Shown: positions 1 to 8,979 of the stretch, piece after piece | Position numbering within the stretch: position 1 is the stretch's first letter | Layout of the letters: every line of letters starts with the position of its first letter | Virus record (IMG/VR): IMGVR_UViG_2585427789_000025 | DNA: 8,979 nucleotides | Reading direction: 5' to 3' (one strand) | DNA from: a virus | Taxonomy: Duplodnaviria > Heunggongvirae > Uroviricota > Caudoviricetes | Translations under genes and position numbers: made by a program | Notes under the pieces: model-generated | The model's input: the letters and a program-made list of their open reading frames with translations, nothing else | What the model was told of the DNA's origin: nothing | The model's database searches: none

Positions 1-102
1 GCTAAGCAGGCTGAAAATCTGTCCGCTCTGGAGCAGGATATCACCAATCTGGAAAAAGCAGCGGCATTAAGCATTGCCAGAATGATTACATACCCACGTT
101 AA
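1..102 (+). CDS. C-terminal fragment of a hypothetical prophage protein (5' end outside window)
   Basis: Frame 1 is open from the window edge to TAA at 100-102 (...LEQDITNLEKAAALSIARMITYPR*). The next gene starts 22 nt downstream on the same strand. No function assignable. Confidence 0.4.
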   Translation, partial: AKQAENLSALEQDITNLEKAAALSIARMITYPR

Positions 103-124
103 TGGTTAACCAACGAGGCTAATA

Positions 125-532
125 ATGGAATTTAAAGATTTACCAAAAGAAATCCAGATAATTGCTGCAACGACACTCGGTGATAGTCTGGTGAAAATTG
201 ACCCGGCATACACCAAAAAAGAAACCATCGATAATATGGTTCGTAATGTGCGCAATGCTTTTTCTGGGCTATATGGTTCTGATAATCAAAAGCAGGAAAG
301 CGATGTTAATAAACGGGTAATTTCTGTTTGCGTGAATGGCCATGTTCTTTCATCAATCAAAACAGAAACGGCGACAGTCTTCGATTGCCTTTGCATTGTA
401 CAGAGCCTTGTTGATGCCCTGTTTCGTTCAGTGAATTTAGAAAATGATGCAAATCTGCGAGGGCGCACAATAGCACATCCATATGCACATACTTTAGGCT
501 CTGTGGATATCAAAGATCCCACAAATCTTTAA
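125..532 (+). CDS. Hypothetical protein, 135 aa
   Basis: ATG at 125 with GAGG about 8 nt upstream. The translation has non-repetitive, protein-like composition. No motif recognised. Confidence 0.5.
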   Translation: MEFKDLPKEIQIIAATTLGDSLVKIDPAYTKKETIDNMVRNVRNAFSGLYGSDNQKQESDVNKRVISVCVNGHVLSSIKTETATVFDCLCIVQSLVDALFRSVNLENDANLRGRTIAHPYAHTLGSVDIKDPTNL

Positions 533-743
533 TGAAATAGTTAACGCGAATTGTACTTGCTCTTTCAGTTGCTTTCAGAATACGCGTTGAAACTGCTGGC
601 GGTAATTTGGTATTCCATTTATTAAAATCATGCCCGGAAAAGTACTCTTCGAAAATACTTTTAACTGCAGACTCGCCTATTGAAATGCTGCTTACCATGC
701 GATTTTGATAAAGGCATTTAGCAATAAGAGTTGATTTTAACAT
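510..743 (-). CDS. Hypothetical small protein, 77 aa, convergent with and overlapping the 3' end of the 125-532 gene by 23 bp
   Basis: Minus-strand ATG at 743 is preceded by a consensus AGGAGG Shine-Dalgarno (reverse complement of 749-754, spacing 5 nt). No competing + strand ORF across 533-743. No motif recognised. Confidence 0.55.
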   Translation of the reverse strand: MLKSTLIAKCLYQNRMVSSISIGESAVKSIFEEYFSGHDFNKWNTKLPPAVSTRILKATERASTIRVNYFIKDLWDL

Positions 744-1052
744 TCACCCTCCTGAGGGTTGGTAATTAAGGAGTTCTCCACGGGTGAACATCCGGCACTG
801 ACAGTTTACTGAAAGGATATTTCTCTGAAAAGTCAGAGCATAACGCGAAAGCGCACGGCGAGGTTGCTGGTTCATAGATAGCCTGTCGTTAAATTTTCGT
901 CGACCGTGCGCTTCCGGTTGTGGCACTCCGCGAAATGGCGCGGCGGTAAGTATGGCGGGGTTATTCCTTCCCCGTTGAGGACACCGGGTTGTCAGGTTGA
1001 CCATACGCCTGAGTGACAACTCCGCTACAACAACCCATGTTGATTACCTTTT

Positions 1053-1096
1053 GGCGGGTATTCGTTTTGTTTTTCCCGTGATACCCGCCCCTTTTA
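1053..1096 (+). terminator. Terminator-like hairpin (9-bp stem GGCGGGTAT/ATACCCGCC, 19-nt loop) followed by CCTTTT
   Basis: Stem arms at 1053-1061 and 1081-1089 are perfectly complementary, with T-run 1092-1095 on the + strand. The loop is long for an intrinsic terminator, so a protein-binding palindrome or a leaky tL-type terminator are alternatives. Confidence 0.35.
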
Positions 1097-1100
1097 AAGT

Positions 1101-1254
1101 GAATTTTGTGATGCGGTGAATGCGGCTCAGCGCACGCGGAACAGTTAAAACAAGCGGTCTTTTACTTGCGTAACAGACATCAACTAACAATCCGGCGTTA
1201 ATGGTTTACTGGTTAACGTCACCTGGAGGCACCAGGCGCCGCATCACAAAATTC
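1101..1254. repeat. Perfect 16-bp inverted repeat (GAATTTTGTGATGCGG ... CCGCATCACAAAATTC) enclosing 122 bp, immediately upstream of the operon RBS
   Basis: 1101-1116 is the exact reverse complement of 1239-1254. The interior contains further short stems, such as CGTTAA / TTAACG around 1196-1218. The RBS GAGGA (1261-1265) and ATG 1273 follow directly. Confidence 0.6.
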
Positions 1255-1272
1255 ATTGTTGAGGACGCGATA

Positions 1273-1461
1273 ATGGAAACGTTATTACCAAACGTTAATA
1301 CGTCTGAAGGTTGTTTTGAAATTGGTGTCACTATCAGTAACCCAGTATTTACTGAAGATGCCATTAACAAGAGAAAACAAGAACGGGAGCTATTAAATAA
1401 AATATGCATTGTTTCAATGCTGGCCCGTTTACGCCTGATGCAAAAAGGATGCTGGCAATGA
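1273..1461 (+). CDS. Small hypothetical protein, 62 aa
   Basis: ATG at 1273 with GAGGA at 1261-1265 (spacing 7). The track ORF 1201-1461 is an upstream extension of the same frame with no RBS. The stop overlaps the next start in an ATGA motif (1458-1461). Confidence 0.5.
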   Translation: METLLPNVNTSEGCFEIGVTISNPVFTEDAINKRKQERELLNKICIVSMLARLRLMQKGCWQ

Positions 1462-1661
1462 ATACTACATTTGCACTTGTTCTGACGGTTTTTCTTGTTT
1501 CCGGTGAACCGGTTGACATGGTTACTGGCGTATACGGCTCAATGAAAGAATGCATGGTTGCCGCAGCGGAACAGAAAATTCCCGGTAACTGTTATCCGGT
1601 CGATAAAGTTATTCACATGGATAATAACGAAATCCCGGCAGGACTTAAAACAGCACCGTAA
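1458..1661 (+). CDS. Small protein with N-terminal hydrophobic segment (signal peptide or membrane anchor), 67 aa
   Basis: ATG at 1458 with AAGGA ending 8 nt upstream, coupled by ATGA overlap to the preceding gene. The N-terminus MNTTFALVLTVFLVSG is hydrophobic. The track ORF 1404-1661 starts upstream in the same frame, but only the 1458 ATG has a properly spaced RBS. Confidence 0.5.
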   Translation: MNTTFALVLTVFLVSGEPVDMVTGVYGSMKECMVAAAEQKIPGNCYPVDKVIHMDNNEIPAGLKTAP

Positions 1662-1741
1662 TTAATATCCGGTTTCATTTTTATATGCCAGCAATGGCAG
1701 GGATTTGTTCACCCTTAAATCTGTAATGAGGTTAAAACAAA

Positions 1742-2746
1742 ATGAGTAAAGTCTTTATTTGCGCCGCCATTCCGGACGAACAGGCAATAAAGGAAGAAGG
1801 TGCAGTCGCTGTAGCCACTGCCATTGAAGCCGGCGACGAACGTCGCGCCCGTGCCAAATTTACCTGGCAATTCCTGGAGCAATATCCGGCTGCTCAGGAC
1901 TGCGCTTATAAATTTCTTGTCTGCGAGGATAAACCCGGCATGCCCCGCCCTGCCATCGACTCCTGGGATACCGAATATATGCTGGAAAACCGCTGGGATG
2001 AGGAAGGCGCTTCCTTTGTCCCGGTCGAACCAGAATCCGATCCGATGATCGTCAATTTTGACAAGCTGTCCCTTGAAGTACAGAACGCGGTCCTGGTTAA
2101 GTTCGGTACATGTGAAAACATCACCGTTGATATGGTGATTAGCGCGCAGGAATTGTTGCAGGAAGACATGGCAACATTCGACGGACATATCGTTGAAGCG
2201 TTGATGAAAATGCCAGAAGTTAACGCCATGTATCCGGAGCTTAAGCTGCATGCCATCGGGTGGGTTAAGCATAAATGTATTCCTAGTGCCAAATGGCCCG
2301 AAATTCAGGCAGAGATGCGCATCTGGAAAAAACGTCGCGAAGGTGAACGCAAGGAAACCGGAAAATACACGTCTGTTGTTGATCTCGCCCGCGCCAGAGC
2401 CAATCAACAGTACACTGAAAATTCAACAGGAAAAATCAGCCCGGTCATTGCTGCCATTCATCGCGAATACAAGCAGACATGGAAAACACTGGATGACGAA
2501 CTGGCCTACGCTCTCTGGCCTGGTGATGTGGATGCCGGAAACATTGACGGCAGCATCCATCGCTGGGCAAAAAATGAAGTTATCGACAACGACCGCGAAG
2601 ACTGGAAGCGTATCTCGGCATCGATGCGCAAACAGCCTGATGCCCTTCGCTACGACCGCCAGACTATTTTTGGCCTTGTCCGTGAGCGTCCGATCGACAT
2701 TCACAAAGATCCTGTGGCACTGAACAAATATATTGCGAATACCTGA
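1742..2746 (+). CDS. Hypothetical acidic protein, 334 aa (prophage accessory protein of unknown function)
   Basis: Long ORF with TGAGG about 12 nt upstream of ATG 1742 and a hydrophilic, Asp/Glu-rich translation. The antisense ORFs 1715-2407 and 1906-2292 are shorter and Phe/His/Cys-rich, so judged spurious. No catalytic motif recognised. Confidence 0.7.
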   Translation: MSKVFICAAIPDEQAIKEEGAVAVATAIEAGDERRARAKFTWQFLEQYPAAQDCAYKFLVCEDKPGMPRPAIDSWDTEYMLENRWDEEGASFVPVEPESDPMIVNFDKLSLEVQNAVLVKFGTCENITVDMVISAQELLQEDMATFDGHIVEALMKMPEVNAMYPELKLHAIGWVKHKCIPSAKWPEIQAEMRIWKKRREGERKETGKYTSVVDLARARANQQYTENSTGKISPVIAAIHREYKQTWKTLDDELAYALWPGDVDAGNIDGSIHRWAKNEVIDNDREDWKRISASMRKQPDALRYDRQTIFGLVRERPIDIHKDPVALNKYIANT

Positions 2747-2766
2747 CTACAAAGGGCGTGTTTGAG

Positions 2767-3111
2767 ATGAAGGAAGAGATCTGGGCGCTGTTGATGTTCT
2801 CTCGTCGTCAGTACCAGAAACTGATGCAGTGGAAACGGGTATCTGATATCGCAAAAACTGAATGCGCGGTGGAAGTTGAACCATCTGTAGAGCGTGAGGG
2901 GCCGTTCTATTTCCTCTTCGCCGATAAGGATGGCGAAAAATACGGTCGCGCAAACAAACTTTCTGGTCTGGATAAGGCGCTGGCTGCTGGGGCTACTGAA
3001 ATCACGAAAGAAGAATATTTTGCCCGCAAAAATGGTACATACTCGGGTTTACCGCAAAATGTTGGTGCCTCTGAAGACCGCACAGCCAGAGCCGGTAAAA
3101 GTTACCGCTGA
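2767..3111 (+). CDS. Hypothetical protein, about 114 aa (start at ATG 2767; alternative GTG 2758)
   Basis: Frame 1 ORF begins 21 nt after the stop of the upstream gene, with AAGGG about 10 nt upstream of ATG 2767. Composition is protein-like. Its 3' end overlaps the 5' region of the downstream exonuclease frame. Confidence 0.55.
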
Positions 3112-4207
3112 CGAAGTAAACAAAATTATGCAGGCAGCCAATATCAGCCAGCCTGACGCCGATAAGTTGCTTGCTGCATCACGTGGTGAATTTGTTGAAG
3201 GGATTAGTGACCCGAATGATCCGAAATGGGTTAAGGGGATCCAGACCCGCGATTCTGTGAACCAGAACCAGCATGAATCGGAACGGAACTACCAGAAAGC
3301 GGAACAAAACAGCCCAAATGCGTTACAAAACGAGCCAGAAACGAAACAGCCTGAACCAGTGGTGCAACAGGAAGTGGAAAAAGTCTGCACCGCCTGCGGT
3401 CAGAGCGGTGGTGGCAACTGCCCTGATTGTGGTGCGGTGATGGGCGACGCAACATACCAGGAAACATTCGATGACGAGTATCAGGTTGAAGTTCAGGAAG
3501 ATGATTCGGAGGAAATGGAAGGCGCTGAACATCCACACAAGGAGAATGCTGGCGGCGCTCAGGATCACGCTAGCGATAGTGAAACTGGCGAGACGGCAGA
3601 TCACCCAATTAAGGTGAACGGTCATCACGAAATCACATCCACCAGCAGGACGTGTGACCATCTAATGATCGACCTTGAAACCATGGGAAAAAATCCTGAT
3701 GCCCCGATCATCTCAATAGGTGCAATATTTTTCGATCCGCAAACCGGAGATATGGGACCGGAATTTAGTAAGACTATCGATCTGGAAACTGCTGGCGGAG
3801 TCATTGATCGGGACACCATTAAATGGTGGCTTAAGCAATCACGCGAAGCGCAATCTGCCATTATGACCGATGAAATCCCGTTAGATGATGCACTGTTACA
3901 ATTGCGGGAATTTATCGACGAAAACTCCGGTGAATTTTTTGTTCAGGTCTGGGGAAATGGAGCCAACTTCGACAACACGATTTTGCGCCGTTCATACGAA
4001 CGGCAGGGGATCCCCTGCCCGTGGCGTTACTACAACGATCGCGATGTACGCACAATCGTTGAGCTGGGGAAAGCCATAGACTTCGATGCCAGAACGGCTA
4101 TTCCATTCGAAGGTGAGCGCCATAATGCACTTGATGACGCTCGTTACCAGGCAAAATACGTTTCAGCTATCTGGCAAAAACTGATCCCGAGTCAGGCTGA
4201 TTTTTAA
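3059..4207 (+). CDS. DEDDh-type 3'-5' exonuclease (DnaQ-like fold) with a disordered acidic linker and a CxxC-x7-CxxC zinc-ribbon; start codon uncertain
   Basis: The C-terminal roughly 190 aa carries the three exonuclease motifs in order: MIDLETMG (Exo I, D-x-E), [13 protein letters not shown] (Exo II) and [10 protein letters not shown] (Exo III, H-x4-D). Upstream lie a Q/E/P-rich low-complexity stretch and [16 protein letters not shown]. The track ORF starts at 2894, but its first 55 codons are Arg/Ser/Trp-rich junk lying over the frame-1 gene. No in-frame ATG (3032, 3059, 3128) has a convincing RBS. Confidence 0.7.
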
Positions 4208-4221
4208 TGTTCAACCCTAAT

Positions 4222-4249
4222 TGCCGCTAACCGTATATAGTTAGCGGCG
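4222..4249. promoter_or_regulatory. Palindrome (9-bp arms GCCGCTAAC / GTTAGCGGC, 8-nt loop CGTATATA) just upstream of the excisionase-like gene; candidate operator or promoter element
   Basis: 4223-4231 is complementary to 4240-4248. The loop holds TATATA (4234-4239), with TTCAAC (4210-4215) 18 bp upstream as a weak -35. There is no downstream T-tract, so an intrinsic terminator is unlikely. Confidence 0.3.
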
Positions 4250-4265
4250 GTTATGAGATATAGCT

Positions 4266-4469
4266 ATGAGCAGCTTATTTTTAACCGAAGATGAATTGCT
4301 AATATTAACGGGCTGCAAATATGCAAGCCACCAGCGAAAATGGTTAATGGAAAACGGGCTTCCGTTCTATACCAATCGTAGTGGCAAACCGATTGTCAGC
4401 CGGGATCTATTTACCTGCAATAAAACTTTACCACCACGCGAGGTAGAGCCGAATTTTGGTGCGATCTGA
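4266..4469 (+). CDS. Excisionase-like small DNA-binding protein (resembles the DUF4224-type proteins found next to phage integrases), 67 aa
   Basis: Sits immediately upstream of the integrase, and its stop overlaps the integrase start (TGATG at 4467-4471). The family call is from memory of the conserved N-terminal pattern, not from a search. Confidence 0.6.
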   Translation: MSSLFLTEDELLILTGCKYASHQRKWLMENGLPFYTNRSGKPIVSRDLFTCNKTLPPREVEPNFGAI

Positions 4470-5494
4470 TGGGAAGACGAAGGAAAAATCCTGAACACGA
4501 AAAATTACCTCCAAATGTATACCCAAATAAATATAGTTATGTATGGAAACCAACATCCAGAGAATCTGTCACACTAACCGCCATCAAGGATGGTTTAGCT
4601 GCTTTATGGAAAAAGTATGAGGAAACTGTAAATAATCGCGATCGTGCAATGACATTCGGTCGCTTGTGGGAAAAATTCCTCGCCAGCGCCTATTACAGTG
4701 ACCTTAGTCCAAGAACACAAAAAGATTATCTGCAACATCAAAAAAAGTTGCTTGCCGTATTCGGTAAGGTACCAGCGGATTCCATAAAACCAGAACACAT
4801 CCGTCGATACATGGACAAAAGAGGGGAGCAGAGTAAAACGCAAGCCAACCATGAAAAAAGCAGTATGTCCCGTGTTTACAGTTGGGGGTATGAGCGAGGG
4901 TACGTGAAGGCTAACCCATGTGCAGGTGTAAGTAAATTCAAGGCCAAAAACCGCGAACGATATGTAACCGACAAAGAATACCAGGCAGTATTAAGCGTTG
5001 CACCTCTTCCTGTTTTTATCGCAATGGAAATTGCCTATCTGTGTGCAGCGAGGGTTTCCGATGTGTTATCGCTGAAATGGGAACAGATTGGAAACGACGG
5101 GATATTCATCCAGCAAGGGAAAACCGGAAAAAAACAGATAAAAGCATGGAGTCCACGATTACAGGCAGCGATCGAAAAAGCAAAACAGTTGCCAAAATCT
5201 GCCTATGTGATCAGCAATCAATACGGCAACCGATATATGTACAAAGGCTTTAACGAAATGTGGGTAGATGCAAGAAATCGTGCTGGAAAAATTTCAGGTA
5301 TTTTAACCGACTTCACCTTTCATGATCTGAAGGCGAAAGGAATTTCAGACTATGAAGGAAGCAGCCGGGATAAGCAACTTTTCTCTGGTCACAAAACCGA
5401 AGGGCAAGTGCTAATCTATGACAGGAAGGTTAAAGTTTCACCAACACTTGATGTCCCGTTACCTGAAAATATTCCAAGAAAATATTCCAAGTAA
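4469..5494 (+). CDS. int: Lambda-family tyrosine integrase, 341 aa
   Basis: N-terminus MGRRRKNPEHEKLPPNVY resembles the lambda Int arm-binding N-terminus (MGRRR...LPPN.Y). Catalytic-domain blocks align by eye to lambda Int: AARVSDVLSLKWEQI (Arg I), GKTGKK (Lys), FHDLKAKGISDYE (His with Lys in the Arg II position), SGHK (His) and LIYDR (Tyr). The gene ends 52 bp from the 3' end of serU. Confidence 0.9.
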   Translation: MGRRRKNPEHEKLPPNVYPNKYSYVWKPTSRESVTLTAIKDGLAALWKKYEETVNNRDRAMTFGRLWEKFLASAYYSDLSPRTQKDYLQHQKKLLAVFGKVPADSIKPEHIRRYMDKRGEQSKTQANHEKSSMSRVYSWGYERGYVKANPCAGVSKFKAKNRERYVTDKEYQAVLSVAPLPVFIAMEIAYLCAARVSDVLSLKWEQIGNDGIFIQQGKTGKKQIKAWSPRLQAAIEKAKQLPKSAYVISNQYGNRYMYKGFNEMWVDARNRAGKISGILTDFTFHDLKAKGISDYEGSSRDKQLFSGHKTEGQVLIYDRKVKVSPTLDVPLPENIPRKYSK

Positions 5495-5501
5495 TTCCAA
5501 G
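5466..5501. repeat. Three direct copies of ATTCCAAG (5471-5478, 5484-5491, 5494-5501) spanning the integrase stop codon; candidate arm-type Int binding sites
   Basis: The first two copies sit in a tandem 13-bp unit AAAATATTCCAAG. They lie between the integrase coding end and the tRNA 3' end, where P'-arm sites lie in lambda attL. Confidence 0.3.
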
Positions 5502-5546
5502 TGTGATTTTTGTCACTGACTTAATGATGTGTAAGTGATTGAATTT

Positions 5547-5636
5547 TGGCGGAGAGAGGGGGATTTGAACCCCCGGTGGAGTTGCCCCCACTCCGGTTTT
5601 CGAGACCGGTCCGTTCAGCCGCTCCGGCATCTCTCC
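5547..5636 (-). tRNA. serU: tRNA-Ser (anticodon CGA), 90 nt with long variable arm
   Basis: Reverse complement of 5547-5636 reads GGAGAGATGCCGGAGCGGCTGAACGGACCGGTCTCGAAAACCGG...GGGGGTTCAAATCCCCCTCTCTCCGCCA. It has an acceptor stem, anticodon loop CTCGAAA (anticodon CGA), a class II variable arm and a 3' CCA. Confidence 0.9.
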
Positions 5637-5729
5637 GTTCAGATGGTTGCCATGATGCCAGGAAATTTGGCATTTTAACAGTCCCTGTCCGTGCAATTTT
5701 GTTCAAGTGACGAGTTTGCGAGCAAAACG

Positions 5730-6527
5730 ATGATTAAGTGGCCCTGGAAAGTACAAGAATCAGCACATCAAACTGCCCTTCCCTGGCAGGAAGCACTATC
5801 GATCCCCCTTTTAACGGGTCTGACGGAACAGGAACAAAGCAAATTAGTCACTCTTGCCGAACGTTTTTTACAGCAAAAGCGGCTTGTTCCTTTACAGGGC
5901 TTTGAACTGGATTCATTAAGAAGCTGCCGGATAGCACTTCTATTTTGCCTACCCGTTCTGGAGTTAGGACTGGAATGGCTGGATGGTTTTCATGAAGTCT
6001 TAATTTATCCTGCGCCATTTGTGGTCGATGATGAATGGGAAGACGATATCGGTCTGGTGCATAACCAACGTATTGTTCAGTCAGGTCAGAGCTGGCAGCA
6101 AGGGCCTATCGTTTTGAACTGGTTGGATATACAAGATTCTTTTGATGCTTCTGGTTTTAACCTGATTATTCATGAAGTCGCTCATAAGCTGGACACCCGT
6201 AACGGCGATCGCGCCAGCGGAGTTCCCTTTATTCCGTTGCGTGAGGTTGCTGGCTGGGAACACGATCTTCATGCTGCAATGAACAACATTCAGGAAGAAA
6301 TCGAATTGGTTGGCGAGAATGCGGCGAGCATTGATGCTTATGCTGCCAGTGATCCTGCTGAATGTTTTGCCGTACTTTCTGAATATTTCTTTAGCGCCCC
6401 AGAACTTTTTGCTCCTCGTTTCCCTTCATTGTGGCAACGTTTCTGCCAATTTTATCAACAAGATCCTTTGCTGAGACTGCATCACGCTAATGATACAGAC
6501 TCGTTTTCGGCGACGAATGTTCATTAA
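5730..6527 (+). CDS. mtfA: Mlc titration factor A (MtfA/YeeI), 265 aa
   Basis: The translation from ATG 5730 ([29 protein letters not shown]...) matches my recollection of E. coli MtfA, including the HEVAH zinc-peptidase motif. The track ORF from 5691 is an upstream extension of the same frame. Confidence 0.88.
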
Positions 6528-6580
6528 TCAACAACTTTGCAGATTAATTAACCAATTGAAATGACTTATGAAATTTAGTG

Positions 6581-8979: not shown

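Follow-up and report, generated by a model that had tools for sequence, protein, structure and literature searches.

A plus-strand gene of 135 codons and a minus-strand gene of 77 codons, overlapping tail to tail in an Escherichia coli prophage, appear to form a conserved two-gene module of the lambdoid early-left operon. In the reading that we favour, to which we assign a probability of about one half, the 77-aa gene would be a moron-type accessory gene in antisense orientation, coupled to its neighbour by convergent transcription. Both genes of the pair are real, and their arrangement lies far above chance expectation. Both proteins match PHROG families from end to end and have homologues in many genera, and the convergent overlap of 23 bp is recurrent.

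The window, i.e. the whole stretch of 8,979 nt that was analysed, is the integrase-proximal arm of a lambdoid E. coli prophage inserted at tRNA-Ser(CGA) (serU). Beyond the prophage lie the chromosomal mtfA, a tRNA-Asn gene and a fragment of a yeeJ-like adhesin. The plus strand carries a dicB-type early-left operon in the order ydfC end, 135-aa ORF, a non-coding stretch of 530 bp that includes a DicF-like hairpin, and dicB, followed by a DUF1482 gene, a split (frameshifted) exonuclease gene, a DUF4224 excisionase and a tyrosine integrase. The pair is situated between ydfC and this hairpin with dicB. With ydfC upstream, and dicB and the DUF1482 gene downstream on one strand, the operon is of the dicBF type. 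A chromosome that is 100% identical over window positions 1-1300 (locus L001) also has ydfC annotated, and displays a cI-like repressor, a PaaA2/ParE pair, ydfA, ydfB and ydfC upstream of the pair. RefSeq/PGAP lists both ORFs of this chromosome as hypothetical proteins (WP_000394517.1, WP_001735122.1). The features referred to below are the following.

1-102, plus strand: 3' end of ydfC, the operon gene before the pair (phrog_1744 match; 94% identical to K-12 ydfC)
123-756: segment of 634 bp absent from the Qin prophage of E. coli K-12, holding both genes and the Shine-Dalgarno sequence (alignment)
125-532, plus strand: 135-aa early-operon gene (phrog_1363, 3.7e-47, end to end)
125-298, plus strand: N-terminal helical-hairpin module, residues 1-55 (MEFKDLPKEIQ...GLY), common to E. 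coli prophage proteins
Residues 51-61 of the 135-aa protein, plus strand: linker, modelled by AF2 with low confidence
About 308-508, plus strand: conserved "M domain", residues ~62-128, matching stand-alone proteins of 75-80 aa
509-529 and stop, plus strand: tail of 7 codons of the 135-aa gene, antisense of the 77-aa gene
509-742: variable cassette relative to the E. coli "201-aa" allele (locus L002), equal to the 77-aa coding sequence (blastn/alignment)
510-532, both strands: tail-to-tail overlap, a quasi-palindrome TCAAAGAT-N7-ATCTTTAA (direct reading)
510-743, minus strand: 77-aa gene for a basic protein (pI 9.5) with five predicted helices (phrog_10348, 2.7e-46, end to end)
744-797, minus strand: putative 5' leader of the 77-aa gene, with a 29-nt deletion relative to the majority E. 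coli allele
748-753, minus strand: Shine-Dalgarno AGGAGG of the 77-aa gene, 4 nt (GTGA) from the ATG
803-831, minus strand: weak candidate sigma-70 promoter of the 77-aa gene, TTTTCA (831-826)-17 nt-TAAACT (808-803), found by eye and below the scan threshold
1053-1095, plus strand: DicF-like terminator hairpin (GGCGGGTAT...ATACCCGCC plus TTTT), the next operon element (alignment with K-12 dicF)
1273-1461, plus strand: dicB, a downstream operon gene (PF05358, 1e-39; annotated as dicB in L001)
5547-5636, minus strand: tRNA-Ser(CGA) (serU), the integration site

The closest characterized relative of this region is the dicBF operon of the Qin prophage in E. coli K-12, with the gene order ydfA-ydfB-ydfC-dicF-dicB-ydfD (PMC5069750, PMC10448788). 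The window resembles it in ydfC (94% identity), in the leader between ydfC and dicF (~89% identity) and in the dicB and DUF1482 genes that come next, whereas K-12 Qin is without the 634 bp that hold both genes of the pair (window 123-756). The window's own DicF-like element differs from that of K-12 as well: the terminator hairpin and its flanks align with K-12 dicF, the K-12 5' seed (UUUCUGGUGACG) is missing, and a search of the window with the Rfam model of DicF (RF00039) gives no match at E<=1. A conserved block at 835-1050 does not stand out in a test for structured RNA (z about -1.3 on both strands).

Direct reading of the sequence bears out the gene sizes and strands of the original prediction (125-532, plus strand, 135 aa; 510-743, minus strand, 77 aa), as well as the overlap of the 3' ends, in which both ORFs share the 23 bp at 510-532, and the perfect AGGAGG, read as a core Shine-Dalgarno sequence at 753..748 of the minus strand. 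The plus-strand ORF runs from an ATG to a TAA at 530-532, and a GAGG motif at 114-117 precedes its start codon by 7 nt. The minus-strand ORF runs from an ATG at 743-741 to a TGA whose complement is 510-512; the spacing of 4 nt between its Shine-Dalgarno sequence and the ATG is rather short. That this gene is directed against the operon holds for gene orientation, the only sense in which this was confirmed. Within the overlap both proteins terminate in IKD...L*, and the stop codon of the partner is the complement of the Ile-Lys codons in the FIKDLW motif of the 77-aa protein. The last 7 codons of the plus-strand gene (509-529) plus its stop thus constitute the antisense of the 3' end of the 77-aa gene. 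Judged by fold energies against those of shuffled sequences, neither the leader nor the overlap has significant RNA structure.

The 77-aa protein belongs to a widespread family. Full-length homologues of 53-71% identity occur in Klebsiella/Raoultella, Dickeya, Xenorhabdus, Salmonella, Morganella, Yersinia and Serratia; nearly all of them are exactly 77 aa long, with almost invariant termini (MLKSTLIAKCL... and ...FIKDLWDL). A profile search with the family returns 163 cluster representatives, almost all of 74-80 aa, and reaches as far as Burkholderia. Cross-genus dN/dS is ~0.15. Among E. coli alleles it is ~0.36, based on few sites and indicating moderate constraint only. AF2 models the protein as a compact five-helix domain (pLDDT 96.5), and with a GRAVY of -0.12 and no transmembrane segment it is predicted to be soluble. 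A search for fold relatives of the model found none. The conserved length and termini, the cross-genus dN/dS, the confident model and the homology of the M domain in the partner establish both genes as real. 

Sequence searches of Pfam, NCBIfam, PADLOC and PDB with either protein gave no match, neither protein matches the defence models of PADLOC-DB v2 at E<=1, and the PHROG families matched by both are annotated as "unknown function" only. Scans for the gene neighbourhood of distant relatives of the 77-aa protein, in Burkholderia and in metagenomes, gave no result. A literature search on protein accessions and PHROG identifiers found no mention of them, and the papers on dicBF and paaR2 give no description of these genes. 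Several candidate motifs were rejected: a lipoprotein signal in MLKSTLIAKCL (K at position -1, a stretch of only 10 residues that is modelled as a core helix), a Walker-A motif in ...SGKT... (wrong spacing, and GRT in E. coli), and kinship of the family with BssS (PF13991; hhalign probability 0.4%, no Pfam hit).

The 135-aa protein is a fusion, of which only the C-terminal ~70 residues represent the conserved partner. Its AF2 model displays two domains with a mean pLDDT of 71.8. Variants of 146, 179, 201, 208 and 212 aa have only the N-terminal module in common, their C-terminal domains being different, and the families phrog_9419, phrog_2151 and phrog_6937 match residues 1-55/66. The M domain aligns with a stand-alone 77-aa protein of Dickeya (BLASTP 3e-20) and has 86 relatives in ~12 genera, some of them fused to a ClpX-type zinc finger instead. 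Among E. coli alleles the dN/dS of the 135-aa gene is 0.34. Two other ideas about this gene were abandoned. For an N-like antiterminator role the protein lacks an arginine-rich motif, and it is predicted to contain a folded domain; the notion that the 77-aa cassette truncated an ancestral 201-aa gene disagrees with the stand-alone M-domain/77-aa pair being the widespread form.

Both genes travel together. Loci were reached via the 77-aa protein in Serratia, Klebsiella/Raoultella, Dickeya, Proteus, Photorhabdus and 80 IMG/VR contigs, and via the partner in Hafnia, Pectobacterium, Citrobacter and Leclercia. In each of the loci obtained with one family or the other (L005-L012, L014, L016-L021, L086-L101, L105-L106), both genes are present and convergent. 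Altogether, ~97 of 99 loci are convergent, with overlaps of 23 bp (92 loci), 26 bp (3 loci) and 51 bp (2 loci); many of the 99 are near-identical E. coli prophages, and independent lineages number ~20 in at least 10 genera. Partnerless loci comprise one case at a contig end and one 42%-identical relative in Psychrosphaera. Within Enterobacterales no member of the 77-aa family was found apart from an M-domain gene, and the 23-bp junction is kept exactly. The expectation that the pair should co-occur in related elements is therefore borne out in essentially every locus reached through either protein, in at least 10 genera.

Strict co-occurrence and a preserved junction would also fit a functional protein pair. 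In such a cognate antagonistic pair, a 77-aa protein made in the lysogen would be harmful to lytic growth, and the M-domain protein would bind and neutralise it on induction; the activity of the 77-aa protein might be exclusion or defence, toxin-like or host modulation, and convergent transcription would provide a further level of shut-off. In favour of this idea, co-occurrence is near-perfect in at least 10 genera with the junction kept, the pairwise divergence of one protein is correlated with that of the other in non-E. coli lineages (Pearson 0.66), and in E. coli the C-terminal domain of the plus-strand gene switches together with the antisense gene (135/77, 201/63 and 208/69 aa). Linkage by itself, however, explains the correlation of divergence. 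Identical 77-aa alleles adjoin M domains that are merely 75-78% identical, which argues against tight co-variation. In E. coli, dS is 0.025 for the nearly invariant 77-aa gene and 0.41 for the adjacent M domain, with up to 25% protein difference, so the cassette has spread over diverged backgrounds. The M domain is also found with unrelated cargo (the 63-aa and BssS-like genes described below) and hence does not need the 77-aa protein, the Psychrosphaera relative lacks the partner, and no toxin, antitoxin or defence model in Pfam, NCBIfam or PADLOC matches. We consider an antagonistic pair rather unlikely. As to whether the two genes are independent cargo or antagonistic partners, which the original prediction had left as alternatives, the evidence leans to independent cargo, given the identical 77-aa alleles beside 75-78% identical partners and the occurrence of the partner with other cargo.

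In non-E. coli phages the partner follows a cI-like repressor, on the same strand. The intergenic regions cI-cro and cI-partner have words of operator length (at least 17 nt) in common, which are not shared with the region upstream of the 77-aa gene, and the partner is immediately preceded by strong sigma-70 matches (TTGACG-18-TATATT in L018, TTGACC-18-TATTAT in L008). Taken together, the shared operator words and the promoters show that the pL operon begins with the partner gene, with the 77-aa gene antisense inside it; no other gene separates the M-domain gene from pL in phages of Klebsiella, Serratia, Pectobacterium and Citrobacter and in related phages. This position would also give the partner the right timing for a neutraliser, as the antagonistic reading demands. 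The partner comes after a ydfC-like gene in E. coli and Proteus.

In K-12, transcription of the homologous operon starts at dicBp, which DicA represses, and continues as far as dicF and dicB (PMC5069750, PMC10448788). Judging from this homology, early transcripts of the window would have to cross the 77-aa gene in antisense in order to reach dicF/dicB, so that expression of dicB would require read-through over this gene. A terminator between the genes or shortly after them was not found: among 14 loci no consistent hairpin with U-run is present within ~400 nt downstream, and a few loci have their first such element near the end of cI. Without intergenic space and without a terminator, each transcript would run antisense into the other gene, and expression of the two should be mutually exclusive.

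Based on this arrangement, we hypothesize the following course of events for the moron-type module. It would consist of an early-operon M-domain gene, fused in E. coli to an extra N-terminal module, and a 77-aa gene that has a ribosome-binding site of its own and probably also, at least in relatives outside E. coli, an extended -10 promoter of its own. In the lysogen, where pL is repressed, the 77-aa protein would be made. Upon firing of pL or dicBp, transcription toward dicF/dicB would cross the 77-aa gene in antisense and silence it, by head-on transcription and by RNA pairing. The two proteins would act independently of each other. The 7-codon tail and the 23-bp overlap would be an inherited junction, as the early gene halts at the first stop codon inside the cargo.

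The latter point bears on another possibility, namely that the pair are neutral neighbours, two unrelated small genes whose overlap and co-occurrence mean only that one phage lineage has passed on a compact junction vertically, with neither regulatory nor functional coupling. The tail of the partner varies with whichever cargo is present (IKDPTNL*, ...DASLP*, ...VPDEQINSDL*, ...VFGDQK*) and thus looks like passive read-in to the first antisense stop codon. The lack of significant RNA structure in the leader and overlap, and the mosaic exchange seen around the junction, are in line with neutrality too. On the other hand, convergent genes with no terminator between them cannot escape some transcriptional collision or antisense pairing when both promoters are active, and the arrangement persists at 50-70% protein identity across genera despite lambdoid mosaicism. 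A neutral neighbourhood appears improbable to us, to about the same degree as the antagonistic pair.

The putative expression signals of the 77-aa gene differ between E. coli and its relatives. All 14 distinct leaders from outside E. coli have an extended -10 motif TGnTAnnnT (typically GGTGGTATCTT) ~31 nt ahead of the ATG, which is kept even where the surrounding leader sequence has diverged most. E. coli has TGGAGAACT at this position, which is not a -10. A consensus scan of 744-830 on the minus strand, for which the original prediction had proposed a promoter search, finds none; the only candidate, the weak TTTTCA-17-TAAACT at 831-803, recurs in every E. coli cassette type as well as in K-12. 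The junction of the leader deletion lies within 779-786, the window type being represented by 8 loci versus ~57 with the extra 29 nt. A predicted 11-bp stem of GAUGUUCACCC with GGGUGAAUGUU would cover the start codon of the 77-aa gene, and the window leader as a whole folds no better than shuffled sequences (z -0.86). Two inverted repeats of the leader are conserved and display modest covariation (88% of cells paired versus 20-51% when slid; 7 double changes) and may lie upstream of the promoter. Support for a structured RNA leader or riboswitch was not obtained from the non-E. coli leaders, with fold energies no better than those of shuffles.

The loss of the extended -10 found in other genera and the 29-nt leader deletion suggest that the copy in the window may be poorly expressed. 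Taken further, the minus-strand gene of this E. coli window could be a decaying, unexpressed remnant of a family that is real elsewhere, the pair being functionally just the plus-strand operon. The negative consensus scan would agree with such decay, as would frameshifted copies of the gene in some E. coli (L087/L088; P0033), the deletion of both genes in K-12 and the frameshifted exonuclease gene in the same prophage. Yet the gene is carried by 650 of 5426 complete E. coli genomes (~12%), O157:H7 among them, and in 601 of these 650 carriers the ORF is intact and at least 99% identical. A dN/dS of ~0.36, rather than ~1, the retained perfect AGGAGG and the presence of the gene in the isolated phage Evi and in PPompW prophages speak against decay as well. 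We regard it as the least probable of the alternatives considered here.

The favoured reading as a moron-type accessory gene draws further support from the behaviour of the minus-strand position, which behaves as a swappable cargo slot as judged from allele comparisons. The window and the 201-aa allele (L002) are homologous at 1-508 (98.6%) and 743-1496, with no homology in between. In this allele the plus-strand gene has an extension of 73 codons and faces an unrelated minus-strand gene of 63 aa, again with a 23-bp overlap, and the sequence 743-785, with Shine-Dalgarno and leader, is found 100% identical upstream of the 63-aa gene. A third E. coli allele has a 208-aa plus-strand gene facing a minus-strand gene of 69 aa, and an Enterobacterales metagenome contig has an M-domain gene opposite a BssS-like gene. 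At the position of the 77-aa gene, the alleles L002 and L103 hold other small genes. Alternative antisense cargo thus includes proteins of 63 aa (phrog_2605) and 69 aa (phrog_4274) and a BssS-like protein of 83 aa.

In K-12 Qin the slot is empty. Window positions 1-122 correspond to positions 1441-1562 of the K-12 locus, and 757-787 to 1563-1593, the two being contiguous in K-12. K-12 Qin retains sequence upstream of the missing minus-strand gene; lacking 123-756 and keeping this upstream leader, the "long untranslated region" between ydfC and dicF starts with an orphaned leader. Base composition points in the same direction as the allele comparisons: GC content is 35.5% at 510-743, 45.8% in the prophage part and 50.3% in the adjacent intergenic region. 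The description of the minus-strand gene as moron-like can thus be retained for the 77-aa gene in terms of its low GC content (35.5% versus 45.8%), its absence from K-12 Qin and its replacement by other small genes. With regard to a promoter of its own, the leaders of non-E. coli relatives have the invariant extended -10 motif, and the window has the weak candidate.

Morons of lambdoid phages, a concept of Hendrix and Juhala, are classically co-oriented insertions, mostly between late genes. The 77-aa gene resembles them in being present in only some related prophages at one position, in being GC-poor and exchanged as a cassette, in carrying translation signals of its own together with, among its relatives, a promoter motif, and in its location inside an operon of a different expression programme. 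Unlike classic morons, it has no terminator of its own that we could find, lies antisense in the early-left operon and overlaps the preceding gene. The lambda oop RNA and cII represent convergent lambdoid transcription units with overlapping 3' ends, the RNAs of which are mutually antisense. The present pair is likewise convergent in a lambdoid phage with a 3' overlap; in contrast to oop/cII, both partners are conserved protein-coding genes.

Type I toxin-antitoxin systems combine a small hydrophobic or membrane toxin with a non-coding antisense RNA, and in the B. subtilis prophage systems txpA/RatA and bsrG/SR4 the two are encoded by convergent genes overlapping at their 3' ends. The pair shares with these its location in a prophage, its convergence and its 3' overlap, but the 77-aa protein is predicted to be soluble and helical, and the opposing gene codes for a conserved protein. 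The two genes of type II systems point in one direction, are transcribed together and encode a recognisable toxin or antitoxin domain, whereas the pair is convergent and matches no Pfam, NCBIfam or PADLOC family. Lambda rexAB, sieB and BTP1 BstA are exclusion or defence genes that are expressed in lysogeny and located next to the repressor. Similar to these, the pair is found in the immunity/early-left region, and a programme that is on in the lysogen and off or neutralised on induction is plausible for it. It differs from them in that no sequence or fold similarity is found, and in being antisense to pL and not co-transcribed with cI.

Combining such a programme with the antagonistic reading, the pair may be thought of as a prophage "handover" module, in which a 77-aa effector expressed in lysogeny would be shut off on induction both by head-on pL transcription and by an M-domain neutraliser. 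We consider this speculative, and somewhat less probable than either the antagonistic pair or the neutral neighbours. If true, it would describe a convergent effector/self-immunity pair across Enterobacterales, with the 63-aa, 69-aa and BssS-like cassettes as alternative effectors, and the 77-aa protein would be a previously unseen five-helix fold acting as an exclusion, defence or host-modulating factor.

The dicBF operon is a much-studied cryptic-prophage locus controlling E. coli cell division, metabolism and phage resistance. Being located in the transcription path to dicF/dicB in ~12% of complete E. coli genomes, the pair could gate these toxic products. The comparison with K-12 also accounts for the start of the "long untranslated region" as the orphaned leader of a deleted antisense gene. 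In terms of its kind, the pair is probably ordinary conserved accessory cargo of prophages; what appears unusual is the fixed, antisense and overlapping placement directly behind pL. As such it is a reasonable experimental lead, not a surprise. The analysis defines a slot for antisense cargo that is conserved directly behind pL among many prophages of enterobacteria, as well as a widespread family of 75-78-aa proteins that has a confident structure model without a known relative, and both the slot and the family are tractable targets for studies of phage functions expressed in lysogeny.

The integrase gene (4469-5494) ends 52 bp from tRNA-Ser(CGA) (serU, 5547-5636), which is the likely attachment site of the prophage. 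Beyond this tRNA lies mtfA, followed by tRNA-Asn, the same order as in the K-12 serU-mtfA-asnT region. At the far end of the chromosomal flank, one further reading frame is found:

8542-8979: ORF, open to the end of the window

By its sequence, this ORF looks like the first transposase ORF of an IS element. It comes after a yeeJ-like Ig-domain adhesin ORF (7144-8463), and for this reason the adhesin ORF may be truncated.

On the prophage side, the following gene is present:

1742-4207: exonuclease gene with Exonuc_VIII and Rv2179c-like 3'-5' exoribonuclease domains

Two changes of frame, near 2737 and 3077-3090, leave the gene as three separate ORFs. E. coli locus L001, elsewhere almost identical to the window, has this gene in intact form (808 aa; 96% DNA identity to the window gene), and the broken version is probably either a pseudogene or the product of a sequencing error.

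Related prophages show other features around the antisense slot (the minus-strand position of the 77-aa gene) and the partner, the plus-strand gene with the conserved M domain (135 aa in the window). In one metagenomic prophage (L107, 2721-3261) the slot is occupied by a BssS-family gene (PF13991), and a 61-aa CsrA-family gene (PF02599) comes after it in the early-left operon, which would be a phage-borne CsrA homologue. A Serratia prophage (L005) displays a 307-aa gene (5713-6636) flanked by the cI-like repressor gene and the partner; this gene has no Pfam match, and its position and size are presumably those of BstA-type abortive-infection genes. In some Citrobacter partners, a ClpX-type C4 zinc finger (PF06689, 6e-09) is placed N-terminal to the M domain:

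2501-2920 of the Citrobacter loci L019 and L020: zinc finger-M domain fusions (proteins P0259 and P0296)

Such fusions hint that the M-domain protein might rely on ClpX-like recognition or function as a dimer.

Between the gene pair and dicB, two elements were annotated in the window:

849-914: long inverted repeat (GCGAAAGCGCACGGCG ... CGACCGTGCGCTTCCGG), upstream of DicF
1053-1095 (context 1000-1110): DicF-like element, with terminator hairpin and flanks alignable with K-12 dicF

The inverted repeat is situated within a highly conserved non-coding block (~87-100% identity among alleles), and RNase III may cut the operon mRNA at this repeat. The z-score for folding is modest, about -1.3 for each of the two strands. 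Alignment of the DicF-like element with K-12 dicF reveals that the 5' seed of the latter (UUUCUGGUGACG) is missing, and the Rfam DicF model does not match the element at E<=1. The element may thus have diverged from DicF or lost its function. Further downstream, the stretch 1102-1250, which takes in the dicB leader and dicB start, matches the Rfam model of the Salmonella sRNA candidate STnc100 at a score below threshold (29.9 bits, with the gathering score at 47; E 0.0017).

The leader of the 77-aa gene carries in the window allele a 29-nt deletion at 779-786, located between two CACCCGTG direct repeats, and with it a conserved inverted repeat has lost one of its arms; most E. coli alleles retain these 29 nt. 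Comparison of window 757-1050 with K-12 MG1655 1,649,062-1,649,380 (1563-1880 of the Qin locus L108) indicates that the 'long untranslated region' that separates dicF from ydfC in the K-12 dicBF operon begins with the orphaned leader/promoter region of the antisense gene lost from K-12. In K-12, a minus-strand promoter that escaped notice might remain active in this region.

Follow-up and report, generated by a model that had tools for sequence, protein, structure and literature searches.

INTRODUCTION

DicF was among the first bacterial small RNAs to be described, and the 340 nt that precede it have so far been treated as an anonymous "long untranslated region" or as the "ydfC 3' UTR."

In Escherichia coli K-12, the 5' end of DicF is made by RNase E and its 3' end results from termination or from RNase III cleavage (PMC5069750, PMC9438474), with RNase III yielding a 72-nt form that extends 19 nt past the 53-nt form (PMC5069750). 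The RNase E 5' end, Hfq binding, and inhibition of cell division are known for K-12 DicF only (PMC5069750). In the ban leader of phages P1 and P7, a "dicF-like region" is annotated (misc_feature, NC_005856 68791-68892), a label that is based on sequence similarity only. The putL and putR elements of the N-deficient lambdoid phage HK022 are cis-acting folded RNAs with an architecture of two ~70-nt stem-loops, present in both early operons ahead of terminators (PMC9378689).

Here we analyze 8,979 nt of DNA from a virus of the Caudoviricetes (IMG/VR record IMGVR_UViG_2585427789_000025; this whole stretch is called the window), and in particular the segment from position 744 to position 1100, which we compare with these systems.

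RESULTS

Genomic context of the segment

The gene content of the window is that of a lambdoid prophage early-left arm: the ydfC tail is followed by dicB, a DUF1482 gene, an exonuclease gene, a DUF4224 excisionase-like gene, and the integrase gene, with a tRNA-Ser gene adjoining. ARAGORN finds a tRNA-Ser and a tRNA-Asn in the window, both outside the segment. In NZ_CP068155, where the locus is identical, it is preceded by a LexA-family repressor gene and ydfA-ydfB-ydfC. The features that flank the structured RNA are as follows.

510-743, minus strand: 77-aa gene, function unassigned (phrog_10348, E = 2.7e-46; phrog_1363; RefSeq hypothetical protein)
744-822, no strand assigned: spacer from the start of the 77-aa gene to the structured RNA (K-12 alignment, upstream comparison across loci)
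1273-1461, plus strand: dicB, cell-division inhibitor gene, the first gene downstream (Pfam DicB, E = 3e-40; RefSeq at the identical locus)

Alignment shows that the segment has its homologue in the K-12 Qin prophage, in the untranslated region from ydfC through dicF to dicB. The comparison with related prophages that the earlier note on this DNA had proposed gives ~96% identity to K-12 Qin between ydfC and dicF (over 754-1030), and positions 1091-1150 and 1190-1272 are near-identical to the K-12 dicF-dicB spacer; the DicF core alone differs. Relative to K-12, both the 77-aa gene (510-743) and a 135-aa gene (125-532) are inserted between ydfC and the untranslated region. The earlier description of the segment as lying between divergent transcription units fits its left neighbor, which is on the minus strand, but ydfC (which ends at 102) and the 135-aa gene run in the same direction as dicB.

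The 77-aa gene starts at an ATG on the complement of 741-743, with a Shine-Dalgarno sequence on the complement near 750-754. The spacer, which is short of 29 nt present in K-12 and in most other E. coli copies, probably carries the promoter of this gene. A promoter scan of the segment returned nothing at threshold; by eye, 744-822 contains a minus-strand candidate, TTTTCA-17-TAAACT (8/12 match).

Composition, folding, and coding capacity

The segment is 51.3% G+C, compared with 46.5% for the whole window and 39.6% for positions 1-743, so that "GC-rich," as it had been called, holds as a moderate rather than a striking difference. The reported density of hairpins is real. All three stems are exact and turn up in the repeat scan as well: stem 1 pairs 850-858 (AGCGCACGG) with 904-912 (CCGTGCGCT); stem 2 pairs CCGCG at 928-932 with CGCGG at 939-943; and stem 3 pairs 1053-1061 (GGCGGGTAT) with 1081-1089 (ATACCCGCC), as repeat pair I25. 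The plus-strand fold of the segment has an energy of -127.3 kcal/mol, which none of 100 shuffles matches (-110.5 +/- 5.3; z = -3.17), and the minus-strand fold has a z of -2.71 against shuffles.

The earlier note also saw no plausible coding frame here. There is indeed no coding signal, but two ORFs with TTG starts are present, one of 91 aa on the minus strand (744-1019) and one of 40 aa (997-1119). It is very improbable that the segment is a minus-strand protein gene, namely, the 91-aa ORF, or a mere DNA-level promoter/operator region of the flanking genes. Many E. coli copies do have minus-strand open stretches of 70 to 119 codons, a hypothetical protein is annotated at this frame in some phage records, and the 77-aa gene must have its promoter somewhere in ~760-900. 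However, the variable sites among homologues fall 14/10/12 and 12/14/10 by codon position, with no third-position excess; one-base indels that shift the frame are common within it; the frame is closed in phage P1 and in several other homologues; and RefSeq/PGAP annotates no CDS over the segment at the identical locus or in K-12. The 91-aa ORF was therefore rejected as a gene for lack of a coding signal, and the compensatory changes described below argue for a plus-strand RNA structure.

A four-way junction with a pseudoknot

Stems 1 and 2 belong to a conserved structured RNA of ~190 nt at 846-1031, which consists of the hairpin P0 followed by a four-way junction with a loop-to-junction pseudoknot. 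The conserved structure that the earlier note suggested looking for is therefore present and is backed by covariation. Its elements, and those just upstream, are all on the plus strand.

823-838, plus strand: small hairpin P(-1), CUCUGA 823-828 with UCAGAG 833-838 (sequence read)
839-844, plus strand: CAUAAC segment, CACAAC in most lineages (motif conserved across genera)
846-916, plus strand: long hairpin P0, 846-858 with 904-916, with a variable apex; holds stem 1 (repeat pair I3)
917-1031, plus strand: four-way-junction RNA core (alignment A3, pair counts, RNAalifold, covariance model R1)
917-923 with 1025-1031, plus strand: core helix P1
928-932 with 939-943, plus strand: core helix P2, which is stem 2
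944-947 with 983-986, plus strand: core helix P3
956-960 with 970-974, plus strand: core helix P3b, with a CU-rich loop at 961-969
987-994 with 1014-1021, plus 995-997 with 1007-1009, plus strand: core helix P4
950-1006, plus strand: pseudoknot, GUAUGG 950-955 (P3 internal loop) with CCAUAC 1001-1006 (P4 loop); all alignment cells pair

In an alignment of 30 diverse copies (A3), 93.1% of the alignment cells are paired, compared with 32 to 56% when the partners are slid. Thirteen pairs are changed on both sides, a number reached by 0 of 500 shuffles, although close kinship among many of the aligned sequences means that this control overstates significance. RNAalifold independently recovers P1 to P4, and covariance model R1 scores 143.9 bits at 913-1042. 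Of 41 distinct versions, 40 form P3b; its stem occurs in 18 sequences, while its loop keeps a UCCUU/CCUCC-like sequence. The pseudoknot is GCAUGG/CCAUGC in phage P1 and GUAUGG/CCAUAC in P7 and the lambdoid copies, with a U.G intermediate in four sequences. There are 57 G.U pairs on the plus strand and 19 on the other strand, a bias that favors the plus strand. The compensatory base changes together with this bias indicate that the structure is that of a plus-strand RNA.

The loop, junction, and pseudoknot nucleotides are conserved between phage P1 and the lambdoid phages. Most loci were retrieved by patterns that fix GCGG.AAG.ATGG and GGTTGACC, and the invariance of these two motifs is therefore partly built in; both are shared independently by the P1 and P7 copies, which were found by BLAST. 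No Rfam family matches the 846-1031 domain in a scan of the window or in a permissive scan of 700-1300, and we found no account in the literature of a structured element upstream of dicF. The domain is apparently an undescribed folded RNA.

Upstream, the repeat scan lengthens stem 1 to 13 nt with 92% complementarity (846-858 with 904-916). The P0 helix is formed by all 25 distinct strand pairs, which enclose spans of 62 to 159 nt, and its E. coli, Erwinia, L052, and Trabulsiella types differ from one another by compensatory changes. P(-1) is CCCUGA/UCAGGG in other E. coli copies, which is also a compensatory change. The CAUAAC segment (839-844) can pair with GUUGUG at 917-922, which would extend P0 and exclude helix P1. 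The minimum-free-energy fold of the single sequence 830-1100 takes the P0 extension over P1, and there are no double changes by which the 839-844/917-922 pairing could be tested.

Several other identities were considered for parts of this region and rejected. UGCUCUCUU and GUUGUGG recall boxA and boxC; in the fold, they form the 3' side of P0 and the 5' side of P1. The P0 strand varies with compensatory changes in its partner, and the match is absent from the E. coli type. The invariant GGCGGTAAGTATGG resembles the RfaH ops site GGCGGTAGnnTG with one extra base, but RNA pairing fits it better because a T-to-C change in P7 is compensated in helix P3. By sequence reading, the hammerhead motifs CUGAGUGA and GAAA are in the wrong order and position. 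A tRNA-like RNA has no ARAGORN or Rfam tRNA match in the segment (a mascRNA match has E = 6.1), and GGTTCAATTCC, which precedes the Erwinia and Izhakiella copies, is likewise no tRNA gene.

The DicF-position hairpin and the downstream helix

Three further features follow the core.

1032-1052, plus strand: A/U-rich linker at the position of the RNase E site at the K-12 DicF 5' end (alignment to K-12 dicF)
1053-1095, plus strand: DicF-position hairpin, 1053-1061 with 1081-1089, 19-nt loop, U-tract 1092-1095 (repeat pair I25, K-12 alignment)
1100-1255, plus strand: perfect 17-bp helix, 1100-1116 with 1239-1255, around the dicF-dicB spacer (repeat pair I1)

The hairpin at 1053-1089 sits exactly at the position of DicF and its terminator in K-12. 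Its base, UUUGGCGG...CCGCCC(U)n, is conserved with K-12 and across at least 15 alleles; the hairpin is followed by CCUUUU, a U-tract of four U only. On the basis of this comparison, 1053-1095 is a divergent DicF allele and a predicted intrinsic terminator. Among 5,426 complete E. coli genomes, ~150 have this allele, in every case without an annotation. Aligned to K-12 dicF (L002 1883-1935), the linker differs in sequence.

No match to the Rfam DicF model (RF00039) is detected in 700-1300 at E<=10, compared with 76.7 bits for the K-12 control and a gathering score of 48 bits. Pairing of the variant loop with the ribosome-binding site of ftsZ is predicted at -11.7 kcal/mol, whereas shuffles average -13.8. 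Targeting of ftsZ by the variant hairpin is accordingly not supported, by a test that is too weak to validate even K-12 DicF (-19.4 versus -15.3 kcal/mol, with 11% of shuffles as good). Together, the missing Rfam match and the shuffle-level ftsZ pairing suggest that 1053-1095 may be a terminator only.

A candidate antiterminator would join CCGCY of J4/1-P1' to GGCGG in the terminator. This pairing is not convincing: it has no covariation, several lineages have an A.C mismatch, and no antiterminator appears in minimum-free-energy folds of the linker and terminator.

The 17-bp helix lies outside 744-1100 yet within the same untranslated region. By analogy with K-12, it is likely an RNase III site that would give the longer DicF form. 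Conserved non-coding sequence runs on past the terminator, which implies functional read-through.

It seems rather unlikely that the core is a passive or processing scaffold, one that would protect the ~530-nt untranslated RNA against Rho and exonucleases and hold RNase E and RNase III in place for the release of a DicF-type small RNA, with no effect on termination. K-12 DicF is released by RNase E and RNase III from the same untranslated region (PMC5069750, PMC9438474), an A/U-rich linker follows the core, and the at least 15 hairpin/seed alleles behind a conserved core resemble a fixed platform with variable small RNAs, all of which would be consistent with a scaffold. However, a passive barrier needs no unpaired nucleotides and pseudoknot conserved from phage P1 to Erwinia prophages, and the linker between core and hairpin is only 9 to 12 nt in the P1, Citrobacter, and cdtI types, where the hairpin looks like a plain terminator without an obvious seed.

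Distribution and position in other phages

The domain occurs in 80% of the complete E. coli genomes, where multiple copies are frequent, and also in prophages of other Enterobacterales and in phage P1. In 19 sequence clusters, the core is followed within ~9 to 60 nt by a hairpin and U-run, the exception being one degenerate Shigella copy. In P1, a scan places the terminator at L003 2619-2638, right behind the core at 2486-2613. In P1 and P7, the domain lies ~20 nt after the start of the C1-controlled Pban, and the P1 record annotates the operator as controlling ban, 2.6 kb downstream. Phage cdtI has an 11/12 sigma-70 promoter right after the cI terminator, then a leader of ~280 nt, the core, the terminator, and the first gene. 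The Citrobacter order is cI, core and terminator, xis, and int, and the core also follows cI in Erwinia and Izhakiella. In K-12-type prophages, the domain is ~1 kb from the promoter and is intercistronic rather than a 5' leader. None of the first early-left genes was found to encode an N-like protein, and model R1 finds no second copy of the core on the early-right side of a 19-kb locus (L001, from Q to integrase).

A stable trans-acting RNA is quite improbable. The CU-rich P3b loop would act on Shine-Dalgarno sequences, or the RNA would sequester a host protein, and the terminator would just end the gene. The P1 arrangement of promoter, core, and terminator does resemble a self-contained gene of ~180 nt, and the P3b loop keeps its sequence while its stem varies. 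However, no conserved 8-nt complement to the conserved loops is found in the same loci, the K-12-type core lies inside a polycistronic transcript with no promoter detected in front of it, and a gene that simply ends at the terminator does not fit the read-through implied by the conserved sequence beyond it.

DISCUSSION

The earlier note had suggested that a lambdoid early-left operon might have a non-coding RNA, or signals for termination or antitermination, at this place. The genomic context, the K-12 alignment, the terminator, and the covarying fold support this proposal; the identity of the locus with DicF/dicB and the pseudoknotted four-way junction had been overlooked. We consider it probable that the segment corresponds to the dicF region, non-coding and read on the plus strand, in an early-left operon of the dicBF type, with a folded cis-acting leader ahead of a DicF-family terminator. 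The domain is most likely a cis-acting leader that would balance termination against read-through.

The RNA would fold into hairpin P0 (846-916) and then the four-way junction and pseudoknot (917-1031), with the DicF-family hairpin and its short U-tract (1053-1095) following ~20 nt on as the predicted intrinsic terminator. Polymerases that halt there would leave a short RNA, from which RNase E cleavage in the A/U-rich linker could produce a DicF-type small RNA of ~50 to 65 nt, while polymerases that read through would go on into dicB, the exonuclease and xis-like genes, and int. The helix 1100-1116/1239-1255 would be cleaved by RNase III. We infer transcription of this copy and the RNase steps for this allele. 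The domain may act on the transcribing polymerase or on a host factor and so decide what happens at the terminator next to it and perhaps at those farther on. Alternatively, GUUGUGG (917-923) might switch between CAUAAC (839-844) and CUACAAC (1025-1031).

It is possible, and we suggest it tentatively, that 846-1031 represents an undescribed class of phage cis-acting RNA that controls early-operon transcription, by RNA-only antitermination or as a factor-sensing attenuator, and that replaces N/nutL in N-less lambdoid phages and in the P1 ban operon. Classical DicF would then be a terminated by-product, and the variable hairpins would be interchangeable small RNAs on one platform.

A sharper version of the leader reading, in which we place rather low confidence, is that the core is a protein-independent processive antiterminator like HK022 put, replacing N/nutL. 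By analogy, the nascent folded RNA would bind RNA polymerase, which would then pass the DicF terminator and later ones. The core does sit at the place of nutL/putL (directly behind pL in cdtI, ~20 nt past the start of Pban in P1, and downstream of cI in the Citrobacter, Erwinia, and Izhakiella copies), an intrinsic terminator separates the promoter from all downstream genes, no N-like protein was found among the first early-left genes, and unpaired and pseudoknot nucleotides are conserved from P1 to lambdoid phages, as expected for binding to a conserved host machine. However, neither blastn nor model R1 gives a match to HK022 19000-32500, a region that presumably contains putL and putR. Moreover, a junction with a pseudoknot is a different architecture from two ~70-nt stem-loops (PMC9378689), there is one copy per phage with none early-right in L001, and put elements need no adjoining terminator, yet adjacency is the rule here.

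A covarying, pseudoknotted RNA is now placed in the 340 nt before DicF, in ~80% of complete E. coli genomes. If the leader domain controls the terminator, this would account for the partition between DicF and DicB production, for early-left expression in N-less lambdoid phages, and for P1 transcription from Pban to ban. The Rfam DicF model misses whole alleles of the DicF-position hairpin, so that genome counts of "DicF" are underestimates, and small-RNA targets may differ between prophages.

Comparison with known systems

The Rfam scan that had been proposed yields nothing above threshold in the segment: the DicF, C4, JUMPstart, ribozyme, and riboswitch models have no match in the whole window or in the permissive scan of 700-1300; the only matches of the two scans are tRNAs elsewhere in the window, the sub-threshold STnc100 next to the segment, and chance matches (E of ~6). 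STnc100 (RF02076) has sub-threshold matches to the dicF-dicB spacer in the window, K-12, and P1, but the match at 1102-1250 lies beyond the segment and scores 29.9 bits against a gathering score of 47. The C4 (P1/P7) and CI (P4) antisense immunity RNAs are likewise junction-type folded phage RNAs within an early operon; an antisense RNA of this type was rejected, as there is no Rfam C4 match and no conserved 8-nt complement to the conserved loops in the same loci.

Like terminator-type riboswitches and attenuators, the domain is a covarying multi-helix RNA with a pseudoknot and conserved unpaired bases, with an intrinsic terminator within tens of nucleotides, upstream of the genes that would be regulated. 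Unlike riboswitches, it has no ligand hinted at by gene context and no convincing antiterminator pairing that is conserved, and it is intercistronic in K-12-type operons. With HK022 putL and putR it shares the character of a folded RNA in an early operon ahead of terminators, its cis activity here being putative, but HK022 has two copies, one for each early promoter, and here there is one match per locus.

The locus resembles K-12 DicF/dicBF (RF00039) in its place downstream of ydfC and upstream of dicB, in flanks that are ~96% identical, in the hairpin base UUUGGCGG...CCGCCC(U)n and U-tract, and in the 17-bp helix where K-12 RNase III acts. It differs in having a replaced DicF core, with no 14-nt 5' tail UUUCUGGUGACGUU, a different apical stem and loop, and a U-tract of four U. 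In the P1/P7 ban leader, tRNA genes and ban follow instead of dicB, and the element lies ~20 nt after a C1-controlled promoter with a short terminator hairpin that lacks a DicF-like body. Nevertheless, it has the same junction-pseudoknot core (~78% identity), in which helices P1, P3, P3b, and P4 and the pseudoknot carry compensatory changes, and an intrinsic terminator follows.

Prophage setting

The window is the early-left arm of an Escherichia coli lambdoid prophage and carries the following features.

Window start to 102, 3' part of ydfC
125-532 (+), gene of unknown function (phrog_1363)
510-743 (-), gene of unknown function (phrog_10348)
744-1100, the hairpin-dense segment under study
1273-1461, dicB (Pfam DicB, 3e-40)
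1458-1661, DUF1482 gene, 3' of dicB
1742-2746 and 2894-4207, exonuclease, two ORFs
Between exonuclease and integrase, DUF4224 excisionase-like gene
4469-5494, integrase
5547-5636 (-), tRNA-Ser(CGA), adjoining the integrase
5691-6527, mtfA
6628-6703, tRNA-Asn
7144-8463, ORF with Ig-like invasin repeats

Compared with K-12 Qin, the two genes of unknown function are an insertion that separates ydfC from the segment; they are convergent, with a 23-nt overlap, and the second is oriented against the early-left operon. Given this gene order, the divergent transcription units described in the earlier note are real for the immediate left neighbor (510-743, -) and for nothing further. Window 500-1700 is 100% identical in NZ_CP068155, where Cro, a LexA-family repressor, and ydfA-ydfB-ydfC lie upstream and Q, RusA, and O/P-type replication genes lie on the other side. 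Over window 1-4255, identity to the NZ_CP068155 prophage is 97.6%, with 10 gaps. The exonuclease is intact there as a single 2,472-bp gene, and in the window it is split: ORF 1742-2746 corresponds to residues 1 to 332 of an 823-amino-acid phage exonuclease family, with the remainder in 2894-4207. The prophage copy in the window is probably decaying. An Rfam match to "Plastid-psbl-rps4" at 5550-5601 is spurious, being the antisense of the tRNA-Ser gene.

The segment is non-coding and is the dicF region

The three stems reported from the sequence (850-858 with 904-912, 928-932 with 939-943, and 1053-1061 with 1081-1089) are exact. GC content is 51.3% in 744-1100, compared with 46.5% in the window and 39.6% in the 743 bases to the left. 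The plus strand of the segment folds at -127.3 kcal/mol versus -110.5 +/- 5.3 for shuffled sequences (z = -3.17, with 0 of 100 as good), and the minus strand has a z of -2.71.

The earlier note saw no plausible coding frame here. A 91-amino-acid minus-strand ORF with a TTG start is in fact present (744-1019), but the segment is non-coding: variable sites among homologues show no codon-position signal (14/10/12 and 12/14/10), one-base indels are frequent within the ORF, the frame is closed in phage P1 and further homologues, and RefSeq has no CDS across the segment in either the identical locus or K-12. Several deposited phage genomes annotate an antisense "hypothetical protein" across the folded core described below (e.g., 5045-5500, -, in locus L145), an annotation that is probably spurious, produced by gene callers from the open frame on the minus strand.

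Comparison with the equivalent region of related prophages identifies the segment as the dicF region of K-12 Qin (NC_000913 1647500-1651000, with dicF at locus positions 1883-1935). By alignment, window 754-1030 is ~96% identical to the K-12 ydfC-to-dicF stretch, and 1091-1150 and 1190-1272 match the dicF-dicB spacer almost exactly, with the DicF core itself replaced. The locus is the known dicBF untranslated region. At window 785, 29 nt (GGTGGAGTGCGTGCGCCGGACACGGGTGC) present in K-12 (about 1600-1630 of the Qin locus, L002) and in most E. coli copies are absent, so that a CCGGA...TCCGG hairpin loses its 5' half.

A divergent hairpin at the DicF position

The hairpin at 1053-1089, followed by CCUUUU, occupies the exact position of DicF and its terminator. 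It keeps the base UUUGGCGG...CCGCCC, whereas the 14-nt 5' tail of K-12 DicF is missing and the apical stem and loop differ. The Rfam DicF model finds nothing at this hairpin even at E<=10 (76.7 bits for the K-12 control). The hairpin at 1053-1095 agrees with DicF in position and architecture but not with the Rfam model, and is most aptly described as a divergent variant of the DicF family. About 150 of 5,426 complete E. coli genomes carry this allele, none of them with an annotation for it. Among the collected loci, at least 15 distinct hairpin/terminator alleles follow a common upstream sequence, the K-12 type being the commonest (83 of 140).

In K-12, the DicF 5' end is made by RNase E and the 3' end either by termination (53 nt) or by RNase III (72 nt) (PMC5069750, PMC9438474). 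A 17-bp perfect helix (1100-1116 with 1239-1255) starts 5 nt past the U-tract, a position that would fit an RNase III cut 19 nt past the terminated end. The dicF-dicB spacer lies inside this inverted repeat, whose 3' end is 17 nt upstream of the start codon of dicB. An STnc100 match within it (1102-1250) is below threshold (29.9 bits versus a gathering score of 47). K-12 scores 34.4 bits, and P1 has a separate STnc100-like stretch (3842-3961 of its locus, L003).

A conserved, pseudoknotted RNA precedes the DicF position

Helices were read off alignments of homologous copies. P1 to P4 form a predicted four-way junction, which with the pseudoknot makes up the core (917-1031); P0 lies just 5' of it.

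Helices of the folded domain, in window coordinates
P0, long hairpin: 846-858 with 904-916
P1: 917-923 with 1025-1031
P2: 928-932 with 939-943
P3: 944-947 with 983-986
P3b: 956-960 with 970-974
P4: 987-994 with 1014-1021, plus 995-997 with 1007-1009
Pseudoknot: GUAUGG 950-955 with CCAUAC 1001-1006

Across 30 diverse sequences, 93.1% of cells hold standard pairs, compared with 32 to 56% when partners are slid by 1 to 3 columns, and 13 pairs have changed on both sides, a number matched by 0 of 500 shuffles. RNAalifold recovers P1, P2, P3, P3b, and P4 with no structure supplied. Compensation is clear in several helices. In P4, GUUGUCA/UGACAAC becomes GUUGCCA/UGGCAAC in P1 and P7 and GUAACCA/UGGUUAC in Izhakiella; in P3, P7 has C-G in place of U-A. 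In most copies the pseudoknot strands read GUAUGG/CCAUAC; P1 has GCAUGG/CCAUGC instead, and U.G intermediates occur in four sequences. Of 41 distinct versions of P3b, 40 form a hairpin with 4 bp or more, using 18 different stem sequences. P0 is seen in 25 distinct versions, which enclose 62 to 159 nt and differ between lineages in a compensatory manner. G.U cells number 57 on the plus strand versus 19, a bias toward the plus strand, the direction of dicB and the terminator. Because loci were retrieved mostly by patterns fixing GCGG.AAG.ATGG and GGTTGACC, the invariance of these two is partly built in, and many of the sequences are close relatives.

The P3b loop (961-969 and homologues) is always CU-rich (UCCUU or CCUCC-like) and resembles an anti-Shine-Dalgarno sequence. 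The invariant GGCGGTAAGTATGG at 942-955 resembles the RfaH ops site GGCGGTAGnnTG with one extra base; we treat this as coincidental because the P7 T-to-C change is compensated in P3. Direct repeats CGCGAAAGCGCACGGCG and CGCGAAATGGCGCGGCG lie 85 nt apart (844-860 and 929-945), and some copies resemble deletions between them (L013, L031, and L076, one in Shigella flexneri), lacking P0, the P1 5' strand, and half of P2.

In a pattern scan that covered a single genome for each species, the core is found in Escherichia, Shigella, Citrobacter, Serratia symbiotica, Trabulsiella, Erwinia tracheiphila, and Izhakiella. With a covariance model of the core, each locus yields a single match. By BLAST, it is present, unannotated, at 8,947 places in 4,316 of 5,426 complete E. 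coli genomes, as well as in about 500 P1-like plasmids (Escherichia, Salmonella, Klebsiella, and Shigella). In a distant-homology search of phage genomes, window 928-1024 matches P1 and P7 directly 3' of Pban, the promoter controlled by C1, and overlaps an annotated "dicF-like region," a label that derives solely from sequence similarity. The core matches no Rfam family, and we found no description of a folded domain upstream of dicF in the literature covered. The chance that this domain represents a new class of regulatory RNA in phages is substantial.

The core is coupled to a terminator

The core is found at the start of repressor-controlled early operons or close to it, with a terminator beside it. 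A hairpin and U-run lie within about 9 to 60 nt of it in all 19 downstream sequence clusters, except for one degenerate Shigella copy. In P1 (locus positions), the annotated Pban -10 (2453-2458) precedes the core (2486-2613) and a scan-confirmed intrinsic terminator (2619-2638 plus TTTTTT); tRNA genes and ban follow up to 2.6 kb further, and the record annotates the operator as controlling ban. Phage cdtI has, after the cI terminator, an 11/12 sigma-70 promoter overlapping a perfect palindrome, then ~280 nt of leader, then the core with a hairpin and terminator at the DicF position, and only after these the first early-left gene. The order in Citrobacter braakii is cI, core and terminator, xis, int, and in Erwinia and Izhakiella it comes after cI or after a gene in divergent orientation, counting from the core. 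The suggestion of a non-coding RNA or terminator/antitermination signals in a lambdoid early-left operon is broadly supported.

In one class of core copies, two direct TTGTTGGGGAWA repeats spaced by about 30 nt are found upstream, in the interval that precedes a gene of divergent orientation (L023, about 2150-2260; also L011, L046, L068, and L013), and are candidate operator or promoter elements. In lineages without dicB (L018, L022, L020, and L145, e.g., L145 5176-5225), non-coding sequence past the terminator is conserved (UUUUUACAAAACAGAGAA...CCGG.(C/U)GACGGG.UCAUAACCC, including a small hairpin), and this conservation suggests that the read-through RNA is functional there.

Possible roles and comparison with known systems

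The folded domain would act in cis on the outcome at the adjacent terminator; we give cis control of termination, by any mechanism, about an even chance. It is favored by the conservation of unpaired nucleotides and the pseudoknot from P1 to Erwinia prophages, by the position of the terminator before all cdtI-type early-left genes and before P1 ban, and by the lack of N in cdtI-type phages and P1; the first early-left proteins examined include none similar to an N-type antiterminator. A passive scaffold for processing or stability (or anti-Rho) is rather unlikely, a trans-acting RNA is improbable, and other roles share what remains.

One possible cis mechanism is a conformational attenuator in which GUUGUGG (917-923) switches partners, since it can pair either with CAUAAC (839-844, extending P0) or with CUACAAC (1025-1031, P1). 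The minimum-free-energy fold of 830-1100 adopts the P0 extension; we found no covarying antiterminator. Alternatively, the RNA alone may act on polymerase, as the put RNAs of HK022 do; we found no similarity of the core to HK022, its fold differs, and each phage has a single copy (PMC9378689). The dicBF region itself is a textbook locus; what the current picture does not include is a conserved, unannotated pseudoknotted RNA before DicF and the diversity of alleles at the DicF position.

Follow-up and report, generated by a model that had tools for sequence, protein, structure and literature searches.

RNase III sites are well known in the early polycistronic transcripts of phages, such as the N-leader and sib sites of lambda and sites R0.3-R18.5 of T7. 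They are intercistronic helices in antiterminated operons, where cleavage splits the RNAs apart and gives the following cistron a new 5′ leader, and they take the form of simple hairpins with internal loops. The closest described system is the dicBF operon of the Qin prophage of Escherichia coli K-12, in which RNase III makes a 72-nt DicF (Faubladier 1990, as cited in PMC5069750 and PMC9438474); as far as these citing accounts go, the 3′ end of this species depends on RNase III and lies 19 nt past the 53-nt DicF. The 5′ end of a 190-nt DicF precursor is also RNase III dependent in K-12 (Ragunathan 2023), and that study described the upstream RNase III site alone and did not detect the long dicB-containing species. 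In addition, Table S1 of Gordon 2017 lists a peak of rnc−/WT coverage at 1649470, assigned to 'dicF-dicB' and marked as a known site. The KilS paper (PMC8175672) does not present the spacer before kilR in the Rac prophage as a structured element. STnc100 is a gammaproteobacterial small-RNA family with no published target or established function (PMC9029176). A canonical STnc100 copy lies 75 nt 3′ of stx2B in phage 933W (PMC12370729), the Hfq-bound EcOnc27 (EcOnc27/sRNA103, downstream of stx2B) overlaps STnc100 (PMC12711010), and PasD, an abundant sRNA in RIL-seq, has been judged structurally homologous to it (bioRxiv 10.64898/2026.05.13.724894).

The DNA analyzed here (the window) is a stretch of 8,979 nucleotides. 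From its downstream and upstream gene content, the locus is assigned to a lambdoid prophage at serU and, within it, to the PL-type early-left operon, equivalent to the Qin dicBF operon. The first gene 3′ of a long inverted repeat is dicB, followed, according to Pfam, by genes for a DUF1482 protein, an exonuclease, a DUF4224 (Xis-like) protein and a tyrosine integrase (4469-5494). Beyond the integrase lie tRNA-Ser (5550-5636, minus strand), mtfA, tRNA-Asn and yeeJ. In a genome that carries identical DNA, the upstream genes are those for a CI/LexA-type repressor, ydfA, ydfB and ydfC. No sigma-70-like promoter for the element or for dicB was found on either strand of 700-1500, which is consistent with co-transcription of the element within the operon. 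An Rfam match to 'Plastid-psbl-rps4' at 5550-5601 (38.6 bits versus a cut-off of 68) was the antisense of tRNA-Ser and was discarded as a false positive. Two differences from related prophages were seen in the surroundings. The exonuclease region consists of two ORFs (1742-2746 and 2894-4207), where the equivalent in NZ_CP068155 is one exonuclease CDS of 2472 nt, and it may represent a disrupted gene or a different allele. Furthermore, an insert at 125-743, between ydfC and the DicF-precursor region, is absent from K-12 Qin and holds two ORFs with no Pfam match (125-532, plus strand, 135 aa; 510-743, minus strand, 77 aa). The features used below are the following.

846-916, plus strand: upstream hairpin with arms 846-858 and 904-916 (13 nt, extended in the fold), from repeat search and fold; it lies outside the finding itself.
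1053-1095, plus strand: hairpin of the rho-independent-terminator type with U-tract (stem 1053-1061/1081-1089, U-tract 1092-1095), from the fold.
1098-1118, plus strand: 5′ arm of helix P1 (perfect core 1100-1116), from repeat search, fold and covariation.
1119-1137, plus strand: AAU junction and then hairpin P2, from RNAalifold on 34 diverse members.
1138-1193, plus strand: variable central region, with a local hairpin at 1157-1178 in the window, from fold and alignments.
1194-1220, plus strand: hairpin P4 (1194-1202/1212-1220), from fold and pair counts.
1222-1236, plus strand: hairpin P5 (CCUGG AGGCA CCAGG), from fold, RNAalifold and pair counts.
1237-1257, plus strand: 3′ arm of helix P1 (perfect core 1239-1255), from repeat search, fold and covariation.
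1261-1265, plus strand: Shine-Dalgarno sequence GAGGA of dicB, from sequence, 4 nt past the end of P1.
1273-1461, plus strand: dicB (62 aa), from Pfam PF05358 DicB (E = 3e-40) and the RefSeq annotation of identical DNA, NZ_CP068155.

An earlier note, made from the sequence alone, had reported a perfect 16-bp inverted repeat placed after a hairpin with a T-tract and before the ribosome-binding site of the first small gene. Both statements held. The repeat search of the window returned 1100-1116 and 1239-1255, an inverted repeat of 17 nt, one base more per side, that is 100% complementary and has 122 nt between the arms; a DNA search found the 16-mer twice in the whole window, namely in the two arms. 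The hairpin and U-tract at 1053-1095 precede the repeat, and GAGGA and the ATG at 1273 follow it. When the window was shuffled 1000 times with dinucleotides preserved and perfect inverted repeats with loops of up to 300 nt were sought, the longest was 14 nt (in 7 of 1000 shuffles) and 17 nt was never reached (0/1000). Chance as the origin of the repeat is thus excluded. As RNA, P1 extends to 21 bp (1098-1118 with 1237-1257), since the pairs G1099·U1256, A1098-U1257, U1117·G1238 and G1118-C1237 are added to the core; 17 of the 21 pairs are perfect Watson-Crick pairs, and the helix makes about two turns. The region 1096-1260 (165 nt) folded on the plus strand with a minimum free energy of −65.3 kcal/mol (z = −6.1), and the opposite strand with −61 kcal/mol. 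A coding explanation was considered and rejected: ORF 1201-1461 extends dicB in frame from an ATG that lies inside P4 and is ATT in K-12, and conservation was lacking for ORFs 997-1119 (plus strand) and 1044-1190 (minus strand).

The arms of the repeat pair to close a multi-hairpin RNA domain, some 160 nt long, that lies between the terminator at the DicF position and the dicB ribosome-binding site. Inside P1, the junction AAU is invariant together with the GGUG before it, giving GGUGAAU at 1115-1121. In P2, 1122-1126 pairs with 1132, 1133 and 1135-1137 around the loop UCAGC, leaving A1134 bulged. The central region 1138-1193 varies among relatives in both length and sequence. P5 belongs to the invariant motif UCACCNGGAGGCACCNGG, found here within 1219-1236, directly abuts the 3′ arm of P1 and stacks on it without a linker. 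P1, P2, P4 and P5 are all present in the window, and the P1 core GGUG/CACC, the AAU junction, P2 with its C-UNNGC-G loop, P4 and the P5 motif are those of STnc100. This makes the architecture different from that of the lambda and T7 sites, as the helix of the window closes a conserved multi-hairpin domain, and that domain exists elsewhere without the long helix.

Rfam at gathering and permissive thresholds gave the window a sub-threshold STnc100 match only and no DicF, put-like or riboswitch family. The STnc100 model (RF02076) scored 29.9 bits (E = 0.0017, model positions 21-154), below the gathering cut-off of 47 bits. However, with a covariance-type model (R1) built only from 62 canonical, threshold-passing members and with P2 in the RNAalifold register, the window scored 60.5 bits (E ~1e-13) at 1107-1248 over the full model length (positions 1-125), K-12 Qin scored 61.1 bits and Rac 57.9 bits. 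On these scores and the shared motifs, the domain is classed as a divergent STnc100 member. Rfam draws P2 as CCCCU/AGGGG, whereas the RNAalifold register has the bulged A and a C-G pair that closes the UNNGC loop. The canonical-only model with the latter register doubles the Rfam score of the window, and the Rfam threshold misses the dicB-type subfamily in most E. coli genomes, likely because Rfam's P2 register differs and penalizes G-C/C-G flips. Compared with canonical STnc100, three P2 pairs of the window are flipped from C-G to G-C, P1 has 21 bp instead of 4-11 bp, and the copy lies in the early-left rather than the late operon. The 3′ terminal hairpin and U-run of the Rfam model (about positions 170-206), the mark of a free-standing sRNA end, are also lacking (positions 155-206 unmatched), and the Shine-Dalgarno sequence and start of dicB follow P1 instead.

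The K-12 homologue, which directly follows DicF (76.7 bits), likewise scored below the Rfam STnc100 threshold (34.4 bits). The Qin dicF-dicB spacer is 86% identical to the window, and its RNase III site 3′ of dicF is orthologous in position, lying between the terminator of the small RNA and the ribosome-binding site of dicB. Its arms are the same except for two wobble-compatible changes, one from C-G to U·G and the other from G-C to G·U, with which pairing survives on plus-strand RNA only. The window differs from Qin in that its hairpin upstream of the repeat is another allele, unrecognized by the Rfam DicF model, and in that its prophage lies at serU. The Rac KilS-kilR spacer of K-12 (L249 1260-1503, minus strand) shows the same order of a small RNA with terminator, a long-stem STnc100-like element and a gene for an FtsZ inhibitor, with an identical 5′ arm; its 3′ arm differs in having one bulged nucleotide and a U·G pair, and the downstream gene is kilR. 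A 241-nt region was matched in 4605 of 5426 complete E. coli genomes, in a median of two places per genome. To survey the family more widely, a pattern of the two invariant motifs was scanned over one genome per species and a dicB-type P2 pattern over viral contigs. Together, the two scans yielded 154 distinct elements across Enterobacterales, and most of the canonical ones exceed Rfam's STnc100 threshold. P1 of canonical members has 4-11 bp (median 7, none with at least 17), and the phage P7/D6 relatives keep the core with a stem of about 7 bp; dicB-type members have longer stems, with a median of 22 bp and at least 17 bp in 54 of the 65. The genes downstream are unrelated (dicB, kilR, terB/tciA of the P7/D6 ban operon, a KdgM-like porin), and some elements are directly followed by terminator hairpins (e.g., L021, L020 and L038). 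In phage D6 (L004), two extra weak matches to the STnc100-core model, 881-986 and 3676-3796 (34.6 and 30.8 bits), share a region with the strong copy that precedes tciA. Tandem STnc100-type arrays interleaved with tRNA genes were also observed (L071 3717-5512, L060 6350-7858, L108 281-1331 and L032 3539-4648); in Citrobacter braakii (L071), one element ends 8 nt 5′ of a tRNA gene. These arrays suggest co-processing from polycistronic transcripts.

Covariation pointed to a selected RNA structure. RNAalifold on 34 diverse members returned three helices, namely P2, P5 and the core of P1, whose 8 bp include many compensatory pairs. The P2 evidence comes from this alignment and not from pair counts over the 35 distinct long-stem variants; here, three pairs of P2 switch orientation, C-G against G-C, in 15-19 of the 34 sequences. 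In the 35 variants, P1 is 96.3% paired with both-side changes in 11 of its 21 pairs, so that its substitutions are compensatory, and pairing drops to 33-45% when the 3′ partner is slid by 1-3 columns. P4 is 94.9% paired with double changes in four pairs, and the same pairs reach 73.7% on the opposite strand. The middle pair of P5 is U-A in 25 sequences and G-C in 10. In the shuffle control, the observed values on four of five measures were matched by none of 500 shuffles. Furthermore, G·U was far more frequent than A·C, with 61 versus 10 cells in P1 and 71 versus 4 in P4. This excess indicates that the selected molecule is the plus-strand RNA. The opposite-strand RNA was considered and rejected, as it folds nearly as well but loses the G·U pairs.

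We consider it probable (about 0.7) that P1 is an RNase III processing site that separates an upstream small RNA from the dicB mRNA. Its 21 continuous base pairs provide the double-stranded length of about 20 bp of an RNase III site. In K-12, dicF is annotated at L001 3883-3935, and adding the 19 nt given for the 72-nt species by the citing papers leads to about 3954, which is the ninth base of the 5′ arm 3946-3961 and corresponds to about 1109 of the window. This placement is arithmetic from the annotated 53-nt gene, and an error of a few nucleotides would still leave the end inside the 21-bp arm. Counting 190 nt back from the dicF end at L001 3935 similarly gives about L001 3746, or window ~911, which falls in the 3′ arm of hairpin 846-916, the homologue of the K-12 site for the precursor's 5′ end. 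That the same arithmetic puts the end of the 190-nt species in an independent hairpin arm supports it. The Gordon peak at 1649470 corresponds to L001 3971 and lies inside the element, 8 nt inside the arm, with a signal of only 26 reads versus 0.

From these positions, the 5′ arm would be cut after about 1109, and the geometry of RNase III, with its 2-nt 3′ overhang, would place the partner cut at 1247/1248. We infer these window coordinates of the cuts, and what they would mean for the expression of dicB, as follows. The prophage lineage would have lengthened P1 to about two helical turns, which would let RNase III act on it. When transcription passes the terminator of the small RNA, the enzyme would cut both arms of the resulting RNA (~1109/1110 and 1247/1248) and generate three products. 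The first would be a longer alternative 3′ end of the upstream small RNA, the counterpart of the 72-nt DicF of K-12; the second, an excised core of about 138 nt; and the third, a dicB mRNA with a 5′-monophosphate leader of about 25 nt, uncoupled from the upstream RNA. The predicted excised core, 1110-1247, folds stably (−48.8 kcal/mol, z = −4.0). Cleavage by RNase III is not, however, the function of the conserved core, because most STnc100-class closing helices are too short. A post-cleavage hairpin over the dicB AUG (1252-1261/1268-1277) was also tried and rejected, having a z of only −2.2 and a natural U-to-C variant that breaks its pairing.

The hairpin at 1053-1095, which would form the end of the upstream small RNA, occupies the DicF/KilS slot directly 5′ of the repeat and folds with −16.8 kcal/mol (z = −3.8). 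The Rfam DicF model (RF00039) had no match in 740-1300 at E values up to 10. By alignment, the region 1036-1097 is a third allele of the slot, with loop and seed regions unlike those of DicF and KilS. This allele was found in 150 of 5426 complete E. coli genomes and annotated in none of them; a so far undescribed small RNA of the prophage, with targets of its own, may be encoded there.

It is unlikely, though compatible with RNase III processing, that the element is or releases an Hfq-dependent trans-acting sRNA, the stem stabilizing it or setting its ends. The canonical STnc100 family is annotated as an sRNA, EcOnc27 and PasD link it to Hfq binding and to abundant sRNAs, several relatives (the three loci named above) carry a terminator hairpin directly after the element, and the excised core would remain stable. 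The copy in the window, however, has no promoter-like site, and the terminator or U-tail normally needed by Hfq-class sRNAs is replaced by the dicB ribosome-binding site. The conserved nucleotides are mostly buried in helices and junctions, the published record holds no STnc100 target, and interior coverage is lower in rnc+ than in rnc− cells, which argues against accumulation. Of the suggestion in the earlier note that the unit is a structured small RNA, the homology of its interior to STnc100 therefore stands, and the absence of a promoter-like site and of its own terminator speaks against the rest.

A cis-acting translational gate, or a ligand- or protein-sensing dicB leader, in which the extended P1 and the terminator tail would mask the Shine-Dalgarno sequence and refolding rather than cleavage would control expression, is improbable. 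Its layout would be riboswitch-like, a multi-helix junction closed by P1 just 5′ of the ribosome-binding site, and in folds of 1036-1330 and 1090-1330 the Shine-Dalgarno bases 1261-1264 were at least 90% paired with C1090-U1093. From the sequence, GGUGA (1115-1119) could alternatively pair with the invariant UCACC (1219-1223). A perfect 21-bp P1 is nevertheless far too stable for switching, and the Shine-Dalgarno pairing comprises 4 bp only, is weaker in K-12, is absent from kilR-type copies and shows no covariation. Moreover, a sensor specific to one gene would not be expected to stand, as this core does, before tRNAs, terminators and unrelated genes. Folds of the read-through RNA gave the Shine-Dalgarno sequence an unpaired probability of at most 0.1, and these models leave slight room for cleavage to unmask the dicB ribosome-binding site. 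The earlier note also proposed a long-range RNA stem as a gate for translation or processing of the operon. The processing half of this is supported by a conserved, covarying plus-strand helix and by the 72-nt DicF end, which, on the accounts cited, falls by its coordinates in the 5′ arm; gating of translation is only weakly suggested.

A DNA-level element, be it a miniature inverted-repeat mobile element as also proposed earlier, a cruciform, a palindrome bound by protein, or a conserved linker for the exchange of lambdoid modules, can be dismissed as highly improbable: although the terminal repeat is perfect, the element is multi-copy in E. coli, copies before dicB, kilR or a 282-aa ORF have the 5′ arm in common, and the 3′ flank diverges from mid-3′ arm onward as at a mosaic joint, the long-stem copies are not dispersed but always follow a DicF/KilS-type terminator or take the equivalent prophage position, the flanks AAAGT and ATTGT form no target-site duplication, relatives such as those of P7/D6 keep the core with short stems, the interior hairpins covary as well, and compensatory arm substitutions with G·U far above A·C are explained only by selection on plus-strand RNA.

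Helix P1 is very probably the orthologue of the known RNase III site in K-12 dicBF, and thus largely known biology. In the literature searched, we did not find the dicF-dicB and kilS-kilR spacers described as STnc100-class domains, nor their distinguishing trait, a closing helix grown long enough for RNase III to cut. The finding links an old and rarely discussed RNase III site 3′ of DicF with STnc100, which is among the most abundant Rfam small-RNA families in enterobacteria; the two were treated separately in that literature. If this link holds, cleavage of an STnc100-type domain would set the 5′ end of the mRNAs for DicB and KilR, both toxic inhibitors of cell division, and STnc100 would become open to experiments in E. 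coli K-12. Beyond this, it is conceivable, though we hold it doubtful, that STnc100-class domains are portable RNA 'punctuation' of temperate-phage operons rather than ordinary trans-acting small RNAs, or that the excised core is itself functional as a decoy or protein-binding RNA. As punctuation, self-folding modules between cistrons, small RNAs and tRNA genes may direct endonucleolytic separation of the flanking RNAs, with RNase III acting on long P1 helices such as those before dicB and kilR, and other enzymes on short ones; the interleaving with tRNA genes, seen in sequence, suggests such general modules. If true, the first STnc100-class members for which the processing enzyme is identified would be the spacers of dicF-dicB and kilS-kilR.

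Follow-up and report, generated by a model that had tools for sequence, protein, structure and literature searches.

The zinc-ribbon DEDDh exonuclease frame beside xis and int in a lambdoid prophage is the C-terminal part of a known ydfE-type gene, very probably split by an assembly artefact

Full-length ydfE-type exonucleases are encoded by E. coli lambdoid prophages of the Qin/Tritos/mEp460-like kind. WP_209418369.1, WP_000048302.1 and TRITO_27 are examples, and the proteins are represented by PHROG 2082. In the Rac prophage the same operon slot, beside xis-int, is taken by RecE (exonuclease VIII), which has its own C-terminal PD-(D/E)XK 5'-3' nuclease (DUF3799/PDDEXK, PF12684) and is followed by recT. 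Further relatives share the nuclease domain. They include T4 DexA (exonuclease A; 8KEL/8KEN), its stand-alone E. coli homologue EcD, the Mycobacterium tuberculosis Rv2179c family (PF16473), of which Rv2179c itself is a stand-alone exoribonuclease, and the Rv2179c-like exonucleases of 180-190 aa in Enterobacteriaceae prophages, which are without N-terminal domains, zinc ribbon and linker. The nearest characterised relatives diverge in function: DexA acts in DNA scavenging and intron homing, EcD in defence against T4, and Rv2179c on RNA.

The window analysed here, the whole stretch of 8,979 nucleotides from a tailed-phage record (IMGVR_UViG_2585427789_000025), contains at 3059..4207 (+) a reading frame of 382 aa, ORF3, with an ATG at 3059 and a stop codon at 4205-4207. 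The GenBank CDS for it is 3062-4207, and a longer ORF that starts with GTG (2894..4207) encloses it. The sequence-only reading had taken ORF3 as a discrete gene for a zinc-ribbon exonuclease. This has to be given up, because PHROG 2082 and the intact homologues span 1742..4207 (+) as one gene, a full-length ydfE-type prophage exonuclease gene. The PHROG profile of 823 positions is collinear through three consecutive window ORFs in different frames. ORF1 (1742..2746, +; 334 aa), with the YdfE_N and YdfE_C domains (PF27430, PF27432), matches positions 1-332 (E=9e-252). ORF2 (2758..3111, +; 117 aa; KEO15984.1, 'putative exonuclease'), the middle piece, lies in another frame, has a later-starting GenBank CDS (2767-3111) and matches positions 366-448 (E=1.2e-46). 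ORF3, the C-terminal piece, matches positions 448-823 (E=9.8e-218). The intact homologues that were aligned are single CDSs (L001:6043-8514, L002:6043-8514 and L013:1339-3810), and the gene measures 2472 nt (823 codons) in intact copies compared to 2466 nt in the window. An intact 2472-nt CDS in the same synteny was found in a complete chromosome at the serU site, in another chromosome and in phage Tritos. Nucleotide identity between the window gene and its intact homologues is about 96% across the whole 2.5 kb. ORF3 is no separate gene; it encodes 46% of an 823-aa protein, at the C-terminal end.

The gene is already known: thousands of E. coli genomes have an annotated gene with about 96% identity to it. 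It is repeated within genomes, at a median of 2 and a maximum of 10 places each, and database copies are mostly 'partial' and located at contig ends. The ydfE pseudogene of K-12, which is 92% identical over aa 1-257, is an N-terminal remnant of the 823-codon gene. In the intact protein the order of parts is YdfE_N and YdfE_C (aa 1-332), a variable linker, a RecE-type Cys4 module, an acidic disordered tether and the DEDDh exonuclease. The AlphaFold2 model of the N-terminal 334 aa had a mean pLDDT of 57.6, and a Foldseek search with it against the PDB returned no match at E below 0.3.

The proposal that ORF3 carries a DEDDh nuclease holds well. The domain at 3650..4198 (+) is assigned by profile, alignment, AlphaFold2 model and Foldseek to the Rv2179c-like/DexA-like type, and a 3'-5' exonuclease activity of the DEDDh (DnaQ-like) superfamily is predicted for it. 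Residues 201-372 match Pfam PF16473 nearly end to end, at positions 2-177 of 177 (228.9 bits, the cutoff being 27; E=4.3e-68), and RNase_T PF00929 also matches ORF3 (E=8.7e-5). The ExoI motif is D205-x-E207 in MIDLET (codons 3671-3673 and 3677-3679, +), ExoII is D305 in WGNGANFDN (3971-3973), and ExoIII is H355-NALD-D360, an H-x4-D motif (4121-4123 and 4136-4138). A 42-sequence alignment shows no variation at D205, D305, H355 and D360, and E207 is kept in at least 90% of the sequences. These five residues align with D7, E9, D119, D191 and H186 of T4 DexA, where H186 pairs with H355 and D191 with D360, so that the Asp, Glu and His positions on which the earlier assignment depended are all retained. 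The catalytic residues of EcD-type nucleases are likewise present. The predicted structure agrees with this. AlphaFold2 models the domain as an RNase H-like alpha/beta fold with pLDDT 85-95, and the best Foldseek matches in the PDB, headed by DexA (8kel/8ken), also include RNase T, Orn/REXO2 and Cap18, all with a probability of 1.00 and target-normalised TM scores of 0.6-0.76. By analogy with the family, D205, E207, D305 and D360 would hold two Mg2+ ions and H355 would activate water, and nucleotides would come off singly from a free 3' end.

DexA is the best PDB match in both sequence and structure and shares the DEDDh fold and catalytic residues. However, identity is only 26%, the extra loops of DexA are missing in the ORF3 domain, and the domain is part of an 823-aa protein, not a stand-alone nuclease of about 200 aa like DexA and EcD. 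Identity with EcD itself was rejected: the EcD primers encode a start reading MIDTET and an end reading TIPETYD, and both are missing in the ORF3 protein. The Rv2179c family is matched over its whole profile, but the exonuclease domain of the ydfE-type protein is fused to a RecE-like scaffold. The stand-alone prophage exonucleases (P0056, P0081, P0115) are 58-88% identical to the ORF3 domain and keep all catalytic residues.

Ahead of the nuclease, the CxxC-x7-CxxC motif and the acidic linker that had been read from the translation are indeed found. The putative zinc ribbon (3386..3430, +) consists of C110 (3386-3388), C113 (3395-3397), C121 (3419-3421) and C124 (3428-3430). In the AlphaFold2 model it forms short beta elements with pLDDT about 64. 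The histidine-containing linker, aa 129-197 (3443..3649, +), has 29% D+E and 4% K+R and is predicted to be disordered (pLDDT about 26). Neither element is a novel appendage, as both belong to a module common to RecE. This RecE-type central module covers ORF3 aa 33-185, equal to aa 474-626 of the intact protein (3155..3613, +), and is made up of two short helices and a spacer rich in Q, N and E, together with the zinc ribbon and the first part of the acidic linker. It is 71% identical to Rac-SA53 RecE aa 471-616 over 153 aa and 83% identical to recE at the nucleotide level, and it matches positions 446-600 of the NCBIfam exoVIII profile. Weaker homology to RecE extends back to aa 238 of the intact protein. 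The zinc-ribbon cysteines are kept in E. coli homologues and in RecE, and in the alignment shown they are absent from the distant homologues P0089 and P0099. Because the module with the zinc ribbon and linker is 71% identical to that of Rac RecE, the protein is best described as a RecE-like scaffold in which a predicted 3'-5' DEDDh nuclease replaces the 5'-3' nuclease of RecE. It differs from RecE in its PF16473 C-terminus, in a different N-terminus without Exonuc_VIII PF06630, and in having no annealase neighbour. With the RecE equivalog profile NF007259, ORF3 scored 236 bits and an intact homologue 285 bits, compared to a cutoff of 1269.

The genes around ORF3 are those of the intact loci. 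ORF3 lies beside xis and int, as had been noted before, immediately upstream of xis (DUF4224; 4266-4469, +), which is followed by the tyrosine integrase gene int (4469-5494, +). The order dicB, DUF1482/ydfD, exonuclease, xis, int is the same in the window and in intact loci, and the serU site is the same in some genomes. When intact, the gene closes the dicB-ydfD early-left operon as a conserved member, at the place where Rac has recE-recT. No SSAP (annealase) gene is present between dicB and int, either in the window or in the intact loci. The suggestion that the nuclease is accessory cargo fits poorly with this conserved position and with a gene of which 3489 of the 5426 complete E. coli genomes contain at least 80%. 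The position is that of recE, but the predicted polarity is 3'-5' and the annealase partner is missing; a 3'-5' nuclease without annealase is ill-fitting to the classical Red/RecET recombination scheme. The DicF sRNA upstream of dicB was not detected by Rfam, also when thresholds were relaxed.

The window copy differs from the intact ydfE-type alleles in four frame-breaking deletions (2734..3076, +), which we attribute to assembly consensus error. Alignment to the intact alleles places them near 2734-2736 (-1), at 2765 (-1), at 2838 (-2) and near 3074-3076 (-2). Together they remove 6 nt and move the reading frame from 2 to 1, 0, 1 and back to 2. They create a stop codon at 2744-2746 that truncates ORF1, and the frame is interrupted. 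The base choices in and around this segment are strongly biased. Within 2141-3404, 107 sites distinguish two intact allele types, and at 102/107 the window carries whichever base comes later in the alphabet, distributed as 7/8, 78/82 and 17/17 over three sub-stretches. In the control regions the later base occurs at 20/46 and 5/10 sites (25/56 in total). A strict site set gave 67/70 (P=4.8e-17). All A/G sites carry G (21/21) and all C/T sites carry T (21/21) within 2141-3404. Bases private to the window are found only at the four lesion sites, as six gap columns and an adjacent G at 2735. The window is identical to a sister contig (L004) over nt 1-3404 and divergent afterwards, and the biased stretch ends at 3404, the exact point where contigs JOSP01000052 and JOSP01000066 of the same assembly diverge. 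From the base bias and its end at the contig divergence we infer that in 2141..3404 two paralogous alleles were collapsed into a consensus by tie-breaking, and the frameshifts and the start at 3059 would thus be artefactual.

The steps can be pictured as follows. A short-read assembler would have collapsed two paralogous prophage copies into one over window nt 2141-3404. Ties at variant sites would have been resolved in the order T>G>C>A, and staggered indel columns would have been dropped, which would produce the four frameshifts. Judged from the base-choice pattern, both the division into three ORFs and the ATG at 3059 stem from the assembly consensus. Overall, 3059-4207 is very probably the 3' 46% of a full-length ydfE gene at 1742-4207 that was split by this artefact.

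Two other explanations for the split gene have to be weighed against a collapsed consensus. The four deletions recur in two other assemblies, AQBA01 and LGND01, and the flanks of the lesion-bearing contigs differ by up to 16% among the three assemblies. On its face this recurrence suggests a real inherited allele, that is, a decayed pseudogene of the 823-codon exonuclease whose lesion segment spread among prophages by recombination. Decay of prophage genes is frequent, and ydfE and intQ are pseudogenes in K-12. A deterministic tie-break covers the recurrence only if those strains share both allele types and a similar pipeline was used. A random-majority consensus of two alleles, which was also considered, would not give the same mosaic in three assemblies; a deterministic tie-break would. 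Real frameshifts nevertheless appear very unlikely, since a preference for the alphabetically later base is a pattern without biological cause, substitutions private to the segment are lacking outside the four lesion sites, and the bias stops exactly where two contigs part. In addition, a search of 5426 complete E. coli genomes found no match to the lesion segments above 90-95% identity, and over the full length the matches went no higher than 88-90%. Programmed frameshifting was rejected on similar grounds, namely the base bias, the absence of window-specific substitutions away from the lesions and the failure of any complete genome to match closely. It is hardly credible that a separate accessory gene at 3059-4207 encodes a zinc-ribbon exonuclease of 382 aa and is perhaps still expressed from an internal start. 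The GenBank CDS at 3062-4207 agrees with this idea, and the exonuclease-only homologues of 180-190 aa, common in Enterobacteriaceae, indicate that the domain can work alone. However, ORF3 is collinear with the 823-aa gene, and its start at 3059 is owed to the artefactual frameshift. A promoter and terminator scan found nothing promoter-like before ORF3, with overall counts not above shuffle expectation, and by reading there is no Shine-Dalgarno match before 3059, 3128 or 3665. The exact protein, searched with four alternative starts, does not occur in a 15-billion-protein collection. Opposite-strand and overlapping ORFs within 3059-4207 gave no Pfam match.

With a split full-length ydfE as the preferred reading, the odd three-ORF shape is an assembly artefact, and the finding is an ordinary one with no candidate novelty. 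Where paralogues vary, the alphabetical T>G>C>A tie-break leaves a signature by which a collapsed-repeat consensus in a draft genome can be tested for simply and with high sensitivity. It may account for other 'frameshifted' prophage genes in the same and sister assemblies.

The role of the intact protein has to be considered separately from the state of the window copy. No functional study of ydfE or of the role of this exonuclease was found in the literature, and the literature on Rv2179c contained nothing relevant to phages. Tentatively, as the product of the last gene of the dicB-ydfD operon, the intact protein may process DNA ends in lytic growth. The sequence-only reading had mentioned anti-defence and exclusion as possible roles by analogy. 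PADLOC (PADLOC-DB 2.0) gave no system-specific match and hit only a generic CRISPR-associated DEDDh model (E=5e-6), while nothing was found for the neighbouring genes; an assignment to a defence system was rejected on this ground.

One option, though an unlikely one, is an 'HREX'-like nuclease that would serve the prophage in exclusion or defence and degrade incoming phage DNA with modified cytosines. Exclusion of some phages is known for the neighbouring gene dicB. Among solved structures DexA is the closest, and T4 dexA is tagged PHROG 255, which ORF3 also matches. EcD is reported to cut 5hmC-DNA and to protect against T4 (PMC12153337). However, EcD is a different protein, this single paper concerns another architecture, and the PADLOC match is weak and generic. 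In DexA, W152 and D169 are tied to the recognition of 5hmC. The column of DexA W152 has a Tyr in ORF3 (PWRYYND), and the Trp is kept in many stand-alone homologues. The tetramer-forming D90 of DexA, which is lost in EcD, aligns to an Asp in PLDDAL, or to Ala if the alignment is shifted by one column. DexA S87 aligns to Pro, and D169 to a Phe with an Asp on either side, in a poorly aligned stretch. An alternative is that the intact protein acts like Rv2179c as an exoribonuclease that trims RNA 3' ends, for example of operon transcripts or of sRNAs such as DicF. The best-matching Pfam family is named after the Rv2179c 3'-5' exoribonuclease, RNase T and oligoribonuclease are close in structure, and NCBI labels many homologues '3'-5' exoribonuclease'. 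Yet homology is the sole basis of these names, DexA as the nearest relative with a solved structure is a DNase, and the scaffold is common to the DNA exonuclease RecE, which makes an RNA substrate distinctly improbable. A further, unlikely idea is that in the intact protein a RecE-derived scaffold brings a DexA-like 3'-5' nuclease to DNA ends, either to counter host defence or to exclude superinfecting phages, perhaps ones whose DNA is modified. If true, the dicB-ydfD-ydfE operon would be a multi-layer exclusion module. In any of these roles, full-length YdfE is an abundant modular nuclease with the central scaffold of RecE, a predicted opposite polarity and no annealase, and its part in lambdoid phage biology is easily testable.

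Apart from short repeats at chance level, the region contains one imperfect hairpin past the ORF3 stop codon and before xis (4218..4253, +), with 14-nt arms and an 8-nt loop and no T-run after it. Downstream of int, a tRNA-Ser(CGA) gene (5547-5636, -) abuts the prophage end.

The window spans nucleotides 1-8979 of contig JOSP01000052.1 (E. coli 2-222-05_S4_C3, assembly GCA_000713785.1) and contains the left end of a lambdoid prophage with its chromosomal junction. Behind dicB (1273-1461) and a DUF1482/ydfD-like gene (1458-1661) lie three successive 'exonuclease' ORFs, ORF1 (1742-2746), ORF2 (2758-3111) and ORF3 (3059-4207), followed by xis (DUF4224, 4266-4469) and a tyrosine integrase gene (4469-5494). 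The latter ends 52 nt from tRNA-Ser(CGA) (serU, 5547-5636, minus strand), which is the probable attachment site. Related prophages with the exonuclease gene intact occupy the same serU site in complete genomes (locus L013), and the same gene adjoins at least two other integrase types (loci L001 and L002/L004). The chromosomal side carries mtfA (5730-6527 as called in GenBank; the longest ORF starts at 5691), tRNA-Asn (6628-6703), a yeeJ remnant (7144-8463) and, from about 8464, an IS66-family element with a TnpA ORF at 8542-8979.

The sequence-only reading had described ORF3 (found at 3059..4207) as a zinc ribbon followed by an acidic linker and a DEDDh 3'-5' exonuclease. All three elements are real and far beyond chance. 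The CxxC-x7-CxxC motif is formed by C110, C113, C121 and C124, and residues 129-197 contain 29% Asp plus Glu and only 4% Lys plus Arg. The C-terminal domain matches the Pfam Rv2179c-like family (PF16473) end to end (228.9 bits, E=4.3e-68), with a weak match to RNase_T. Across 42 aligned homologues there is no variation at D205, D305, H355 and D360, and E207 is kept in at least 90%; together these five residues align to D7, E9, D119, H186 and D191, the catalytic residues of T4 DexA (PMC12153337). An AlphaFold2 model based on the same alignment is confident for residues 198-380 (pLDDT 85-95), moderate for two helices (residues 17-41) and the zinc-ribbon segment (pLDDT about 64), and disordered elsewhere. 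Foldseek against the PDB placed DexA (8kel/8ken) first, followed by RNase T, oligoribonuclease/REXO2 and Cap18, all with probability 1.00; DexA was the only match in a PDB sequence search. The DEDDh active site of ORF3 is complete, and the DnaQ-like fold around it is predicted with confidence. RecE and the E. coli homologues keep the zinc-ribbon motif, which is absent from the displayed distant homologues P0089 and P0099; the exonuclease domain alone occurs across Enterobacteriaceae as proteins of 180-190 aa with 58-88% identity.

That ORF3 is a gene of its own, as first read, is contradicted by comparison with other genomes. PHROG 2082, an 'exonuclease' family of 823 positions, is collinear with all three ORFs, ORF1 covering positions 1-332, ORF2 366-448 and ORF3 448-823. 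The same DNA is a single 2472-nt, 823-aa CDS in complete genomes and isolated phages, for example in E. coli AST262, in phage Tritos and in a chromosome with a prophage of identical synteny at the same serU site. Of 5426 complete E. coli genomes, 4800 matched a 2.56-kb gene query and 3489 covered at least 80% of it, at a median of 2 and a maximum of 10 places per genome. In K-12 the gene is the pseudogene ydfE (b1577) of prophage Qin, truncated by IS2; its first 257 residues are 92% identical to ORF1, and the order dicF-dicB-ydfD-ydfE is common to both. The newer Pfam families YdfE_N and YdfE_C also match ORF1. Compared with intact copies, the window is missing 1 nt near 2734, 1 at 2765, 2 at 2838 and 2 near 3074, so that the reading frame runs 2, 1, 0, 1, 2 and meets a stop at 2744-2746. 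No promoter-like site was seen ahead of ORF3 in a promoter scan, and opposite-strand and nested ORFs within the exonuclease region had no family matches. The only meaningful repeat there is an imperfect hairpin that separates the stop codon of the exonuclease from xis (4218-4253; 14-nt arms, 86% complementary, 8-nt loop); it is not followed by a T-run and could serve in processing or attenuation.

The four deletions could mark a pseudogene or arise in assembly. The assembly has another contig, JOSP01000066.1, that is byte-identical to the window over nucleotides 1-3404; it leads on to a different xis/int and differs from the window at about 2.5% of sites beyond 3404. No complete genome matched the 146-bp and 96-bp lesion-spanning segments above 90-95% identity; full-length matches reached at most 88-90%, against 96-100% for the flanks. 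The intact alleles considered here are of two types, A (L001, L010) and B (L002, L009), 18.5% apart. At 75 sites that distinguish them the window alternates between the two states in 35 runs, and it has no private bases outside the four lesion sites. The decisive test was which base the window carries where two intact alleles differ. It is the alphabetically later one at 7 of 8 sites in 2141-2639, 78 of 82 in 2640-3130 and all 17 in 3131-3404, as compared to 20 of 46 and 5 of 10 in the control segments 1742-2140 and 3641-4207. All 21 A/G sites read G and all 21 C/T sites read T; in the strict informative set the later base was found at 67 of 70 sites (binomial P=4.8e-17).

No mutational or recombinational process chooses bases by alphabetical order, and this bias makes a real pseudogene lineage very unlikely. 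The pattern is what a consensus caller yields when it resolves 1:1 ties with the preference T>G>C>A, and the biased stretch stops exactly at 3404, where the assembler started to separate both copies. The deletions lie where alleles A and B align with staggered gaps, for example TTTGAAGATG in type A, TTTGAGAATG in type B and TTTGAGATG in the window; dropping each half-supported insertion column would produce deletions of this kind. The same mosaic with the same four deletions recurs in contigs of two more draft assemblies, AQBA01 and LGND01, with few differences from the window, mostly at sites variable among intact alleles. A deterministic tie rule would account for this recurrence in JOSP01, AQBA01 and LGND01, but neither a random-majority consensus nor a pseudogene lineage explains it. 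The base patterns point to an artefact common to the three assemblies, in which the later base was written at paralogue differences and staggered indel columns were dropped; it appears in window 2141-3404, in JOSP01000066.1 and in the further contigs L006, L007 and L008. It is a strong inference that a chimeric consensus underlies the split into three ORFs, the start codon ATG at 3059 and, as written, the initial ~115 residues of ORF3; two intact copies of 823 codons each are most probably present in the strain. False frameshifts of the same kind may also affect further multi-copy prophage genes of these assemblies.

The intact protein starts with YdfE_N and YdfE_C (residues 1-332), a region modelled with only partial confidence and with no significant match in the fold search. 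A hypervariable linker and a conserved segment lead to a RecE-type module (residues 474-626, window 3155-3613), in which the zinc ribbon and the first part of the acidic linker lie, and the DEDDh domain is C-terminal. The module is 71% identical to residues 471-616 of RecE from Rac-SA53, and residues 238-626 of the intact protein align with the exonuclease VIII profile of NCBIfam, at a score (285) far under its cutoff of 1269. The gene also occupies the operon slot of recE, directly before xis-int. However, RecE has an N-terminal Exonuc_VIII domain, a C-terminal PD-(D/E)XK nuclease and recT downstream, whereas the ydfE-type protein has a different head and a nuclease of opposite polarity that begins about 15 residues past the shared module. 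No annealase gene lies between the immunity region and int in the intact loci of AST262, phage Tritos and the same-serU-site chromosome. The ydfE-type protein is not RecE, since it lacks the nuclease domain that defines RecE as well as recT as a partner and scores below the threshold; judged from sequence, the protein is a RecE-like scaffold with a swapped-in nuclease of opposite polarity.

By analogy with its family, the domain would hydrolyze nucleic acid from a free 3' end by a two-metal-ion mechanism with H355 as general base. Rv2179c, the namesake of the Pfam family, is an exoribonuclease. The main functional rival is that the intact protein acts as an exclusion nuclease like EcD (HREX), a stand-alone E. 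coli homologue of DexA that reportedly digests 5hmC-DNA and protects against T4 (PMC12153337). EcD is, however, a different protein, and the positions proposed for 5hmC recognition and oligomerisation have no clear match in the ydfE-type exonuclease. The PADLOC search that the sequence-only reading had proposed was run and gave no specific defence-system match, and we regard an exclusion role as unlikely. Genes for DnaQ-type nucleases close to int in early-left operons, as well as 'RecE-2' proteins, were also described independently in a recent survey of lambdoid phages, which left their roles unassigned (PMC12315714).

The gene itself is a routine, already known member of a catalogued family, with PHROG 2082 spanning it and Pfam families at both ends. 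NCBI uses the name 'exonuclease' or '3'-5' exonuclease' for its homologues, and copies in many genomes are about 96% identical to that of the window. No study characterising ydfE or its full-length form was found in the literature searched. Only two things deserve to be carried forward, namely testing for collapsed repeats by the alphabetical tie-break signature, and the uncharacterised biology of full-length YdfE.

Because several diverged copies occur per genome, the gene routinely breaks short-read assemblies. Most of the best-scoring database proteins among the matches listed are labelled 'partial'. The P0304816.3 contigs L007 and L008 have extra single-base deletions at the equivalents of window 3167, 3313 and 3383, and L008 alone at 3653; three of these four lie within the segment also common to recE, which fits a deeper repeat collapse there. 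In yeeJ (7017-8463), 4377 bp of the intact locus L013 are gone at 7106/7107, and homology ends at 8463, where the IS66-family element starts. The missing portion consists of Big_1 repeats, so that real deletion and repeat collapse look alike. The K-12 dicF-dicB region is alignable to window 1040-1250 at about 90% identity. DicF had no Rfam match upstream of dicB even with relaxed thresholds, the sole match in this region being to the sRNA family STnc100 (1102-1250) at 29.9 bits, below the gathering score of 47. About 650 bp at 123-778 have no counterpart in L013, a complete genome that is otherwise syntenic; within them lie an ORF of 135 aa (125-532, PHROG 1363, function unknown) and an overlapping antisense ORF annotated in GenBank (510-743), and they look like a moron-like insertion in the ydfC/dicB interval.

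Follow-up and report, generated by a model that had tools for sequence, protein, structure and literature searches.

How does a prophage gene come to appear as two overlapping open reading frames? In the window, by which we mean the whole 8,979-nt stretch of DNA analysed here, a 114-aa ORF in frame 1 runs into a longer ORF in frame 2 that resembles a prophage exonuclease. A sequence-only reading of this locus had offered a frameshift mutation, a sequencing error, or a genuine terminal overlap with reinitiation as possible causes, and had drawn attention to a run of four A residues just before the end of the upstream frame. The positions from which it started are correct: the 114-aa ORF extends from ATG 2767 to TGA 3109-3111, the open exonuclease frame extends back to GTG 2894, and the A4 run lies at 3097-3100. 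As we argue below from sequence comparisons, the apparent overlap or frameshift is most probably (at roughly 95%) an assembly or consensus merge artefact, and neither an overlap, a programmed frameshift nor a demonstrated pseudogene.

The first question to address is what these frames encode. On phrog_2082, the PHROG exonuclease profile of 823 positions, three ORFs of the window fall in colinear order: the 334-aa ORF upstream at 1-332, the 114-aa ORF at 367-448, and the 437-aa open exonuclease frame at 447-823. The 114-aa ORF matches the profile at residues 24-105 only, a segment that corresponds to exonuclease residues ~367-448, while its residues 1-23 and 106-114 are out-of-frame translation. 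Likewise, the 437-aa frame matches only from its residue 61, which bears out the earlier description of its first 55 codons, from GTG 2894 to the ATG at 3059 in the same frame, as junk-like. The out-of-frame portions of both ORFs have no homology to the profile. The C-terminal part contains an Rv2179c-like 3'-5' exonuclease domain (PF16473, E=6e-68), and the 334-aa ORF carries the Pfam families YdfE_N and YdfE_C as precomputed labels. A Pfam profile search of the 334-aa and 114-aa ORFs gave no match; these two were placed by PHROGs and by the precomputed Pfam labels. The exonuclease activity of the product is a predicted one, assigned through family annotation. The coordinates of these and all further features of the region are collected in Table 1.

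Table 1. Features of the exonuclease region and its flanks, in window positions; C and A denote the two parent alleles introduced in the text.
Feature	Positions	Strand	Remarks
Pure C allele	1..2341	.	left arm and exonuclease 5' part of the AST19 yccA prophage
Exonuclease gene region	1742..4207	+	2466 nt here, broken into three ORFs; 2472 nt (823 aa) in relatives
334-aa ORF	1742-2746	+	5' piece of the same exonuclease gene; phrog_2082 1-332
Merge zone	2330..3602	.	each column is the higher-ranked C/A symbol under A<C<G<T<gap
Homologous reading frame 2	to 2733
Lesion 1, net -1	2733..2737	+	frame 2 to 1; false stop TGA 2744-2746 ends the 334-aa ORF
Homologous reading frame 1	2734-2766
Lesion 2, net -1	2766..2767	+	frame 1 to 3; GAGAATG or GAAGATG becomes GAGATG
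114-aa ORF	2767-3111	+	frame 1; ATG 2767, TGA 3109-3111; spurious
Homologous reading frame 3	2769-2837
Lesion 3, net -2	2837..2842	+	frame 3 to 1; 114-aa ORF in the true exonuclease frame to ~3077
Homologous reading frame 1	2839-3077
Exonuclease frame ORF	2894-4207	+	frame 2; open from GTG 2894; 437 aa
'Junk-like' 5' extension of the exonuclease frame	2894..3077	+	out of frame; first 60 residues without profile match
Lesion 4, net -2	3075..3078	+	frame 1 to 2; actual junction of the 114-aa ORF and the exonuclease ORF
Homologous reading frame 2	from 3080
A4 run	3097..3100	+	ordinary Lys codon context (…ATA/GTA AAA GTT ACC…); same in every intact allele
Pure A allele and serU attachment region	3603..7107	.	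exonuclease 3' part, DUF4224 protein, integrase, tRNA-Ser(CGA), mtfA, tRNA-Asn, yeeJ 5' end

How is this gene organised elsewhere? At each of the eight complete-genome loci inspected (Ecol_448, 19KM1803, ESDR8, PM7, 99-3165, EC0026B, CE20 and AST19) a single CDS of 2472 nt, encoding 823 aa, spans the equivalents of all three window ORFs. The alignment with orthologues that had been proposed as a check thus yields one ORF, larger than had been guessed, and the opposite outcome, namely two separate orthologous genes sharing the same overlap, was not encountered. On a larger scale, a megablast search with window 2700-4210 found the region in 4741 of 5426 complete E. coli genomes, with 3618 records covering at least 80% of the query; in all 30 of the rows listed, a single feature with an exonuclease name ("exonuclease", "3'-5' exonuclease" and similar) extends over the whole query. 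The gene is also repetitive, occupying a median of 2 and a maximum of 9 places in an E. coli genome. Metagenomic data add a further view: among 74 loci, defined as contigs that carry parental sequence at the junction and fully contain the frame, 49 show a 2475-nt stop-to-stop frame across the site, and a few have shorter frames.

The two parent alleles discussed below match phrog_2082 over positions 1-823 of 823 and PF16473 at E~1e-67. The window and its relatives share the gene order dicB - DUF1482 - exonuclease - DUF4224/excisionase - integrase. Natural variants of the gene exist as well: in E. coli E2855 (L008 495-1916) a copy is truncated by IS1203, which is a real natural variant, and ETEC4068 (L012 1962-4403) has a natural allele of 2442 nt, 30 nt below the usual 2472. 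The earlier suggestion that the ORFs are pieces of one gene consequently stands, with two amendments: there are three pieces, not two, and they are separated by four indels, none of which falls in the A4 run.

Where exactly is the frame lost? In comparison with the intact alleles the window gene measures 2466 instead of 2472 nt, having lost one base at ~2734, one at ~2766, two at ~2838 and two at ~3077; a stretch of only 345 nt in the 2466-nt gene contains all four indels. At the first lesion the alignment of the two parent alleles contains a compensating pair of gap columns, both of which were output as gap, with each parent being one base longer there. The second lesion is of special interest for the 114-aa ORF: its supposed start, ATG 2767, exists because the deletion makes it. 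The fourth, which marks the true change between the 114-aa ORF and the exonuclease frame, is a missing dinucleotide that precedes the A4 run by about 20 nt. The 38 nt of hybrid sequence across this junction (3063-3100) were not found in the genome_contigs or metagenome_contigs collections beyond this record, and the parental A version of the same stretch occurs in 105 metagenome contigs. A control pattern from the C allele was not found in genome_contigs either, so this collection comes without a positive control, most likely a consequence of its holding one genome per species.

What sequence does the window contain around these lesions? To describe it we distinguish three copies of the gene: the 'C' allele belongs to the prophage at yccA in strain AST19, the 'A' allele to the serU prophage, and the 'B' allele to the Qin/rspB site. 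The parents used were C from AST19 (L013:9242-11713) and A from Ecol_448 (L001:2043-4514), both of which serve as proxies from other strains. At the sites between ~2376 and 3579 where C and A differ, the window always has the alphabetically later base, and the parent that it follows switches from site to site. A table of these sites places the beginning of the blend between 2291 and 2376 and its end between 3579 and 3603.

This pattern was formalised in a dynamic programme over three sequences, in which gaps were free to move and each breach of the rule was counted; the higher symbol of every column had to equal the window. The rule A<C<G<T<gap reproduces window 2330-3602 (1273 nt) with 0 exceptions, accounting for 128/128 differing columns, 63 of which come from C and 65 from A. 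Twelve gap columns, arranged as six compensating pairs, sit exactly at the four "frameshift" sites. Were alleles chosen without regard to base identity, a score of 128/128 would arise with a probability of 2^-128. Exceptions numbered 3-122 under the 23 other base orders and 2-60 with other parent pairs. The pairs tried and rejected were C with CE20 and C with EC0026B (2 exceptions each), pairs that include PM7 (27-32), and A with B or with A1 (60). When standard global alignments of the parents were combined with the rule under 276 scoring schemes, the zone was never reproduced as one exact string, because co-optimal gaps were placed differently, a difficulty that the floating-gap programme solved. 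Outside the zone there is no alphabetical bias in 3603-7107 relative to CE20, and the yeeJ fragment shows only a mild one relative to ETEC4068 (32:16), which is not deterministic.

Over 2330-3602 the sequence can thus be written as a deterministic function of two known copies, as expected of a merge artefact: two natural alleles, both intact, are blended deterministically, and the frameshifts are the gap columns of this blend. As side effects, the merge produced the three ORFs and their overlap, and it accounts for the lack of a ribosome-binding site. To our knowledge, an alphabetical choice of bases is the product of no mutation, recombination or mismatch-repair process.

Both sides of the blend consist of sequence that follows one parent. 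On the left, the window and the AST19 yccA prophage are 100% identical over 1-1750 and 1800-2150, with 0 mismatches in 1742-2341, and at the sites from 2246 to 2290 the window always follows C, even where this goes against the merge rule (2246, 2257, 2285 and 2290). This arm includes dicB (62 aa) and a DUF1482/ydfD-like gene (67 aa) at 1273-1661, which overlap by 4 nt and lie upstream of the exonuclease gene as in Qin/Rac-type prophages; they too are 100% identical to the AST19 yccA prophage. On the right, the window keeps to the A parent at 3603, 3606 and 3612, again against the rule. Window 3405-7107 is 99.3-99.4% identical to serU-prophage loci, and the ten mismatches between 3603-7107 and CE20 divide 4 versus 6 with no direction bias. 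In between, the closest allele among the 5426 complete E. coli genomes reaches at most 87% identity for 2747-2900 and at most 92% for 2990-3125. The tail of the blend deserves a separate remark. Over 3405-3579 the window shows fifteen apparently 'unique' substitutions relative to all serU-type alleles, which are C-allele bases kept by the merge rule; this tail contains no frameshift and, taken alone, would pass for natural variation.

The record from which the window derives provides an independent line of evidence. The window corresponds to positions 1-8979 of contig JOSP01000052.1 in the draft assembly GCA_000713785.1. A second contig of the same assembly, JOSP01000066.1, starts (when reversed) at the same base and is identical to the window over 1-3404. 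Past these shared 3404 nt it continues into a different prophage end, with an excisionase, an Arm-type integrase and IS1, adjoining rspB, and its rspB-side end is 100% identical to strain EC0026B. One common block therefore leads into the serU prophage end on one contig and into the rspB/Qin-site prophage end on the other, which is a repeat at the ends of two contigs of the kind that a collapsed-repeat artefact leaves. The blend ends between 3383 and 3405 in JOSP01000066.1 and at ~3579 in the window, and a chimeric origin is probable for both contigs. Among the indexed public assemblies, no contigs but these two carry the exact 334-aa and 114-aa products. A literature search on the assembly accession returned no relevant paper. 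Taken at the level of its sequence, JOSP01000052.1 reads as a false join of two prophages, with the left arm of one and the right arm of the other meeting within the exonuclease gene.

How could such a blend have been produced? Several lambdoid prophages are evidently present in the strain, and each of them has a copy of the 823-aa 3'-5' exonuclease gene (C, A and B). A sequence ending in the C copy would have been overlapped with one beginning in the A copy over ~1.2 kb of the gene, and we infer that this overlapping of different prophage copies happened during assembly or in a post-assembly merging of contigs. Each disagreement would then have been settled by a tie-break in the order gap > T > G > C > A; a consensus routine that takes the last index of the list A, C, G, T, gap at 1:1 ties yields exactly such a pattern. 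The alleles diverge most between 2730 and 3095, where their alignment needed gaps because this region is the most variable linker of the protein. With six compensating gap pairs in this linker and every gap column output as gap, each pair loses one base, which removes 1+1+2+2 bases and creates the four frameshifts.

Could the broken gene nonetheless be real? It might be a genuine pseudogene in which four small deletions accumulated in the living strain, possibly after recombination between prophage copies. Decay of prophage genes does happen, as the IS-truncated copy of E2855 and the few shorter metagenome frames illustrate, and IS elements are also present in the strain of the window. However, the four indels crowd into 345 nt precisely where the C/A alignment needs compensating gaps, the base found at all 128 variable sites is the one that comes later in the alphabet, a pattern that no known mutational or repair mechanism yields, the same block is found on two contigs that run into different prophages, and the products and the junction were found in no other assembly. 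Neither an independent occurrence of the lesions nor natural flanks around them, as a frameshift pseudogene would have, came to light. We consider a pseudogene very improbable, and the frameshift mutation of the earlier reading gives way to a merge on account of the 128/128 fit and the block shared by two contigs. It is scarcely credible that the hybrid itself exists in the strain through recombination between prophage alleles, with the alphabetical pattern arising by coincidence or being laid over it; in a weaker version of this idea, a C-type left arm at serU would be natural and the join garbled.

A homopolymer error, that is an extra A in the A4 run, is extremely improbable. The arithmetic behind it is sound, as a one-base deletion at this run does join frames 1 and 2 into a frame of ~480 codons, the fusion that had been proposed. 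But the gene comprises 823 codons; every intact allele has the same run with the same flanks (GTAAAAGTTACCGCTGAC) and reads them in the exonuclease frame; the change of frame is located at 3075-3078, and three more indels lie upstream. A sequencing error was still the closest of the options that had been put forward, although specifically in the form of an allele merge and not of a homopolymer base-calling slip. The chances are vanishingly small for two real genes with a terminal overlap and reinitiation, or for a programmed ribosomal frameshift that yields a fusion protein. Overlapping ORFs and candidate starts without a ribosome-binding site would agree with either, yet the orthologues, which refute the overlap proposed earlier, are one uninterrupted ORF of 823 aa: in place of a conserved two-frame architecture or shift site, all intact orthologues examined have a single 2472-nt ORF. 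Moreover, non-homologous translation makes up both ends of the 114-aa ORF, with 23 residues at the start and 9 at the finish, as well as the initial 60 residues of the exonuclease frame, so that the two frames are not both homologous up to a shift site, and the arrangement occurs in one assembly only.

The merge artefact has well-known counterparts. Collapsed or merged repeats give rise to chimeric contigs in draft bacterial assemblies, and the window shares with these a repeat of several prophages placed at the ends of two contigs as well as a consensus that, over a divergent stretch, equals no real allele and splits a gene by spurious frameshifts. It differs in being unusually clean: over ~1.2 kb just two sequences contribute, and the choice made in each column is strictly deterministic. 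This speaks for a 1:1 merge with a tie-break, as opposed to a noisy consensus drawn by majority from reads. Within the phrog_2082 exonuclease family (PF16473 with N-terminal YdfE_N/YdfE_C) the window stands apart by a frame that is broken four times, whereas its relatives are intact. E. coli K-12 offers an instructive comparison: its ydfE gene in the Qin prophage, which we take to be an N-terminal remnant of the same exonuclease gene, belongs to the same YdfE_N/YdfE_C families as the 334-aa ORF, but the truncation there is presumably genuine, being part of a finished genome. Programmed frameshifting, as in the IS1/IS3 transposases, dnaX and prfB, resembles the window in its overlapping frames and in that a fusion would lengthen the protein. 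Unlike those systems, the window has no conserved two-frame layout, its frame change lies off the A4 run, and its orthologues have a single frame. IS1 and IS3 copies annotated as 'programmed frameshift' are present in the neighbouring loci.

The right-hand part of the window holds further features that touch on annotation and assembly. A tyrosine integrase gene at 4469-5494 (341 aa) adjoins tRNA-Ser(CGA), its ORF ending 53 nt before the tRNA gene, and is base-for-base equal to the copy in Ecol_448. For the integrase of Ecol_448, as for the copies of three further strains, PGAP lists a 1051-nt 'frameshifted' pseudogene, a call apparently due to a C-terminus that falls short of what the reference model expects. 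We examined a frameshift in the integrase as a possible difference of the window and rejected it, since the gene is identical to that of Ecol_448 and the call is hence an annotation judgement. Further downstream, at ~7106/7107 (7090-7130; 7144-8463), the 5' end of yeeJ, with its ATG at 7018, is joined straight to an internal part of yeeJ that encodes Big_1 Ig-like repeats. Relative to ETEC4068 ~2 kb are missing between the two pieces, and this gap could be a real deletion or a second repeat-collapse artefact of the assembly. The gene is truncated in the window because an IS66-family element abuts the end of the fragment; this element occupies 8463-8979 (ORF 8542/8545-8979, extending to 9111 in L005) and encodes an HTH_Tnp_1 TnpA followed by TnpB_IS66.

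What, then, does this locus tell us? For users of sequence collections it means that the 334-aa, 114-aa and 380/381-aa products are three spurious proteins in public collections that stem from one assembly, and that JOSP01000052.1 would lead to wrong inferences on how prophages are built, on pseudogene load and on "novel small ORFs". It also suggests a cheap and reusable diagnostic for merges: one can check whether taking the alphabetically highest symbol in each column of two known alleles yields the odd sequence. For the prophage family itself, the locus gives no evidence of an overlap, a recoding event or gene decay, and it carries no biological consequence: all exonuclease copies are probably intact in the living strain, and the underlying gene is an ordinary, already catalogued member of the well-populated prophage exonuclease family phrog_2082.

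Follow-up and report, generated by a model that had tools for sequence, protein, structure and literature searches.

The integrase gene (int) of the window, by which we mean the whole 8,979-nt stretch of DNA that was analysed, most probably (about 85%) codes for a working tyrosine integrase of the lambda type, which belongs to a lambdoid Sp14/CP-933U-type prophage in serU of Escherichia coli and whose Lys288, found at the position of the second catalytic arginine (Arg II), is native to the enzyme and no lesion. This residue is shared with the integrases of ST64B, Sp14 and ZF40 and, more distantly, with those of Dobby and Smp131. Across the lineage, Lys at Arg II is a synapomorphy, stable and under selection, that unites a large clade of tRNA-targeting integrases paired with a DUF4224 excisionase.

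The int product is a lambda-type tyrosine integrase

The int gene lies at 4469-5494 on the plus strand and encodes a protein of 341 amino acids, identified by Pfam, an AlphaFold2 model and 97% identity to the Sp14 integrase ECs_2773; the translation of 4469-5491 contains TDFTFHDLKAKGISDYEG. PF00589 matches residues 183-317 with 44.7 bits against a cut-off of 27.1 (E 1.7e-11), and PF22022 and PF14659, which represent the central and SAM-like N-terminal domains, match residues 62-154. The AlphaFold2 model, built with 65 homologues, has a pLDDT of 96.1, with a three-stranded sheet and a helix at residues 17-58 and the catalytic Tyr at a helix end. Structurally, the model comes closest to full-length lambda Int (TM 0.69) and to the 75-356 fragment of the same protein (TM 0.79-0.80), followed by XerA, Tn1549 Int, IntI, XerH and Cre; the Foldseek probability is 1.00 for lambda Int, Tn1549 Int, IntI, XerH and Cre. 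Moreover, the alignment with lambda Int begins at residue 1 (MGRRR..LPPN.Y), and the PDB search returned no solved structure closer than lambda Int (E 1e-12; profile 6.5e-26). The domain matches and the fold match with lambda Int therefore indicate a three-domain, heterobivalent integrase of the lambda type.

The int product is thus a member of the tyrosine recombinase/phage integrase superfamily (PF00589). One feature of the superfamily, an Arg at the Arg II position, is missing, the position being occupied by Lys288. This does not exclude membership, because membership is a matter of homology, fold and nucleophile, and natural members with Lys have already been counted. By analogy, from the recombinant serU junction described below and the published excision of Sp14 and ST64B, the enzyme would be expected to carry out attP x attB integration and attL x attR excision.

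Lys288 occupies the Arg II position

The active site of the protein reads R195-D198-K218-H285-K288-H308-Y317. On the plus strand, the codon of R195 (Arg I, lambda R212) is at 5051-5053, that of the general-acid K218 (lambda K235) at 5120-5122, that of H285 (His II, lambda H308; CAT) at 5321-5323, that of K288 (lambda R311; AAG) at 5330-5332, that of H308 (His III, lambda H333) at 5390-5392 and that of the nucleophile Y317 (lambda Y342) at 5417-5419; D198 aligns with lambda D215. R195 and K218 are invariant in the alignments, and Y317 is invariant in 65/65 and 121/121 sequences. The preliminary description had held that the catalytic residues other than Arg II appear to be present, and R195, D198, K218, H285, H308 and Y317 are indeed all in register with lambda Int. 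The predicted active-site pentad is the variant R-K-H-K-H.

An ungapped alignment made by eye had earlier placed a Lys at the position of lambda R311, and this placement is borne out by phmmer, MAFFT and hhalign alike. A phmmer comparison with the lambda Int PDB chains (E 1e-12) puts K288 opposite R311, and MAFFT puts it in the R311 column both with 120 close and with 150 distant homologues. With hhalign, a 65-sequence profile aligned to lambda Int with a probability of 99.4%, FTFHDLKA lying over PTFHELRS, so that profile alignment with the catalytic domain leaves K288 over R311 and puts no different residue at Arg II. All three alignments are gap-free between H285/H308 and K288/R311 (window/lambda). 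Residues 282-297 are FTFHDLKAKGISDYEG in translation, with F282 starting at 5312; the Lys codon had been given as 5329-5331, which is one base too far to the left, since these three bases are GAA and span two codons. The description of the substitution as unusual agrees with the survey of more than 12,000 tyrosine recombinases by Gibb et al. (2010), in which Arg II is Arg in 99.1% and Lys in 0.5% (PMC2943603).

Excisionase, tRNA target and att site

The xis gene (4266-4469, plus strand) encodes a 67-aa DUF4224 protein (PF13986, E 1.9e-15; PHROG 1266 'excisionase', E 3e-21), that is, an excisionase or recombination directionality factor, and its stop codon shares one base with the ATG of int. 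In 78/80 related loci, the Lys-type int is likewise immediately preceded by a DUF4224-like ORF; this constant pairing supports an excisionase-family role for the protein in the Lys clade, as judged from gene order. DUF4224 proteins also partner the Lys-type integrases of P2-like Pseudomonas phages. The Xis proteins of Sp4 and Sp14 were considered probably non-functional by Asadulghani et al. (2009) (PMC2669165).

Downstream of int lie serU, encoding tRNA-Ser(CGA) on the opposite strand, and then mtfA, asnT and yeeJ. An opposite-strand tRNA whose 3' end lies 15-144 nt past the int stop codon is present in 48 of the best 80 related loci (Leu-TAA 32, Ser-TGA 8, Ser-CGA 6, Leu-CAA 1 and Cys 1), and a further 9 of the 80 have an opposite-strand tRNA 0.4-2.6 kb from int. 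The varied tRNA types indicate that the target specificity of the Lys clade has diversified, and a module kept intact across at least five tRNA targets points to an active lineage.

The serU gene of the window (5547-5636, minus strand; ARAGORN) is a host/phage hybrid, as seen from its alignment to the K-12 and Sp14 junctions. The att boundary was located by aligning the window with the empty K-12 site and with both Sp14 junctions. The segment common to phage and host occupies 5532-5607 and matches the far end of Sp14 (L008 3128-3204), where it is duplicated. From the anticodon loop to the 3' end, serU is supplied by the phage. It carries the phage-type bases G at 5578 and C at 5589, against A and T in K-12, which form a compensated G-C stem pair where K-12 has A-U, so that the serU tRNA can still fold after integration. 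The two phage-type bases place the putative crossover in ACTCCGGTTTTCGAGACC (5590-5607), which is the serU anticodon stem-loop. With 97% identity, the same int-proximal junction and insertion at the serU anticodon stem-loop, int belongs to the serU-targeting Sp14/CP-933U group.

Three direct copies of ATTCCAAG, found by exact-match count, start at 5471, 5484 and 5494 (5471-5502, plus strand), with start-to-start spacings of 13 and 10 bp, and overlap the last codons and the stop codon of int. There are no other copies on either strand of the window, where 0.27 copies were expected and 3 were seen. The repeats, which are about 90-125 bp from the crossover, are kept in Sp14, and the other end of Sp14 has inverted copies, one exact and one with a single mismatch (L008 3311 and 3245). 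The three copies are plausible candidates for the arm-type Int-binding sites of the int-proximal att arm.

Two further genes of the window have been altered. Upstream of xis, a gene for an ExoVIII-type exonuclease with a C-terminal Rv2179c-like 3'-5' exoribonuclease domain (1742-4207, plus strand) is frame-disrupted: relative to the 823-aa Sp14 protein, residues 1-332 (1742-2737) and 450-823 (3083-4204) share a frame, residues 333-447 (2737-3078) are in another, and small indels are located near 2734, 2766, 2838 and 3077. The disruption suggests that this prophage copy is decaying outside its integration module, sequencing errors being less likely. On the host side, yeeJ, the gene of an inverse autotransporter adhesin (6979-8463), has an internal deletion of about 4.4 kb that joins nt 1-34 of K-12 yeeJ (L092 96-129) to nt 4412-5770 (L092 4507-5865) at 99.85% identity. 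What is left of yeeJ ends abruptly at 8463; in the remaining 8464-8979, an ORF that starts at 8542 encodes an HTH_Tnp_1 transposase domain (insertion sequence).

Lys at Arg II is conserved and under selection

Close homologues share the residue without exception, with Lys in 121/121 of the sequences that are 55% or more identical. In a library clustered at 50% identity, 137 of the 150 best representatives have a residue in the column, which is Lys in 95, Arg in 39 and another residue in 3. In a neighbour-joining tree built with the Lys/Arg column masked and lambda Int as root, there are two Arg-to-Lys changes and no reversal, with Lys clades of 70 and 9 sequences; Lys thus appears to have arisen once or twice without reversal. 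The motif HD[LI]KAK[GAS][IV][ST], which selects for Lys by design, was searched for in a single genome of each species and matched 345 loci from Enterobacterales, Aeromonas, Pseudomonas, Vibrionales and Alteromonadales. In the best 80 of these loci, all from different species, Lys is encoded 44 times by AAA and 36 times by AAG. An Arg codon is one transition away from either, so the amino acid has been held while the codon drifted. Moreover, int is under strong purifying selection (dN/dS 0.02-0.05), the value for the window gene being 0.045 against the Sp14 int and 0.023 against two other alleles.

The strongest association with the Lys state was found for Cys192 (5042-5044, in the motif LCAAR), three residues before Arg I. 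The residue is Cys in 69/79 Lys-type sequences and Thr in 34/36 Arg-type sequences as well as in lambda Int. Cys192 could be compensatory or merely a clade marker: the Lys/Arg split matches the clade structure, and the Cys/Thr co-variation is therefore not independent evidence of compensation.

Alternative explanations for Lys288

The alternative that survives best, although improbable, is that K288 is a bystander and another basic residue does the job of Arg II, just as a downstream Arg replaces Arg I in IntDOT, which offers a precedent (PMC8138268). The Lys clade does have nearly invariant basic residues, including K290 and R319, and some basic positions (27, 112, 143 and 302) co-vary with the Lys/Arg state. 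However, K290 and R319, the Arg two residues after the Tyr (Y-D-R-K), were rejected as compensating residues, since both are also present in Arg-type relatives and so are not specific to the Lys clade. As to the co-varying positions, lambda Int itself has a Lys aligned with 302, and the others lie in the arm- and core-binding domains and follow clade membership. A clade-specific substitute Arg was sought among the homologue alignments and the co-variation, and none was found. In addition, the invariance of K288 is hard to square with a bystander, and Lys at Arg II works in Cre and in vaccinia TopIB (PMC2943603).

Even less probable is the view that Lys is the sign of a dead or impaired integrase, left in a defective prophage with vertical inheritance only, a loss of recombinase activity also considered in the preliminary description. 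It would fit the near-universal Arg of the superfamily and the disrupted exonuclease gene of this prophage, as well as the report that Sp14 excises poorly and is not packaged (PMC2669165). It is contradicted by a Lys that stays fixed throughout the clade under synonymous codon turnover across at least 80 species, by the low dN/dS, by tRNA att sites with at least five different targets, and by relatives that excise or lysogenise: Lys is present in ZF40, Dobby and Smp131, which are isolated temperate phages, as well as in ST64B and Sp14, which are prophages that excise.

That Lys288 is an artefact, either a misalignment or a base-call error at AAG, is hardly credible: it could appeal to the one-base slip in the codon coordinates given earlier, but the three alignment methods agree on an ungapped H-x-L-K/R motif, Lys is present in every close homologue, and many independent complete E. 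coli genomes contain the 1.5-kb xis-int-serU stretch with 100% identity. This stretch has 318 records of at least 99% identity, and 1094/5426 complete E. coli genomes (about 20%) carry at least 80% of it, including the junction.

Proposed mechanism and the chemistry of Lys at Arg II

A functional integrase with a native Lys288 is therefore the preferred reading, and the enzyme would work as follows. The N-terminal domain would bind the three ATTCCAAG repeats as arm-type sites, and the core-binding and catalytic domains would bind the serU anticodon stem-loop. Y317 would attack the scissile phosphate, with R195, K218, H285 and H308 acting as in lambda Int. The epsilon-ammonium group of K288 would provide positive charge and a hydrogen bond to the non-bridging phosphate oxygen, a contact normally made by Arg II, and Lys would lack the second contact of Arg, that to the tyrosine oxygen. 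Because of this missing contact, religation may be slower, as in Cre R292K, unless residues that evolved together with Lys make up for it. The excisionase would be the DUF4224 product of the gene immediately before int. The integrity of the int sequence and the behaviour of Sp14 suggest that the very copy in the window is active.

The chemistry assumed here draws on work with Arg-type enzymes. Arg II forms hydrogen bonds to two oxygens, a non-bridging one and that of the tyrosine, and modelling suggests that Lys can make the first contact, yet that neither contact is optimal (PMC2943603). Cre R292K retains activity in vivo as well as in vitro, but of all the single mutants it accumulates the most covalent intermediate (PMC2943603), a build-up that indicates slow ligation. 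Vaccinia TopIB R223K retains about 10% of its activity, and XerC/D are cited as well (PMC2943603). These two mutants have the same substitution at the same position as Lys288; they are, however, single mutants of enzymes adapted to Arg, whereas Lys is ancestral to the clade of the window integrase. The Lys clade would accordingly have had time for co-evolution around Lys, for example the Cys in place of Thr three residues before Arg I. By analogy with the mutants, the activity or kinetics of the window integrase may possibly differ from those of the Arg type. The 2021 family classification discusses departures at Arg I and His II, and Lys at Arg II is absent from it (PMC8138268). In the literature searched, we found no Lys-clade enzyme that had been purified or mutated at the Arg II position.

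Significance of the Lys-type integrases

In conservation, Arg II is often put on a level with the tyrosine nucleophile, and the clade indicates that it is replaceable by Lys over long evolutionary time. The Lys type extends over at least about 95 clusters at 50% identity, and the clade provides natural material for testing the second guanidinium contact to the tyrosine oxygen. For annotators and for predictors of prophage activity, an incomplete R-H-R triad is no ground to score this integrase as inactive; about 20% of complete E. coli genomes carry the enzyme, which also occurs in effector-carrying prophages of EHEC such as Sp14. A more far-reaching idea is doubtful, namely that the Lys-type integrases represent a natural, ancient and successful R-K-H-K-H-Y chemistry in which the ligation step so impaired in Cre R292K may have been repaired or retuned by co-evolved second-shell changes, such as the Cys in place of Thr before Arg I. 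If it were true, measurable differences in cleavage/ligation kinetics, or covalent intermediates that persist for longer, would be expected of the clade, which would then be a ready-made system to dissect the role of Arg II.

Comparison with known systems

The closest characterised relative is Sp14 (= CP-933U) of E. coli O157:H7 Sakai, whose integrase ECs_2773 is 97% identical, differs by 10 amino-acid changes including a one-residue deletion, and shares the FHDLKAKGISDYEG motif (HDLK). Sp14 also has the same xis-int-serU-mtfA-asnT order, an identical int-proximal junction and identical ATTCCAAG repeats; its exonuclease is annotated as a single 823-aa ORF, whereas that of the window is frame-disrupted. 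Asadulghani et al. judged the integrases of Sp4 and Sp14 to be intact and detected circular excised (attP) forms of both prophages after mitomycin C, those of Sp14 in low amounts and only after induction; Sp14 was not packaged (PMC2669165). According to the annotation of the ST64B record, a similar integrase is named for CP-933M (Sp4, also in Sakai). With Sp4 and its reportedly similar integrase in the same strain, cross-catalysis of Sp14 excision is possible.

Only one phage record has an identical integrase, Escherichia phage vB_EcoS-689R5 (ON470583.1; Int 100% identical). This 'partial genome' includes the host genes serU, mtfA and asnT and a second integrase gene beyond att. What was deposited is either prophage DNA together with flanking host sequence or a fragment that was transduced or wrongly delimited, rather than a cleanly packaged genome. 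ON470583 was therefore rejected as proof of excision, since the record includes host flank.

Other relatives with Lys at Arg II belong to phages of different hosts. Two of these integrases, Sb28 of Salmonella phage ST64B (59% identity) and gp02 of Pectobacterium phage ZF40 (50% identity), contain HDLKAKG and have an excisionase gene immediately before their own; ZF40 was derived from an induced lysogen. Excision of ST64B in S. Typhimurium has been quantified by attP qPCR, and the same 2025 study credited reintegration partly to a second host integrase, IntA (PMC12455584). The P2-like integrases of Smp131 (Stenotrophomonas) and Dobby/D14A (Pseudomonas) likewise have Lys at Arg II (HGLK and HDLK, respectively); they differ in belonging to Peduoviridae and in their greater length (380-392 aa), and the D14A integrase is distant (about 27% identity). 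D14A and Dobby have a DUF4224-type excisionase gene upstream of int. Smp131, like the prophage of the window, targets a tRNA gene, although that of a Thr tRNA; its attL and attR were cloned from a lysogen, and the authors found only 4/5 pentad residues (PMC3931495). The missing residue corresponds to the Lys in HGLK. The integrase of phiCTX, which is used in mini-CTX vectors, had been suggested as a Lys-type enzyme by the HDLK of Citexvirus D14A; it was dropped because tblastn with the D14A integrase did not recover phiCTX.

Lambda Int (PDB 1Z1B, 1Z1G and 5J0N), the best PDB match of the window integrase in both sequence and structure, has the same three-domain heterobivalent architecture, with R, D, K, H, H and Y in register. 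The two differ in sequence (about 22% identity), in having Arg311 and Lys288, respectively, and in target, which is a tRNA anticodon loop for the window integrase, whereas lambda integrates at attB between gal and bio. IntDOT of CTnDOT is another active tyrosine recombinase with a natural departure from the R-K-H-R-H pentad (PMC8138268). In IntDOT, which is without Arg I, an Arg from elsewhere in the chain substitutes, whereas the window integrase swaps Arg II conservatively in place.

These comparisons reveal no novel type of system. The window integrase is in essence that of Sp14/CP-933U, Lys had already been tabulated as a natural residue at Arg II (PMC2943603), and the pentad gap had been noticed in Smp131 (PMC3931495). 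The addition made here is a modest one: Lys at Arg II is recognised as a stable, selected trait of a tRNA-targeting, DUF4224-paired integrase clade.
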